DNA of 64,000 nt from an uncultured Verrucomicrobiae bacterium (lineage in GTDB: Bacteria > Verrucomicrobiota > Verrucomicrobiia > Limisphaerales > Palsa-1400): NCBI GenBank assembly GCA_963707025.1, contig CAVPOM010000004.1, positions 320,001 to 384,000 of the forward strand. Reading direction: 5' to 3'. The notes under the pieces were generated by a model. That model did no database searches. It worked only from the letters and a program-made list of their open reading frames with translations, and was not told where the DNA came from. The position numbers and the translations under genes were made by a program. Of the stretch, positions 1 to 64,000 are shown in pieces (the first letter of the stretch is position 1; each line of letters starts with the position of its first letter).

Positions 1-135
1 CACGGATTAAAGCTGGCCACCTTGGATGATCTGTTGATAGCCAAGCCGTGGGCGGCTGGAACCGCGGAGAATCCGTTGCTGCAACCAGTAAAATCCTGAT
101 CCGTCTCTCTGGCCTGCAGGGAAGGGATCAACCCG

Positions 136-555
136 TCAGTGATCCACTTTTAGGAACGGTCCCAGCGCTTCGATCAACTCCTTGGGCAGGCGTTTGGGCT
201 TTTCATCCGTCGTCGCGCAGATGTGGCGCGTCACCCCTTCGGCCAGCAACGCGCCGCTGGCGTTGAGGATGCGGAAGCCGACGGTGAGCCTGATGCCGCC
301 CATTTCCGTGATCCACAGTTCCAGGGTCAGCAGGTCGTCGTAGCGCGCCGGCCCTTTGTAGGCGATTTCCACGCCGATCACCGGGAAGGCCGTGCCCGCC
401 TCCTGCCATTGCCGCGCCGAGCAGCCGGTCTGGCGCATGAATTCCCCGCGCGCCCCTTCCAGCATGTCGAGGTAGCGCGCGTAATAAACGTGGTTGCCCA
501 CCGTGCATTCCGCATAGACCACCCGGTGCGTGTGTTGAAAGACCGATCCGGCCAT
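136..555 (-). CDS. Acyl-CoA thioesterase, 4HBT/YbgC/FadM hot-dog family
   Basis: HRVVYAECTVGNHVYYARYLDMLEGAR and YKGPARYDD motifs; start taken at the ATG of MAGSVF. Confidence 0.8.
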   Translation of the reverse strand: MAGSVFQHTHRVVYAECTVGNHVYYARYLDMLEGARGEFMRQTGCSARQWQEAGTAFPVIGVEIAYKGPARYDDLLTLELWITEMGGIRLTVGFRILNASGALLAEGVTRHICATTDEKPKRLPKELIEALGPFLKVDH

Positions 556-598
556 AAAAAATTTCGGCGCGCAAAGTAATTCTTTTGCCGCGTCCGCT

Positions 599-3037
599 TT
601 GCTAAACTGTAGCCGTTTGAAATTCGACGAAGCAAGCAAAACACTGGAAGTTTCCGTGCGCGAACTGTCCGGGGAGGAGGGCTTTGGCCGGATCGGCTTC
701 GAGCGCGGCGAAGGCTGGCATCGGCTCGGCCTGGGCGCGGAACTGCACCGCCGCGTTTTGGAGGAGCGCCGCGCGGGCCAGCCGGGCTATCGCAGCGAGG
801 TCCATCTGCAGGCCAGCGTCCCGATGGACGGCTGGACCGCGCTGATCACCGGCCGGCTGGACGGCTGCGTGCGGCAGCCCTCCGGCGCGTGGCTGATCGA
901 GGAGTTCAAATCCACCTTTCTGCCGGGCCAGGAAACACGGCGGGGCGGGGCGGCCTTCGCGCGCCACCAGCGCCAGCTTCTGCTTTACTGCGATCTGTGG
1001 CGCCGGCTGGGAAATTCCCCCGTGCAGGGCCGGCTCGTTTATGTGGACCTGGCCAGCGGGGAAGAATGCGTCGTGCCCGCCGCCTACGACCCGGCGGAGG
1101 CGGAGCGCGGGCTGGAGCGGCGGTTGCGGCAGCTCCTGGCCATCGGCCAGGCCGAGGCGGCCCTGCGCCGCCAAAAAGCCGCCGCCGCCGCCAGCCTGGC
1201 GTTTCCCCACGCCGCTCCCCGGCCCGGCCAGAAAATCATGATGGAGGCGGTGCGGCAGGCGTTGGCGGCGGGTGACAACCTGATCGCCGAAGCCCCCACC
1301 GGCTCGGGCAAAACCGCCGCCAGCCTGCATCCGGCGCTGGCCCACGGACTGGCCGCCGGGCGGCAGGTGTTCTTTCTCACGGCCAAGACCTTGCAGCAAA
1401 CCATGGCCGTTTCCGCCCTGCGCGCCATGAACCCGGACGGCGCCTTCCGCAGTTTGCAGATTCGCGCCAAGGAAAAAATGTGCGCCAACGACCGCGTGCT
1501 CTGTCACGAAGATTTTTGCCCTTACGCCAGGGATTATCCGGAAAAAATGGAGCGGTCCAAAATCCTGGACCGCCTGCGCCGCGGCCATTTCCATTTCGAC
1601 CCCGACGCCGTTTTTGCGGAGGCGAAGAAGGAGCGGGTCTGCCCCTTCGAGGTGCAACTGGAACTGGCGGGCCGGGCCGACGCCATCGTGGCGGATTACA
1701 ATTACGTCTTCGAGCCGGGCGTGGCCTTGCGCCGCCTGGAGCCGGAGGACGAGCCGGTGCTGCTGGTGGACGAAGCGCACAATTTGCCCGACCGCGCGCG
1801 CCAGATCTTCTCGCCGGAACTTCTGGAGGAATCCTGCCGCGCGGCGCAGGACAGCCTCCTGCTGCAAAGCGGCGAATTGTTCGACACCCTTTCCCGAACG
1901 CTCGGCCAGCTCAGCGCGCTGCTGGCCGAAACCGCCGCCGCCGCCCTCCCCGGCCCGATTTCTGAAATTGATCCGCCCATCGAACCCTTGCGCGCGCTCT
2001 GGCAGGTTTGGGAGCCGGCCTTTGTCCGTTACCTGGCGTGGAAGCGCGAGGCCCGGCTGGCGCTGCCGGACGATCCGATTGTTGACATACACTTCGTCTG
2101 GCAGCGCTTTGTCGCCGTTTTGAACCTGTTCGGTCCCGGCTTCACCTGCGTGGTGGAAAACCGGGCCGGCGGAGCGCGGCTGGCCGTGGTGTGCCTGGAT
2201 CCGGCCCGTCCGCTCGCGCCGGTCTTTGCCGCCGCCGCCTCGACCACCCTGCTCTCCGCGACGCTTTCCCCCGTGGAGGTCATCCGCCGCACCCTCGGTT
2301 TGGCGCCGGAGCGGACGCGGGCCCTGTCGCTGCCGCCGCCGTTCCCGCGGGCGAACCGGAAGATCCTGATTTTGCCGCAGGTGGGCACCGCCTTCGCCCA
2401 GCGGGAAAAGAATTTTGCCCCCATCGCCCGGCTGCTGGCGGAGATGTCCGACGCGCAGCCCGGCAACGCGCTGGTTCTTTTTCCCAGCTATCAATTCCTG
2501 GAAAAAGTGGCCGCGCTCCTGCCGGCCACGCGCGCGCAGGTGCGGGTGCAGCGTCCCAACTTTTCCGAAGCGGAGCGCCGCCGGATTTTCCAGGAACTGG
2601 CCGCGCCGCCCCCGCAGGGCCTCCTGCTCCTGGCCGTGCTGGGCGGGATGTATGCCGAAGGGGTGGATTATCCGGGCGAACTTCTTTCCGCCGTTTTCAT
2701 TGTCTCGCCCGCGCTGCCCCAAGTCTCCTTCGAGCGCGAATTGTTGCGCCGCTATTTTGAGGAGACCGAGCAGGCGGGATTTGAGTACGCCTACCTGCAA
2801 CCGGGCATGACCCGTGTCGTGCAGGCGGCGGGCCGTCTGATCCGCGGCGAAACGGATTGCGGCGTGATCGCGCTGCTCTGCCGGCGTTTTCTCCAGGAAC
2901 CCTACGCCAGCCATCTGCCGCGCGATTGGTACGAGCAGTCTCCGGCCGAACTGGCCGCCCCGGACCCGGCCGGCGAAATCCGGAAGTTTTTCGCCGGACA
3001 CCCGGCAAGCCCCGCGCCTCACTTCTTCTTGACATGA
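599..3037 (+). CDS. DinG/XPD-family ATP-dependent DNA helicase with N-terminal PD-(D/E)xK nuclease-like domain
   Basis: EAPTGSGKT, DEAHN, SATL and QAAGRLIR helicase motifs; Fe-S type cysteines (KMC..LC..FC..VCP); N-terminal GRLDG..EEFKST..HQRQL. Confidence 0.85.
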   Translation: MLNCSRLKFDEASKTLEVSVRELSGEEGFGRIGFERGEGWHRLGLGAELHRRVLEERRAGQPGYRSEVHLQASVPMDGWTALITGRLDGCVRQPSGAWLIEEFKSTFLPGQETRRGGAAFARHQRQLLLYCDLWRRLGNSPVQGRLVYVDLASGEECVVPAAYDPAEAERGLERRLRQLLAIGQAEAALRRQKAAAAASLAFPHAAPRPGQKIMMEAVRQALAAGDNLIAEAPTGSGKTAASLHPALAHGLAAGRQVFFLTAKTLQQTMAVSALRAMNPDGAFRSLQIRAKEKMCANDRVLCHEDFCPYARDYPEKMERSKILDRLRRGHFHFDPDAVFAEAKKERVCPFEVQLELAGRADAIVADYNYVFEPGVALRRLEPEDEPVLLVDEAHNLPDRARQIFSPELLEESCRAAQDSLLLQSGELFDTLSRTLGQLSALLAETAAAALPGPISEIDPPIEPLRALWQVWEPAFVRYLAWKREARLALPDDPIVDIHFVWQRFVAVLNLFGPGFTCVVENRAGGARLAVVCLDPARPLAPVFAAAASTTLLSATLSPVEVIRRTLGLAPERTRALSLPPPFPRANRKILILPQVGTAFAQREKNFAPIARLLAEMSDAQPGNALVLFPSYQFLEKVAALLPATRAQVRVQRPNFSEAERRRIFQELAAPPPQGLLLLAVLGGMYAEGVDYPGELLSAVFIVSPALPQVSFERELLRRYFEETEQAGFEYAYLQPGMTRVVQAAGRLIRGETDCGVIALLCRRFLQEPYASHLPRDWYEQSPAELAAPDPAGEIRKFFAGHPASPAPHFFLT

Positions 3038-3474
3038 TCGAAAAACTCCTCCGCCAGGATGTAGCCCGCGCATCCCGGCGCGCCGCAGCGGCACGGATGC
3101 TCCCGATACTCCTCCAGGGTGTAGCCGTAGTTGAAGGTGATTTCCTCGCCCGCCGCGATGTCGCGCCGGGCGGTGATCCAGATGCGCCCGCCGCTCCATT
3201 CCGCCTGGCAATTGGGCGCGCAACTGTGATTGAGCCAGCGGGCCGGATTGGCCTCCGTATTGCCGTCCAGGTCAAATTCATCGTCCAGCGCGAAGATAAA
3301 CCAGTTGCCCGCTTCGCAGCGGCGGAGCGATTCCGCCTTGCTGATTTTCTCGCCGAGGTATTCCACCACGCGCGCGCCCCGGGGCAGGCTGCCCTTGGCG
3401 AAACCGCCCGTGCCGTGAATGGGCGAAGGGCCCAAGGTGAGATGATCCAGGACGGCGCCGGCGGGGTGGTTCAT
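3019..3474 (-). CDS. SET domain protein-lysine methyltransferase-like protein
   Basis: SPIHGTGGFA, RWLNHSCAPN, GEEITFNY and post-SET CRCGAPGC. Confidence 0.9.
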   Translation of the reverse strand: MNHPAGAVLDHLTLGPSPIHGTGGFAKGSLPRGARVVEYLGEKISKAESLRRCEAGNWFIFALDDEFDLDGNTEANPARWLNHSCAPNCQAEWSGGRIWITARRDIAAGEEITFNYGYTLEEYREHPCRCGAPGCAGYILAEEFFDHVKKK

Positions 3475-5012
3475 GATCGCGTCCAGGTTTGCGCGGCCAG
3501 GAAGCGGAAGCGGTCGCGCAGCTCGTTGATGGCCCAGCCTGTAAAGTATGAATTGCAGAACAGGAGTGAGAACACAAAAATCAGCACGACGGTTGGACTC
3601 ATCACCCCGCCCAGGCCGCGGCCCGGCTCCAGCATGGCCCCCAGCGCGGCCAAGGAACTCATCACCAGCAACGGCAGCAGCACCACATAAAAAATCGCCA
3701 GGCCGGCGGCCTTGGCCGGGCTGGCCAGCCGCAGACCCAGGAACAGGCCGACCCAGGAGAGGCTGTATAAATTAACCAACAACCAAAGCACTTCCACCAC
3801 CACGGCGGCTGCCCACCCCATACCGTAGCCCAACCCCGCCCGGCACAAGCCAAGGATCAGAAACCCCAGATCTATCCCCAGGGCAAAGAGCACCGGCCAG
3901 AACAGGCTCCGCTTTAATTCGAGCAGGCAGCCCCGCACAATTTCCTCTTCATCGTACGGCGTGGTGAGCAGCAATTCCAGTTCGCCGCTCCGCCGCTGGC
4001 CGGCCAGCAGGCGGCTGGATTGGGTGGCGGCTTGAAATTTCAAGACGCTGTGCATAAGCAGGATGGTGGCCGGCGCGGCCGGCGCCTTCATCCAGGGGGG
4101 GCCGAGCAGGGCGCCGGCCAGAACGACGGCGCAGATCATCACCAACAAGGCCAGGGTCAAAAGAGGCTTGGCCGGTTCGATCATCCCGGGCGGCAGGTCC
4201 TGGGGCGGATATTTTGTGGGGCCGGGTGAGGCGGCCGGACGCGCCGGAACGGCGTTGGCGGCGCGCGTCCAGGAGCGGGGCACGAGGCAACTGGCGGCGC
4301 CGATCAACAGCCAGCCCAGGGCATGCGGCACCAGCAAGGCCCCGGCCACATCCGGCGCCGCAGCCATGCCCGCCACCGGGCTGAGCGCCGCCATCATGGC
4401 TCCGGCCGGAATCAGCGCCAGGCAAGCCGGGGAGTTGCACATCACCCCCAGGATGGGCAGAAGGGCGCCGAGAACGAGCAAAGCCAGTCCGCCCCAGGCG
4501 GTCGCGGCCTGCTCCCGCCAGACGCACGCGGAAATGAAAATTCCCAGCGCGGCGAAGTAAAACAGAGTGTTGATCAAGCCCAGCGCCACCTTCACCAAGT
4601 CTCCCAGCCCCACGCCGCCCAGGATGATGCAAAACCCGAAGGCCGGGAAGGCCGCCAGCAGGCCATAGAGGGAACGGCTGACCTGCGCCGCCAATTTTCC
4701 CGCGACGATGTCAAACCCGTTCAGGTCGGTCAGGAACAACAGGCCGAGGGTGCCTTCGCGCTTTTCCAGGCTGACACAGTCGCAGGTCAACAAGATGGCC
4801 TGCGCGGCCAGCAACACGTAGCCGCTGCCCGCCAGCAGGCCAAAAACCGCCTGTCCCGCCGAGGCGGTGCTCATCACCCGGTTGAATCCGGCGAAGACAA
4901 ACCCCAGCCCGGCGGCCATGGCCAGCAGGGCGATGAGGCAGCGCGAGTAATAGGTCATGGGCCGGCGGGCGGCGTGGCGCATTTCCAGGCGGGCAATGGG
5001 CAGGAAGTTCAT
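3471..5012 (-). CDS. ABC-2-like permease / multi-pass membrane protein
   Basis: Repeated EKREGTLGLLFLT / RRSGELELLLTTP motifs and many TM segments. Confidence 0.7.
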   Translation of the reverse strand: MNFLPIARLEMRHAARRPMTYYSRCLIALLAMAAGLGFVFAGFNRVMSTASAGQAVFGLLAGSGYVLLAAQAILLTCDCVSLEKREGTLGLLFLTDLNGFDIVAGKLAAQVSRSLYGLLAAFPAFGFCIILGGVGLGDLVKVALGLINTLFYFAALGIFISACVWREQAATAWGGLALLVLGALLPILGVMCNSPACLALIPAGAMMAALSPVAGMAAAPDVAGALLVPHALGWLLIGAASCLVPRSWTRAANAVPARPAASPGPTKYPPQDLPPGMIEPAKPLLTLALLVMICAVVLAGALLGPPWMKAPAAPATILLMHSVLKFQAATQSSRLLAGQRRSGELELLLTTPYDEEEIVRGCLLELKRSLFWPVLFALGIDLGFLILGLCRAGLGYGMGWAAAVVVEVLWLLVNLYSLSWVGLFLGLRLASPAKAAGLAIFYVVLLPLLVMSSLAALGAMLEPGRGLGGVMSPTVVLIFVFSLLFCNSYFTGWAINELRDRFRFLAAQTWTRS

Positions 5013-5015
5013 GGG

Positions 5016-5490
5016 TTACCTTCCGATCGTGCGGATGAAGGACCCAAGATTGAGCATAATTATGATTGACGAAAGGATCAGCCCGGCATAGGCCAGGGCC
5101 GCGGCCCAAAAGACCAGATGGCGCGCCGGATTCCACTGCCGCGGCGCCGACCGCTGATATTGCCGGACCCACCCGTAGCCTTGCAGCGCGGAGAGCAGGA
5201 CCCCCAGGCCCAGCACCAGGCCTGCGGTCGCAGCTCAGCAATACGACCGCCAGCATGAAAGCCACGGCCGCGATGGCAACCCTTTCCGCCCCGGCGCGAG
5301 GCGGCGGCTCGCCCGTTTCATCCGCCAATTGCTGCTGCAACCGCAGGGTCAGGCAGGCCTGCCCCAGGCCAAACAGCGGAACGACTCCCATCAGGCCAAA
5401 GACAAAACAGCGCATGGAACGGCGAATCAACCGCACCCGGTCCACCGACACGGGCGCGGGCAGTTGCGGCGATGGCGGCGCGGGGGTCAT
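5016..5490 (-). pseudogene. Small membrane protein split by a frameshift near 5225 (possible sequencing error)
   Basis: Hydrophobic N-terminal half in the ORF starting at 5490 continues as hydrophobic ORF 5016..5216 in another frame; tightly packed between neighbours. Confidence 0.55.
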
Positions 5491-6689
5491 TTGAATTGGA
5501 AAGGGGCGTTGCTCAAGTGGCTGATAAATTGAAAAACCCCCGCTGCGACCAGCGCGACGCTGGCGGCGTTGAGCAAAACCAGGCCCGTGCTCAGGGCCTG
5601 CGCGGCGGCTTGTTCCAGTTCAAACGCCTTGGCGTCGAGGGAGGCCTGCCATCCCGCCAGGGCGGCAAAAAAGCCGCGCGCGCCGTGCGCGCCGTTGCGG
5701 AGCCGCCAGCGAAACTCACCCGTGTCGTCCAGCAGTTGCACCGCTTCGGTCAACTTGGCGCCCTGGCCCAACCGGGCCGCCGCCTGGCCGGCGCGCCGCG
5801 CGAAAATGCCATTGGCCGTGCTGAGCGCCGCCAGGCGCAAGGCCCGTTCCTCCGGCAGGCCGGCGTCCAGCAACAGCCCCAGCATGGCGGAGAAATCCCG
5901 TTGCAGCCGCTTGCGCCGCCAGGGCACATGCAGGAAAAGCCAGTCGCTCCAGTCGCGCAGCGGGCGCACGCCGGCTTGCAGCCACGAAACAAAGCGCGTG
6001 CCGCCGAACAAAAACAGCGCGCTGCCATAACAGGCCAGCAAGAGCGCCATCTGGGCCAGGAGTAAAAATGGAAACCAGGCCGACAGCGTGTCATAGAGGC
6101 CGCCCGGCTGGATTTTCAGGCCGGCGGCGACGTCGTTGAAGACGGGAAAAACACGGGTGAACAGCATCGGCAGCAGGCCGATCAGCATCGGATTGAGGAC
6201 CAGGCCGAAGGCGACTTGATAATTGATGAGAGCGCGGGTTTGCGAGGTGCCGTCCTGCAAAAGAAGGCGGCAGGCCGGCAGGACGCGGGAGAAGTCGCCC
6301 AGGTTCTGGCCGACCTTCAACATGGCCAGGACTTGGGGCGGGAGCAAGGCCGGAACTTTTTCCAGGGCGGGAACCAGGCCGTGGCCCTGCTCCAGGTACG
6401 CGGCCAGCAAATGAAATCGCACGCCGGGCGAGGCGTCCCGGCAGTTGGCCAGCGAGAGGATGTGATGCTCGATGGATTGGCCCTGCTGCAAGGCGGACTC
6501 AATCAAATCGAGCAGAAAGCGCGCGCCTTCCTGCCGCCGCAGCGGACGGCTGTTGAGATAATAGATGGCCGCCGCCGCCGCGCCGACGGGGAGGAGGACG
6601 GGCAGCAGCCAGCCCTGCACGATTTGCAGGGCGCGGCCGGCGGCCGGGGCGCCCGCCGCCAGCATGGGAAACAGGTTGAAGAAGCTCAT
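5487..6689 (-). CDS. Type II secretion system F / PilC family protein
   Basis: Two F-domain repeats (LLPPQVLAMLKVG; FSAMLGLLLDAGLP). Confidence 0.75.
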   Translation of the reverse strand: MSFFNLFPMLAAGAPAAGRALQIVQGWLLPVLLPVGAAAAAIYYLNSRPLRRQEGARFLLDLIESALQQGQSIEHHILSLANCRDASPGVRFHLLAAYLEQGHGLVPALEKVPALLPPQVLAMLKVGQNLGDFSRVLPACRLLLQDGTSQTRALINYQVAFGLVLNPMLIGLLPMLFTRVFPVFNDVAAGLKIQPGGLYDTLSAWFPFLLLAQMALLLACYGSALFLFGGTRFVSWLQAGVRPLRDWSDWLFLHVPWRRKRLQRDFSAMLGLLLDAGLPEERALRLAALSTANGIFARRAGQAAARLGQGAKLTEAVQLLDDTGEFRWRLRNGAHGARGFFAALAGWQASLDAKAFELEQAAAQALSTGLVLLNAASVALVAAGVFQFISHLSNAPFQFK

Positions 6690-7696
6690 CGGCTTAAAAA
6701 CAGCGGCAACTGGTAGATCATCTGCGCCAGCGGATACATTTGCGCCAGGATGACCAGCCCCAAAAACAGGAGCGAGGCCGGCAGCGCCGCATAGAGCAGG
6801 ACATTGGAGCGATAGGCCGCCCGGGCGTGATAGACCTGGGCGGCCCGTTCAAATCCCGCCGCCAAATTCTCGCCCGCCCCCGCCACCAGCCAGACAAACA
6901 TCGGCGGAAAAATCTTGCCGCCCGCCGCCACCTCGGTGAATTTCCCGCGGCCCTCGGCGCAGCGCGCCTGCCACCGGCCCAGTTCCGCGGCGGCGCGGGT
7001 CCCGCCTTCCATTTTTTCCAGCAACCCCAGCGCCTCGCTCAAGGAACACCCGGCCTTGAGCAGAATGGCCATGGTGGAAGCCAGGCGGGCCAGGCTGGCT
7101 TCGCGGAAGGCGGGCAGGCGCCATTGCAATTCGCGCCGCCATCCGGGCAGCACGGCGACTGCCAGGGCCGGCAGGGCCAGGGCGGCCAGCAGCGCCGCCG
7201 GCGCCCACAAGCACGGCGCGCCGGGGGAGAGCGGCTGGAAGGGAGAACGGGCGCTGAAAATCAATCCCCGCGTGACGCTGCCATCCAGGGCCAGCATGGA
7301 GGAGATTTTCCCAAAAAGAACGGCGAGCCAGACGGAAAAGCCCGCCGAGAGCGTCAGGACAATCGCCGGATAAACCAGCAACCCTTTGAGCCGGGTCCAA
7401 ACCAGATTGGCGTTTTGATAATAATCGGCCAGCAAGGTGAGCAAGCCGGGCAGATCGTGGCCGCGCGCGCCGATTTGCAGCATCATCCCGTAAAAGGCCG
7501 GCAGATTGCGCCGCGCCACCGCCTGGTCCAGCGGCGCGCCGGCGGCCAGATCGGTTTCCAGCAATTGCAATTCGGCGCGCAAGCGGCCTTGCTGCATGGT
7601 GGCGCACAACTGGCGCAAGCTGCCCTCCAGCGGCAGGCCCTCGCGCAGCATGACCGCCAGTTGCTGATTCACAAATGCCAGTTCGTCGTATTTCAT
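6686..7696 (-). CDS. Type II secretion system F / PilC family protein
   Basis: QLAVMLREGLPL, LLVYPAIV, STMAILLKAG, FPPMFVWLV motifs. Confidence 0.85.
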   Translation of the reverse strand: MKYDELAFVNQQLAVMLREGLPLEGSLRQLCATMQQGRLRAELQLLETDLAAGAPLDQAVARRNLPAFYGMMLQIGARGHDLPGLLTLLADYYQNANLVWTRLKGLLVYPAIVLTLSAGFSVWLAVLFGKISSMLALDGSVTRGLIFSARSPFQPLSPGAPCLWAPAALLAALALPALAVAVLPGWRRELQWRLPAFREASLARLASTMAILLKAGCSLSEALGLLEKMEGGTRAAAELGRWQARCAEGRGKFTEVAAGGKIFPPMFVWLVAGAGENLAAGFERAAQVYHARAAYRSNVLLYAALPASLLFLGLVILAQMYPLAQMIYQLPLFLSR

Positions 7697-7833
7697 CCCT
7701 TAGGAAAGGGGTTCGACTATAACTTTGTCTTTCTTTTGCAATTTCATAGCAGGCCCGCTGCAAGAGACTTTTCTCCACCGCCAGGCCATCGTTATTTCTT
7801 GCGGCGTTTGAATGGGAGGTTCTGAAACGGTCC

Positions 7834-8118
7834 TCATGCATTCACCAATTGGATGACGAGGTTTTTGCCGAGGGCGTGCGCGACACGCTGGATGGTGGAG
7901 AGGCGCACGTCTTGCGCGTGGTTCTCCAGCCGCGAGATGGCGGATTTTCTCGTCTTGGTGCGTTGGGCGAGGGCTTCCTGGGTAATGCCTGCCTGCTCGC
8001 GGGCCTGGCGCAGGAGAACGCCCACTTTGAATTCCTGATAGCCGCTGTCAAAGTTTTCCGAGAATTTCTTGTCAGTGCGTTTGCGGCGGCTGATGTATTT
8101 GTCGAGGTCGTCTTTCAT
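7834..8118 (-). CDS. XRE-family HTH antitoxin (HigA-like)
   Basis: LRQAREQAGITQEALA..KSAISRLEN; 4-nt overlap with the upstream toxin. Confidence 0.85.
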   Translation of the reverse strand: MKDDLDKYISRRKRTDKKFSENFDSGYQEFKVGVLLRQAREQAGITQEALAQRTKTRKSAISRLENHAQDVRLSTIQRVAHALGKNLVIQLVNA

Positions 8119-8468
8119 CGTCTGGCCTTTCGGTTGAGGGAATCGCGCCGCCGTTGTGCGGCGAGTTCGATTTCCCGGCTCGGTGTTTTCTGTGTCTTCT
8201 TCGCAAATCCGTTGGTCAAAATGATCAGATTTCCCGAGTCCCAAAAGCCCAGGAGACGGAACGCATTGCCGCCAAATTCCGCGCGAACTTCCCAAAGCTC
8301 GTCCCCGCCCTCAAGTTTCTTCAAGTATTGCCTCGGCACCCTCGGCATTTCTTTCACCAATTTAAGAACCCAGGCCACTTTCTGCGCCTGCTTCGGGTCA
8401 AGCCTGTCGAGAAATTCTTCCACCGGGCAATTCCCAGTGTCGTTGCGGTAGAATCGAATTTCGCGCAT
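8115..8468 (-). CDS. RelE/HigB (Gp49-like) toxin
   Basis: GNCPVEEFL, LWEVR, LTNGFAKKTQKTP..EIELA. Confidence 0.9.
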   Translation of the reverse strand: MREIRFYRNDTGNCPVEEFLDRLDPKQAQKVAWVLKLVKEMPRVPRQYLKKLEGGDELWEVRAEFGGNAFRLLGFWDSGNLIILTNGFAKKTQKTPSREIELAAQRRRDSLNRKARR

Positions 8469-8501
8469 GACAGGGAAGTTAGCATATTTGTGAACCTCTC
8501 G

Positions 8502-11123
8502 TCAAGGCCTGGCCGTGGGCGCGGGCTTGGCGGTGGAGCGCGGGGCGGGTTTGGCTTCGAGTTTGCTTTTCAGGGTGTCGAGGTCTTTGCGCAGTTGGCG
8601 GATTTCTTTCTGCGCGTCCAGAACGGTGTCGCGCAGTTCCCTCAAATTGTCCACGGGGCGGCGCGCGGCGCGGATGGCCTGCATGGCGGCGGCGGCGGTC
8701 TGCTCTTCGTGGGTTTGCTTGCCGGCCTCGGCAAAGGTTTGCAGAACGGGCAGGGCCCGGGGGTCTCCCAGGACGCCCAAAGCCCAGATCGCGCCCAGGC
8801 GGATCACGCTGTTTTTATCGTTGACGTAGCCGGACAGGAATTGGCGGACGGGTTCCTTCTTTTCCTCATCGCGGGCCAGAAAGGCCACGGTGTCCAGGCC
8901 GCTGGTGAAGCCGAGGCTGGTAAAGTCGTCGCGGCGCTGTTCGAGGGTCTGGCGGATGGGGGCCAGGTACGAAATGTCGTCCTGGACGCGCATGGCGGCG
9001 ATGGCGGCGTCGGCCAGGCTGTTGCGATAGGAATGGGATTGGAGGAGGGGCAGCAGCCGGTCGCGCACTTCGGGTTGGGCGTAGTTGGCCAGTCCTCGGA
9101 TGTCCTGCGCCTGAATGGCCGGATTTTTTTCAGCGGCGAGCGACTTGATTTCAGCCTGGCAGGCGGCGGGATTGTAAAAGGCGGCCAGGGCGGCGATGAC
9201 GGCGTTGCGCACGCGGGCGTCGTTTTGCTCCCGGGAGGCGAGGAGGTCGTCGAGGCTTTCGTCGGAGTGGATGGCGGCCAGGGCGGAGGCGGCTTCGACC
9301 CGGACGCCGTAAAAGGCATCGTGGTTGAGGGTGTTTTTCAATTGGGCCGCGCTGGCGTGGTCCTTTTTGTCCCGGAGCGCGGCCACGGCCAGGAGGCGGC
9401 CCACCACGTCGTCCTTGTCGGCGAGCTGGGCCTGGAGCATGGGGGCGGGCAGCTCAATACTAATCTTTGCCAGGACTTCCAGGCGCGGGTCCAGCCGCAC
9501 GGCGGCGGGGGCTTCGGGCAGGGAAAAATAAAAGTCTTCGGACGGCTCCTTCACCGTGATGGTTTTTTCCACGCGGCCGGACGGGCCGTCGAAGCGCACG
9601 GTCAAGGGAAAGTTGAAAAGCAAAACGTCGTCGCTCAGGGCCTGTTTCTGCTGGAGGGAAATTTTGGCCAGCCGGGTTTTTTCGTCCCAGGAATAAGCGG
9701 CGGCCAATTCTGGATAGTGGGCGTGATAGACCCATTGATCGAAGAACTGATCGTAGGAACGGCCGGAAAGTTCCTCGATCACGGCGGACAAATCGGCGGT
9801 GACCACGTTGCCGTACTGGTGGCGTTCCAGGTAGGTCTGGATGCAGCGGCGATAGAGGTCCTCGCCCAGTTGCGCGCGCAGCATGCGCAGGACAAAGCTC
9901 CCCTTCTGATAGGGGAGGATGCCGAAGATGTCGTCGGGATGATCGAAGGTGCGGTTGACAATGGCGCCGGTGTCGTTGCTGATGCTGAAGAGGCGCCGGG
10001 CGGTGGTGTAAAAGCCGTAGAGCATGGAGTCAGGGCCGTTTTTGTGCCCGTCGTAGAGCAGGGCGTAATAGGTGGCAAAGCCTTCGTTGAGCCAGATGTG
10101 GCTCCAATCCTTGCAGGTGACCAGATCGCCAAACCATTGATGGGCCATTTCGTGGGCGACCAATCCCTGGCTGCTGCGCAGGTTTTCCGTGGCGGCCGTG
10201 AACAGGGAGGTTTCGGTCAAGGTGGTCAGGCTGGTGTTTTCCATGCCGCCCTCCATGAAATCCTGCACCATGACCTGGTAGTATTTCACCCAGGGAAAAG
10301 GGACGCCGATGTCGCGCTCATAGAAATCCATGATGTCGCGGGTGTCGCGAAAGGAATTGCCGGCCTCGGTGATGTCGGAGGGCGGCACGTAAAGGGCCAG
10401 GGGAGTATCATTATGCTTGTCTTCCACGCTTTGGAAATAACCGGCGACCAGGGAAACGAGATAGTTGGCGTGGGGCTTTTCCTGCGACCAATGAAAGGCG
10501 GTCAGCCCGGCGGCGTCCTTTTCCTTGGAAACCAGCCGGCCATTGGACAGGACGATCATGCCCTCGGGGACGTGGCAGGTGATTTCGGTGGTGAATTTCT
10601 CGTTGGGCGCATCGGGGCTGGGATACCAATAGCGGTTGTCAATGGCCTCGCCCTGGGTGAAAAGATGTTCGTCGCCCGGTTTATAGCCCATCTCCGGCGT
10701 GCGGAAGTAAAGGCCCTTTTCCGGCTGGGCGCTGTAATGAATGGAGACGCGCGATTCCCGGCCGGCCGGAACGGCGCTGGCAAAAGTAATGAGCAGGCGG
10801 TCGGCCGTCACCTGCCAGCCTTGAATCTTCTCGCTGGACTCGACCGACAGGATGGCCATGTCGGCGGCGTTCAATTCCATTTCCGCCAGCGGCTTGGCGA
10901 TGGGATTAAAGGTGAACGTCACCGCGCCGGCGATGGTGCGCTGTTTGAAGTCCGGCGTCAGGTCCAGGCTCATGTGGACAAAGCCGGCGTTGCGGTCCGG
11001 CGCGTATTGGCGGGTGGAAGGGTGGGCCTCGCCCGGCCCGCCATGCGGGGCGGCCCAATCATCGGCCGCCATGAGGCCGGCCACGAAATAAAACGAGACG
11101 AAGAAAGCGGGCAATTTTTTCAT
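8502..11123 (-). CDS. Secreted M1-family zinc aminopeptidase with C-terminal HEAT-like repeats
   Basis: GGMEN and HEMAH..WLNEGFA; signal peptide MKKLPAFF. Confidence 0.92.
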   Translation of the reverse strand: MKKLPAFFVSFYFVAGLMAADDWAAPHGGPGEAHPSTRQYAPDRNAGFVHMSLDLTPDFKQRTIAGAVTFTFNPIAKPLAEMELNAADMAILSVESSEKIQGWQVTADRLLITFASAVPAGRESRVSIHYSAQPEKGLYFRTPEMGYKPGDEHLFTQGEAIDNRYWYPSPDAPNEKFTTEITCHVPEGMIVLSNGRLVSKEKDAAGLTAFHWSQEKPHANYLVSLVAGYFQSVEDKHNDTPLALYVPPSDITEAGNSFRDTRDIMDFYERDIGVPFPWVKYYQVMVQDFMEGGMENTSLTTLTETSLFTAATENLRSSQGLVAHEMAHQWFGDLVTCKDWSHIWLNEGFATYYALLYDGHKNGPDSMLYGFYTTARRLFSISNDTGAIVNRTFDHPDDIFGILPYQKGSFVLRMLRAQLGEDLYRRCIQTYLERHQYGNVVTADLSAVIEELSGRSYDQFFDQWVYHAHYPELAAAYSWDEKTRLAKISLQQKQALSDDVLLFNFPLTVRFDGPSGRVEKTITVKEPSEDFYFSLPEAPAAVRLDPRLEVLAKISIELPAPMLQAQLADKDDVVGRLLAVAALRDKKDHASAAQLKNTLNHDAFYGVRVEAASALAAIHSDESLDDLLASREQNDARVRNAVIAALAAFYNPAACQAEIKSLAAEKNPAIQAQDIRGLANYAQPEVRDRLLPLLQSHSYRNSLADAAIAAMRVQDDISYLAPIRQTLEQRRDDFTSLGFTSGLDTVAFLARDEEKKEPVRQFLSGYVNDKNSVIRLGAIWALGVLGDPRALPVLQTFAEAGKQTHEEQTAAAAMQAIRAARRPVDNLRELRDTVLDAQKEIRQLRKDLDTLKSKLEAKPAPRSTAKPAPTARP

Positions 11124-11228
11124 AGGATTAAAAGGACTGCGCGATTCTACCGTGCCGGCCCGGCTTGGCAAGGTTGCGCTCGCGGCGCCCTGACTTTCGG
11201 AGGCGCTTTATTTTCACGAGGCATAAAA

Positions 11229-11258
11229 AAACACTTTGATCTGGTTTGATTTGGCTTG
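11229..11258 (-). repeat. 3' half of the 10-bp tandem repeat interrupted by the intron
   Basis: Minus strand reads CAAGCCAAAT CAAACCAGAT CAAAG directly after the intron end. Confidence 0.8.
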
Positions 11259-13216
11259 GTAGAGTAGGCGAAGTGGAAGGAGGCGGATTGAACTGACCGC
11301 AGTTGTCAGTCTCGCGCTGCCACTTCGCCCCTCATCGAACCGAACGGACGGATTTCCCATATTCGGCTCTCCGAACTCATTCATCGGGCCGCCTTCCACT
11401 TCGCCGTGGTCGGCAGTTCATAGAGTCCATAACGCTGGTGCAACTGCTCGGGAACGTAGTGTTCCCACAGGCTGCGGCGGCAACCGTGTTTGCGCCACAG
11501 CCAGCGCCGAAAGCGGTTTTGGCTGTAGTGTTTCATCCGGTTCATCACCGAGACGCTGTTGCCGTAGTGGAAGTAGCCCGCCCATCCGCGCAAGACTTGG
11601 TTGACCTCTTTGACCACCTCCTGTATCGGACGCCCCTGCGTCCAGTGGTTGAGGATGCCGCCCAGTTTCTCGCGCAGGGCCCCCGGCTTTTCTGGCTGGG
11701 TTGAACGTGCAGGTAGCCGCGCCCTCCAAAGGACTTGCGCCAGGTCAGGTTGAAGCCCAGGAAGTTGATCCCTTCCTTGCGAATGTTCACAATTCGGGTT
11801 TTGACTTCGTTGAGGGTCAGCCCTTTGGCTCGAAGCCATTTCTTGAGCCGCGCTATCAGCCCTCCGCCGCACCCCGCCGCGCACGCGATGACAAAGTCAT
11901 CGGCGTAGCGCACCATGCGGGCTTGGCCGGAGGTTTTCTCGTTCACCCCGTGATCCAGCGGGTTGAGGTAGAGGTTGGCCAGCAGCGGCGAGATGACCCC
12001 GCCTTGCGGCGTGCCGCGCCGGTTGGGGATCACTCGCTTGGTGCCGTCCTGGTCTTCCTCCGCGACCGGGGCGCGCAGCCAGCTCTTGAGGAGCCGCAGC
12101 ACGCTGCCGTCGCTGACCCGCCGGGCCACGGCCTTCATCAGTTCCCGGTGCGGAATCGTGTCGAAATATTTCGTCAGGTCCGCGTCGATGATTTCCACGT
12201 AGCCTTGCTGCACTGCTTGTTGGATTTCCGCAATGGCTTGGTGTGCCCGGCGTTTGGGCCGAAAGCCGTAGGAGCGCGGATGAAAGTCCGCCTCCAAGAT
12301 CGGCATCAGCACCAGATACACCGCCGTTTGCACCACCCGGTCCTTGACCGTCGGGATGCCCAACGGCCGTTCCCCTCCGCTGCTCTTGGGAATCATCACC
12401 CGCCGCACCGGGCTGGCCCGATACGTCTTGGCTTTGAGTTCTGCTTGCAGGCGGTCGAGCCATTGCTGGCGCAGGGCCGGGTCGGCGGTGATGGACTCCA
12501 TACTCTGTCCGTCCACTCCCGCGGCCCCGCCGTTGCGCTGTTGCGCTGCCAAGGCGGTTTCGAGCACGTCCTTGCGCAGCAATTCCCCATACAGGCTCCA
12601 GAACCGATACTTCGGCTCTGCTTTGGCTTTCCGATAGAGCGCGATTTGAAGCTGCCGAACTTTCTCCGGGGTTGCTATCCGGGTCGCCCCGGCCATCCCC
12701 GCATCCTTCGCTTCGCCTCCACGCATTGAGCAAGTGTTCCCCCTTTGCGTTCGCTCGCGCAACTCCCGGCGGAAATCCGCCTGGAGCGCAAACAAGTCCA
12801 CGCTACTATGAGGAACTCCGACTTCTCCGGCAGGGCCGCTCGCCTGACTGGTCTTGCCAGCTTGCGCGGGCGGTTGGGCTGGCCGCCCGCCGCCGGAGTT
12901 CTCCCAGCTTACCTTGGTTGAACTTCCAGACGTGCCGTCCACGCCGACCCCGCCGGAGCGTTGAGAAGGCTCTGACTGTTGCCCTGCCTCCTCCCTGCGG
13001 CCTTCGCCGGTCAAACAGCGGCTCGGCTTGTCTCCGGTTCTAAACTTATCGAGGCTCATTGGATGTGGTTCATTTTCATTACGGCCCGTCTGTTCATCTC
13101 CCTCAGCTTCCAACCCCGCCTCGCGGCGGCGCTGTTGAGGTCGTGTTCCGTCGTGAACAGCCTAATTCGACGGGCGGGACTTTCACCCGCGTTCCAACCA
13201 ACTTCACTGGCGCAAC
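11259..13216 (-). mobile_element. Group II intron, copy 1 (1958 bp)
   Basis: Reverse complement of 55642-57600; begins GTTGCG, ends CTACTCTAC; domains V/VI present; removing it restores a perfect 10-bp repeat. Confidence 0.93.
11381..12696 (-). pseudogene. ltrA: Group II intron RT/maturase with a 1-nt deletion (G5 vs G6) at 11680-11684
   Basis: GIPTVKDR, GTPQGG, RYADD; frame shifts at QKSRG relative to copy 2. Confidence 0.85.
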
Positions 13217-13246
13217 ATTTGGCTTGATTTGGCTTGATTTGGTTTG
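13217..13246 (-). repeat. 5' half of the 10-bp tandem repeat (intron target, IBS1 side)
   Basis: Minus strand CAAACCAAAT CAAGCCAAAT CAAGCCAAAT immediately before the intron. Confidence 0.85.
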
Positions 13247-13327
13247 ATGGGTCACGCGGTTGGAAAGGGTGGTTTTGAGGGTGGCGCCTCCGCCACGGCG
13301 GTCAGAGCCGAATAGAAGCGCCGACGT

Positions 13328-13412
13328 TTTGGAGTGTGCCGACAGGCTGGCACCGCCTTGCTTGCCGCAAATCGTTCCCGGCGCAAAAGCGGGAGCAAGC
13401 TCCCGCACTCCA
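13328..13412. repeat. GGAG-type REP-like inverted pair
   Basis: TTTGGAGTGTGCC ... GCGGGAGCAAGCTCCCGCACTCCAT, with an internal palindrome. Confidence 0.55.
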
Positions 13413-13437
13413 TAGCAACCGCCCTCATCACTATGTG

Positions 13438-13465
13438 AGATTAGCATTTAATCCAGTTTTGTCAA
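13438..13465 (-). promoter_or_regulatory. Putative sigma-70 promoter reading toward intron copy 1
   Basis: TTGACA-N16-TAATCT with TG just upstream of the -10, on the minus strand. Confidence 0.45.
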
Positions 13466-13550
13466 GGCCAAATCGTGATTTTTCGCAAAGCGCAGGCCCG
13501 GAGCACACCGGTTGGAAATGCGGCGGAGAGGGTGGCTTGCCCAAGCGTCT

Positions 13551-15398
13551 TTACGCCGCCGCCGGCTTGAAGGCGGTGATGGAATCTACGCGGTAGCGCT
13601 TTTTACCGCCTTGCACGGGCACCTCGACCTCCTGGCCGGGCTTGGTGTTGAGCAGGGCCTGGCCGACGGCGGTGAGGTAGCTGATGACGCCTTTGTCCGG
13701 ATCGGAGTCCCAGGCCCCCAGGATGATGAACTGCTCGGCGTGGTTGTGCTCCAGATCGGTCACGGCCACCATGTCGCCAATGCTGACGACGTCGGTGCGG
13801 GGGTTGGCGAAGTCGCTGCCGCGGGCGCGGACAATCTGGGACTCCAGTTCGCCCTTGCGGCGCATGAGGATTTTTTGCATTTCCTTGGCGGCCTTGAATT
13901 CGTGGTTTTCGCGCAAGTCGCCGTAGCTGCGGGCGATGGCAATTTCCTTGGAGTTGGCCGGGATGGCCTTTTGCACCAGTTCGGCGTACTCATTCTTGCG
14001 CCGCTCCAGGCTTTCCCAGGAAACGACCAGGGCGGTTTCGGCCTTTTCGGACTTGGATTGCTCGCCGGAAATCATGGTTTGCACGGCCGGGTAGCTCTTG
14101 ACAATGCGGGCCAGGAGGGAACGCTTGTCCATGTCGTCGAAACAGGGGGAGAGCTGGAGGGCGCGGGTCAAATCCTTGATGACCTCCAGGTCGGCCGAGC
14201 CGATCAGTTCGACCATCAGGGTGGGATCGTCCAGAATATAATCGCGCAGTTTGTTGGAGCGCTTCTCGTTGAACTGGTCGCGCTCCATGGCGGTGAGCAT
14301 GGCGCGAAAGACTTCGGGGCCGAGGATGTCGGCGAAGGAATCGGAGTGTTGCTTGGCGTCCTTGGCCAGCCAGAGAAGCAGTTGGCTGCCGGCTTGGTGC
14401 TGGCTGATGAGGCGGGCCAGCAGTTCCTTGAACTGCTCCCAGCGGCCGCCGTCAATCAAGGCGTGGGCCACTTCCCCCGCCAGCTTGGCCGAAACATGGT
14501 TCAGCGCGCCGAGCAGGGCCTCGGGCCATTTTTCTGTCAACGATTTTTTGAACGAGTCCAGGGCGTGGCGGTGCTTGCCCGCCGGGATCAGTTCCAGCAG
14601 TGGGCCGATGCGGGGGGATTCCTGCACCCAGATGGCCAGGGCGCTGATTTCCCCTTCGCCGGGCGGCAGCCCCACAGCGGCGCGGATTTCATCGCGGATG
14701 AAAATGGCTTCCAGGGCGACGGCGGGCTGGGTGCGCTGATGGGTGGCAATTTCGGTGTTCAAGGCGAGAATGACTTCCCCGGCCGCCGCGGCGCGGTCGG
14801 CCAAATCGGCCAGATTGCGCAGGATTTCATGGGCGACATTCAGGCGCGCTTTCAAGCCTTTGGCGGCGTGGAAATCGGCCAGGAGGCGGCTTTGCAGGGA
14901 GACTTCCTTGAGCTGGTAAATGATCGGCTCGGTTTTCTTGAGGGGCACCTGGAAATGGCCGTCCTTCTTGAGTTCGCGTTTGGCCGCTTCCCACCATTTT
15001 TTCCAATCGTCCTTGATGACATCCGGGACCAGGACCTGCTGGATTTGGTCCACGGTGGCGCGGTCGCCGAAGCTGCGCAGGACCAGCTTGATCAGATCCA
15101 CATGATTCAAGGCCGCCATTTCCCGGAGGGCACCCATTTCGGAAACCTTGCGGGCGTAAATGTGGTCCTTGCCAATGGGTTTGAGGGTCTCGGCGGCGAA
15201 GGCCATGTCCATGGTGTGGCCGGGCTTGGACTGGAAATCAATGGCCAGGCGGGCAAAAACCCAGTCCGTGGCGGTGATTTTGCCAAAACCCCAACTGCGA
15301 TGATAACAAAAGCCGCCCTCGGTCAGCAGAACCAGGGGCTCGATGTGCTGGCGGCTGATCTTGCCGGCGGCGAGCAGTTTTTCAATTTCTTCTTTCAT
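13551..15398 (-). CDS. greA: Long-form GreA/GreB transcription elongation factor
   Basis: C-terminal IAIARSYGDLRENHEFKAAKE and ISYLTAVGQALL; about 450-aa N-terminal extension. Confidence 0.85.
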   Translation of the reverse strand: MKEEIEKLLAAGKISRQHIEPLVLLTEGGFCYHRSWGFGKITATDWVFARLAIDFQSKPGHTMDMAFAAETLKPIGKDHIYARKVSEMGALREMAALNHVDLIKLVLRSFGDRATVDQIQQVLVPDVIKDDWKKWWEAAKRELKKDGHFQVPLKKTEPIIYQLKEVSLQSRLLADFHAAKGLKARLNVAHEILRNLADLADRAAAAGEVILALNTEIATHQRTQPAVALEAIFIRDEIRAAVGLPPGEGEISALAIWVQESPRIGPLLELIPAGKHRHALDSFKKSLTEKWPEALLGALNHVSAKLAGEVAHALIDGGRWEQFKELLARLISQHQAGSQLLLWLAKDAKQHSDSFADILGPEVFRAMLTAMERDQFNEKRSNKLRDYILDDPTLMVELIGSADLEVIKDLTRALQLSPCFDDMDKRSLLARIVKSYPAVQTMISGEQSKSEKAETALVVSWESLERRKNEYAELVQKAIPANSKEIAIARSYGDLRENHEFKAAKEMQKILMRRKGELESQIVRARGSDFANPRTDVVSIGDMVAVTDLEHNHAEQFIILGAWDSDPDKGVISYLTAVGQALLNTKPGQEVEVPVQGGKKRYRVDSITAFKPAAA

Positions 15399-15440
15399 TG
15401 CTAATTCCAACAGTCCATAAACCTGCCTCATTATTAGGTT

Positions 15441-16730
15441 GTGACGCCGGAAAGTCCAAGAGAAATTGCCGCCCGTGTTTTGCGCCGCCGCTGGCACAGC
15501 CCGGACTATGTGGAAACGCTGCTGGAACAGGAACTGGCCCGCGCCGCCCTGTCCAGGCTGGACCGGTCGCTGTGCCAGGAACTGGTTTATGGCATCGTGC
15601 GGTGGGAGAGGACGCTGGACTGGCTGATCGCGCGCAAAACCACCGAGCGGGCGCAGGCGGAGGGCGTGCAAGTCTGGCTGCGGCTGGGGCTTTATCAAAT
15701 CTTCTGGCTGCAACGCATCCCGGCCCATGCGGCGGTGCATGAGACGGTGGAGATGGCCAAGCGGACGGGTGGCGGCGCGCAGGCGGGCTTTTTGAACGCG
15801 GTGTTGCGGGGCTGTTTGCGCGAGCGGGAGGCGCTGGCCGGCCAACTGCAAGCCCTGAAAAAAGAGGACCCGGCCACCGGTTATTCACATCCGGCCTGGC
15901 TGGTGCAGCGCTGGCAGGCGCGCTGGGGGCCGGAGAAAACCGCGCAATTGCTGGAGTGGAACAATGCGCCGCCGCCGACCTTCGCGCGGCTGAATCTTTT
16001 GAAAACCGATGCCGCCACGCTGACCGCAGGCTGGCAGGCGCAAGGCATCGGGTTCGCCGCGCGCCAGTGGGATTGGACCGGAGAAAACCTGGTGTTCGAC
16101 TTGCAATCGCATCCGAGCCTGGCGGAGTGGGATGATTTTCAGCGGGGCTTTTTTTATGTGCAGGATCCCAGCACGCTTCTGGCGGTGCACGATTTGAATC
16201 CGCAGCCGGGGGAAAACATCCTCGATCTGTGCGCCGCGCCGGGCGGGAAAACGACCTTCCTGGCCCAGCGCATGGACAATCGCGGGCATATCCTGGCGCA
16301 GGACCCCCAGCCGCAACGCCTGCGGCGCCTGCGGGAGAATTGCGCCCGCCTGGGGGTGGCTTGCGTGGAAACCACCGCAGCCGGCGTGGCGGCGGCGGCC
16401 CCGTTCGACCGGATTTTGCTGGATGCGCCCTGCTCCAACAGCGGCGTGTTGCGGCGGCGGGTGGATCTGCGCTGGAGAATCCGGGAGGAGGAACTGGCGC
16501 GGCTGGGCCGGGAGCAGGGGGCGCTGCTGCGGCAGGCCGCCGCCCAACTCAAGCCGGGGGGCCGGCTGGTCTATAGCACTTGCAGCCTGGAATCGGAGGA
16601 AAACGAAAACGTGATGGGGGAATTTCTCGCCGAAAACGGTGAATTCACGCTGGAAAGCCAGCGGCAACTGCTGCCCTTTGCGGATGGCGTGGACGGCGCT
16701 TACGTGGCCGCCCTGCGCCGGCGCGCCTGA
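15441..16730 (+). CDS. rsmB: 16S rRNA m5C967 methyltransferase (NusB-like + Sun domains)
   Basis: DLCAAPGGKT, LLDAPCS, VYSTCS. Confidence 0.92.
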   Translation: MTPESPREIAARVLRRRWHSPDYVETLLEQELARAALSRLDRSLCQELVYGIVRWERTLDWLIARKTTERAQAEGVQVWLRLGLYQIFWLQRIPAHAAVHETVEMAKRTGGGAQAGFLNAVLRGCLREREALAGQLQALKKEDPATGYSHPAWLVQRWQARWGPEKTAQLLEWNNAPPPTFARLNLLKTDAATLTAGWQAQGIGFAARQWDWTGENLVFDLQSHPSLAEWDDFQRGFFYVQDPSTLLAVHDLNPQPGENILDLCAAPGGKTTFLAQRMDNRGHILAQDPQPQRLRRLRENCARLGVACVETTAAGVAAAAPFDRILLDAPCSNSGVLRRRVDLRWRIREEELARLGREQGALLRQAAAQLKPGGRLVYSTCSLESEENENVMGEFLAENGEFTLESQRQLLPFADGVDGAYVAALRRRA

Positions 16731-16785
16731 TTTCATCGCAAATCAGTTGACTCCACGGCAGCTTGTGCAAAATTGAGCCGCGTTT

Positions 16786-18378
16786 ATGGCAAAGATTCAA
16801 CGCGCGCTCCTTTCCGTGTTCGACAAAACCGGGCTGATCCCCCTGGCCCAGGCGCTGGCCGCCGCGGGCATCGAGCTGATTTCCACCGGCGGCACGGCCA
16901 AGGCCCTGCGCGAGCAGGGCATCATGGTCAGCGATTTGAGCGCCTACACGGAGTTTCCCGAAATGATGGATGGCCGGGTCAAAACCCTGCATCCGCGCAT
17001 CCACGGGGGACTGCTCTACCTGCGGGGCAATCCGGGGCACGAAGCCGCCGCGCGCAAGCACGACATCAAACCGATTGACCTGGTGGTGGTGAACCTTTAT
17101 CCGTTCGAACAAACGGTGGCCCGGCCCGACGCGACCCTGGCCGAAGCGATGGAAAACATTGACATCGGCGGGCCGTCCATGTTGCGCAGCGCGGCCAAAA
17201 ACCACGAGAGCGTGACGGTGGTGATGGACCCGGCCGATTACGCCGAGGTGGCCGGGCAAATCAGCGCCGCCGGCAACACCACCCCGGAATTGCGCCAGCG
17301 TCTGGCCGTGCGCGCCTTTGCCCGCACCTCCGCCTACGACGGGCAGATCGCGGCGTTCCTGGGCAGGACCTTTGGCGTGGCGGCGGAGCCGGCCGGGGCG
17401 CTGGACGAAGCGGCCCCGCCGGCGGGGGGGCCGTGGCCGGCCCGCCTGCGCCTGGACCTGCCGCGGGCGCAGGGCTTGCGCTACGGGGAAAACCCGCACC
17501 AGCGGGCCGCGCTCTACGGGCGGTTTGGGGAATTTTTTGAGCAATTGCAGGGCAAGGAATTGTCCTACAACAATATACTTGACTTAACGGCGGCGGCGGG
17601 GCTGGCGGAGGAATTCGCCGGGGAGGCGCCGGCGCTGGTGATCCTCAAGCACACCAATCCTTGCGGAGCAGGGCAGGGGACCACCTTGCGCGAGGCCTGG
17701 GAGAAGGCGTTTGCCACGGACCGGCAGGCGCCCTTCGGCGGCGTCATCGCGGTGAACCAGGCGCTGGATTTGCCCTGCGCCGAGGCCATCGCGGAAATTT
17801 TCAGCGAGGTCATTGTCGCCCCGGATTTTGCCCCCGAGGCGCTGGAGTTGTTGCGGAAAAAGAAGAATCTGCGTTTGCTCCGGGTGCGGCAATGGCCGGG
17901 GGCGGGCCGCGCCTGGGAATTGCGCGGGGTGGGCGGGGATTCGGTGCTGGCGCAGGAATGCGACCGGCCTGGGGCGGCGGGCGAAGAGCTCAAGATCGTG
18001 ACGCGGCGGCAGCCCTCGGCGGAGGAGCGGCAGGCGATGCGGTTTGGCTGGCGGTTGGCCAAGCATGTCAAGTCCAACGCCATTGTCTATGCCGGGCCGG
18101 ACCGGACCCTGGGCGTCGGGGCCGGGCAGATGAGCCGGGTGGATGCCAGCCGGCTGGCGGTGTGGAAGGCCAAGGAGGCCGGTCTTTCCCTGGCGGGCAG
18201 CGCGGTGTGCAGCGACGCCTTTTTCCCCTTTGCCGACGGACTGGTGGCCGCGGCCGAAGCGGGCGCGACCGCCGCCATTCAGCCCGGCGGCTCGGTGCGC
18301 GACGCCGAAGTGATCGCGGCGGCGGATGAGCGGAACCTGGCCATGGCCTTTACCGGCGTGCGCCATTTCCGGCATTGA
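16786..18378 (+). CDS. purH: Bifunctional AICAR transformylase / IMP cyclohydrolase
   Basis: [46 protein letters not shown]. Confidence 0.97.
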
Positions 18379-18382
18379 AGAA

Positions 18383-18568
18383 TTACCGGACTTGTTGATT
18401 GGAGATGACCTCCGAAGGTGGCGGCTCCAGATATAAGTCAATGGCTTCCCGAACATTCTTGAGCGCCTCTTCGCGCGTCTTCCCTTGGGACCAGCAGCTT
18501 TTCAACGATGGACAATGCGCCACAAAGCAGCCATCCTCTCCCCGCTCAATGACAACCTTCATATTCAT
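18383..18568 (-). CDS. HicB-family antitoxin (no adjacent hicA seen)
   Basis: VVIERGEDG.FVAHCPSLKSCWSQGKTREEALKNVREAI. Confidence 0.85.
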   Translation of the reverse strand: MNMKVVIERGEDGCFVAHCPSLKSCWSQGKTREEALKNVREAIDLYLEPPPSEVISNQQVR

Positions 18569-18639
18569 GGCACGAATCTCGCGCCGCCAATCCAGATTAT
18601 CCAGCATTTAAGAGTAGTCAGGGCCGCAGCCGGAGCGCG

Positions 18640-19026
18640 TCAGCGTATGAGGCGGTAGATGAGGACGACCTGACTGAGGCAGAGAAGAGCCAAGGCGGCC
18701 CAAGTGAGCCATTCGCACGGGCGCAGGCTGGATTGGCGGACCGGAGAGAGGGCGAATTGAATTTTGAGGGCGCCGATGGAAATGACATCGCCATTGCGCA
18801 GGACGGCCCGGTCAACTTGGACGCCGTTGACGGAGAGCAGGGCGTTGGGCTCGGCCTGGCAAACCAAATCCCGCCCCTGGCGCGTGATCTGGAAGTGGCG
18901 GGGCCAGACTCCCGGCTCTTCCAGGGACAGGTCCCCATCGGCCGCGCGGCCGACCAGCACGGGCAGGCGGGCGGCGGTGAATTGTCCGCCCGCTTTCTTC
19001 CCCGAGAGAATTTGGAGTTGGACCAT
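18640..19026 (-). CDS. FHA domain protein with C-terminal TM helix
   Basis: VGR..D.SL...V...H and VNG..LRNGDVISIG. Confidence 0.8.
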   Translation of the reverse strand: MVQLQILSGKKAGGQFTAARLPVLVGRAADGDLSLEEPGVWPRHFQITRQGRDLVCQAEPNALLSVNGVQVDRAVLRNGDVISIGALKIQFALSPVRQSSLRPCEWLTWAALALLCLSQVVLIYRLIR

Positions 19027-19073
19027 GGCAACCACCGCCGAGGGGTTGATGGCGTTGAGCCGGGTGCCGGCGG

Positions 19074-19724
19074 TTACCTTCCGAATAATGCTTCCCAAAA
19101 AGTCCGCTGATCCACGTAGATTTTGTCGCCCGGAAGAACTTCCAAATCCAAGGTTGGATCTTTCAGCGCTTTCTTGCAGTCCACATAGTAGATTTTTCCA
19201 TCCTGCCTGGTCACTTGGACTCTTCTTCTGGCCGCAAAGTCGTTGAAGCCGCCGGCCGCGCCAATGGCGCCCAGGAGCGTGACCTTGCCCGTATAAAGCT
19301 GCTTGCCGCTGCCGGTCTGATTGATGGCGCCGCTCACGTAATAATAGCGGGCGCCGGGAGTGACGGTGACGCTGATAATGGTGAAGACCTTGGGCACGTA
19401 GAGGTCGTGAATGATTTGCTCCAGCTCATGGGGAGTTTTGCCAATGGCCGGGATGTTGGTTTCGAGCAAGGGCAGGCTGATGTTGCCCGTGCCGTTGAGA
19501 CTCATAATGGACGGGGTTATGGGCTGGGGTGTGCCGGTCAAATCCACCTCGATGGTGTCCCCGTTTTGCAGTGGAATATCACCCAGTCTATTGGTGTCCG
19601 GCGGCGGCGGCGTTGCCGGAGGAGGGTGCTGGGGAGGGGTAGCACAGCCCGCCAGGACCAGAGTTGCGGCCGCCAACCCGGCGATCGCGATAAAATGCCG
19701 GACACTGCGTTGTAACAATCTCAT
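19074..19724 (-). CDS. Polysaccharide export lipoprotein (Wza/Poly_export + SLBB)
   Basis: Lipobox VLAGC; GDTIEV, GNISLPL, AIGAAGGF, PGDKIYV. Confidence 0.85.
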   Translation of the reverse strand: MRLLQRSVRHFIAIAGLAAATLVLAGCATPPQHPPPATPPPPDTNRLGDIPLQNGDTIEVDLTGTPQPITPSIMSLNGTGNISLPLLETNIPAIGKTPHELEQIIHDLYVPKVFTIISVTVTPGARYYYVSGAINQTGSGKQLYTGKVTLLGAIGAAGGFNDFAARRRVQVTRQDGKIYYVDCKKALKDPTLDLEVLPGDKIYVDQRTFWEALFGR

Positions 19725-19757
19725 ACAGGTACAGTTGCGCCAGAAGGAAACCGGTTC

Positions 19758-21944
19758 TCAATACTTCTGTTTGATGTCAACCTTGGCCGCTTTGGCCGCA
19801 GCATCGCTGAGTTGGACCACGGTTGGTTCGCTTTTTGCCGAACGGTATTCGTATTCGTAGTAGCCGCTGTAATAGTAATAATTCTCATCCTGGCTCATGT
19901 TGATGTTGTTGAGCACCAGGCCCATGAGGTTGCCGCCGACTTTTTGGATCATCTGCTTGGCGCGCAGGGTCATGGGCTGCGGGTAACGCCGGTACTGAAT
20001 GACTTGCAGCACCATGTCCATTTCGCTGGCCAGGATGGAGGCGTCGCTGACGCCCAGGAGCGGGGGGGCATCGAAGAAGATGAAATCGTAACGGCGCTTG
20101 AGCTCGAGGATGATTTCCTTCATTTGCACGGAACCCAGGATGCTCATGGAACTGCTGGGCAGCTTGCCGCTGGGCAGAAAATCCAGGGTGGGCAGCTTGC
20201 TTTTCTGGATGGCTTGTTCGAGGGTGACCTGTTTGTTGAGGAGCAAATCGGTCAGCCCGGTGGCGTTGCTGGCGCGGAGCATCCGATGTATGCTGGGGCG
20301 GCGCAAGTCGGAATCCACCAGCAAGATGCGCTGGCCGTTCTGGGCAAAGACGGTGGCCAGGTTGAACAGGGTGGTGGTTTTGCCTTCGCCGGCCCCGCCG
20401 CTCAGGACGGTGATGGTCGTCCAGTCTTCATTTTTGCGGGCGAACAACAGATTGGTGCGCAAGACCCGGTAGGCCTCGGCGTGCGGGCTTTCCGGCCCGT
20501 CGTCCAGAACATTGCCCACGTTCTGGGGAATGACTCCCAGGACCGGGGCCTGCAGGGAGCGCTCCACGTCATCAATGGTCTTGACACTGGTGTCCAGGTA
20601 TTCGACGAAGAAGGCCATGCCCACCCCGACCAGCAGCCCCATGAGGATGCCGACCGGAATGATGACGAACGGTTTGGGGCTGACGGGGTGCTTGTCCACC
20701 CGGGCCGGGTCATGCACGATGACGGAGCGTTCGGTCGGCTGTTTGGCTTCCACCGCTTGTTCAATCTCCAGGCGGCTCAAATCATCCACCACGCGCTGGG
20801 TATTCTCCACCGAGCGCTTGAGCGAGACGTAGGCGCGGTTGGTGATGGCTTCCAAGTTGGCATTGGTCCGAGTGCGGCTTTCCTGCTCCTGAATTAAATC
20901 GAGCAAATGGCGGGCATGCTGGACGTAGGTGGTCAGACCGGTCATGATGCCATCAATTTTATGTTGATAAGCGTTGGTGGCATCATCCCAACCCTTTAGG
21001 GCAGCCTTGTACATGGGGTGAGTGGGGCCATAGCCCAGGTTTTGGGCTTGCGTGAATTCGTCCCTGGCCCGGGAGACATCCGTGGCCCGGATGGTCAACT
21101 CGGGGTCCAGGTCCCGAATGATGAACGTGCCCAGCGCCTCACGGAGCAGCCCGTTGGTCTGAAGGTACAACAGATTGGTCAGGGCATCGTAGTGGCTGTC
21201 GTAATCCTCCTGCGCGTCAATGCGGCGCATCTCCAGGGCGCGCAGCGTTTCCACCATAATCGAGACATTGGCCGTCGGATTATTCTCCATCTCCGTGAGG
21301 TTCAACTCGGCGCGCATTTGGTCCAATTTGGCTTCGTTGGTGGTCAAGGCGGCTTGATTGGTGCTCAGGGCCACTTTCAGGCTGTCAATGCCCCGGTTGC
21401 GATCGCCCAGCCAGGATTCCTTGCGGTATTCCTTATAGACCTCGGCAATTTTGTTGGCGATGTCCGCCGCCCATTTTGGGTCGGAATTTCTGACCGTGAT
21501 TTCAATCAAGCTGGTGCCGCGGGTCTGGTCAACCGAAACTCTTCTGGACAGAAAACCGTAAGCGTCGTCCAGGCTCCAGTCCGGATCGCCGGCTTGAAAC
21601 TGGTCGGCAAAAACATGCTGGAGATTGAGGTTGGTGATCACCGGGACCAGATTTGACCAGGAGGTGATGATGCGGAATTGGGTGGTCAGGTAGTAGGGAT
21701 CCCAGCTCTGCAGGCCGGACTGGCTCCCCATTCCGGGGATGGTCACCTCCGGAGCGTCTTTCTGGACCTCAATCCTGACGGTGCTGGAATACTGCCTGGG
21801 CAGCCAGACGGTCAAAGCCGCGCTGGAGAGGAAGCAGAGCAGGAAAACCGTCAGAATCAGGCTCTTGCGCAGCCGGATCACCCGCCAGTAGTCCAAAAAG
21901 TGGAGATTGGCCGCCGGGGTGTCGGTTGTCGCTGGGCTATCCAT
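19758..21944 (-). CDS. wzc: Polysaccharide co-polymerase / BY-kinase (Wzc/GumC family)
   Basis: N-terminal Wzz TM, GEGKTT, LVDSDLRRP, FDAPP, Tyr cluster YYYYSGYYEY. Confidence 0.9.
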   Translation of the reverse strand: MDSPATTDTPAANLHFLDYWRVIRLRKSLILTVFLLCFLSSAALTVWLPRQYSSTVRIEVQKDAPEVTIPGMGSQSGLQSWDPYYLTTQFRIITSWSNLVPVITNLNLQHVFADQFQAGDPDWSLDDAYGFLSRRVSVDQTRGTSLIEITVRNSDPKWAADIANKIAEVYKEYRKESWLGDRNRGIDSLKVALSTNQAALTTNEAKLDQMRAELNLTEMENNPTANVSIMVETLRALEMRRIDAQEDYDSHYDALTNLLYLQTNGLLREALGTFIIRDLDPELTIRATDVSRARDEFTQAQNLGYGPTHPMYKAALKGWDDATNAYQHKIDGIMTGLTTYVQHARHLLDLIQEQESRTRTNANLEAITNRAYVSLKRSVENTQRVVDDLSRLEIEQAVEAKQPTERSVIVHDPARVDKHPVSPKPFVIIPVGILMGLLVGVGMAFFVEYLDTSVKTIDDVERSLQAPVLGVIPQNVGNVLDDGPESPHAEAYRVLRTNLLFARKNEDWTTITVLSGGAGEGKTTTLFNLATVFAQNGQRILLVDSDLRRPSIHRMLRASNATGLTDLLLNKQVTLEQAIQKSKLPTLDFLPSGKLPSSSMSILGSVQMKEIILELKRRYDFIFFDAPPLLGVSDASILASEMDMVLQVIQYRRYPQPMTLRAKQMIQKVGGNLMGLVLNNINMSQDENYYYYSGYYEYEYRSAKSEPTVVQLSDAAAKAAKVDIKQKY

Positions 21945-22016
21945 AATAAAAAAAGAAAGCTAGAGCGTACTCATGCGATACGTTCCAGCTTTCTGACCTA
22001 AAGCACGATTTTATGT

Positions 22017-23372
22017 TCAATAAGTGGCCCGGACTCCGATGTAAACCATGTTGCGCGTATAATCGCGCTCCGAAACATCGGAAACCAGTTTGTTCCAGTT
22101 GTAGCCGGCTTCCGCGTTGAAGTAGGGGTTGAATTTGTAGGTAAAGTTCATGCCCACGATGAAGAAGTCTTCCGATTGCCCATTAATGGTGCCCCCGTTG
22201 AAGACGGTGTGCTGGTACTGGCCCAACAGGGCGCCGGTCAAACCCCCGGCAATCTTTTGGTTCAACGACAGGTAAGCCGCCGTGTCTTCGGCGTCCAGGA
22301 CCGGTTCTCCCGCATTGGCCCCCGTGGTGGCCGGGAGGGCGCCGAGCACGTCGGTCGCGCTGTGTTGGTGCTTGACACCGCCCTGCAGGTAAGATTCCGG
22401 CATGTAGGTCCAGGTCAGGCTGGCGTCCACATAGGGGGAAAAGTCGGTCGCGCCCCCCGGCACGTTGTAATAATCCAAGTACTGGCCGCCCGCCCGGATG
22501 GAACCGTGCAGTTGGGAAGTAAATGCCTCGTCCGCCCCGACAAAAAAGAAATGGGTATCGTTGTTGCGGCTCTGGCTTAAAATATTGTTGGGATTGCCGA
22601 AGGATTGAAGCCCGGCCGCCCCGCTGAAAATAATCGGCTCCGAGCTGGAGTAACCGGTGTGCCCATAAGAATAGCCCAGGACGCCGGTCAGTTCGCTCAG
22701 GACATGCCAGTTCAGACTCAGCGTGGCCAGTTGCTCGATGCGATCCAAGACGGCGGAACGGCTGGGGTTAAGGACGGTCGTATTCACGCCGCCTGACATC
22801 GTGGTCGGGTTGTAAACGTCGCCGTAGGTTTGCTGATAGGCGTAAAGGTTGTTGGCGTAGCTCGCCTGCAAATCCAGCTTGGGGACCAGACCGGCAGTGA
22901 AGGTGAGCCCGCCGGTATTATGAATGTTGTTGCCGTCGGTGTACAACGGCGAAGAAATGATGCCCGTGTCAATGACCGTGGGTTCCTGGGCGATGACGAA
23001 CGAGTCGCTGGCCTCCAGGCTGTAGCGCTCGGTGAAGTTCTGTTTGAGGTCGCCGCTGAATTGGTGCGAGGAGTCCGAGGTGCTGGTCCTTGTATAGTAG
23101 CGCCAGTCATATATGTAACTAAGGTTGACCGTGGTGTCGTTGTAAGTGTGGTTCAGCGCGACCGAGGGACTCACCTCCGTGCCATAGCTGGAGACCGCCG
23201 ACCCGTTGTGCAGGGTCAGGTAGTTGTCGTCGTAAAAGCCGCGCAAGGTGAGCGCGGCCGACCAGCCGCGCGGGTTGGCCAACTCCTCGGGGGTGACACC
23301 GGGCGAATATTGGGCATGCAATGTTGACGCGCCGAGCGCGGCTAAACCAACAGAAGCGAAGAATTTTTTCAT
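22017..23372 (-). CDS. Outer-membrane beta-barrel protein associated with EPS export
   Basis: Signal peptide, GFYDDN, alternating beta strands, C-terminal GVRATY. Confidence 0.75.
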   Translation of the reverse strand: MKKFFASVGLAALGASTLHAQYSPGVTPEELANPRGWSAALTLRGFYDDNYLTLHNGSAVSSYGTEVSPSVALNHTYNDTTVNLSYIYDWRYYTRTSTSDSSHQFSGDLKQNFTERYSLEASDSFVIAQEPTVIDTGIISSPLYTDGNNIHNTGGLTFTAGLVPKLDLQASYANNLYAYQQTYGDVYNPTTMSGGVNTTVLNPSRSAVLDRIEQLATLSLNWHVLSELTGVLGYSYGHTGYSSSEPIIFSGAAGLQSFGNPNNILSQSRNNDTHFFFVGADEAFTSQLHGSIRAGGQYLDYYNVPGGATDFSPYVDASLTWTYMPESYLQGGVKHQHSATDVLGALPATTGANAGEPVLDAEDTAAYLSLNQKIAGGLTGALLGQYQHTVFNGGTINGQSEDFFIVGMNFTYKFNPYFNAEAGYNWNKLVSDVSERDYTRNMVYIGVRATY

Positions 23373-23496
23373 AAAATATTTTGTTGTGCTACCCTCACAT
23401 GCACAAAGCGCGTCTCTCCGTGCCTTGTCCATTTATGGTGTTCTATGTGTACCGGCCATTATTGTCAAAGGAAAAGTTAATTATTTTTAAAACTTT

Positions 23497-25386
23497 TTAT
23501 CGTTTCGGGGTTGGCTGGGGCGTTGACTGCCAGCGATTTCGGTCACTAATGAACAATTCGGCCGGGAGTGGGTCTAATACGACCTTTTGCAGCGGAAAAC
23601 CGGTGGGAACCTGTCCATGCACCCAGAATGGTCCCGGATCCTCCCCCGACAGCGGCACCCCCCATTTTGTCGGATCGGGCAGGCAGTCCAGATAAAAATA
23701 ACCCCAATCCCGTTGATTGGCAATCATTTGCGACAGGAACCGGCGGTCGCTCGTCCGCTGCGTCAGAAAAATCGCCCGCACCGGCTTGAGCTTGGCCATT
23801 TCTCGATACGTTTCCGAGTCATCCGCATTGGTGGCGCTTTCAGGCGCCCAGCCCACTCCCAGCGTCAGCCAGGCGCAGGGACGCGCCCCATACCACGCCA
23901 CCGCCCATGGAATATCGCTCATCATCAGCTCATCCGGCTCCATCATGCCGGCGAAGTCCTGAATATTCTTGGGCGTATAGGCCGGGAGCGCCGCCATTTT
24001 GGCCGGTCCCAGCAGAGTCAACAGCAGGGGCGCGCACATGACCAGCACAAAAAGTCCCGCCCCGGCCCGGCGGGCCTGGGGAGCCTCGGCGGGGACCAAG
24101 TGATCCAGCAGGGTGAAAAAGACCCCGGCGCCAAAGATCAAAACCAGCGGAGCCAGCACCACCAGCAGGTTTTCGGAATTTATCTCGGGCGAATCGGCGC
24201 TGAGATGCGTCTGGCAGGCCGCCTGGACCACCGCCATCAGGGCCAGCGACCAGAGCAGAAAAAGCCGCAATCGTTGCAGGGCCGGATTGCGAAAGGGCAG
24301 GAGCAGGCCGCATAGGAAAAAAGCGGAAACCCAATTGCCGCCGAGACGGGGCAGGTCGTTTTTCAGGATTTCGCCCTCATTGAGGAGGAATTTGTCCAAG
24401 ACCTCCCGCGGCGTGACATGGCTCAGGGCGGCGGCGGGATGAAAGGAGCGTTCCAGAAAGTCGCCGGGAAGGCGCGGGGTGTTTTCCACCAGCGCGTAGC
24501 CGCCGGTGCCGAAGCAGGTTTGACTGAGCGCCAGGTTGCGCGCGATCCAGGGCGTCATCACGCCCAGAAAGGCCACTGCGGCGCAGAGAACCAATTTGCC
24601 GCGGGCGCGGGAGAAGAACAGGCGCAGGAAAATCAGGACGGGAATGATCATCCAGGCAAACGAATACCGGCTCAATCCGCCCAGGCCCACCAGGGCGCCG
24701 GCGGCGGCGGCCAGGGCCAGGGAACCGCCCAGGCGCGGCGGCACCGGGCGGCGCTCGCGTTCTTCCAGCAAAACCAATCCCCAAACCAAACCCAGGAAGA
24801 TCAGCACCAGCCAGAGGGTGGACAGCCCGGAAGCGCTGAATTTCCAGAACAGCTCCGTGCCGGCGAAAACGACGGCCGACAGCCAGGCCACCGCCGGATC
24901 AAACAGCCGCCGGGCCACTTGAAACAGGATGAGGACGGCCCCAAAAAAGAGCAGTTCATTGACGGCCCGGATCAAAAATTCGGGCTGATAGAACCAGGCC
25001 TGGTTTCGATTCGCGCTGAATCGGAAGGGGAGAATCTTCATCAGGCCGGCCAGGAGCAGCGGGTAGCCGGGCGGATTGCTCAAATCCGGCACCGGCTGTT
25101 GCAGCACTTGCTGGGCCTTGGCCGGATCGCTTTGTTGCAGCAGGTGCAGGCAGAAGGGGCGGATCGAATCGGTCGTATAGCCTCTGCCCTCGGCCAACTG
25201 CCGGGCCAGATGCGCCGACTCCATCGCTTCCTGCGTGGAAAAACCTTCAAATCGGGTGAAATTGAAGAACACCGCCAGCGCGCAGAACCCCAGCACCACA
25301 CTGGTGCGCAGGAGGATGGCGGCTCCCAGGCCCGACTCCATGGACGTTATAAATCCCTGCACGCGCTCATAAACTGGTTTTGGCAT
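23497..25386 (-). CDS. Membrane glycosyltransferase, ArnT/PMT (GT-C) type
   Basis: ARQLAEGRGY, PPGYPLLLA, PWIARN, many TM segments. Confidence 0.7.
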   Translation of the reverse strand: MPKPVYERVQGFITSMESGLGAAILLRTSVVLGFCALAVFFNFTRFEGFSTQEAMESAHLARQLAEGRGYTTDSIRPFCLHLLQQSDPAKAQQVLQQPVPDLSNPPGYPLLLAGLMKILPFRFSANRNQAWFYQPEFLIRAVNELLFFGAVLILFQVARRLFDPAVAWLSAVVFAGTELFWKFSASGLSTLWLVLIFLGLVWGLVLLEERERRPVPPRLGGSLALAAAAGALVGLGGLSRYSFAWMIIPVLIFLRLFFSRARGKLVLCAAVAFLGVMTPWIARNLALSQTCFGTGGYALVENTPRLPGDFLERSFHPAAALSHVTPREVLDKFLLNEGEILKNDLPRLGGNWVSAFFLCGLLLPFRNPALQRLRLFLLWSLALMAVVQAACQTHLSADSPEINSENLLVVLAPLVLIFGAGVFFTLLDHLVPAEAPQARRAGAGLFVLVMCAPLLLTLLGPAKMAALPAYTPKNIQDFAGMMEPDELMMSDIPWAVAWYGARPCAWLTLGVGWAPESATNADDSETYREMAKLKPVRAIFLTQRTSDRRFLSQMIANQRDWGYFYLDCLPDPTKWGVPLSGEDPGPFWVHGQVPTGFPLQKVVLDPLPAELFISDRNRWQSTPQPTPKR

Positions 25387-26766
25387 TCAAAAACCTTCCA
25401 GATGGTAGAAGTGGAGTTTGCGGTGCAGCGTGCGCCGGCTCATCCCCAGTTTTGCCGCGGCGAGGGTGCGGTTGCCGCCGCCATCCTTGAGAGCGCGCAC
25501 GATCAATTGTTTCTCGGCTTCCGCCACTGTCAGGTCCGGGTGGGCCAGCCAGCGGGCCGATCCGGCCGCCGGGCCGCTTGCCCGCAACGGGGCGGGCCAG
25601 TCGCGCAGGCTGATCCGGTCCCCGCGCGTCAGGACCACGGCGTGTTCGACGGCGGTGCGCAGTTCGCGCACATTGCCGGGCCAGGCATAGTTCATGAGGG
25701 CTTCGAGGGCGTCGGGGGTGAAATCGTTCACCTTTTTATTATTCTCCGCGGCGAATTCCCGCAGGAAGACCTGGGCCAGCAGCGGGATGTCCTCGGGCCG
25801 CTGGCGCAAAGGGGGCAGGGTGATCTCGACGACCCGCAGCCGAAAATAAAGGTCCTCGCGGAATTTTCCGGTCTTGACTTCGTCCTGCAGGTTTTTGTTG
25901 GTGGCGGCGATCAGGCGCACGTCGGCGCTCAAGGTTTTGTTGGAGCCGACCCGCTCGAAGGTCCGTTCCCCCAGGAAGCGCAGCAGTTTGACCTGGACCG
26001 AGGCGTCAATTTCCCCGATTTCATCCAGGAACAGCGTCCCCCCCTGGGCCTGCTCGAAGCGGCCGATCCGCTTCTCATGCGCCCCGGTGAAGGCGCCTTT
26101 CTCGTGCCCGAAAAGCTCGCTCTCCAAAAGCGTGGGCGACAGCGCGGCGCAATGCACGCTGACCATGGGCTGGGCGGCGCGCGGGCTGAGTTGATGAATG
26201 GCGCGGGCCATCAGTTCCTTGCCCGTGCCGCTTTCGCCCAGGAGCAGGATGCTGGCGCGGGTCGGGGCGACTTGCCGGACCATGTCCGCGGCCTCTTTCA
26301 TCGCGGGGGACTCGGCCACGATGTTCTCCAGGCCGAACTTGGCGCTGAGTTGCTGGCGCAGGGCCGCGTTTTCCACTTCCAGATTTTGCTGGCGCAAGGC
26401 GCGGCCGATGCGCATTTCCAGTTCGTCAATCTGCAACCGGCCCTTGGCCACGTAGTCGTCCGCCCCCTCTTTCATGGCTTGGACGGCCAATTCCTCCGAC
26501 CCATACGCCGTCATCAAGATACACACCGGCGGGTGCGCCAGGGATTTGGCGCGCAGGATTAACTTCATCCCGTCCTCCCGCGGCAGGCGAAAATCCGTCA
26601 GCAACACCTGGAAGTTTTCCGCCTCCAACAGCGTGGTGGCCCCCTTGGCGTCCTCCGCCAGCCACACCTCGTAATGGCCCTCCAGCGCCGCCCGCAAGCC
26701 CTCCCGGGTCGGCTTCTCGTCGTCCACAATCAGCAGGCGCGGCTTGGTTTCAATTTTCGGGTTCAA
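25387..26766 (-). CDS. Sigma-54-dependent response regulator (NtrC/AtoC family)
   Basis: LIVDDE receiver, GESGTGKE, GAFTGA, WPGNVREL, Fis HTH; TTG start inferred. Confidence 0.92.
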   Translation of the reverse strand: MNPKIETKPRLLIVDDEKPTREGLRAALEGHYEVWLAEDAKGATTLLEAENFQVLLTDFRLPREDGMKLILRAKSLAHPPVCILMTAYGSEELAVQAMKEGADDYVAKGRLQIDELEMRIGRALRQQNLEVENAALRQQLSAKFGLENIVAESPAMKEAADMVRQVAPTRASILLLGESGTGKELMARAIHQLSPRAAQPMVSVHCAALSPTLLESELFGHEKGAFTGAHEKRIGRFEQAQGGTLFLDEIGEIDASVQVKLLRFLGERTFERVGSNKTLSADVRLIAATNKNLQDEVKTGKFREDLYFRLRVVEITLPPLRQRPEDIPLLAQVFLREFAAENNKKVNDFTPDALEALMNYAWPGNVRELRTAVEHAVVLTRGDRISLRDWPAPLRASGPAAGSARWLAHPDLTVAEAEKQLIVRALKDGGGNRTLAAAKLGMSRRTLHRKLHFYHLEGF

Positions 26767-26786
26767 GTGTTGGCAAATGGAAAAAG

Positions 26787-28012
26787 TCAGCGCAGCAGTT
26801 TTTGCTGCTTCTCCCGCCGCGGCAGCCAGATGCGGAAAGTCGTCCCCTGGCCGACGCGGCTCTCCAGCTCGATATGCCCGCCGTGCTGCCGGACGATGCG
26901 TTGCACGATCATCAAGCCCAGCCCGGTCCCCTTCTTCTTGGTCGTGTAAAACGGCTCGAAGATCAGATTGACTTGATCGGGGGCAATGCCTCCCCCGGTG
27001 TCGGCCACGCTCACCCACACTTCCTCCGTGTTCTGCCCGGTCTCGACAGTGAGCGTGCCGCCGGGGGCCATGGATTGCATGGCGTTTTTGATCAGGTTGA
27101 CCAGCGCCTGTTTGATCTGGTTCGCATCCAGCGGCGCGGGCGGCAGACGCGGGGCCAGCTTCTCCTTCACATTCAGCCGGCGATTGTCCAGCTCGGGGCG
27201 CAGCAACTCCAGCGTCTCCCGCGCCACCTCGTTGAGCGAGGCGTCCGAGAATTTGGGCGCCGACGGGCGGATGGCCTGGAGAAACTGGGTGACGATGTAA
27301 TCCAGCCGCGTGATCTCCCCCTTGGCCACCTCCAGATAATGTTCGATCTTCTGCGCCGCCTCGGCCGCGTCCCCCTCCGCCGCCGGGCCGGGGCGGGAAA
27401 GGCCGCGCGCCGGGGCGGCCGGGGCGGCCGGGCGCAGCTTCTTGACTTCGCGGCTCATCAACTGGAGATGAATGTGCAGGGCGTTGAGAGGATTGCCGAT
27501 TTCGTGGGCCACGCTGGCCGCCAGCAACGTCAGGGAATGAATCCGCTCGCTCTCGATGGCTTCAAACGTCTTCTGCCGCGCCTCGGTGGCGTCGTGCAAA
27601 ATCAGCGCCAGGCCCGAGCCGCCGCGCGCTTCCCCGTCCAGCGGCGCGGCGTAAAGGCGCAGGAACTTCGGGCGCGGATAGCTCAGCTCAAACTCGTGCC
27701 GGGCCACGCGCGGCCCGCCTTCGGCCAGCCGGGCCCGATGCTTTTCCAATCCAATTCCGGCAGAAAGTCGGTGATCGGCCGGCCTTCCACCTCCTCGGGC
27801 AGCCCGGCCAGCAGTTGCCGGACGGCGTGGTTGAAATAGATGACCCGGCCCTGTTCATCCAGCACCAGCACCCCGTCCTCGATGGCATTGAACAAGGTCT
27901 CCAGAAAATGGCGCTCCCGCGCCAGCCGTTGCACGACCGTTTGCAGACCTTCGGCATCCAGCCGCCCGATGCGGCCCAGCACCTTGTCCAGAAAACTCGA
28001 TTTCGACGCCAT
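26787..28012 (-). CDS. PAS sensor histidine kinase, frameshifted near 27735 (likely sequencing error)
   Basis: PAS half in ORF 27683..28012; VAHEIGNPL, NLIKNA, DTGGG, GTGLGL in ORF 26787..27749. Confidence 0.85.
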
Positions 28013-28126
28013 TTTTATCGCGGGACATTATGGCACAGCCCTGGGTGAAGTGGGAATGAAAAAGTAAAAATGCTGAACGATAACAAGGTTGGACATTCCT
28101 TGTTATTCATGGTAGCCTTCCAAATT

Positions 28127-28393
28127 ATGAATGTGTCTTTGACTCCCGAACTGGAAAAGCTCGTGACGCGCAAAGTCCAAAGCGGGCTTTATCAATCTGC
28201 CAGCGAGGTCATTCGCGAGGGCCTTCGACTCTTGGACGACCAGGACCGCCTGCGCGAGCTTCATCACGCCGAAGTGCGAAAAAAAATCCAGTCAGGTCTT
28301 GACCAACTGGACCGCGGCGAAGGTATTCCCGGCGATCAAGTGTATGCCGAAATGAAGCAAAAGAGCGCGGACTTCCGCAAAACCGGGCGATGA
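28127..28393 (+). CDS. parD: ParD-family antitoxin
   Basis: MNVSLTPELE..VQSGLYQSASEVIREGLRLL. Confidence 0.9.
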   Translation: MNVSLTPELEKLVTRKVQSGLYQSASEVIREGLRLLDDQDRLRELHHAEVRKKIQSGLDQLDRGEGIPGDQVYAEMKQKSADFRKTGR

Positions 28394-28719
28394 GCGATTT
28401 GCTCATCGCGCCGGACGCTCGTTTTGACTTGGACGAGATTTGGAGTTACTACGCGGTGGATCTTCAGAACCCTGACGCCGCGGATCGCATCCGCGATGAG
28501 ATTTTCGAGGCCTTGAACAAACTGGCTCGAACACCCGGCATGGGCCATCTCCGCAGCGACCTGGCGGAGGAGCCGCTCCGTTTCTGGTGTGTGCGCAGTT
28601 ACCTCATCATCTACCGGGCCGAGAAGCGGTCGGTGGAAATCGTGCGTGTTCTTCACGGAGCGCGCGACGTGCAGGCTATTCTCGGCGAGGAACGCACTCC
28701 TCCGGCGGCTGAGGACTGA
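28390..28719 (+). CDS. parE: ParE-family toxin
   Basis: ARFDLDEIW, PGMG..R.DL, YLIIYR, IVRVLHGARD; ATGA overlap with the antitoxin. Confidence 0.9.
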   Translation: MSDLLIAPDARFDLDEIWSYYAVDLQNPDAADRIRDEIFEALNKLARTPGMGHLRSDLAEEPLRFWCVRSYLIIYRAEKRSVEIVRVLHGARDVQAILGEERTPPAAED

Positions 28720-28737
28720 AACAGCCCATGCGGATCT

Positions 28738-29316
28738 TTAGGCGAGGGCAGCAACGTACTCCGCGAATGTGCGCGAGCGTCCGAGCAAGCTGTCCAGCTC
28801 TTCAAAGCCAATGGCCCGCCGGTACTCGGCCATTTCGTAGTCAATCGTCTTGCCGTCCGCCGTGGCGGCCCACGGCGCTTCGCGGTGGGTGGCGGCTTCG
28901 ATTTGCGCGGCGGTGGCGTCCGCCCAGGCGGCGGCGACGCGCTCCAGGGTCTGCAACTCGGCCCCGGAGAATTTCGCGGGATTGAACTTGGCGTCGAAGG
29001 TGAGAAGGCGGGTTTGGGTAAAGCCTTTGTGTTCCACCTTTACCTCCCGCACCAAGCCCGCCGCTTCCATTTTCTTGATGAGCTTTTCAATTTTGTCCGG
29101 GTAAGGACCGTGCGGCAATTTGCGATAGGTCGCGCCGGTGACAGAATGCCCGTATGCTTCCTGGTGGTCAAAATCCACGAAATACAGCAGTTTCATCAGC
29201 TTGGTCCGTCCCAGATGCACATTGTTGATGCGCTCCAGAAAATAAAGGATCACCTGCTGGAGTTTTTCCTCGGAATAGTTGGTATTGGTTGCGCTGACAA
29301 CTCGGCCATTAAACAA
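28738..29316 (-). CDS. Panacea/DUF4065 (SocA-like) domain protein
   Basis: TKLMKLLYFVDF, SVTGATY.KLPHGP, ATHREAPW; start uncertain. Confidence 0.8.
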   Translation of the reverse strand: MFNGRVVSATNTNYSEEKLQQVILYFLERINNVHLGRTKLMKLLYFVDFDHQEAYGHSVTGATYRKLPHGPYPDKIEKLIKKMEAAGLVREVKVEHKGFTQTRLLTFDAKFNPAKFSGAELQTLERVAAAWADATAAQIEAATHREAPWAATADGKTIDYEMAEYRRAIGFEELDSLLGRSRTFAEYVAALA

Positions 29317-29366
29317 CAGAATTCAGCATCGGTCAACCTTTGGAATACGGCCCGCTGAAAATCCGC

Positions 29367-29394
29367 TTGCATCAAAGCCTTTCATGCGTATTAT
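29367..29394 (+). promoter_or_regulatory. Putative sigma-70 promoter giving a leaderless transcript of the leader ORF
   Basis: TTGCAT-N16-TATTAT, 7 nt before GTG at 29402. Confidence 0.4.
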
Positions 29395-29401
29395 CACCTC
29401 C

Positions 29402-29734
29402 GTGAAGCAGGCGCTTTCATGGGTCTTTTCACGGAAGGCGAAGCGGGGCCTCGCGGCCTTGTCGCTCGCTGTCTTCCTGCTCCTTCAGGCCATGGTGGTT
29501 CTCCCCGGTTTGCATGCCCTCTTCCATTCCGACGCGTCGGACCCGGGCCACCAATGCGCCGTCACCTTGTTCGCCCACGGCCAGGTCCACTGCCCGGACG
29601 CGGCGGTTCCCGTGGTCCGGCCCGGGCCGCCGGCCCTTTTCATCCCGTCCCGGCGCCAGGCCGGTTTTGTTTCCACCGATGTCCGATTGCTGCCGGGCCG
29701 CGGTCCTCCCTCCCTCCAGTCCCTCCACAGTTAG
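29402..29734 (+). CDS. DUF2946/CruR-like leader protein with His/Cys motif and C-terminal RGPP
   Basis: N-terminal hydrophobic segment, LHALFH..GHQCAVTLFAHGQVHC, Pro-rich linker, PGRGPPS; directly upstream of a TonB-dependent receptor. Confidence 0.7.
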   Translation: MKQALSWVFSRKAKRGLAALSLAVFLLLQAMVVLPGLHALFHSDASDPGHQCAVTLFAHGQVHCPDAAVPVVRPGPPALFIPSRRQAGFVSTDVRLLPGRGPPSLQSLHS

Positions 29735-29856
29735 TTCGTTCGCCGGTTTCAAGAATGAGCGGGTCTTTGGTGCGGCGCATGGCCGTGGGCGTTGGCCCTG
29801 TTTGACAAGGACCCGGGCGGGAAATCCAAAAACTTTAACCAATTTGTTTGAAATTT

Positions 29857-32100
29857 ATGAATGCAGCTTATCGTTATTTGCAGTTGACAGCTTTTGGGCT
29901 GGCGGCGGTGGCCGCCCAGGGAGCGCGCGGGCAAACCAATAATCCGCCCGCCGCCGCGGCCGGCGCGGCCAGCCCGGCCGGCGCCACCAACGTCACCGCC
30001 CTGGGCGAAACGACCGTGGTGGGGCATTTGAATCAGGCGATCACTCAGATCCTGCCCAGTGTGGGGGCCACGGTTTCTTTAAAGGACGATGTGCAAATCC
30101 AGTCCATTGCCCAAGGAGCCAATGCCCCGGTCAATCAGGTCATCACCCGTTTTCCAGGCGTGGCGGAAGATTCGGCGGAGAACGGGGATTTGCATGTGCG
30201 CGGCGAGCACGCCAATCTGCAGTATCGCATTGACGGCGTGCTTCTGCCCGAAGGCATCGCCGGCTTTGGCTTGGAACTGGACCCGCGCTTCATCCAGAAC
30301 ATATCCCTGATCACCGGCTCGCTGCCCGCCCAATACGGCTTCCGCACGGCGGGGGTGGTGGATATTCAATCCAAGAACGGCGCGCTCAATCCCGGCGGCG
30401 AAGTCTCGCTCTACGGCGGCAGTTACGACACCTTCCGCCCCAGTTTCGAATACGGCGGCTCGTCTGGGAAGTTCAACTTTTTCGTGGACGGCAGCTACGA
30501 CCACAATGAACTGGGCGTGGAAAATCCCATCGCCGCTGCGACGGCCATTCATGATGAAACCGAACAGTTCAAGACCTTTCTCTACGGGTCTTACATCATA
30601 GACCCCTCCAGCCGGCTCACCTTTATGGCCAGCGCGTCCTACAGCGACTTCCAGGTGCCCAACACGCCCGGCGTGGCCTCGGGCACGGCTCCCGGGGGCG
30701 ATACCTGGGCTTCGGCCATGACCACGGATATTCCGGGATTTACCGGCTTCAATTCCGCCAACAACAACGAAAATCAAAACGAACAGAATTATTACACGGT
30801 CCTCACTTATCAAAAATCCGCCGGCGATTTGGATTATCAAATCTCCGCCTTCGGCCGCGAGAGCGAACAGCATTTCAGGCCGGACCCGATCGGCGACCTG
30901 TTTCTCAACGGCGAGGCCAGCGAAGTCCATCGCACTCTCTACTCCGCCGGCTTCCAAGCCGACAGCAGTTATCAATGGGGCAACTCCCATACCATTCGGG
31001 CGGGCGGGTCGTTTCTGGCCACGGGGGACCAAAACAACACCTCCACCACGGTCTTCGACCTGGACGCCGCCGGCAACCCGACGACCCTGCGGAGCATCCA
31101 GGACAACTATCCCCTCTACGGCTTGTTTATGGGTGTGTATTTGCAGGACGAATGGAAGCTCGCCTCCAAGCTCACCCTCAATTACGGCGCGCGCTTCGAC
31201 GTTTACTCCTCTTCCTTTGATGCGGAAAACCAACTCAGTCCGCGTGTCAACCTCGTCTATAAGCCGTTCGATGGCACCACCCTGCATGCCGGCTACGCCC
31301 GTTACTTCACCCCCCCTCCCGTGGAGGCTGTCACTGCCGGCACCTTGAGCTTGTTCAACGGCACCTCCGGCGCCTCCGCCGTCACCCAGGACAGCCCCGT
31401 CAAAGCCGAGCGCGCCAACTATTACGACGCGGGCATCAGCCAGACCATCCTGCCCGGTTGGAGTGTGGGCTTGGACGGCTACTACAAGACCGCCCAGCAA
31501 CAACTGGATGACGGGCTTTTTGGCCAGACCCTCATTCTCTCCGCCTTCAACTATGAAAAGGGCCGGGTTTATGGACTGGAATTGACCACCTCCTACCAGA
31601 CCAATAACTTTTCCGTCTATGCCAACGCCGCCTACTCCTACGCCCAGGGTCAAAATTGGGACTCGGCCCAGTTCCTGTTCGATCCGGGTGATCTCGCCTA
31701 TGTCCAGAATCATTGGATTCATCTGGACCACGACCAGAGGTACACGGCCTCGACCGGCGTGTCTTATCGTTTCAAGGAGTCCCATGAGGCCAGCACTCTG
31801 ACGTATCTGGATCTCGTTACCGGCAGCGGATTAAGACAGGACGGCGGAGGCTTCGAGCCGGCCGCCGACGGCGGCGGCCCCATCCCCAACGGCTCGTCCG
31901 TTCCCGACTATTACGAGATCAACATCGGCGCCGAGCAAACTCTCAAGGTCGCCCACAAGCAGTTTTTAAAAGTCCGCCTTGATATTGTCAACCTGACCGA
32001 CAACATTTATGAGCTGCGCAGCGGCTCGGGCGTCGGCGTCAACGCCGCTCAATACGGCATGCGCCGCGGCCTCTTCGGCACCCTCAGTTACCAGTTCTGA
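29857..32100 (+). CDS. TonB-dependent receptor 1
   Basis: Signal peptide, TonB box ETTVVG, plug LHVRGEH, YLQDEW, NYGARFD, C-terminal F. Confidence 0.9.
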   Translation: MNAAYRYLQLTAFGLAAVAAQGARGQTNNPPAAAAGAASPAGATNVTALGETTVVGHLNQAITQILPSVGATVSLKDDVQIQSIAQGANAPVNQVITRFPGVAEDSAENGDLHVRGEHANLQYRIDGVLLPEGIAGFGLELDPRFIQNISLITGSLPAQYGFRTAGVVDIQSKNGALNPGGEVSLYGGSYDTFRPSFEYGGSSGKFNFFVDGSYDHNELGVENPIAAATAIHDETEQFKTFLYGSYIIDPSSRLTFMASASYSDFQVPNTPGVASGTAPGGDTWASAMTTDIPGFTGFNSANNNENQNEQNYYTVLTYQKSAGDLDYQISAFGRESEQHFRPDPIGDLFLNGEASEVHRTLYSAGFQADSSYQWGNSHTIRAGGSFLATGDQNNTSTTVFDLDAAGNPTTLRSIQDNYPLYGLFMGVYLQDEWKLASKLTLNYGARFDVYSSSFDAENQLSPRVNLVYKPFDGTTLHAGYARYFTPPPVEAVTAGTLSLFNGTSGASAVTQDSPVKAERANYYDAGISQTILPGWSVGLDGYYKTAQQQLDDGLFGQTLILSAFNYEKGRVYGLELTTSYQTNNFSVYANAAYSYAQGQNWDSAQFLFDPGDLAYVQNHWIHLDHDQRYTASTGVSYRFKESHEASTLTYLDLVTGSGLRQDGGGFEPAADGGGPIPNGSSVPDYYEINIGAEQTLKVAHKQFLKVRLDIVNLTDNIYELRSGSGVGVNAAQYGMRRGLFGTLSYQF

Positions 32101-32161
32101 AAACCCTCGGGCAGGCGGGCCGCCGGAACATGAATCCGATCAGCTCAAATTCGCGCGCCCT

Positions 32162-32336
32162 CCCCCTCTCTCTCCCCGCTTGCGGGGAGAGAGGCGGGCC
32201 GCCCAGCAGGTTGCGCACCCGGATGCCCCCCTCTCTCTCCCCGATTGCGGGGAGAGAGGCGGGCCGCCCAGCAGGTTGCGCACCCGGATGCCCCCCTCTC
32301 TCTCCCCGATTGCGGGGAGAGAGGCGGAGAGAGGGG
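32162..32336 (+). repeat. 65-bp tandem repeat (~2.6 copies), each with a CTCTCTCCCCG-N4-CGGGGAGAGAG hairpin
   Basis: Units start at 32162, 32227 and 32292. Confidence 0.85.
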
Positions 32337-32499
32337 TGGCCAGGCTCGTCGAACGCGTGGGACGAAAAATCTGGTCCCGCGCCCCGGGCCCGGCGTCTGC
32401 CCCCGCCGTGCGCCGGGATGTATTAGCTTCGATTATTTGTTTTTACATGCAAACATATAATTTGACGCCATACATTTTTTGTGGAATAAGACACAAAAA

Positions 32500-34797
32500 A
32501 TGCATGCATCTAAAAGAGGGGCGCAGGCCCCAGGCGCGCTTATCGCACGAAGCCGCTCCCTGCCGCGTCTCCCAGGCCGGCTGCGGCCCGTCCTGTTTGT
32601 TCTCGCCGCCCTGCCTCTGGCCGCGGTCGGCGCGGACCCGCCCGGTTCGCAGGCAGCTTCCACCAACATGAACACCAACCCGCCACCCGCCCTGGCGCCG
32701 CCGAACACCAACACCGCCGGAACGAATGCCCCCGTCCTGCTCGAAACCGTCGTCGTGACGGGCCATTTGGACGCCGCCCGCGAGCAGATTGCCCCCAGCC
32801 TGGGAGCGGTGACTTATGACATTGGCCCGCAGCAGATTCAGTCCATGGGCCAGGGCGAAAACGCCTCCTTCCAGCAGGTCCTCCTGCAAGCGCCGGGCGT
32901 GGTGCAGGAGGAATTCGGCGAGGTCCATGTCCGGGGGGATCATGGGGACGTCCAATACCGCGTCAATGGCGTCCTGCTCCCTGAGAGCCTTAATGGCTTC
33001 GGGCAGGAAATTGACTCTCATGTCATCCGCTCGGTCACTCTGATCACGGGAACACTGCCGGCCCAGTTTGGGGACCGCACCGCCGGAATTATTGATGTCA
33101 TCACCAAGACCGGTTCGCAACTCAACGGCGCCGAGCTTTCGCTCTACGGCGGCAGTTACCAAACCTTCAATCCCTCACTGCAATGGGGCGGCGCCACCAG
33201 CAATCTGGACTACTTTGTCGCCGCCTCCTGGTTGCGCGACAACCATGGCATTGACAACACCACGGCCAGCCCCGATCCGCTGCACGATCTGACGGACCAG
33301 GAAAAGCTTTTTGCTTATTTCTCCCATCACTTCGACCCAACCAGCCGCCTGAGCTTGCTGCTGAACAGTTCCTACGGGGACTTTCAGATTCCCGACACGC
33401 CGGGGCTTGTGCCAGCCTATCAGTTGGCGGACAGCCCTCCGGCCAACTCCGCCGCCGCCAACAATTACCAGAACGAGCAGAATTATTACGCGGTGCTCTC
33501 GTATCAGAAATCCGCGGGCAAGCTTCTGTCTCAAGTTTCCATTCTGACCCGATATACGGACATCCGTTTCAGTCCCGACCCGGTGCAGAGCCTGCTTTTC
33601 AGCGGCAATGCGGCGCGGGTGGAGAACAGTGATCTGGCCAGCGGCCTGCAGGCCGACGCCTCTTACGAGTTGGGCGATCACCACACCCTCCGTGCCGGTT
33701 TGCTCGCCAATGATGACATTGAAAAGCTCGACACAACGTCCGCCGTCTTCCGATCAACTGATCTGTTTTCCCCCTCCGGCTCCGGTTTCAATCTGCCAAG
33801 CGCAATACCGCCGCAATCCTCCGCCGCTCCATACAGCATCAGAGCCAATGGCGGCAACAGCGGGTTGACCGCCGGCGTTTACCTCCAGGATGAGTGGGGT
33901 TTGACCGATCACCTCACGCTCAACTACGGCGCGCGTTACGATCTTTTTGACGTTTCGTTTGACCATGAGTGGCAAATCAGTCCGCGCGCCAACCTCGTTT
34001 GGGAGATCAACAAGGCGACTTCCGCCCACATCGGCTATGCGCGCTATTTCATGCCACCGACGCTGCAATTCGTTCCGCCCTCCACCGTCAAGGCATTCGA
34101 CTACACCACCGACGCTCCTTTCAATGACCGGGACGATCCCCCCAAAGTCGAGCGCGACCATTATTTTGACGCCGGCCTTTCCCGCCAGATCAGCGCCCCC
34201 TGGCAGGTGACCCTGGACTCATTCTGCAAGCTGGCCAGGAATCTGCTCGACGACGGCCAGTTTGGCACCGCCGTGATTCTCAACAATTTCAACTACACCT
34301 CCGGCACGGTTTATGGCGCCGAACTGGGCAGCACTTTCAAACAGGGACCCTTCTCCGCCTACGCCAATTACTCGTACGTCCAAACCTGGGCGCGTAATTT
34401 TGACTCCGTTGAAAATGAATTTCCCACCAATGAACTGGGTTATGTGGCCGCCCACCCAATCCAACTGGATCACCAGGGCCGTTTCACCGCCTCCGGCGGT
34501 CTCTCCTATGTCCTGCTCAAGGACACCCGTCTTTATTCCGATTTCCTCTATGGTGACGGCCTGAGAGGGGGATTTGCCAACCTTGAAAAACTAGGCCCTT
34601 ACTGGACGGACAATCTCGGGGTGGAGCATGTCTGGCATTTGCATTCCGCGGGCTTCAGCGCCTTGAAGCTGCGTTTTGATTGCCTTAATCTTTTCGACCG
34701 CGTCTATGAAATCCGCGACGGCACTGGCATCGGCATCGCCGCCCCGGCCTATGGTCCCCGCCGCGCCTTTTATGCCGGGATCACCGCGGCCTTCTGA
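32500..34797 (+). CDS. TonB-dependent receptor 2 (paralog of receptor 1)
   Basis: ETVVVTG, VHVRGDH, YLQDEW, NYGARYD, C-terminal F; start uncertain (32479 GTG or 32500 ATG). Confidence 0.9.
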   Translation: MHASKRGAQAPGALIARSRSLPRLPGRLRPVLFVLAALPLAAVGADPPGSQAASTNMNTNPPPALAPPNTNTAGTNAPVLLETVVVTGHLDAAREQIAPSLGAVTYDIGPQQIQSMGQGENASFQQVLLQAPGVVQEEFGEVHVRGDHGDVQYRVNGVLLPESLNGFGQEIDSHVIRSVTLITGTLPAQFGDRTAGIIDVITKTGSQLNGAELSLYGGSYQTFNPSLQWGGATSNLDYFVAASWLRDNHGIDNTTASPDPLHDLTDQEKLFAYFSHHFDPTSRLSLLLNSSYGDFQIPDTPGLVPAYQLADSPPANSAAANNYQNEQNYYAVLSYQKSAGKLLSQVSILTRYTDIRFSPDPVQSLLFSGNAARVENSDLASGLQADASYELGDHHTLRAGLLANDDIEKLDTTSAVFRSTDLFSPSGSGFNLPSAIPPQSSAAPYSIRANGGNSGLTAGVYLQDEWGLTDHLTLNYGARYDLFDVSFDHEWQISPRANLVWEINKATSAHIGYARYFMPPTLQFVPPSTVKAFDYTTDAPFNDRDDPPKVERDHYFDAGLSRQISAPWQVTLDSFCKLARNLLDDGQFGTAVILNNFNYTSGTVYGAELGSTFKQGPFSAYANYSYVQTWARNFDSVENEFPTNELGYVAAHPIQLDHQGRFTASGGLSYVLLKDTRLYSDFLYGDGLRGGFANLEKLGPYWTDNLGVEHVWHLHSAGFSALKLRFDCLNLFDRVYEIRDGTGIGIAAPAYGPRRAFYAGITAAF

Positions 34798-34804
34798 ACA
34801 GACC

Positions 34805-35524
34805 ATGAATGCGATCCATGCCAATGCGGGCGCGGGCGGTTACCAGTTGAAAGACGAGCTGGCCCGTGTTTGCCTGCCCGCCCCTCATGCCCACGATCAG
34901 CGCAACCTGGCCTGGACCAACTCCATCTGCCTGCTCTTTCTCATCGTCGGCCTGGTGGGTTTCCGCCCGGCCCCGCCCCCGCCCATCCTGGTCAAGCCTT
35001 TGGAGGAGCCGGCGCCGGTCATTATCGAGCCGCCGCCGGCCCCGCCGCCCGCTCCGGTCGAGTTGAGCCAGGACAACAAACCGCCTGAGAAGCCGGAGAC
35101 AGACCAGCCCAAGGTGCTGGTCACGCTCGCGTCGCCCGCCGTCATTTTCTCCGTCCCCACGCTCAACGGCACCCTCGTTACTGTCAAACAGTACCAAGTG
35201 CCGGCGGAGACCCATGCGGCGCCGCAAGCACCGCCGCCGCAACCGCCCGCCCAGCCCAGCCGGTTGGAGAACACCGGGCAGGGTGGGGACCGCCCCGAGC
35301 CAACTTATCCCAAAATGGCCGAGGATTTGGGCCAGCAGGGAACCGTCGTGTTGTTGTTGACCGCCGACGAAGCGGGCCTCATCATGGCGGTCGAGGTCAA
35401 GGAGTCCTCCGGCTCCTCCATCCTGGATCACGCCTCGGCGGAGTTCGTCAAGAAGCACTGGACCGTTTCGCCGGGCGCGCGCGGACGGTTGTTTCAGGCG
35501 GCCATTAACTACAAACTAAGGTGA
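34805..35524 (+). CDS. tonB: TonB energy transducer
   Basis: TM anchor, Pro-rich linker, PTYP..A...GQQGTV..SSGSSILD. Confidence 0.85.
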   Translation: MNAIHANAGAGGYQLKDELARVCLPAPHAHDQRNLAWTNSICLLFLIVGLVGFRPAPPPPILVKPLEEPAPVIIEPPPAPPPAPVELSQDNKPPEKPETDQPKVLVTLASPAVIFSVPTLNGTLVTVKQYQVPAETHAAPQAPPPQPPAQPSRLENTGQGGDRPEPTYPKMAEDLGQQGTVVLLLTADEAGLIMAVEVKESSGSSILDHASAEFVKKHWTVSPGARGRLFQAAINYKLR

Positions 35525-35553
35525 TCTCCGGTTAGAAAGCGACTTATAAAATT

Positions 35554-36180
35554 ATGATGGCGAATATCGTGGTGGAGTTCTTCGGCAAAGGCGGCCCGGT
35601 CATGTGGCCGATCCTGGTGGCGGCGCTGGTCGCCGTGGCAGTGGTGGGCGAGCGCTCCTTCTGGTGGTGGCGCGAAAGCCGCCGCCGCGACCCCCGCAAG
35701 CTGGAGCAGGTTCTGGCCGCCCTGGAAAATTCCGATGTCTCCGCCGCCCTCAAAATCGCCGGCGGTTCGGAGGACGCGGTGGTGCGCATGATCTATCGCG
35801 GCTTGAGCCACGTCCACGCCTCGATGGAAGGGGCCTTGCAGTTGGCCGCCGGCATCGAGTTGGAGCGGGCCGGCCGCTTCCTCACCGTGATGGACACCCT
35901 GGTGACGCTGGCCCCGCTGCTGGGCTTGCTCGGCACCGTCACCGGCCTGATGCATGCCTTTCTCCAGGTGGGCAACGAGGAACTGGCCGTGGGCGCGGTC
36001 ACCGGCGGCATTGGCGAGGCTCTCATCGCCACCTGCTGCGGCCTGGGCATCGCCATTTTCTCGCTCATCCCCTTTAATTTTTTTACCGCCAAGGTGGCCC
36101 GCCTCCAATTTGAACTGGAGACCGCCGCCTCCAACGTCGAAGTCATGGTCAAGGCCGGTAAAATCAACGGAGCGAAGTGA
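35554..36180 (+). CDS. exbB: ExbB/MotA/TolQ proton channel
   Basis: GGPVMWPI, APLLGLLGTVTG, GIGEALIAT. Confidence 0.9.
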   Translation: MMANIVVEFFGKGGPVMWPILVAALVAVAVVGERSFWWWRESRRRDPRKLEQVLAALENSDVSAALKIAGGSEDAVVRMIYRGLSHVHASMEGALQLAAGIELERAGRFLTVMDTLVTLAPLLGLLGTVTGLMHAFLQVGNEELAVGAVTGGIGEALIATCCGLGIAIFSLIPFNFFTAKVARLQFELETAASNVEVMVKAGKINGAK

Positions 36181-36605
36181 GAATCCCCTCGCCAGTCCAG
36201 GGCAAACGCTGCCGCATTGAGATCATTCCTTTGATTGACATCATGTTCTTTTTGCTCGCCTCCTTCATGATGGTCAGCCTTCAGTTGGAGCAGGCCCACA
36301 ACATCAAGGTCAATCTGCCACCCGCCGCCAGGGCCGCCGCCGATTTCAAGCCGGGCCTGGTCAACATCGCGGTGGACACCAACGGCGCCGTCTGGCTGGA
36401 AAGCAAACCCATCACCCTGCCCGAATTGCGGCTGGTCCTGAGCAACCGCTTCCGCCTGGACACCAATCTGCCCGTCTATCTCAGCGGCGACGGCGGCGTG
36501 CTGCAGGGGGCGATTTCCGACGTGTTGCTCACCATCCGCAATGTCGGCGTGCAAAAAGTGGCCTTCATGGTCAAGGACCGCGCGGGGGGAGCGGGCCATC
36601 CGTGA
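36177..36605 (+). CDS. exbD: ExbD/TolR
   Basis: IEIIPLIDIMFFLLASFMMV. Confidence 0.9.
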   Translation: MRIPSPVQGKRCRIEIIPLIDIMFFLLASFMMVSLQLEQAHNIKVNLPPAARAAADFKPGLVNIAVDTNGAVWLESKPITLPELRLVLSNRFRLDTNLPVYLSGDGGVLQGAISDVLLTIRNVGVQKVAFMVKDRAGGAGHP

Positions 36606-37033
36606 AAATCCGCTCCCCCATCAGCCGCAAGAGGCCCCGCCTGGAAATCATTCCTTTGATTGACATCATGTTTTTTCTGCTCGCCTCCTTTATGATGGTC
36701 AGCCTGCAAATGCAGAAGGTCCGCACCCTCAAGGCCAGCCTCCCCACCGCCACCCTGGCCGCCGCCAACACCAAGCCCGACATGATCAACCTCCGGGTGG
36801 ACCGCCTGGGGCTGTTTCACCTGGAGAAGGCCCCGCCCATTAACCGCGCCGATTTGCGTGCGCTCCTGACCAATCGTTTCGCCCATAACACCAACCTGCC
36901 CGTCAGCATCAGCGGCGACCGCGACGCCCGCTACGGGGACACCATTGCCTTGCTGGACTTCGTCGAACAGGCCGGCATCCGGCGCGTCGCGGTGGCGGTG
37001 ACCGGGGCGGAGGCGCCGCGCGCCCTCCCATAA
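36602..37033 (+). CDS. exbD: ExbD/TolR (second copy)
   Basis: LEIIPLIDIMFFLLASFMMV, ISGDRDARYG. Confidence 0.9.
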   Translation: MKIRSPISRKRPRLEIIPLIDIMFFLLASFMMVSLQMQKVRTLKASLPTATLAAANTKPDMINLRVDRLGLFHLEKAPPINRADLRALLTNRFAHNTNLPVSISGDRDARYGDTIALLDFVEQAGIRRVAVAVTGAEAPRALP

Positions 37034-37035
37034 GC

Positions 37036-37599
37036 ATGAAAAGCTTCCAACAAAATCTGTTGATCGCCCTTGCTTTTGCCCTGTGCGCCCTGTGCGTCTG
37101 GCAATGGCATTTTCAAACCGTGCAGCGGGGCTGGCTGGCCGACCGGAACAAGGACATTGCCGCCAGGGACACCAAGATCCAGAGCTACACCAATTCCCTG
37201 GACAAGATGGACCAGCAAATCACCCGGATGGACCAGACCATCGCCGGATTGGACGACAATTTGCGGCAGGCGCTCAAGACCAACAGCGAATTCATCATCC
37301 TGCAGAAACGCCAGATCGCCCGCCTGGACGCCAGCAACGACACCCTGCTCAGCGACGCGGCCCAATACACCAACGCCATCGCCATTTTGCAAAGCAACCT
37401 GAGCACCGCTTACGCCGGCATCAAAACGCAAAACACCAACCTGGAGCTGCTGGCGGCCGATCGCGAGAAGTGGTACAAAGCGTACACCAACACCGTCAGC
37501 CAGTACAACGACCTCGTCGGCAAATACACCAACGTCGTGGACCGCCTCAACCAGCTCCAGGCCGCCGCCGCCGCCGCCACCAATGCCCCGCACAAATAA
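37036..37599 (+). CDS. Membrane-anchored coiled-coil protein
   Basis: N-terminal TM, heptad pattern, starts 2 nt after exbD. Confidence 0.7.
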   Translation: MKSFQQNLLIALAFALCALCVWQWHFQTVQRGWLADRNKDIAARDTKIQSYTNSLDKMDQQITRMDQTIAGLDDNLRQALKTNSEFIILQKRQIARLDASNDTLLSDAAQYTNAIAILQSNLSTAYAGIKTQNTNLELLAADREKWYKAYTNTVSQYNDLVGKYTNVVDRLNQLQAAAAAATNAPHK

Positions 37600-37725
37600 G
37601 CGGCTTGGCTGGAGCGGTTTCAAGAAAACTGTGGCCCGACAAGGCAAACCAGCTCATCGCGTCCTGGCGGGGTGTTATGGCTGCACTGTTATTGAAAATG
37701 CTCCAATCTGCTCACTGAAATTGCT

Positions 37726-38685
37726 CTAAAAGTGATAACTCAGGATCACCTTGAACAGCGCCGAGGCCGCCAACTGGTTGCCCCGGAAGTCCTGGAAGAC
37801 GGGCAGTTCCACATCCGCATACAAACTCACCGGGTGCAGGTGGAACTCCATCCCGGGCGAGAGCATGATCCGCTGGTAGCCGGAGGCCGTCCCGCCGGCC
37901 GTGGCGTTGGCCCCGCTGTCGCTGGTCCTTTCCGAGGCGATGACTTGCGCCACCGGCGTGATCCGCATGCGCCCGAGCGACCAGCCGCTGTAGTAGAGGC
38001 CCGCCGCCGTGTCAATTTCCACCCCCGGCCGATAGTGGGCTTGCGTCAGCGTCGGCAGATCCAACAAGGCCTGCGCAAACCAGTTCACCTGGTTGTCCTT
38101 CGTCACCGCGCCGCGATGAAAGCCGCCCAGGAGCAGATCAGTGCTCCCGGTCCCGATTTCCGAGTCCCGGTCCACGTCGCCATAAGCATTGTTGTGCGAG
38201 AAACTCCCGGTCGGCAGCTTGAAACCAAAGGTCAGGCCGCTGGACAAATCCGGTGAAAACCCGGTGTAGATTCCCTCCAGCCGGATGTCCCCCAGTTGGC
38301 TCCAATGCTCCGAGGCAATGGGATTGCCCGGCGCGGCCGAGACGGTTTTGAAAACTCGATTATCATAAGGCACTTCGGCCTGGATTCCCCAACTGCGGTT
38401 GAACAGGTACTGAATTCCCGCCGTGAAAAAGTGCGTCCGGATTTCCTTGTCCGTATTATCCGCCGCCGGCGCCTGCGAAGTGCCGCTCCAATTGTGCTTC
38501 TGATCCATGAAATCATAATCCACAAACGCCATCCCCCCGGTCCCCTGGGGAAACATCGAACTGGTCGCCACGTCGAACACGCCGCAGCCGCAGGCGCAGC
38601 CGCGGGCCGCGCCCGGCGCCAGCCCCAGGGCCGCCAGCGCGATGCAAATCGCCCGCTCCAAAATCCTTTTCGGCTTCATATTCAT
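37726..38685 (-). CDS. Putative outer-membrane channel with N-terminal CACGC motif
   Basis: Signal peptide then CACGC; LGDI, GFKLPTG, GTGSTD; C-terminal YHF. Confidence 0.7.
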   Translation of the reverse strand: MNMKPKRILERAICIALAALGLAPGAARGCACGCGVFDVATSSMFPQGTGGMAFVDYDFMDQKHNWSGTSQAPAADNTDKEIRTHFFTAGIQYLFNRSWGIQAEVPYDNRVFKTVSAAPGNPIASEHWSQLGDIRLEGIYTGFSPDLSSGLTFGFKLPTGSFSHNNAYGDVDRDSEIGTGSTDLLLGGFHRGAVTKDNQVNWFAQALLDLPTLTQAHYRPGVEIDTAAGLYYSGWSLGRMRITPVAQVIASERTSDSGANATAGGTASGYQRIMLSPGMEFHLHPVSLYADVELPVFQDFRGNQLAASALFKVILSYHF

Positions 38686-38725
38686 AATTCTAATCCTAAT
38701 CTTAATCCTAATCTCATTCTTATCT
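38685..38725 (+). repeat. (TAATCY)n hexamer array
   Basis: TAATTC TAATCC TAATCT TAATCC TAATCT CATTCT. Confidence 0.8.
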
Positions 38726-38784
38726 TCAACCACATTCGTGATTGATCAGCCCCCGCTTCGTGGCATGATAACTTTCATTCGCTC

Positions 38785-40317
38785 ATGAAGAAAAAGAAAA
38801 AATCATCGAAGGTTGATCGCCGCGCTTTCCTGAAAAACTCCTCCGTCGCCGCTTTCATGGCCATGATGGGCGGCGTGGAACTGACCGCGCCGGGCTGCCG
38901 GCGCTCCCAACCGGTCCGCCTCGGGGCCACCATGGGCGGCGGGGAGGGGGCCGCGCCGGGCGGCGCCCAAACTGCCCAGCCGGCCGGCGCGGAGGCGCCG
39001 TTGACCACCAAACCTGCCCTCCCGCCCGTCCACTACGGCGTCATCGGTGCGGGCCCGTGGGGCCGCAAAATCATCACCACCCTGACCCTGCTCAAGAACG
39101 ACACCCAGTTTAGCAACACCGAGGTCGTCGCCGTCTGCGACCACTTCCCGGCCTGGTCGAGTCGCGCCGGCGAACTGGCCCCCGCCGCGGAACGCTTCGA
39201 CGATTACCAGAAGCTCCTGGCCAAACCGGAAGTGCAGGCCGTGGTGGTGGCCACCCCCACTCACCAGCACCGCGACATCGTCCTGGCTGCCCTCAAGGCC
39301 GGCAAACACGTCTATTGCGAGGCGCCCCTGGCCCACACCGTCGCCGACGCCAAGGACATCGCCCGCGCCGCGCAATCGGCCTTCAAACTGGTTTTTCAGG
39401 CCGGGTTGCAGGAACGCTCCCATCCCCATCGCCATTTCCTCTGGCCCTTTATCCGCACCGCCGCCCTGGGCCGCAACGTGCTGGTCCGCGCCCAATGGCA
39501 CAAGAAGGGGAGTTGGGCCAGGACCGGCTCCACCCCGGCCCGCACCGACGAACTCAACTGGCGCCTGCATCAGGCCACCAGCCCCGGCCTGATGGGCGAA
39601 GCCGCCATCCACCGTTTGGACGCCGTTACCTGGTTTTTGGGCGGGCCTCATTTGGGCGGGCGTCCCAGCGCCGTCAGCGGGTTCAGTTCCCTCATTCTGT
39701 GGGACGATGGCCGCGATGTGCCCGACACGGTGCAATGCGTTTTTGAATTCCCTCAAGGCCCCAACTCCGGCGTCCGCTTCCTTTGCGACGCCACCTTGTG
39801 CAATTCCTTCGACTCCGAATACGAGATGTATTACGGCACCGACTCGGCCATCCTCATGCAGCCGGGCAACGAGAGCCGCGACAGCAAGGCCTGGATGTTC
39901 AAGGAGGCCGATGCCCCCATGCTCGGCTGGGAAGTCTATGCCCGCAAAGACAGCTTCGGCGCCGAGTCCGGCGTCTCCCTGGTGGCCAATGCCAGCAAGC
40001 AAACCGCCTTGACCGGCCAGACCTCCGCCGCCAACGCCCCTCCCGCCGCCGAAGCCCTGCAATACGCCCTGCAATCCTTCACCGCCAACGTCGGCCTCCT
40101 CAGCATCTGGCGCAAACTTTATGAGGAAGACAATGGAGCGGCCGACACCCCGGACTACCGGGCGGCCTTCGCCGAGGAGCGCAAACTCCATCTGGCCCAG
40201 AACCCCGCCGCCGGATGGGAGGAGGGCCTGGAGGCCACCATCCTGGCCATCAAAGCCAACGAGGCCGCGCTGCTCAAACAAAAGCTCGAACTCAAAAATG
40301 AATTCTTCGAATTATGA
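38785..40317 (+). CDS. Tat-exported Gfo/Idh/MocA oxidoreductase
   Basis: DRRAFLK, GVIGAG, VATPTHQH, GKHVYCEAP. Confidence 0.85.
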   Translation: MKKKKKSSKVDRRAFLKNSSVAAFMAMMGGVELTAPGCRRSQPVRLGATMGGGEGAAPGGAQTAQPAGAEAPLTTKPALPPVHYGVIGAGPWGRKIITTLTLLKNDTQFSNTEVVAVCDHFPAWSSRAGELAPAAERFDDYQKLLAKPEVQAVVVATPTHQHRDIVLAALKAGKHVYCEAPLAHTVADAKDIARAAQSAFKLVFQAGLQERSHPHRHFLWPFIRTAALGRNVLVRAQWHKKGSWARTGSTPARTDELNWRLHQATSPGLMGEAAIHRLDAVTWFLGGPHLGGRPSAVSGFSSLILWDDGRDVPDTVQCVFEFPQGPNSGVRFLCDATLCNSFDSEYEMYYGTDSAILMQPGNESRDSKAWMFKEADAPMLGWEVYARKDSFGAESGVSLVANASKQTALTGQTSAANAPPAAEALQYALQSFTANVGLLSIWRKLYEEDNGAADTPDYRAAFAEERKLHLAQNPAAGWEEGLEATILAIKANEAALLKQKLELKNEFFEL

Positions 40318-41003
40318 AAAAACCGGCTCGCACCCCCATTCCGTTCCTGCTCCTGGCCTCTCTGCTTTTGGCCGGCCCCGCGGCCTTGCGCGCCGCCGAC
40401 CCGCCCGCTCATTACCAGTCCCAACCGAACGACACCAACTCCTCGGTGGCCATTCAAGGCACCTCCACCGTCCACGATTGGGAGATGAAAGGCCCGCGCA
40501 TCAACGGCTCGGTGGATTTTCCCGCCGGCGTGACCTTCGACCTCGCTCAAACCAACCTGCCCGGCCTCAAGAACGGCGTCCTGCCGGCCACCGTCACGGC
40601 CAGAATCACCATTCGCACCATCCATAGCGAAGTTGACCACCTGCCCGAAGTCATGGATGGCCTGATGCAAACCGCCCTGAAGGAAACCACCTATCCCAGA
40701 ATCGAATATCACGTCACCGAATTGAAGCTGCAACTGCCCCACGTGGCCGGCCAGCCCTTCGTCTTCGATGCCAAGGGCGATCTGGCCATTGCCGGTGTCA
40801 CCAATAAAGTCGCCTTTCCCGTCACCATCGCGCCCTTCGGCAAGGACAAAATCAAAATCAGCGGCACGGCCAAATTGAAGATGACCGACTTCAAAATTCA
40901 ACCGCCCGCGCCCAATTTCGGCCTGGGCCTGATGAAATGCGGCGACGACATCAAGATCATCTTCGAGTGGGGCCTTGTCTTCGTCCCGCCCAAGCAGCCG
41001 TGA
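40314..41003 (+). CDS. YceI-family protein
   Basis: Signal peptide, IQGTSTVHDW, GDLAIAGVT, KMTDFKIQPP. Confidence 0.85.
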   Translation: MKKPARTPIPFLLLASLLLAGPAALRAADPPAHYQSQPNDTNSSVAIQGTSTVHDWEMKGPRINGSVDFPAGVTFDLAQTNLPGLKNGVLPATVTARITIRTIHSEVDHLPEVMDGLMQTALKETTYPRIEYHVTELKLQLPHVAGQPFVFDAKGDLAIAGVTNKVAFPVTIAPFGKDKIKISGTAKLKMTDFKIQPPAPNFGLGLMKCGDDIKIIFEWGLVFVPPKQP

Positions 41004-41012
41004 AGCGGCCGT

Positions 41013-41846
41013 TCACCGCAACCATAAAGCAAACGCCCCGATCAGCGCGAAGCCCCCGGCAAAGCTCCCCAGCACCAGCGCCTTGTGGTGTTTGAGAATC
41101 TCCCCCAGCACGGCGTGCGTCGCCAGAAATAGAAAACCGCCCCCCGCATGGGCCAGCGCCAGGGAAAGCCACAAGTGCGATGCGTTCGGGAAAAAAATCA
41201 GCCCCGCCGCCCCGCCCAACAGCGTTGTCCCCTCCACCGTCATCACGTAGTAAATGATCCTCTTCCGGCTCAGTCCCGCCCCCAGCAGCAACGCCCCCAG
41301 CGCCAAGCCCTCCGGTATTTTATGCACGCACACCGCCAGGATGATGGTGAAGCCGGTGCCGTGGCTGCCCGCCGGCGCGCTTTCTGTTTGCTCTCCTCCC
41401 GCCGCCAGGACCGGCCCGCCGGCCGCAGCGTGCGCCGCCATGTTCTGGTTCGATTTCTCTCCTCCCGCCGCCATGGCCAGCCCGTCCACCGTGCAGTGGA
41501 TCCCCAGCGCCAGCATCATGGCCGAGGCGATCTCGCTGAACCGGTGCGTCGTGGCCTCATCGAAATGGCTCGCCGCGCACGCCGGGCACACATGGAAAAT
41601 GTACTTGCTGATCAAGGCGAAGACGGCATAGCCGGACGCCAGGCCCAGCAACAATTGCCACCAGTGCAGCGCCTGCAAGGTCTCGGGCAGAATGGCAAAC
41701 ACCGTCACTCCCAGGAGCGATCCCGCTCCGACGCTGATCAGCGCGCACAACCGCTTGTGCGAAGTGCCCAGGGTGGCCCCCAGCACCCCGCCGCCCACAG
41801 CCAGCGCGAACGCCAGAATCACAAATGCAAATGAATCTTCCTTCAT
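41013..41846 (-). CDS. ZIP-family divalent metal transporter
   Basis: GAGSLLG..ILPE, HCTVDG, HKIPEG; loop HVCPACAASH. Confidence 0.85.
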   Translation of the reverse strand: MKEDSFAFVILAFALAVGGGVLGATLGTSHKRLCALISVGAGSLLGVTVFAILPETLQALHWWQLLLGLASGYAVFALISKYIFHVCPACAASHFDEATTHRFSEIASAMMLALGIHCTVDGLAMAAGGEKSNQNMAAHAAAGGPVLAAGGEQTESAPAGSHGTGFTIILAVCVHKIPEGLALGALLLGAGLSRKRIIYYVMTVEGTTLLGGAAGLIFFPNASHLWLSLALAHAGGGFLFLATHAVLGEILKHHKALVLGSFAGGFALIGAFALWLR

Positions 41847-41904
41847 GGTGTGCGGCGCGTTCTTTCTCCCTCTCCTCCACACGCGGGCGGAAGAAAGGCC
41901 AGGC

Positions 41905-42010
41905 CTGTCCACCCTCCTGTCCACGCTCCTGTCCACCCTCCTGTCCACCCTCCTGTCCACCCTCCTGTCCACCGTAGCCCCTGCGAAGGTGGAAGGCTTT
42001 GCGAAGGTGG
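41905..42010 (+). repeat. 12-bp tandem repeat (CTGTCCACCCTC)x5.7 followed by a GCGAAGGTGG doublet
   Basis: Read directly from the sequence. Confidence 0.85.
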
Positions 42011-42253
42011 GGGAGAGGTGGTTGCCGCCAGGTTCATAGGTTTGGGTTTCCCGCTAGAGCGGATTACAAAATGATGCTGCCAAAACGAAACTCCTCCCTC
42101 TCCTCCTCAGGAGGAGAGGGCCGGGGAGAGGAGGCCTTTTGTCCGGCTTCCGCGCGGCTGCAGCATTCATGAAACTGCTCTCATTGCCATGCCTCCGCAG
42201 GCGCGACATCTCCTTTGCACAAGCAAGCCTGTCACGATGCGCCCGCCGCCCGC

Positions 42254-43066
42254 TCATCGGTCCGACCTGCCCATATACTTGCCTTCCTCCATCCGATAAA
42301 CACCCACGATGTAGCCGTCCTCCCGCACCGTGCCGACTCGCAGCGTGCCTTGAATCTCTATCAAATCGTCCATGATCGTCGGCACCCCTTTGCCCGCCGC
42401 CTTGACCGTGATCAACTCGGTGATGGTCGGCGCAATGCCAAAGCAGCAGGAGGACTGCGTGCGCATGAGCAGGAACTCGGTGGACTTGCCCTCCTCCTCC
42501 TTCAAGGGCATGAGGTAGCCGATGACCGATACCTTTTTCTGGTCCAGCGCCTTGACCTCCGCCGGGATTTGTTTGTCCGCGATATCCGAGCCGGCCGTTT
42601 GGTTGGTGTTCGGCGTGTCCGGCACCAAATACTCGTAGCCGGAAAGCTTGGTGAACTCCACCGACACGACCGCGTCCTTGCCGCTGGCGCCGGACGCGGC
42701 CGGCGCCGGCTTCGCTGCCGGCGTTATCTTGGCCAGGGAGGCGGGCATGGGCGCGGGCGCGGGTGCGGGGGATGGCGGGGCCGCATTCGTGGCCGCGTCG
42801 GCCGCCGCCGGGCCGTCAATCGAGTCGCCGCGGATCAGCTTCTTCTTGGCTGTGGTCTGGGCGGACGCCGGCACGGCCAGCGCCCCCGCCACGCAGCAGG
42901 TCAAAACGATTTGAGTAAAACGGGACCATCTCCAAAGTGCCACCCTGCGATTTGCCGATTCCCTCGCCCCACGAAGCGGGGAGAGGGTTAGGGAGAGGGG
43001 TTCCTTCCATCCAAGGATGGCATTGTCAAAAAGCAGCCGGGCAAAATGGCGGATTATGGGTCGCAT
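42254..43066 (-). CDS. DUF3299-like exported protein with an in-frame MITE in its signal peptide
   Basis: ALDQKKVSVIGYLMPL, EFLL, SSCCFG, GTLRVG, VYRM. Confidence 0.75.
   Translation of the reverse strand: MRPIIRHFARLLFDNAILGWKEPLSLTLSPLRGARESANRRVALWRWSRFTQIVLTCCVAGALAVPASAQTTAKKKLIRGDSIDGPAAADAATNAAPPSPAPAPAPMPASLAKITPAAKPAPAASGASGKDAVVSVEFTKLSGYEYLVPDTPNTNQTAGSDIADKQIPAEVKALDQKKVSVIGYLMPLKEEEGKSTEFLLMRTQSSCCFGIAPTITELITVKAAGKGVPTIMDDLIEIQGTLRVGTVREDGYIVGVYRMEEGKYMGRSDR
42922..43038. mobile_element. Degenerate MITE carrying a CCCTCTCCC-type palindrome
   Basis: Similar to 54166-54287; ends resemble the TIRs of 60969-61152; imperfect 9-bp flanking duplication GAGTAAAAC/GGGCAAAAT. Confidence 0.55.
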
Positions 43067-43114
43067 GGCATTCTTATATTCTAAAATGACTGTCTGCGGT
43101 AACGGTCGCTTGCT

Positions 43115-43672
43115 TTAATCCGTGTCGTTCCCCTTCGGGAAATTAAACGCAACATTCTGGTACACATTACCTTTGACCTTGAGTTCTTTCAAGACCCCAT
43201 CGAAAGTTTTTGCCGTTTTCAGCCACTCCGCCTGGGCCGTAAAAAACGACGTGTCCCCCACCGTCTCCCCCGTGGCGCGGTTGGGCACGGCGTTGAACAC
43301 CAAAGTCTCCTCCCCGCCCGGCCGCCTGGCTGCGACCTCGATGGAGGCCGCGCTCACCCGCACAAACTCCTCCAATTCCCCGTTCATCACATAAGCCTGC
43401 ACGGTGCCCGTGGCCGCCTCCAGGACCAGTTCCAGATGGTATTCCTCGTGCCCCAGCACCACCGGCGTGCCGCCATGCGGCGGCTTGTGCTCGTGCCTGG
43501 GCGGCGCTTCCGCCTTCGGTTCCAAGCCCGTCCCTTTCCCGCAACTGCACAGCAGCAGCAGCACCAGTCCGCCCGCGCCAATTCCCATCCATTTCAGCCT
43601 CCGCTTCTTGGCAAAATCATATACTCGACCGGGCGTCAAAGACCAGCAGCCATTATATGCAGCGCTATCCAC
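43115..43672 (-). CDS. His-rich lipoprotein, putative metal-binding
   Basis: LLLLCSC lipobox, HEHKPPHGG..EYHLELV; start uncertain (possibly 43588). Confidence 0.7.
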   Translation of the reverse strand: MDSAAYNGCWSLTPGRVYDFAKKRRLKWMGIGAGGLVLLLLCSCGKGTGLEPKAEAPPRHEHKPPHGGTPVVLGHEEYHLELVLEAATGTVQAYVMNGELEEFVRVSAASIEVAARRPGGEETLVFNAVPNRATGETVGDTSFFTAQAEWLKTAKTFDGVLKELKVKGNVYQNVAFNFPKGNDTD

Positions 43673-43906
43673 AAGAATTGCGCATTTTTGGCAAAATCTT
43701 CAGAACCTGCCATCCGAATGACAAATGAGAAATTCTCAATGACAGATTTTCAATTTGGGCTGAACTCTCTGGTTGCGGCGTCAGCCGCGCTGTGCCTTGG
43801 CGCCTTCCGCCCCTTCCCATCGCGCTCTGGAGCATTTCCTTGAACTGGCCCCATCCGCCCTGTAAACTGCCGGCATGAGTTTTGTCGCCGGCCGTTTTCA
43901 GCATCT

Positions 43907-45124
43907 ATGAGCCAGCAGAAAATTTATTATTTTGACAATAACGCCACCACCCGCGTGGCCCCCGAAGTCCTGGACGCCATGCTGCCGTTCTTGCGCGACC
44001 ATTACGGCAATCCTTCCAGCATCTACAAATTCGGCAGCCAGACCGGCCGGGAGGTCGAGGAGGCCCGCGCCAAGGTCGCCGCCCTCCTCAACGCCGACCC
44101 CAGGGAAATCGTCTTCACCAGTTGCGGCTCCGAAAGCAACAACGCCGCCCTGCACAGCGCCCTGGTCACCCATCCCGGCCGCCGCCACATCCTCACCACC
44201 GCGGTGGAGCATTCTGCCATCATCAATCATTGCGCCTTCCTCCAAAAACAGGGTTGCGAAGTCACTTTCCTCCCCGTGGACGCCGACGGCTCCCTGGACT
44301 TGCATCTGCTCGACAAATCCATCCGCCCAGACACCGCCCTGGTTTCGGTCATGTGGGCCAACAACGAAACCGGCGTCATTTTTCCCATCGAAGAAATCGC
44401 CGCCATCTGCCACAGCAAAAATGTCCTCTTTCACACCGACGCCACCCAGGTGCCGGGCAAACTCCAAATGGATGTCAAGGCGCTGGACGCCGATTTGCTC
44501 ACCCTGTCCGCCCACAAACTTCATGCCCCCAAGGGCATTGGGTTGCTCTATGTCAAGCGCCGCACCAAATTCCAGGCCTATCTCCTGGGCGGCCATCAGG
44601 AACGCGGCCGCCGCGCCGGCACCGAGAACGTCGCCGCCATCGTCGCCTTCGGCCGCGCCGCCGAGCTGGCCCTGGCCAATTTCCAGGACGAGAACACCCG
44701 CGTCCGCGCCCTGCGCGACCGCATGGAGAAGACCATTCTCTCCACCATACCCAACACCATCCGCAACGGCGCCCAGGAACCGCGCCTGCCCAACACCAGC
44801 AACATCGCCTTCGACTTCGTGGAGGCCGAGGCCATCCTGCTGTTGCTCGACCAGATCGGCGTCTGCGCTTCCAGCGGTTCGGCCTGCACCACCGGCTCGC
44901 TCGCGCCCTCCCATGTCCTGACGGCGATGGGCCTCAGCCCCGCCCGGGCCCGCGGCTGCATCCGTTTCAGCCTGGGCATTTACAACACCGCCGAGGAAGT
45001 GGACCATCTCCTGCACCACCTTCCCCAGATCATCAAAAAGCTCCGCGAGATTTCCCCGGTCAGTGCCAAGCCCCATCACCCCGCCTCCGCTCATCCCAAA
45101 CACGAAAAGCCCCTCGCGGCATGA
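43907..45124 (+). CDS. nifS: Cysteine desulfurase NifS/IscS
   Basis: YFDNNATT, FTSCGSES, MWANNETG, SAHKLHAPKG, SSGSACT. Confidence 0.93.
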   Translation: MSQQKIYYFDNNATTRVAPEVLDAMLPFLRDHYGNPSSIYKFGSQTGREVEEARAKVAALLNADPREIVFTSCGSESNNAALHSALVTHPGRRHILTTAVEHSAIINHCAFLQKQGCEVTFLPVDADGSLDLHLLDKSIRPDTALVSVMWANNETGVIFPIEEIAAICHSKNVLFHTDATQVPGKLQMDVKALDADLLTLSAHKLHAPKGIGLLYVKRRTKFQAYLLGGHQERGRRAGTENVAAIVAFGRAAELALANFQDENTRVRALRDRMEKTILSTIPNTIRNGAQEPRLPNTSNIAFDFVEAEAILLLLDQIGVCASSGSACTTGSLAPSHVLTAMGLSPARARGCIRFSLGIYNTAEEVDHLLHHLPQIIKKLREISPVSAKPHHPASAHPKHEKPLAA

Positions 45125-45192
45125 AGCGTGCGCGAAAAATTCTGGGGAGCACACGCGCCCTCGCGTGTGGTGGCCGGCGCCCTCGCCGGACA

Positions 45193-45466
45193 CGTCTTTA
45201 CAATTTACACACTTGATATTGAACCGGCGAAACGCCGGCGTTTGGGGAGCGCGGTCGTCCCGCCCGCCGCGTTCGGCGTCCCGCCGAACGCTCTTGAGGT
45301 GCGCCTGCCCTTCCTGCGCGAAGATTTGCGAGGCGAAGTTCTCAAGCTCCAAGCCGGGGGAAATCATTACCGGCTGCGCGTTGGAAACTTTCGGGTGCTC
45401 TTCTTGCTGGCAGACGACGCCATCCAAGTGTATGCCGTCAAAGACAGGAAAGAAGCCTATGCATGA
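45193..45466 (+). pseudogene. RelE/ParE-family toxin with REP-disrupted N-terminus
   Basis: DLRGEVLKL..YRLRVGNFRVLF..VYAVKDRKEAY; REP-like sequence at 45243-45290 in frame; no clear start. Confidence 0.65.
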
Positions 45467-45519
45467 TACGGCTGTGTTGCAAAAAGTCGAAGCCCTGACC
45501 AGGACCGTGGAAGGACACC

Positions 45520-45714
45520 CGGTTGACCCATGCTTTTTCTAAAAAACTGGAAAACCTGGAATACAACGTCGCCCTTTATTTTATGCACTGCGACTTTTGC
45601 CGGATTCACTCAGCCTTGCGCGCCACCCCGGCAATGGAGGCCGGAATCACTGTTCCTGTCTGGCCGATGGCCGAAGTGGTGATGCTGATTGAAACACAAA
45701 CTGATTTGGCTTGA
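45520..45714 (+). pseudogene. C-terminal remnant of an IS1-family-like transposase
   Basis: RLTHAFSKKLENL..VALYFMH.DFCRIH..LRATPAMEAGIT..W resembles the RLTNAFSKK..YNFCR.H..TPAMAAG pattern as I recall it. Confidence 0.7.
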
Positions 45715-45719
45715 CCGGC

Positions 45720-46067
45720 ATGCCGGGTGGAATTACTCCTCTGGAGAGTCACAGAATGCAACTCGCGGGTCGAATATGTAAGATTTGTGAACGCAACATA
45801 GTAATTGCGAGCGAAGGCAAGTTTTGCGCCAAGTGCGGAACGGTGGTGCATCTCCAATGCGAACCAAAAGCCCAGTGCGGTGATTGCGGCCGGCCGTTTC
45901 AACATTGGGAGCCTCCTGAGCCAGATCCACTGGGACAGGCGCTGCTTCCTCCGGCGTTACGGTCCCAGAAAAGTGGTGGAACTGTTTTTTTCATAGGATG
46001 TTTTGTGATTATAGCAATGGTGGTGCTTTTGGTGAAAGGTTGTGCATCCTCTATCCGCGGCTTGTAA
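45720..46067 (+). CDS. Small Cys-rich (zinc-finger-like) membrane protein
   Basis: CKIC, CAKC, HLQC, CGDC and a C-terminal TM helix; visibly lower GC. Confidence 0.6.
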   Translation: MPGGITPLESHRMQLAGRICKICERNIVIASEGKFCAKCGTVVHLQCEPKAQCGDCGRPFQHWEPPEPDPLGQALLPPALRSQKSGGTVFFIGCFVIIAMVVLLVKGCASSIRGL

Positions 46068-46189
46068 AAACGCTTGATGCAGGAATAGCATCACCACAGT
46101 TCTGGAGCGTTTAGATTAAAATTGACACACTGCCAAATAATGAACTCATTTGACTCCCGCCTTTGATGCGTTATATTCCCCGCCCGATT

Positions 46190-47193
46190 ATGAAATCAAA
46201 ACCCCATGTGGCCATCGTCGGCGCCACCGGCGCCGTCGGCCTGGAGATGATCCAGACTCTGGAAAAACGCCGTTTCCCCGTCGGGCAATTGACTTTGCTG
46301 GCCTCGGCCCGCTCCGCCGGCAAAACCCTGCCCTTTCGCGGCCATGACATCCCCGTCCAGCAATTGGCCAGGAATTCCTTCGCGGGCGTGGACCTCGCCC
46401 TCTTCAGCGCGGGGGGCGCGATTTCCAGGGAATTTGCCCCCATCGCCGCCAAGGCCGGTTGCGTGGTCATTGATAATTCCAGCGCCTTCCGCATGGACGA
46501 CGCCGTGCCGCTGGTCATTCCCGAAATCAACGCCGCCGATCTCAAAAATCACCGCGGCATCATCGCCAATCCCAATTGCACCACCGCCATTACCCTGATG
46601 GCCCTCTACCCGTTGCATCAGGCCTTCGGCGTCACTCGCATTTTTGCCTCCAGTTACCAGGCCGTTTCCGGCACGGGGGCCAAAGCCATCCAGGAATTGA
46701 AACGCCAGGTCGGGCAGATCGTCGCCGGCCAGCCGGTGACGCGCGAGGTTTATCCCCATCAAATCGCCTTCAACGTCCTGCCGCAGGTGGATGTTTTCCT
46801 GCCCAGCGGTTACACCAAGGAAGAGGCCAAGATGGAAAACGAGGGCCGCAAGATCATGCACCATCCCGCCTTCCGCGCCAGCGTCACCTGCGTGCGCGTG
46901 CCGGTTTACCGCGCCCATTCCATCGCCGTCAGCGCTGAATTTGAAAAACCGGTCACGGTGGCCGCGGCCCGCGCCATCCTGCTCCGGCCCCCGGCCTGGA
47001 TGTGGTGGACGATCCGGCCAAGCAGGAATATCCGCTGCCGCTCTATGCCGCCGAGAAATACAATTGCCAGGTCGGCCGGCTGCGCCTGGACTGTGCGCTT
47101 GACAACGGCCTTTGTTTCTGGGTGGCGGGCGACCAGCTCCTCAAGGGCGCCGCCTTGAACGCCGTGCAAATCGCCGAGGAACTGCTGAAGTGA
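46190..47193 (+). CDS. asd: Aspartate-semialdehyde dehydrogenase, frameshifted near 46985 (likely sequencing error)
   Basis: [30 protein letters not shown]-terminal [17 protein letters not shown] in ORF 47002..47193. Confidence 0.92.
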
Positions 47194-47372
47194 AAAGGGT
47201 TTCTCCCCGCTTTGTGTTCGCCCGTTGAAAAGTGCCTCCGCTTCAGGGCGTGCGACAAGATTCGTCAGTTCATCCGTCCCATCGGTCCTATCCGTCCTAT
47301 TCTTTGCCAATCGAACCCGGCGAAGATTTTTGTCCCGTGCTCTCCGGTTCTTCGGAAGCAGGCGGGGCCCCC

Positions 47373-47783
47373 TCACGGCGCCACCTTGACAAAGGCGCTG
47401 GACACCGGAATGTGCGCCGCGTTGGCCGCCTGCACCACTTTGACCACCAGGCCCCAGGCCGCATCGGTGTCGGCCCGGATGGCCAGGGTGGTTTTCGGAT
47501 TGGTCCGCACCGCTTCGGTCAGTTTCCGTTCCAGGCTGTCCAGGGTCACCGGATCGGTCTTGAGATAGATCGGCCCTTCTTTGGGAATCGTCACCACCAG
47601 CGCGTTTTCCGTGGCCCCGTTTTGGTTGGGCTGGTTGGATTTGGGCAGCGCCAGGCGCACCGCCGGCTGTTGCTTGGCCGTCGTTGTCACCATGAGAAAG
47701 ATCAGCACGACCAGCAGCACATCAATCAGGGAAATGATGATGATCGTCGGGGTCTGCGGTCGTTTATGCGTGATGAACTGCAT
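47373..47783 (-). CDS. ExbD/TolR
   Basis: ISLIDVLLVVLIFLMVTT, IRAD. Confidence 0.88.
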   Translation of the reverse strand: MQFITHKRPQTPTIIIISLIDVLLVVLIFLMVTTTAKQQPAVRLALPKSNQPNQNGATENALVVTIPKEGPIYLKTDPVTLDSLERKLTEAVRTNPKTTLAIRADTDAAWGLVVKVVQAANAAHIPVSSAFVKVAP

Positions 47784-47788
47784 GGCTT

Positions 47789-48430
47789 TCAGGAGCGGCG
47801 CCGGGCCGGGGCCTCTTCCGCTTCGTCCTCCTCCGGGCGTGGATATTGCCGGACGAGAAATTGTTCGCACAGGGCCGCCATTTCCACGGCCAGGTTTTCC
47901 ACCTTTTTGCTGTAGTAACTCCAGGCGATGAGCGAGGGGATGGCCGTGACCAGGCCCATCATGGTGGCCCGCAAGGCCAGCGCGATGCCCCGGGCCACCC
48001 CGCTGTTGTCCCCCATCCCCGCCACGTCCAGCCCGCCGAACAACTCGATCAACCCGTAGATCGTTCCCACCAGGCCCATCAGCGGCGCGATGCCGACCAC
48101 AATTTCCAGAACCACCAGCCGGCGCTCCATTCTCGACACCTCGTGCCGCGCGGTGGTTTCCAGCGCGCCGGCATTCTCCACTTTGGGCCAGTTGCGGCGC
48201 TGGCCGGCCTGCAGGAGCAGCCGGCTTAAGGGCGAGGGATTTTGCTCGCAGATCCTTTGCAAGGCCGGCCAATCCGCCGCCGTCCGGCAGGCTTCCAGCG
48301 CGTCGGCCACCGAGGGCGGAATGATCGTGCCGGCGCGCAAGGCCACGCCCCGCTCGATGATGACGGCCAGGCCGACCACCGAGGTCAGCAGCAGCGATCC
48401 CAGGATCATGTCTTTGATGATTTCTTCCAT
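47789..48430 (-). CDS. ExbB/MotA/TolQ proton channel
   Basis: APLMGLVGTIYG, GIALALRAT..GL..AIP. Confidence 0.88.
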   Translation of the reverse strand: MEEIIKDMILGSLLLTSVVGLAVIIERGVALRAGTIIPPSVADALEACRTAADWPALQRICEQNPSPLSRLLLQAGQRRNWPKVENAGALETTARHEVSRMERRLVVLEIVVGIAPLMGLVGTIYGLIELFGGLDVAGMGDNSGVARGIALALRATMMGLVTAIPSLIAWSYYSKKVENLAVEMAALCEQFLVRQYPRPEEDEAEEAPARRRS

Positions 48431-48456
48431 GTTTCAGCCAGCTTGAGGTTAACCCA

Positions 48457-49479
48457 TCAATTGGAATAGTAAAAAGTAAACCGCACCTGCCGCGGGTCCT
48501 TGATCACCGCGAGCATCTTCGCCGGCCAGCGTTTGTAAGGGGCCGGGTCCTGCACCGCCTGCTGGCAGATGAGCGTGAGCAATTCATTGACATCGCTGAA
48601 CTGCATCTTCATCTCGCTGATCCGTCCGTCGGCATGCAGGTTGAATTCCAGCTCCACCCTTCCCGCCACACTGTCCTGCCGGTCCCTCAGCAGCTCAAAC
48701 CAGCGCGCCTGCACCGCGTCAATAAAATCCCGGTCATAATCCCCATAGACCGTCCGCACGGCGTCCACGCTGGAATCCAGCGCCACATGATTGGCCCCGC
48801 CCTCCAGGCGCATTCTGGGGTTGGGCGCTCCCGTTTGTTCCCGGGCTTGCGCCAGTGTGTGCGGCCGTTCCTGTTTCGGCTCGGTCGCGGCCGCCGCGCC
48901 GTTGTCCAAGGCGGCGGTTCCTTTGCTCTCGTTCATCTTCTCCGCCGGTTTGGCGTCCGCCAGGCCGCCCGGAGTGTCACTCGGTTTGGGCATGGCTTTG
49001 CTTTCGGCATTTTCCTTTGCCGCCGTTTCCGCTTTTGGCTCCGGCGGCGGCGAGGGCTGCAACGGCACCGACCGCGCGCCGGGGGCGACGGTTTGCATCA
49101 CCTTGTCCTGCGTGCCGTTGATTTGCGGCTGATCGGCAGGGACCTTTTTTTCCGGGTTGGCGGCCACGGTATCCGCCGTGCTGTAAAACTTGGGGTTTTC
49201 CGGCGGCTTGGCGGCGGCCAAAGCGGGGTCCACGTCCACATAGAGCAGGGGCGGCGGCTGTGGGGCTTGGGCGGCGCGCGGCGGGCGGGCGGGGTTGGCC
49301 TGCAACTTGTGCGGGGTGAGCTGCAGCCAGGCCGGCATGGCCAGGCCCTTCCAGGTAATGTGGGTTTGGCCCCACTTCCAGGCGCCGAATGCGCCCAGAT
49401 GAATGGCCAGCGACAAGGCCACCGCCTTGAGCAATAATTGCCCGGCGGCATTCGCGCCTCTGGGTTGTGCAACCGTCAT
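48457..49479 (-). CDS. TonB/TolA-like periplasmic energy transducer
   Basis: SLAIH TM motif, Pro/Ala/Lys linker, C-terminal VQARW..FNLHADG..APY; adjacent to exbBD. Confidence 0.7.
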   Translation of the reverse strand: MTVAQPRGANAAGQLLLKAVALSLAIHLGAFGAWKWGQTHITWKGLAMPAWLQLTPHKLQANPARPPRAAQAPQPPPLLYVDVDPALAAAKPPENPKFYSTADTVAANPEKKVPADQPQINGTQDKVMQTVAPGARSVPLQPSPPPEPKAETAAKENAESKAMPKPSDTPGGLADAKPAEKMNESKGTAALDNGAAAATEPKQERPHTLAQAREQTGAPNPRMRLEGGANHVALDSSVDAVRTVYGDYDRDFIDAVQARWFELLRDRQDSVAGRVELEFNLHADGRISEMKMQFSDVNELLTLICQQAVQDPAPYKRWPAKMLAVIKDPRQVRFTFYYSN

Positions 49480-49575
49480 CCTACCAACATGTTCCCACAT
49501 CCCTGAGAATTCGCAACACCGCGCAAGGGACTTCTCCTCCCCCGGGTGCATCTCACTTTACGGGGTATCCTCCGC

Positions 49576-49611
49576 TGATCTTAATCTTAATCTTAATCCT
49601 AATCTTAATCT
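49576..49611 (+). repeat. (TAATCY)n hexamer array
   Basis: TGATCT TAATCT TAATCT TAATCC TAATCT TAATCT. Confidence 0.85.
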
Positions 49612-49641
49612 CCTTCGTGAAGTGACATGCGCCATCCCCCC

Positions 49642-50658
49642 TTACTCCTTCTTTTCCTCCACCCTCTTTTCCAATTCCTTGACCCGGCGGATCAGCTCGG
49701 GCAGTTGATGCAGGGCGATGATTTCGCGCTTGGCCTGGCGGTCCGGTTGCGCCGGGGCGCCCAGCCATTTGCCCCCGTCAGGAATGTCGTGCATGACCCC
49801 GGATTGCGCGGCCACGATGACCTGGCGGCCGATTTTCAGATGGCCCGCGACGCCCACTTGTCCGGCCAGGGTGCTGTAGCTGCCAATCTCGGTGCTGCCG
49901 GCCACCCCCACTTGCGCCACCACCAGGCAATGTTCCCCAACGCTCACGTTGTGGGCAATCTGCACCAGATTGTCTATTTTGGTGCCGCGTCCGATCACCG
50001 TCGGGCCCAGCGCGCCCCGGTCTATGGTCACGTTGGCCCCAATTTCCACGTCGTCCTGAATGATGACCATCCCGGCTTGCGGCACCTTGCGATGGATGCC
50101 CCCGTCCAACACGTAGCCGAAGCCATCCGCCCCGATCACCGCCCCGGCATGGATGCGCACCCGCTGGCCGATCCGGGTCAATGGATAAAGTGTGACCCCC
50201 GGAAACAAATTCGTGTCCGCTCCAACCACGCTGTTTTCCCCCACGTGGTTCCCGCCTTGCAAAACGGCGCGCGCGCCAATCTGCACATTTTCCCCCAGGT
50301 GACAAAACGGGCCGACATGTGCCGTGGCATCAATCTGCGCGGAAGCCGCGATCAGCGCGCTGGCGTGGACCCCGGCGGGAAATATTTTTTCCGGGAAGAA
50401 CCACGGCAAGGCCCGGGCAAAGGCAATCCGGGCGTTGCGGACGCGAATCAGCACTTTGCGGGCCGAGGTGAAGGGGCCGTCCACCAGAATGGCGGCGGCG
50501 GCGCTTTGTTCGGCTTTGGCGAAAAAAGCCTCGCTTTCAGCGAAGGTCAGATCGCCCGCCTTGGCCGTGTCGGCGGGCGCGAAACCGCTCAGGACAACCG
50601 AGCCATCGCCCAGGACTTCTCCCTGGAGATCTTGTGCAAGTTGGGCGGCGGTTAGCAT
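49642..50658 (-). CDS. lpxD: UDP-3-O-acyl-glucosamine N-acyltransferase
   Basis: [34 protein letters not shown]; hexapeptide repeats. Confidence 0.95.
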
Positions 50659-50731
50659 GAAATGATGGCCATCGGGCAGGATGGAGGAGGCGGAAAAATT
50701 GTAATGCGTCCGTCATGGCTGGGCCGGGAAG

Positions 50732-50769
50732 GGCAGGGCGGGTCCCGAAATATCGGGACCCGCCCTGCC
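50732..50769. terminator. GC-rich hairpin between panD and lpxD
   Basis: GGCAGGGCGGGTCCCGA-AATA-TCGGGACCCGCCCTGCC perfect stem; no U-tract, so it may be a REP. Confidence 0.45.
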
Positions 50770-50803
50770 ACCCAGGACGGACGCATTGCGGAAAATGTCC
50801 GGT

Positions 50804-51166
50804 TCATACGCCCCGTTCATTGATGATCTTGTTCCCCTCGCCCAGGACGATGACGCGGGGATGCCATCCTTTGGCTTCGCTCTGCTCGATCCAGCCGAAG
50901 CTCATGATGGTCAGGCGGTCGCCCGCCTTGCCCAAATGGGACGTCGCCCCGTTGAGGATGATCGCCCCCGAACCGGCCTCGCCGGCGATGGCGTAGGTCT
51001 CGAAGCGCTCGCCATTGGCCATGTTGCTGGCCAGGATTCTCTCGTGGACCAGCAGGCCGGCTTTTTCCATCAAAGCCCGGTCAATGGTCAGGCTGCCCTC
51101 GTAATTGAGGTTGCTCCCGGTGATTTGGGCCCGATGAATTTTCGATTTCAATATTTCCACCTGCAT
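50804..51166 (-). CDS. panD: Aspartate 1-decarboxylase
   Basis: LKSKIHRA, NYEGSLTID, NGERFETY, LNGA. Confidence 0.95.
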   Translation of the reverse strand: MQVEILKSKIHRAQITGSNLNYEGSLTIDRALMEKAGLLVHERILASNMANGERFETYAIAGEAGSGAIILNGATSHLGKAGDRLTIMSFGWIEQSEAKGWHPRVIVLGEGNKIINERGV

Positions 51167-51456
51167 AATCGGAACAGTTCCGGCAACCCCTCAGTCTTGG
51201 ATGGTAGGGCGCGCACTCCGTGCGCGCCGCGGCGGGCAACCCAGTGCCCGCCCCGCCTTTCCTGGCCTCCATAATAAATACTGACCGGTTGCCATTCCCC
51301 GTTTTTTCTCCCGCAGTCGGGCGGAGGACGGCAAGTCGCTGGTTGACGCGAAATTCGCCGCCCACTATAAAGGAGCCGTCATTCGAAATTCAACTCTAAG
51401 TTTTGGCCCGCGCCAGCGCGGACACTTTATTGATCAGTCAACCATAACGAATATTT

Positions 51457-52647
51457 ATGCCAAACAAACCTCTCAACGTCGGCTTGGTCGGCGGCGGTCG
51501 CGGCGCCTTCATCGTTCACCCCCATCAGAAGGCCATTCATTTTGACGGCACCCGCCGGGTGGTGGCGGGCGCGCTCTTTCCCGATCCCAAAATCGCCCTG
51601 GAAGAAGCCGCCCACTGGCCCTACCCCATCAAGGGTTACGGCTCCTACGACGACATGATCGCCGCCAATGCCACTTTGCCGGAAGGCGAAAGGCTGGATT
51701 ACATCCTCATCGTCACCCCCAACTTCGTCCACTTCGACCCCGCCATGAAGGCCCTCAAAGCCGGCATCCCGGTCTTCTGCGAAAAACCCCTTTGCCTGAA
51801 CCTCAAGGAAGCCGGCACCCTGGTCAAGACCGCACGCAAACTGGGCGTTCCCTTCGGCGTGGCCCACACCTATTTGGGCCATTGGACCAGCCGCCTCAGC
51901 CGCTACATCGTCCGCGCCGGCCTCCTCGGCCAGGTCCGCTGGGTGGACTCCTTTTACCTCCAGGGCTGGCTGGCCACCAAGCTCGAAGCCAGCGGCCAGC
52001 AACAGGCCGTTTGGCGGGTGGACCCCAAACGCGCCGGCGGCTCCGGCTGCGGCGGCGACATCGGCACCCATGCCCTCATGCAACTGCGCTTCGTCACCGG
52101 CTTGGACGTCACCGCCGTCTCCGCCCAACTGGAAACCTTCGTCCAGGGCCGCCAACTGGACGACCATTTCACCATCTATTGCAAACTCAGCAACGGCGGC
52201 AGCGCCCTGGTCCGCGCCTCGCAAATTTGCATCGGCTCCAAGAATGACCTCGGCATCCTCATCGCCGGGACCAAAGGCACCCTCCACTGGCGCGCAGAAG
52301 AACCGGAGAGCCTCACCGTCTGCACGGCCGGCCAGCCCGACCGCACCTATTGGCGCGGCGCCGTCTCCCCCGGCGACGGCTTTCTGCCCAAGGACATGCC
52401 CGCCGATCTCATGGCCGAGCCGACCCTTCCCAGCGGCCATCCCGAAGCCTTCCACGACGCCTTCGCCCGTCTCCATCGTTGTTTCGAAGCCGACGTGCGC
52501 CATTGGCAGGCCGGCGGCAAATTCATCGGCGACGGCAGCAAATACGCCAACATTGAGGACGGCTGGATGGGCCTGGCCTTCATTGATTCCTGCGTCAAGA
52601 GCAGCGCCAAAAAAGGCGCCTGGACCTCCTTGCCCAAAAAGATTTGA
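51457..52647 (+). CDS. Gfo/Idh/MocA oxidoreductase
   Basis: GLVGGG.GAFI, VTPN.VH, CEKP, YLQGWL, GDIGTHA. Confidence 0.9.
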   Translation: MPNKPLNVGLVGGGRGAFIVHPHQKAIHFDGTRRVVAGALFPDPKIALEEAAHWPYPIKGYGSYDDMIAANATLPEGERLDYILIVTPNFVHFDPAMKALKAGIPVFCEKPLCLNLKEAGTLVKTARKLGVPFGVAHTYLGHWTSRLSRYIVRAGLLGQVRWVDSFYLQGWLATKLEASGQQQAVWRVDPKRAGGSGCGGDIGTHALMQLRFVTGLDVTAVSAQLETFVQGRQLDDHFTIYCKLSNGGSALVRASQICIGSKNDLGILIAGTKGTLHWRAEEPESLTVCTAGQPDRTYWRGAVSPGDGFLPKDMPADLMAEPTLPSGHPEAFHDAFARLHRCFEADVRHWQAGGKFIGDGSKYANIEDGWMGLAFIDSCVKSSAKKGAWTSLPKKI

Positions 52648-52667
52648 ATCATTCGCGCCCCGGCCGG

Positions 52668-53020
52668 TGTGTAGCGTTGCGCCTGTGGCGCAAGCCCCGA
52701 TTCTTCCCGCTTCCGGGGAGCGCACGCGCCCTCGCGTGCTGCGGGCCGCGCCTCGCGGCCCGCTTTACCCCCCCCCGTCCATTTAGGATTTCTGCTCGCA
52801 GGCAAACCCCGCCTCCCAGCGCCGTAGGCGCGCCATCTTTGTAGATCCCCGGAACTAAAAATCTCCAACCCCGTGGGGGCGGCATATTCCCAAACCGGTC
52901 TCCAATCTCCAAGCCGCAGCCCCAACGCGGCGAATGACAATAGCCCGGGTCAAAGCGAGTCCGCGACGGCCGCCCTGGGTCACGAATCCCGAACACAAGT
53001 CAAGCCCTGCGAGGGCGAAT
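52668..53020. repeat. Cluster of REP-like palindromic elements
   Basis: GGGGAGCGCACGCGCCCTCGCGTG (cf. 45144), AGCGCCGTAGGCGCG, CCCCGTGGGGG, GCCCTGCGAGGGC. Confidence 0.5.
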
Positions 53021-53189
53021 GAGAACGTTAAACGGAGAAGCGGTCAGAATCAGCTTTGTCCCGTCCCGCCCAACGTCAGCCATGATTCAAATGCAAATCG
53101 GCCAAAGCCACAGTTTGACCCGTTCGACGCAATCAACGCGCAAATCTCGCCCCCTCCTGCGCGGTAAATGACCCTTTAATGAGAGGCTC

Positions 53190-54320
53190 CTACCAACGCG
53201 GGGTCACGGCAATCCCCGGCATCCGCCTTGCCGCCATCCAATTAACATCGCGCCGTGGTCCATTGGTTGTAATAAACGAATCAGTCCAATCCGGACCAAG
53301 CCGAAGGTACACATAGCTAGCCCCTCTGATTGGCTGTAAGGTGCTCTGATCCAGCCATTTGTGGATTTCCGCATGCCCATCGGCAAAGCTCATGCTACCC
53401 GATCCATCGTGGTAGGAGCCGGGCAGTGAATGCCATTGGCTACAGTCGGGATAACCGGCAATGGGGATAATGGGGACAGGGATAGGACAAAAAAACTGCC
53501 GGCTGTAAATGCTATCCGGATGTTCATCCCCCATGACAAAAGTCATGGCTGGCTGACGAAAGTCCGCCATCTTTTGAAAAGGGATGCCAGGAGGACAGGG
53601 CTGCCCCTCGAAAATGGGGTACATGGAGGCGTCAGCGGGATTCCCGGTAATCAACCAATTCATGGAGACACTTCTGAGACGCGGCGTCTGACCGGGTTCC
53701 TGGCTTTTGTCGGAAGGACAATGGAAAACGTAATAATTATTCACCAGGTAAGGCCCTAGCGCGCAATTGGTGAGCAGGGTGTAATTGGTGTTGTCGGAGT
53801 CCGGCAAATACCAGCATCCACCCCCGGTCGGACCTGGCGTGGGATACTCCTGCATTAACTCCCAGCCCGACACCCAGTTCCTGGGGTCATCGTCGGCACC
53901 CTCCTCCGGATCCCCCATCGAGTTCCACGACAGCCAGTCCTTGTTATCCTCGGCATACATGGTCCACGCATAAATCAACTGCTTCTCATTGTTGTTGCAG
54001 GCGGTGCCCTGGGCTCTGGCCTTGGCTCTTGACAGCGTCGGCAGCAACAACGCCGCCAGAATGGCGATGATCCCGATGACCACCAGCAATTCAATCAAAG
54101 TGAACCCCAGGCCAAACCCCCTCCGGCCACACCCAGCATGGCTTCCCGCCTGCCTCTGCCGCAACGGGCTTATCTGGACGAGACTGCCCCCATGCGATTC
54201 TGGCCATTCCCTCGCCCCACGAAGTGGGGAGAGGGCCAGGGAGAGGGGTTCCTTCAATCCAAAGGTGGCAGTGCCAGGATGCGCGCCGCGCCACTGCCTT
54301 GGCTTTTCTATTAATTTCAT
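53190..54320 (-). CDS. Prepilin-type N-methylation / H-X9-DG-CTERM protein
   Basis: [27 protein letters not shown] and [16 protein letters not shown]; leader contains a MITE; start uncertain. Confidence 0.88.
54166..54287. mobile_element. Degenerate MITE carrying a CCCTCTCCC-type palindrome
   Basis: Similar to 42922-43038; right end GGTGGCAGTGCCAGGATGCGC resembles the TIR at 61131-61152. Confidence 0.55.
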
Positions 54321-54603
54321 ACGCAATCAAAACGCCAATCAGAAACGCGCACTCGTACCAGCTCGCTTCCATCTGCGCAACAAAGACGGGCCTCGTCATC
54401 CAACCTGGTCCTATATTCGTTCGGTACCGTCACTTACCTTACCATAATCCATCCCCAAAAGCAACGAAAAAAGACCGTTAAAAAATCGCGCTATTTGAAA
54501 AATCCATTGACACTATGCTCATTTAGTTTATTCTGTGGACGGGCTGGCGATCCACTCGTCCGGCGGAAAACAACACGACAGGTTATGGTTTAAGGAGGAT
54601 GAT

Positions 54604-57600
54604 ATGAGGAATGGCAAAATTGCAAAACTGCTCTCCACCGTCCGGGATGAGCTCAATGTGCGCATGGACAACGGCGAAAACGGCGGAAAACTTCTGCGCT
54701 GGCTCAACGGACTTCCTGAAGTCAAGGCGACGCTCCAGGCCAGCTTTGGCGGCCAGCCCGTCAGCAAGCAAAATCTCTGCGAATGGCGCCAGGGCGGCTT
54801 CCGCGAATGGCAGCTTCATTACCAATGGATTCATCAGGCTTATGAACTCAACCGGCTCACCACCGACATGGAGCAAGTGCTGGATGCGCCCATGCTGGCC
54901 GGCGACATGGCCAAACTGCTGGCTGTCCGCTACGCCGCCCTCCTCAACACCTGGGATGGCGAGGCGGACCCGAAATTCGAGCGCGGCCTCCGCCTGCTGC
55001 GCGGCCTGGGCCAGGACATCGCCTTGCTGCAAAGGACCTTGCATCGCTCCAGCCTCCAGGAAATTGCCTCCGACCAGCATTTTGAGGACGACTGCAACAA
55101 GAGAAGGGAGAAAATAAGGGGGATGGCCATGGCCCCCATTTTGGCCAGGATGGAACAGAACAACCTGGAAAGGCTGTTTGGCAACTATGTGGACGAAGCG
55201 GCGGCCAGACGGCTCGCCGAATTTGTCACCGCCATCAAATTTAACCTGCCGCTGCCCAAAACGCCCCGACCGGAGCCGCCCGGTCAAACCTCCCGGTCAA
55301 ACCCAAAGGCCCCGGCCGCCACTGTAGCCGCGGTCTGCGACCGTCGCACTCGTCGAACCTCCCGGTCAACCCCGGCGCCCGCGCCGGTTGTAGCGGCGGT
55401 CTGTGACCGTCGCACTCCTCAAACCTCCCGGTCAAACCCGGCGCCGGCGCGGGTTGTAGCGGCGGTCTGTGACCGCCGCACTCGTCAAACCTCCCGGTCA
55501 AACCCGGCGCCATCGGCCCAGCCACTCAACCCCTCTCAGCCCCCGCCAGCGCCGCCCGGTCAAACTGCTTTGCCCCCGGCTGCCCGGCCGGCTGTGCCCG
55601 TCACGGCCGCCGAAGAGCCGCCCGGTCAAACCGGGTCAAACGTTGCGCCAGTGAAGTTGGTTGGAACGCGGGTGAAAGTCCCGCCCGTCGAATTAGGCTG
55701 TTCACGACGGAACACGACCTCAACAGCGCCGCCGCGAGGCGGGGTTGGAAGCTGAGGGAGATGAACAGACGGGCCGTAATGAAAATGAACCACATCCAAT
55801 GAGCCTCGATAAGTTTAGAACCGGAGACAAGCCGAGCCGCTGTTTGACCGGCGAAGGCCGCAGGGAGGAGGCAGGGCAACAGTCAGAGCCTTCTCAACGC
55901 TCCGGCGGGGTCGGCGTGGACGGCACGTCTGGAAGTTCAACCAAGGTAAGCTGGGAGAACTCCGGCGGCGGGCGGCCAGCCCAACCGCCCGCGCAAGCTG
56001 GCAAGACCAGTCAGGCGAGCGGCCCTGCCGGAGAAGTCGGAGTTCCTCATAGTAGCGTGGACTTGTTTGCGCTCCAGGCGGATTTCCGCCGGGAGTTGCG
56101 CGAGCGAACGCAAAGGGGGAACACTTGCTCAATGCGTGGAGGCGAAGCGAAGGATGCGGGGATGGCCGGGGCGACCCGGATAGCAACCCCGGAGAAAGTT
56201 CGGCAGCTTCAAATCGCGCTCTATCGGAAAGCCAAAGCAGAGCCGAAGTATCGGTTCTGGAGCCTGTATGGGGAATTGCTGCGCAAGGACGTGCTCGAAA
56301 CCGCCTTGGCAGCGCAACAGCGCAACGGCGGGGCCGCGGGAGTGGACGGACAGAGTATGGAGTCCATCACCGCCGACCCGGCCCTGCGCCAGCAATGGCT
56401 CGACCGCCTGCAAGCAGAACTCAAAGCCAAGACGTATCGGGCCAGCCCGGTGCGGCGGGTGATGATTCCCAAGAGCAGCGGAGGGGAACGGCCGTTGGGC
56501 ATCCCGACGGTCAAGGACCGGGTGGTGCAAACGGCGGTGTATCTGGTGCTGATGCCGATCTTGGAGGCGGACTTTCATCCGCGCTCCTACGGCTTTCGGC
56601 CCAAACGCCGGGCACACCAAGCCATTGCGGAAATCCAACAAGCAGTGCAGCAAGGCTACGTGGAAATCATCAACGCGGACCTGACGAAATATTTCGACAC
56701 GATTCCGCACCGGGAACTGATGAAGGCCGTGGCCCGGCGGGTCAGCGACGGCAGCGTGCTGCGGCTCCTCAAGAGCTGGCTGCGCGCCCCGGTCGCGGAG
56801 GAAGACCAGGACGGCACCAAGCGAGTGATCCCCAACCGGCGCGGCACGCCGCAAGGCGGGGTCATCTCGCCGCTGCTGGCCAACCTCTACCTCAACCCGC
56901 TGGATCACGGGGTGAACGAGAAAACCTCCGGCCAAGCCCGCATGGTGCGCTACGCCGATGACTTTGTCATCGCGTGCGCGGCGGGGTGCGGCGGAGGGCT
57001 GATAGCGCGGCTCAAGAAATGGCTTCGAGCCAAAGGGCTGACCCTCAACGAAGTCAAAACCCGAATTGTGAACATTCGCAAGGAAGGGATCAACTTCCTG
57101 GGCTTCAACCTGACCTGGCGCAAGTCCTTTGGAGGGCGCGGCTACCTGCACGTTCAACCCAGCCAGAAAAGCCGGGGGGCCCTGCGCGAGAAACTGGGCG
57201 GCATCCTCAACCACTGGACGCAGGGGCGTCCGATACAGGAGGTGGTCAAAGAGGTCAACCAAGTCTTGCGCGGATGGGCGGGCTACTTCCACTACGGCAA
57301 CAGCGTCTCGGTGATGAACCGGATGAAACACTACAGCCAAAACCGCTTTCGGCGCTGGCTGTGGCGCAAACACGGTTGCCGCCGCAGCCTGTGGGAACAC
57401 TACGTTCCCGAGCAGTTGCACCAGCGTTATGGACTCTATGAACTGCCGACCACGGCGAAGTGGAAGGCGGCCCGATGAATGAGTTCGGAGAGCCGAATAT
57501 GGGAAATCCGTCCGTTCGGTTCGATGAGGGGCGAAGTGGCAGCGCGAGACTGACAACTGCGGTCAGTTCAATCCGCCTCCTTCCACTTCGCCTACTCTAC

Positions 57601-57648
57601 CAGAAAAGCCGGTTTGACTTGGGCACGACCCCGCCCCTCCACCCGTGA
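54604..57648 (+). CDS. Intron-interrupted hypothetical protein (exons 54604-55641 and 57601-57648) with putative HTH N-terminus and repeat tail
   Basis: Open frame up to the intron; splicing joins ..GQTGSN to QKSRFDLGTTPPLHP* in frame. Confidence 0.7.
55283..55511 (+). repeat. 66-69-bp in-frame tandem repeat (~3.4 units) with a GTAG-REP palindrome and paired GTCAAAC motifs
   Basis: Units start at 55283, 55352, 55418 and 55484. Confidence 0.85.
55642..57600 (+). mobile_element. Group II intron, copy 2 (1959 bp)
   Basis: GTTGCG start; EBS1-like loop 55840-55848; domain V at 57490-57522 with AGC triad; domain VI with bulged A at -7; ends CTCTAC. Confidence 0.95.
56162..57478 (+). CDS. ltrA: Group II intron reverse transcriptase/maturase without endonuclease domain
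   Basis: AAGVDG, RPLGIPTVKDR, SYGFRP, ADLTKYFD, GTPQGG, RYADD, FLGF, X domain LRGWAGYF. Confidence 0.95.
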   Translation: MAGATRIATPEKVRQLQIALYRKAKAEPKYRFWSLYGELLRKDVLETALAAQQRNGGAAGVDGQSMESITADPALRQQWLDRLQAELKAKTYRASPVRRVMIPKSSGGERPLGIPTVKDRVVQTAVYLVLMPILEADFHPRSYGFRPKRRAHQAIAEIQQAVQQGYVEIINADLTKYFDTIPHRELMKAVARRVSDGSVLRLLKSWLRAPVAEEDQDGTKRVIPNRRGTPQGGVISPLLANLYLNPLDHGVNEKTSGQARMVRYADDFVIACAAGCGGGLIARLKKWLRAKGLTLNEVKTRIVNIRKEGINFLGFNLTWRKSFGGRGYLHVQPSQKSRGALREKLGGILNHWTQGRPIQEVVKEVNQVLRGWAGYFHYGNSVSVMNRMKHYSQNRFRRWLWRKHGCRRSLWEHYVPEQLHQRYGLYELPTTAKWKAAR

Positions 57649-57657
57649 GCGTTGTCC

Positions 57658-57693
57658 CATTCCTAATCTTAATCCTAATCTTAATCCTAATCT
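57658..57693 (+). repeat. (TAATCY)n hexamer array
   Basis: CATTCC TAATCT TAATCC TAATCT TAATCC TAATCT. Confidence 0.85.
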
Positions 57694-57772
57694 CCTCCTG
57701 TCGGTTTGAACACGCTCGTTCGGCCCGGAACCGCTCGACTTGCTTTCGACCCCTTCCTAACATCCGCACGCA

Positions 57773-60700
57773 ATGACCACGAACCAAAACGCTGTGCCAA
57801 TCCAATACCTCCTCTCCTTGCCCCCGGCCATGGCCGCCGCCTTCGAGGAGTTGGAAGGCCGCCGCCGGCCGGAATGGTTTGCCGCCTCGGATCCTCCCGG
57901 CCAGTCCCTTGGCTCCGGCGGCGGCACGGCCAACCTCCTGGCCCAAGCCTGGCGCCACAACGCTCCCGGCCAATCCTTTGAGGATTGGCTGATCTCCAGC
58001 CGCAAGCTCATCCTTCATGCGGGCGGTCAAAGCCGCCGCTTGCCCGCTTATGCCCTGGTTGGAAAATTGCTCATGCCCATGCCCGTCCTGCGCTGGGCGC
58101 GCGGCCAGCGCCTGGACCAAAACCTGCTCGACGTGCAATTGCCCGATTACGAGCGCGTCCTGGCACAGGCCCCGGCCGGCGTCGCCGCCATGATCACCAG
58201 CGGGGACGTGCTCCTTCGTTTCGGGCCTGATCTGCCTCCTTTGCCCGAAGTGGACATGCTCGGCCTGGGCCTGTGGCTCGCACCGGAACGGGCCAGCGAC
58301 TTCGGCGTTTTCTGCGCGCCCCGCGGCCATCCCTCCCAACTGGCCTTCTTCCTGCAAAAGCCGCCCGCGGACAAAATCCGCCAACTGGCGGAGAATTACC
58401 TGTGCCTGGTGGACACCGGGGTATGGCTTTTGAGCGCGCGCGCCGTCGGCGTCCTGATGGAACGTTGCGGCTGGGTCGCCTCGCAATCCCAATTCCGCGG
58501 CGGCGCGCCCGCCCCCTACGAACTCTACGCCCACTTCGGCCTGGCCCTGGGCCAATCCCCGTCCGTGCGGGACGCGGCCATTAACGCCTTGACCTGCGCG
58601 GTGGTGCCGCTGCCCGAGGCCCAATTTTATCATTTCGGGACCAGCGCCCAAATGATTGAATCCATTTCCACCTTGCAAAACCTGGTGTTGGATGCGACCA
58701 AGATCGGCCTGGCCAGCGGCCGGCGGCAGCCGGATCAAATCACCCAAAACTCCCTCGTCAGCGCCCCTGTCCAGCGCCAGCACAATCACACCTTGTGGAT
58801 TGAGAACAGCGTCGTCCCCGCCTCCTGGCAACTGGCCTCCAACCACGTTCTGACCGGCGTGCCGGATAACCGCTGGCCCTTGCGCCTGGAACCGGGCGTC
58901 TGCCTGGATTTTATCCCGGTGGGCCAGGGCGAGTTCTGCCTGCGCCCCTACGGTTTCAACGACTCATTTTCCGGCAAAGCGATGGACCCTTCCACCTTCT
59001 GGCTGGGGCGTCCGTTGCTGGAGTGGTTCACCGCCCGCGGTTTCCATCCCAAAGACGCCGTGCCGCGTCCGTCCCGGGTGGTAGGGACGCCGCGCCGCGG
59101 CGTCCGGTCGGCCCAGCGCGCCGACCCTGTCAATTCATTGGCACCCGTCGCTGACGGATTGCAAGAGGCCAGCCTTGATGGGACGGCGGACATTCAGAAC
59201 TGCCCGCTTTTTCCCGTCGGCCAACTGGCGGACCTTGATCCCGCTTATTTGACCTGGCTGTTTGCGGCCAAACCGGAAAGCCGCCCCGATTTTGTCCAGC
59301 GCTGGCTCCAAGCCACACGCCTGTCCGCCCAGGAAATCGGCGCGCGCGTCAATTTGCCCCGCCTCTATGCCCGCCGGGCCGAATTGCGCGCCGCCTGCCT
59401 TCTGCCCCTGATGAAGAATTATCGCTGGAGCGTTTTCTTCCAACTGGACTTGGAAGCCACCGCCCGCGCCTTCGCCGCCACCAACGAAACCCTGCCCGAT
59501 TTGCCCTTCGATCCCCAGGACGATCCCATGCAGCCTCTGCACGACCAGATGTTCCGTTCCGCCGTCCTGCGCCTCCGCGCCGATCCGGCTTGGGAAACAT
59601 TCGAGGCCGGCGCCTTCGCCCGCCTGCGCGAAATGATCGCCAGCGAAGCCCAGCTTTCCCCGGCCTCCCCCTGCCGCAGCGTGCAGGAGGACCAGATCGT
59701 TTGGGCGCGCAGCCCGGTGCGCCTGGATCTGGCCGGCGGTTGGACGGACACTCCGCCCTATTGCATCGAATATGGCGGCAATGTTCTCAATGTGGCGGTG
59801 GACATCAACGGCCAGCCCCCCATCCAGGTCTTTGCCAAACTTTCCGACCGGCCCGAATTGGTCGTGCGCTCCATTGATCTGGGGGTGGAGGAGCGCATCA
59901 AAACCTACGCCGATTTGGAAACCTTCGCCCAGCCGGGCAATCCCTTTGCCCTGGCCAAGGCCGCCTTTGCCCTGGCAGGATTTTTGCCCCGCTTCCATGC
60001 CGGCGGCGGATTCGCCTCCCTGGCCGCGCAGTTGGGCGATTTTGGCGGCGGCATTGAGATTTCCCTGATCGCCGCCGCGCCCAAGGGTTCGGGCCTGGGC
60101 GTCAGCAGCATTTTGGCCGCCTCCGTCCTGGCCGCCCTGGGCGATTTGTGCGGCTTGGGCTGGGATGCCAACGTCCTGTTTGCCCGCACCCTGGCCCTGG
60201 AGCAAATGCTCACCACCGGCGGCGGCTGGCAGGACCAGGCCGGCGGCATCTTTGGCGGCATCAAGCTCATCGAGACCGCCTCAGGCTTGGCGCAAAAGCC
60301 GACCCTGCGCTGGCTGCCCGATCAGTTGTTCGGCCCCAATTATGTCAACCGCTCCATTCTTCTTTACTACACCGGCCTGACCCGGCTGGCCAAAAACATC
60401 CTGGCCGAAATCGTGCGCGGCCTGTTCCTCAACTCCCCCGCCCGCCTGCGCGCCATCGCCCAAATCGGGGCCAACGCCTCCCTGGCCGCCGCCGCCATCC
60501 AGAAATGCGATTACCAGATGCTCGCCGCCGCCGTCCGGGCCAGTTGGCAGTTGAACCAGCGGCTGGACTCGGGGACCAACCCGCCCGGCGTGCAAGCTAT
60601 ACTTGACTCAATCGGCGGCCAGCTCGCCGCCGCCAAGCTCCTCGGCGCCGGCGGGGGCGGCTACCTCCTCCTCTTCGCCCGCGGCGAAGCCGCCGCCGCC

Positions 60701-60799
60701 CGGATAAAACAAGTCTTGACAGAGCGCCCTCCCAACCCCCGCGCCCGCTTCGTGGATTTTTCCCTCTCCCAAACCGGCCTGCAAGTCACCCGCAGTTGA
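57773..60799 (+). CDS. fkp: Bifunctional L-fucokinase / fucose-1-phosphate guanylyltransferase
   Basis: LGSGGGT, HAGGQSRRLPAY, PVRLDLAGGWTDTPP, PKGSGLG.SS, GGGWQDQ, LGAGGGG. Confidence 0.93.
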   Translation: MTTNQNAVPIQYLLSLPPAMAAAFEELEGRRRPEWFAASDPPGQSLGSGGGTANLLAQAWRHNAPGQSFEDWLISSRKLILHAGGQSRRLPAYALVGKLLMPMPVLRWARGQRLDQNLLDVQLPDYERVLAQAPAGVAAMITSGDVLLRFGPDLPPLPEVDMLGLGLWLAPERASDFGVFCAPRGHPSQLAFFLQKPPADKIRQLAENYLCLVDTGVWLLSARAVGVLMERCGWVASQSQFRGGAPAPYELYAHFGLALGQSPSVRDAAINALTCAVVPLPEAQFYHFGTSAQMIESISTLQNLVLDATKIGLASGRRQPDQITQNSLVSAPVQRQHNHTLWIENSVVPASWQLASNHVLTGVPDNRWPLRLEPGVCLDFIPVGQGEFCLRPYGFNDSFSGKAMDPSTFWLGRPLLEWFTARGFHPKDAVPRPSRVVGTPRRGVRSAQRADPVNSLAPVADGLQEASLDGTADIQNCPLFPVGQLADLDPAYLTWLFAAKPESRPDFVQRWLQATRLSAQEIGARVNLPRLYARRAELRAACLLPLMKNYRWSVFFQLDLEATARAFAATNETLPDLPFDPQDDPMQPLHDQMFRSAVLRLRADPAWETFEAGAFARLREMIASEAQLSPASPCRSVQEDQIVWARSPVRLDLAGGWTDTPPYCIEYGGNVLNVAVDINGQPPIQVFAKLSDRPELVVRSIDLGVEERIKTYADLETFAQPGNPFALAKAAFALAGFLPRFHAGGGFASLAAQLGDFGGGIEISLIAAAPKGSGLGVSSILAASVLAALGDLCGLGWDANVLFARTLALEQMLTTGGGWQDQAGGIFGGIKLIETASGLAQKPTLRWLPDQLFGPNYVNRSILLYYTGLTRLAKNILAEIVRGLFLNSPARLRAIAQIGANASLAAAAIQKCDYQMLAAAVRASWQLNQRLDSGTNPPGVQAILDSIGGQLAAAKLLGAGGGGYLLLFARGEAAAARIKQVLTERPPNPRARFVDFSLSQTGLQVTRS

Positions 60800-60812
60800 T
60801 CGGCAGTTCCAC

Positions 60813-60848
60813 CATTCTTAATCCTAATCTTAATCTTAATCTAAATCC
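60813..60848 (+). repeat. (TAATCY)n hexamer array
   Basis: CATTCT TAATCC TAATCT TAATCT TAATCT AAATCC. Confidence 0.85.
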
Positions 60849-60879
60849 CAAGCCTCATGAACTCCGTTTTGTCATTTAT

Positions 60880-61196
60880 AGAGACCTCTGCAAAACGCGC
60901 GTCCACGATTGTAGCGGCGGTCTGTGACCGCCGCACGCCAGGGGAAATAACGGCATGGCGGCGGTCACGGGCGCATCTTGACACTGCTACCAGCGGAGTG
61001 CGGCCGTCCCCGGCCGCAGCAAGCCCGGAATTCTTTTGGGTGCGCAGAAAGATCAGCGGCGCGACCAGTTTCCCACGCTGCTGCGCCCGAGGACGGGCGC
61101 ACTCCTGTAATATTCTTGCGCCGGACCGTCGTAGCAGTATCAAGGTGCGCCCGGCGGTCACAGACCGCCGCTACAGGCGTTTTGCGGAGGTCTCTT
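60880..61196. mobile_element. Four-layer nested inverted-repeat element (MITE/REPIN composite)
   Basis: IR pairs 60880-60898/61178-61196, 60910-60933/61152-61175, 60969-60990/61131-61152, ~60995-61021/61079-61105; 9-bp duplication GGCGGTCAC around layer 3. Confidence 0.8.
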
Positions 61197-61279
61197 CTAA
61201 TTTACCATTTCCGTTCGCCGCCCATTTTTTCACGATTCACTATTCCCAATTCACTCCTCACCCTGCTAACCTCCGCGCC

Positions 61280-62059
61280 ATGGAAATGCCGCCGCCGCCG
61301 CCGCCTGCGCCCGCCGCTCCGAGCCTGATCGAGGCGGCGGGCCTGACCAAGTTATACGGCGAGTTTCCCGCCGTGACCGATCTTTCCTTCTCCGTTCGCG
61401 CCGGGGAAGTGATCGGATTGGTCGGCCCCAATGGCGCGGGCAAAACCACCACCTTGCGCTGCCTCTCCGGCATCATCCCCCCGACGCGCGGCGCGGTGCA
61501 AATCTGCGGGCACAACATGGCGCGCGATCCCATTGCAGCCAAGCGCAGCCTGGCGTTCTTCGCCGATGAACCGCGCCTGTTTGATTACCTGACGGTGGCC
61601 CAGCATCTGACCTTCACCGCCCGCATTTACAACGTGGCCGATTACCAGCCCCTCGCCCGCCAGTTGCTGGAGGAATTGGAAATCGCCGCCCAGGCGGAAA
61701 AGCTGCCCGGCGAATTGTCGCGCGGCATGAAGCAAAAACTGGCCATCGCCTGCGGCTTCCTCCACGCCCCCCGCGCCATTTTCTTCGATGAACCCCTCAC
61801 CGGCCTGGACCCGCTCGGCATCCGCCGCATGAAGGACTCGATTCTGCAACGGGCCGCCGCCGGGGCCGCCATCCTGATCAGCTCCCATCTGCTCCATCTC
61901 CTGGAGGAGATTTGCTCGCACGTCCTCATTCTCAAGGACGGCCGAAAAATTATTGACGGAAGCATGGACGAAGTGCGCCGGCAGTTTTCCGAAGTCCCGG
62001 CCGGCGCCAACCTGGAGGAGATTTTCTTCCGGGCCACGGGCGAAAACAAAGGACCGTGA
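61280..62059 (+). CDS. ABC transporter ATP-binding protein
   Basis: GPNGAGKTT, LSRGMKQK, FFDEP, ISSH. Confidence 0.92.
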   Translation: MEMPPPPPPAPAAPSLIEAAGLTKLYGEFPAVTDLSFSVRAGEVIGLVGPNGAGKTTTLRCLSGIIPPTRGAVQICGHNMARDPIAAKRSLAFFADEPRLFDYLTVAQHLTFTARIYNVADYQPLARQLLEELEIAAQAEKLPGELSRGMKQKLAIACGFLHAPRAIFFDEPLTGLDPLGIRRMKDSILQRAAAGAAILISSHLLHLLEEICSHVLILKDGRKIIDGSMDEVRRQFSEVPAGANLEEIFFRATGENKGP

Positions 62060-63813
62060 TGGGCGGCGCCTTGCTCTATTACGAATGGCATTCGCGCTGG
62101 AACCGGCTGCGCGCCCGCTTGCGCCGCTTGCGCCAGCCCAAGTACCTTTTTGGCGCGGCGGCCGGCGGGCTTTATCTTTACTGGTATGTCTTCGGCGCCT
62201 GGTTCCGCCGGGGCGCGGCGGGGGCGGTGCCGCCCATGTTCGCGCCGGAACACCGCGCCTTGCTGGCCTCGGCGGGGGCGCTGGTCCTGCTGGTCGTGCT
62301 CCTGCTCATGTGGATCATTCCCCACGAGCGGGCCGCCCTCATGTTCTCGGAAGCGGAGGTGGCTTTTCTTTTCCCGGCCCCCGTGCCGCGCCGCACCCTG
62401 ATTCATTTCAAACTGCTCAAATCCCAGGGCGCCATTTTGTTCAGCGCGCTTTTCATGCTGGTCATCGGGCGGTGGACCGGGGGAAATTATTTGTTTCATT
62501 TCATCGGCTGGTGGGCGCTGCTTTCCATCGTCAATCTGCATTTGCTGGCCAGTTCCTTCGCGCGGACCATGTTGCTGGAGCGGGGGATTTCCAACTGGCG
62601 GCGGCGCCTCCTGGTCCTGGGCGGCGCGGCCCTGGCCGTGACCGGAGTCATCCTGTGGGCGCGCCAGGCCCTGCCGCCGCCGCCCGATCTCTCCGGCGAT
62701 TTGAATTTGTCCGCCCTGGCCAAATACGCCGGGCAGATTCTGCAATCCGGACCGCTGCCCTGGTTGCTGGCGCCGTTCCGGTGGGCGGTGGCTCCGCTGT
62801 TGGCCGTGGACGCCAGGGAATTCTGCCTGGCCCTGGGCCCGGTGCTGGCCCTGATCGCCCTGCACTATGTGTGGGTCATCCGCGCCAATGTGGCCTTTGA
62901 AGAGGCCTCGGTTGAGTTGTCCCGCAAATTCGCCGAACGGGTGGCGGCGGTGCGTTCCGGCAATTGGCAGGCCATGCACAAGCCCAGGAAGGGCAAGCGG
63001 CCTCCCTTCGATTTGCGGCCCCAAGGATGGCCGGCCGCCGCCATTTTTTGGAAAAACCTCATCAGCGCCGGCCACTTTTTCACCGGCCGCGCCTGGTTTT
63101 TTCTGATTTGGATCACCATCGTCGCCGGCCTGATCCTGCGGTCTGGCGGAGGCCACGCGGCCCGGGGCGTGGCCCTGTCCATCCTGGCCTTTTCGCTCGC
63201 CATGATGTCCCTGCTCTACGGGCCGCAAATTCTGCGCCACGATTTCCGGCAGGATTTGCGCGTGGCCGACATGCTGAAATTGTATCCCATGTCCGGCTGG
63301 CAGATGGTGCTGGGGGAGATCCTGGCCCCCGCCGCCATTCTGGCCGCGGCGCAATGGCTGCTCGTGCTGCTGGCCTTCCTGTTTTGTCCGGCCAACGTGG
63401 GCGGCGCGCCGGCCCCGGCGGCCCTGCGCATCACGGCGGCCCTGGCCGCCGCCCTGGTGCTGCCGTGCGTGGATTTCATCGCCCTGCTCCTGCCCAACGC
63501 CGCCGCCCTGATCTTTCCGGCCTGGGTGCAACTGGGCAAGGACACCCCGCGCGGCTTTGAAACGATGGGACAGCAGTTGATCCTGATCTTCGGCCAGATT
63601 ATAGTATTGACTCTGAGCATGCTCCCGGCCGGGGTGGCCGGCGCGGTCGCCTGGCTCGTCGCCTGGTGGCTGTTCGGCAAGGTGACGGCGGTGGCCCTGG
63701 CCTCGGCGGCGCTGGCGGCCGCGGCGGTCCTGGCCGCCGAAGCCGCCCTGGGCGTGCATCTGCTGGGCAAAGCCTTTGACCGTTTCGACTGGAGCGAAGG
63801 ATCGGTCGAGTGA
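62056..63813 (+). CDS. Putative ABC exporter permease
   Basis: FSEAEVAFLFPAPV, many TM segments, overlaps the ATPase stop codon. Confidence 0.8.
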   Translation: MMGGALLYYEWHSRWNRLRARLRRLRQPKYLFGAAAGGLYLYWYVFGAWFRRGAAGAVPPMFAPEHRALLASAGALVLLVVLLLMWIIPHERAALMFSEAEVAFLFPAPVPRRTLIHFKLLKSQGAILFSALFMLVIGRWTGGNYLFHFIGWWALLSIVNLHLLASSFARTMLLERGISNWRRRLLVLGGAALAVTGVILWARQALPPPPDLSGDLNLSALAKYAGQILQSGPLPWLLAPFRWAVAPLLAVDAREFCLALGPVLALIALHYVWVIRANVAFEEASVELSRKFAERVAAVRSGNWQAMHKPRKGKRPPFDLRPQGWPAAAIFWKNLISAGHFFTGRAWFFLIWITIVAGLILRSGGGHAARGVALSILAFSLAMMSLLYGPQILRHDFRQDLRVADMLKLYPMSGWQMVLGEILAPAAILAAAQWLLVLLAFLFCPANVGGAPAPAALRITAALAAALVLPCVDFIALLLPNAAALIFPAWVQLGKDTPRGFETMGQQLILIFGQIIVLTLSMLPAGVAGAVAWLVAWWLFGKVTAVALASAALAAAAVLAAEAALGVHLLGKAFDRFDWSEGSVE

Positions 63814-63824
63814 GCGCCGCCGCT

Positions 63825-64000
63825 TTACACGCTGCGCAATCGCCCGCCGGACAGGATGCGGTAGCGCTGGCCGCGCCACTGAATGCGGTTGCCGGTGAAG
63901 GCCGCCACCCAGACCGCCATGTTCAGCAAATCCTTCACCGGCACCATCCAGAAATAGCCATAATGCGAGCGCCCGCCGGTCAAGCGCCGCTCTTGCGCGA
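63825..64000 (-). CDS. C-terminal part of an HpnI/ceramide glucosyltransferase-like GT2 protein (runs off the window)
   Basis: Manual translation: WMVPVKDLLNMAVWVAAFTGNRIQWRGQRYRILSGGRLRSV*. Confidence 0.7.
   Translation of the reverse strand, partial: AQERRLTGGRSHYGYFWMVPVKDLLNMAVWVAAFTGNRIQWRGQRYRILSGGRLRSV

What the first reader, a model, noticed from the sequence alone, without database searches (positions are those of the whole stretch)
55622..57618. Group II intron that inserts into a 10-bp periodic repeat, with a matching EBS1-like loop
Seen: removing copy 1 restores CAAACCAAAT CAAGCCAAAT CAAGCCAAAT|CAAGCCAAAT CAAACCAGAT. Removing copy 2 gives CCGGTCAAAC CGGGTCAAAC|CAG. The last 18 exon nt of the two sites differ only by transitions (unit consensus CRRGYCAAAY), and both introns sit at the same phase, before CA. 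Inside the intron, GCCG-[CTGTTTGAC]-CGGC (55836-55852) displays GUUUGAC, which is perfectly complementary to GTCAAAC (copy 2) and pairs with GCCAAAT (copy 1) with one wobble and one mismatch. Of eight perfect GTCAAAC sites in 55283-55641, only the one spaced 10 bp from its neighbour is occupied. Known: EBS1-IBS1 pairing sets group II target choice. Inference: this endonuclease-less intron uses a dispersed helical-period repeat family as its niche, a strategy distinct from terminator- or attC-targeting IIC introns.
Basis: partly seen in the sequence, partly recalled or inferred. Interest (0 to 1): 0.82.

Follow-up and report, generated by a model that had tools for sequence, protein, structure and literature searches.

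The report
Group II intron homing into 10-bp repeats
A mobile self-splicing intron in a soil Verrucomicrobium has spread to 16 places by base-pairing with two neighbouring units of a short 10-base repeat found in front of many genes, an unusual landing site reached by the ordinary group II intron recognition mechanism.

Summary
The window holds two copies of a 1959-nt group II intron without an endonuclease domain (55642-57600 +; 11259-13216 -). The genome holds 16 near-identical copies (7 variable positions).

- **Sites:** 15 of 16 copies lie inside 10-bp-period arrays: 14 in (GGTCAAACC)n and 1 in (CAAGCCAAAT)n. All follow ...GTCAAAC|C or its transition variant.
- **EBS1:** The loop GUUUGAC (55842-55848) is EBS1.
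- **EBS2:** I found a 4-nt EBS2, GUUU (55813-55816). It pairs with AAAC of the previous unit at -14..-11, which accounts for the 10-bp phase.
- **Covariation:** Across 23 intron-site pairs from six genomes, all 11 EBS-IBS pairs show compensatory changes. 94.8% of cells pair, against 82.7% in shuffles and 25-42% in slid controls.
- **Relatives:** They sit in arrays with other units (GGTCGCACC, GTCAAAGTGA, AAATCAAGS, CCAATCAAGG, ATAATCGTGC).
- **Arrays:** They are host features. They are intergenic and mostly co-oriented with diverse downstream genes. They occur in 12 of 24 other genomes of the family, some without an intron hit.
- **Weak point:** The 10-bp versus 9-bp contrast is not significant once the +1/+2 CA is required.

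Verdict: a new variant of a known kind. It is a IIB-like, class F-related intron lineage that specialises in tandem arrays, not a new recognition mechanism.

The parts
55642..57600 (+). Group II intron copy 2, 1959 nt, 5' GUUGCG ... CUCUAC 3', intact RT
   Evidence: Boundaries come from a 16-copy comparison and from empty paralogous sites. Rfam hits.
11259..13216 (-). Group II intron copy 1, 1958 nt. A G-run one base shorter shifts the RT frame (stop at aa 383).
55622..55641 (+). 5' exon: two 10-bp units CCGGTCAAAC CGGGTCAAAC
55628..55631 (+). IBS2 (AAAC, positions -14..-11)
   Evidence: Pairs with EBS2; covariation.
55635..55641 (+). IBS1 (GTCAAAC, positions -7..-1)
55813..55816 (+). EBS2 (GUUU), in the 5'-strand internal loop between two helices of distal domain I
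   Evidence: Unpaired stretch in the RF02005 consensus. All 4 pairs have double-sided changes.
55836..55852 (+). EBS1 hairpin GCCG[CUGUUUGAC]CGGC; EBS1 is 55842-55848
   Evidence: Stem 100% paired; 3 of its 4 pairs have double-sided changes.
56162..57478 (+). Intron-encoded RT/maturase, 438 aa, no endonuclease domain
   Evidence: TIGR04416, 382 bits; RVT_1, GIIM
57488..57600 (+). Domains V and VI
   Evidence: RF00029, 42.6 bits
57601..57602 (+). 3' exon CA (+1 C in 16/16 copies, +2 A in 15/16)
13217..13246 (-). 5' exon of copy 1: CAAACCAAAT CAAGCCAAAT CAAGCCAAAT
11239..11258 (-). 3' exon of copy 1: CAAGCCAAAT CAAACCAGAT
57609..57619 (+). Inverted unit (CCGGTTTGACT) 8 nt downstream of the insertion site. 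Other sites carry AACCTTGACC in the equivalent place.

Best explanation
This is an active, or very recently active, group II intron retroelement. Its RNA is IIB-like and its RT/maturase has no endonuclease domain. It homes into arrays of a 10-bp intergenic repeat.

How the site is chosen:
- EBS1 (GUUUGAC, terminal loop at 55842-55848) pairs with the last 7 nt of one repeat unit (GTCAAAC).
- A short EBS2 (GUUU, 55813-55816) pairs with AAAC of the preceding unit at -14..-11.
- A 3-nt linker separates the two exon sites.
- Both exon-binding sites read the same word. A good target is therefore two units exactly 10 nt apart, followed by C(A).

The arrays are host features. They lie upstream of, and mostly co-oriented with, many unrelated genes, so they offer dozens of harmless and nearly identical sites.

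Related introns in sister genomes have changed EBS1 and EBS2 together to match arrays with other unit sequences.

Shown here: the copies, the junctions, EBS-IBS covariation, enrichment at arrays, and array distribution.
Inferred: retrohoming by reverse splicing into DNA with priming at replication forks, as in other endonuclease-less introns; splicing from read-through or leader transcripts; and harmlessness of the insertions.
For: Copies and recent spread:
- 16 full copies differ at 7 positions only. 7 of the 16 keep an intact 438-aa RT.
- The flanks are not paralogous beyond the repeat modules, and the downstream genes are diverse.

Site choice in this genome:
- 15 of 16 copies follow GTCAAAC and 1 follows GCCAAAT. 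16 of 16 precede C.
- GTCAAAC|CA with AAAC at -14..-11: 31 sites, 11 occupied.
- GTCAAAC|CA without that AAAC: 135 sites, 3 occupied.
- GTCAAAC not followed by CA: 1261 sites, 1 occupied.

Structure and covariation:
- The RF02005 alignment puts the 9-nt loop in a conserved hairpin and EBS2 in an unpaired 5'-strand stretch.
- On 23 exon+intron rows from six genomes, 94.8% of 345 cells pair. Shuffles give 82.7% (0 of 500 reach the observed value) and slid controls give 25-42%.
- All 7 EBS1-IBS1 pairs and all 4 EBS2-IBS2 pairs have changes on both sides.

Examples of matched changes:
- GUUUGAU/AUCAAAC with CUUU/AAAG.
- GUGUGAC/GUCGCAC with GUGC/GCAC.
- GCUU/AAGC.
- More distant relatives: CUGCCUG/CGGGCAG with CGGCA/UGCCG; ACCCGAA/UUCGGGU with CCGAAAU/AUUUCGG; CCAAGGA/UCCUUGG with GCAAA/UUUGC.

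Independent metatranscriptome contigs:
- One contig puts a related intron 5' end after (CCAATCAAGG)n...ATTAAGG.
- Other contigs of the same run carry EBS1 CCUUAAU.

Precedent: RmInt2 has a 2-nt IBS1-IBS2 linker, tolerates 4-bp EBS2 pairing and selects A at +2 (PMC4615759, passages read).
Against: - EBS2 is only 4 nt. Two occupied sites have AAAG, not AAAC, at -14..-11 and one (contig C11) has no IBS2 at all. IBS2 therefore favours insertion but is not required.
- 29 of the 31 sites with IBS2 are arrays. Base pairing and 'being an array' cannot be separated statistically in this genome.
- 10 bp versus 9 bp is not significant among CA-followed sites: 11/29 versus 0/4, p=0.28.
- No spliced-exon or empty-allele contig was seen for this site, so splicing and current mobility are not shown.
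- 9 of 16 copies carry a frameshift in a G-run. It may be real decay or a homopolymer assembly error.
- A single-sequence fold of distal domain I did not reproduce the consensus structure (z=0.08).
Confidence: 0.85

Rival explanations
1. The intron particle senses the periodic array itself, for example a protein contact or a DNA shape repeated each helical turn, or a host protein bound to the array. On this reading the EBS2 match is incidental.
For: - Almost every IBS2-bearing site is an array (29 of 31).
- Two occupied sites have an imperfect IBS2 yet lie in arrays.
- Insertion is nearly always at the last unit, before a T-rich spacer and an inverted unit.
- A at +2 is kept in 15 of 16 copies. 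In RmInt2 that position is read by the protein.
Against: - EBS2 changes together with the -14..-11 word in relatives. All 4 pairs have double-sided changes, and slid controls collapse.
- The protein has no DNA-binding or endonuclease extension.
- Copies exist outside arrays with a good IBS1: C11 here, and L098 and L100 in relatives.
Confidence: 0.1
2. The copies were spread by duplication or recombination of array-flanked segments rather than by site-specific retrohoming.
For: Several sites share extended upstream or downstream similarity. For example, three sites share CAAGGTGTTGCTGAGCCATT... upstream.
Against: - Introns are more than 99.6% identical while the shared flanks are visibly diverged.
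- Junctions are exact to the base in 16 of 16 copies.
- Downstream ORFs fall into unrelated families.
- Empty paralogous sites exist.
Confidence: 0.03
3. It is a IIC-type intron that recognises a DNA stem-loop, as terminator- or attC-targeting introns do.
For: - In copy 2, CCCGG-TCAAA-CCGGG can form a 5-bp hairpin just upstream.
- The last unit and the downstream inverted unit form an inverted repeat.
Against: - The hairpin is not conserved among sites. Examples are CAGGTCAAACCAGG and CTGGTCAAACTTGG.
- Insertion is inside the inverted repeat, not after it.
- IBS1 is 7 nt and EBS2 exists.
- The best named relative is a class F intron.
Confidence: 0.02

Closest known systems
RmInt1 / RmInt2 / Sr.md.I1 of Sinorhizobium (class D, IIB3, endonuclease-less)
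   Same: - RT-maturase only.
- The target is read by EBS1, EBS2 and EBS3 with a short linker between IBS1 and IBS2.
- 4-bp EBS2 pairing is tolerated and A at +2 is favoured.
- Many copies sit in a repeated, harmless site; RmInt2 uses both inverted repeats of an IS element.

Source: PMC4615759, passages read.
   Different: - The targets there are single sites in IS elements, not tandem arrays.
- EBS1 and EBS2 there read different words.
- The RT here is not class D: it separates from the one class D reference in the tree.
Ni.ha.I1 of Nitrobacter hamburgensis plasmid 1 (class F, group g3 of Toro and Martinez-Abarca 2013)
   Same: - Best named relative: 45% amino-acid identity over residues 4-404 (H22). 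Its coordinates fall inside the intron listed in Table S2.
- Similar size (1911 nt) and RT-X only.
- A homologous EBS1 hairpin pairs with its own exon: UUUUGC/GCAAGA, with one wobble.
   Different: - It sits in an IS4 transposase gene.
- The 5' part of domain I aligns poorly.
- The window's RT lies in a separate, Verrucomicrobiota-only clade of 12 rows (SH-aLRT 99).
IIC introns at terminators and attC sites
   Same: Endonuclease-less introns that multiply by using an abundant, non-coding, structurally defined motif (PMC1702495, abstract in the listing; otherwise recalled).
   Different: IIC introns read a stem-loop plus 3-4 nt of IBS1 and have no EBS2. Here there is a 7-nt IBS1 plus an IBS2, and no conserved stem-loop.
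IS elements and a Pseudomonas putida group II intron associated with REP sequences
   Same: Mobile elements that use dispersed intergenic repeats as sites. Tobes and Pareja list the group II intron at 2 of 9 copies associated with REP (PMC1525189, one table passage).
   Different: REPs are palindromes. The association there is partial and no pairing rule was given in the passage read.

Membership tests
Group II intron (retroelement form) | Domain V/VI ribozyme core | tested here: met
   RF00029, 42.6 bits against a gathering score of 40, at 57488-57600.
Group II intron (retroelement form) | Domain I-IV fold | tested here: met
   RF02005, 62.2 bits against a gathering score of 49, over the full model 1-225.
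Group II intron (retroelement form) | Intron-encoded RT/maturase in domain IV | tested here: met
   TIGR04416, 382 bits against a cut-off of 300; RVT_1 plus GIIM.
Group II intron (retroelement form) | 5' GUGYG and 3' AY boundaries | tested here: inconclusive
   - The 3' end is ...CUAC.
- The 5' end is GUUGCG in this clade, one extra U compared with GUGCG of relatives L023 and L029.
- The boundary is fixed by empty sites.
IIB-type exon recognition | EBS1-IBS1 pairing | tested here: met
   7 pairs, 95% of cells paired, all with double-sided changes.
IIB-type exon recognition | EBS2-IBS2 pairing | tested here: met
   4 pairs, 89% of cells paired, all with double-sided changes.
IIB-type exon recognition | EBS3-IBS3 pairing | not tested
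   +1 is C in 16 of 16 copies. No EBS3 position was identified.
IIC introns | Conserved stem-loop just upstream, short IBS1, no EBS2 | tested here: not met
   No conserved hairpin among the 16 sites. IBS1 is 7 nt and an EBS2 is present.
Endonuclease-less IEP classes | No D/En (HNH) region after domain X | tested here: met
   The protein ends 32 residues after the GIIM match and has no other Pfam family.
Class F (g3) of Toro and Martinez-Abarca 2013 | RT groups with Ni.ha.I1 and D.a.I1 in a phylogeny | tested here: inconclusive
   - In a quick tree of 68 RTs, the window's clade joins a 19-row group that contains Ni.ha.I1, with SH-aLRT 93 (not 95 or more).
- That group is apart from single g1 and class D references.
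- No g2, g4, C or E references were available.
Class D (RmInt1-like) | RT groups with class D | tested here: not met
   The one class D reference (L177) lies outside. A 98-supported split separates it from the window's group. This rests on a single reference on a long branch.

The most novel reading that the evidence does not exclude
A Verrucomicrobial lineage of group II introns has made short tandem-repeat arrays its dedicated niche. EBS1 and EBS2 have converged on the same word, so together they act as a 10-nt ruler over two successive units. The lineage retunes both sites together as it moves between array families with different units. The arrays would then be a third kind of generic 'safe harbour' for bacterial group II introns, beside terminators/attC sites and IS elements. 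Because arrays offer several sites in a row, they allow head-to-tail intron pairs one unit apart. If the arrays are regulator-binding direct repeats, each insertion would also move them 2 kb away from the promoter region they precede.
Probability: 0.55. Interest if true: 0.62.

Novelty: new variant of a known kind. Interest (0 to 1): 0.55.

Why it matters
- It adds a clear, countable example of how an endonuclease-less intron can multiply within a genome without harm. It matches both exon-binding sites to a repeated word.
- It gives natural compensatory series for EBS1 and EBS2 across sister genomes.
- It offers a compact (1.96 kb) intron whose two-site rule could be tested and retargeted.
- It draws attention to the arrays themselves. 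Families of 10-bp-period repeats lie in front of many genes of these soil bacteria, and their function is unknown.

Tried and rejected
- **Replication-strand bias.** GC skew around the 16 copies was noisy (9 of 16 positive on the intron strand), and contig-wide skew has no clear pattern. No conclusion.
- **Single-sequence fold of distal domain I.** The fold of 55780-55925 did not reproduce the Rfam consensus and was no better than shuffles (z=0.08). I relied on the covariance-model alignment and on covariation instead.
- **Upstream 'ORFs' next to arrays.** They cluster (19 in one group), but their translations look like read-through of non-coding repeat modules. The 346-aa ORF part ahead of copy 2 has no Pfam family. 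I dropped the idea of a conserved upstream gene.
- **Arrays made by the intron.** Rejected. Arrays occur in genomes with no intron hit (G027: 30 doublets, 95% complete), and many other 10-bp array families carry no intron.
- **Public reads.** No contig joins the exons across 55642-57600 in 2 DNA and 2 RNA runs, so there is no evidence on splicing or empty alleles. Parts without cover are not interpreted. The DNA contig of X1 that spans the intron carries flanks of other copies, so it is a collapsed repeat.
- **Earlier notes of this scan.** None covered this intron.
- **Literature.** Three searches found no paper describing group II intron homing into short tandem arrays. The library holds only open-licence papers.
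- **Failed look-ups.** One search failed on a term that was too long. One search found no record for one plasmid accession, so there is no g2 reference in the tree.
Full report
**1. What is there**

Rfam gives gathering-level matches to a group II intron domain I-IV model (RF02005) and to domains V/VI (RF00029). They occur twice in the window, on opposite strands.

The two copies are 55642-57600 (+) and 11259-13216 (-). They are identical apart from two substitutions and one base in a G-run.

The ORF in domain IV encodes a 438-aa protein. It matches the group II RT/maturase equivalog (TIGR04416, 382 bits) and carries only RVT_1 and GIIM in Pfam. There is no endonuclease domain.

**2.

All of them hold.
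- Both junctions read as described.
- The hairpin GCCG[CTGTTTGAC]CGGC is at 55836-55852.
- There are eight plus-strand GTCAAAC in 55283-55641. Only the last pair is 10 bp apart.

**3. Copies in the genome**

The window lies in a 6.96-Mb, 18-contig assembly that holds 16 full copies.
- The copies differ at 7 positions in all.
- 7 copies keep the intact RT. 9 copies have the G-run one base shorter, with a stop at aa 383. That may be decay or a homopolymer assembly error.
- 15 of 16 copies follow GTCAAAC. One, window copy 1, follows GCCAAAT. 16 of 16 precede C and 15 of 16 precede CA.
- 12 copies have an exact GTCAAAC 10 bp upstream. 2 have GTCAAAG there. 1 sits in a (CAAGCCAAAT)n array. 1 (contig C11) has no repeat.

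**4. Enrichment**

After removing the introns in silico, the genome has 1427 GTCAAAC sites. About 593 are expected from base composition.

| Site class | Sites | Occupied |
|---|---|---|
| Exact unit 10 bp upstream | 39 | 12 |
| Exact unit 9 bp upstream | 17 | 0 |
| No unit within 33 bp | 1353 | 1 |
| GTCAAAC\|CA with AAAC at -14..-11 | 31 | 11 |
| GTCAAAC\|CA without that AAAC | 135 | 3 |
| GTCAAAC not followed by CA | 1261 | 1 |

The 10-bp versus 9-bp contrast is p=0.011 over all sites. It is only 11/29 versus 0/4 (p=0.28) among CA-followed sites, so the genome alone does not prove a spacing rule.

**5. Exon-binding sites**

The RF02005 alignment places the 9-nt loop in a conserved hairpin near the 3' end of domain I. 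The hairpin lies inside two stacked helices. The 5' strands of those helices are separated by an unpaired stretch, AUAAGUUUAGAA.

Relatives were found by RT similarity and by DNA in other Verrucomicrobiae genomes.

| Source | EBS1 / IBS1 | EBS2 / IBS2 (-14..-11) |
|---|---|---|
| This genome | GUUUGAC / GUCAAAC | GUUU / AAAC |
| G002 | GUUUGAU / AUCAAAC | GUUU / AAAC |
| G001 | GUUUGAU or GGUUGAU / AUCAAAC or AUCAAGC | CUUU / AAAG or AAGG |
| G003 | GUGUGAC / GUCGCAC | GUGC / GCAC |
| G007 ORF-less copy | not matched well (5 of 7) | GCUU / AAGC |
| L022 | CUGCCUG / CGGGCAG | CGGCA / UGCCG |
| L023-L027 | ACCCGAA / UUCGGGU | CCGAAAU / AUUUCGG |
| L029 | CCAAGGA / UCCUUGG | GCAAA / UUUGC |

I ran a formal count on 23 rows, each with 20 exon nt plus 262 intron nt. 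I gave it 23 of the 26 junction rows I had, leaving out three further G000 sites with the same pattern.
- 94.8% of 345 cells pair, against 82.7% in shuffles (0 of 500 reach the observed value).
- Controls with the partner slid by 1-3 columns give 25-42%.
- All 7 EBS1 pairs, all 4 EBS2 pairs and 3 of the 4 hairpin-stem pairs have changes on both sides.

The rows are related, and the structure was read from these sequences. The slid control and the number of pairs with double changes therefore carry the weight.

The outer helices also show compensatory changes in the alignment:
- CCGGAG/CUCCGG becomes CCAGAG/CUCUGG in L022.
- GCCUCG/CGGGGU becomes GCUCCG/CGGAGU in L023.

**6. Why 10 bp**

EBS2 pairs with -14..-11. 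The 5' four nt of EBS1 pair with -4..-1. Both read AAAC, so a doublet of units 10 nt apart satisfies both sites.

This is ordinary IIB-type recognition. RmInt2 has a 2-nt linker, works with 4 EBS2 pairs and selects A at +2 (PMC4615759, passages). No sensing of the helix is needed.

Exceptions show that IBS2 helps but is not obligatory. Two occupied sites have AAAG at -14..-11, and the C11 site has no IBS2.

**7. Relatives also sit in arrays**

Units seen at junctions:
- GTCAAAGTGA...ATCAAAC (G001).
- GGTCGCACC (G003).
- AAATCAAGS (G001, G007).
- GGTCAAGGTC (G020, a 452-nt ORF-less copy).
- ATAATCGTGC x4 (G008, a fragment).

In a wetland RNA-library run, one contig shows a related intron 5' end after CCAATCAAGG CCAATCAAGG CCAATTAAGG. 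Other contigs of that run carry EBS1 CCUUAAU, the exact complement of ATTAAGG.

A soil RNA-library contig joins the intron's 3' end to an intron 5' end through just TAAATCAAGT. That is two introns one unit apart. Such contigs do not prove transcription.

Not every junction is in an array. L098, L100 (=L022), L115 and the C11 copy are not.

By my tally, about 29-30 of 34 readable 5' junctions lie in arrays of two or more units. One further G001 copy (L114) reaches a contig end and has no readable flank.

**8. The arrays are host features**

Allowing one mismatch per unit and 9-11 bp spacing, the genome has 74 chains of two or more units.

37 of them have the canonical form (GGTCAAACC)n-CAT-T-rich spacer-AACCTTGACC. 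The last element is an inverted unit.

I examined 34 of these 37. Two lie at contig ends and the window's own site was not sent.
- The first Pfam-supported downstream gene is co-oriented with the array in 27 cases, opposite in 6 and absent in 1.
- The gene families are unrelated. They include glycosidases, tRNA and rRNA modification enzymes, HypF, Obg, PPDK and others.

The doublet GTCAAACNNNGTCAAAC occurs in 12 of 24 other genomes of the same family and in 0 of 16 genomes from other families of the order. The reversed-pattern control gives almost nothing.

Intron DNA is found in 9 of those 24 genomes. G027 (95% complete) has 30 doublets and no intron hit.

TRF finds 511 period-10 arrays of many unit families in this genome at a low threshold. 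The function of the arrays is unknown.

**9. Classification**

- The best named relative is Ni.ha.I1, at 45% identity. Its coordinates match Table S2 of Toro and Martinez-Abarca 2013, where it is listed as 'g3, Bacterial F' (main text parts 1-3 read).
- It has the homologous EBS1 hairpin.
- In a quick tree of 68 RTs, the window falls in a Verrucomicrobiota-only clade of 12 rows (SH-aLRT 99).
- That clade joins the group holding Ni.ha.I1 with support 93. It is apart from single class D and g1 references.
- References for other classes were not available, so membership in class F is probable, not shown.
- The 5' end is GUUGCG in this subclade, against GUGCG in L023 and L029.

**10. Verdict**

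The mechanism is the known EBS/IBS rule. The new part is the niche and the way both binding sites are tuned to one repeated word and retuned across array families.

Splicing, current mobility and any effect on the neighbouring genes remain untested.

Noticed in passing
window 38668-38732, 49565-49629, 57647-57699, 60802-60866: Arrays of TAATCY hexamers (12-nt double period) just upstream of genes.
   Followed up: no
window 55308-55511: Three 66-bp tandem repeats. Each holds a hairpin GCGGCGGTC-TGT-GACCGCCGC and a GGTCAAAC word, between the upstream ORF and the intron site. The long ORF 54535-55755 reads through them and is probably not coding there.
   Followed up: partly
window 32162-32356: Three 65-bp tandem repeats with a CCCCTCTCTCTCCCCG...CGGGGAGAGAGG hairpin.
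   Followed up: no
whole genome (G000): TRF at a low threshold lists 511 period-10 arrays of many unit families (AACGGGGTGT x20, AATTACGCCC x17, AACGGCATGT x14, AAACTAGGTG x13 and others). It also lists 630 period-6 arrays. This is a rich, unexplained set of intergenic short tandem repeats.
   Followed up: partly
G000 contigs C7, C13 and C18 (flanks): A conserved module of about 110 bp lies between two GGTCAAAC arrays. It has a Shine-Dalgarno-like GAGGGATAAAAATG and a short frame, MWKTLTCKVLLSHLDVIEAEAVKPGQT.., that runs into the second array. It is present at 5 or more loci.
   Followed up: no
L127 (G007), L122 (G020), L120/L136 (G008), L139/L111 (G003): ORF-less deletion derivatives of the intron (691 nt, 452 nt and others). 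They keep the 5' part of domain I and domains V/VI, and some sit in arrays.
   Followed up: partly
window 57169-57174 and the same place in 8 other copies: The G-run is 6 bases in 7 copies and 5 bases in 9 copies. The shorter run shifts the RT frame in domain X. It may be a homopolymer error of the assembly.
   Followed up: partly
intron 5' end, 55642-55647: The 5' boundary is GUUGCG in the window's subclade (win, L018-L022), not the usual GUGYG. More distant relatives (L023, L029) have GUGCG.
   Followed up: partly
G000:C15:111169-111571 (L017): A second, distant RT-like match (66% identity over 400 nt), probably another group II intron or RT type in the genome.
   Followed up: no
L023-L027 (one Verrucomicrobiae chromosome): Five copies of a 57%-related intron all sit after TTTCGGAKTTCGGGT, a direct repeat with 8-bp spacing. 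EBS2 (CCGAAAU) and EBS1 (ACCCGAA) are again similar words.
   Followed up: partly
window 13380-13440 (minus strand) and many array-flanking regions: A REP-like module translates as ..ECGSLLPL.. (GAGTGCGGGAGCTTGCTCCCGC...). It recurs upstream of many arrays.
   Followed up: no
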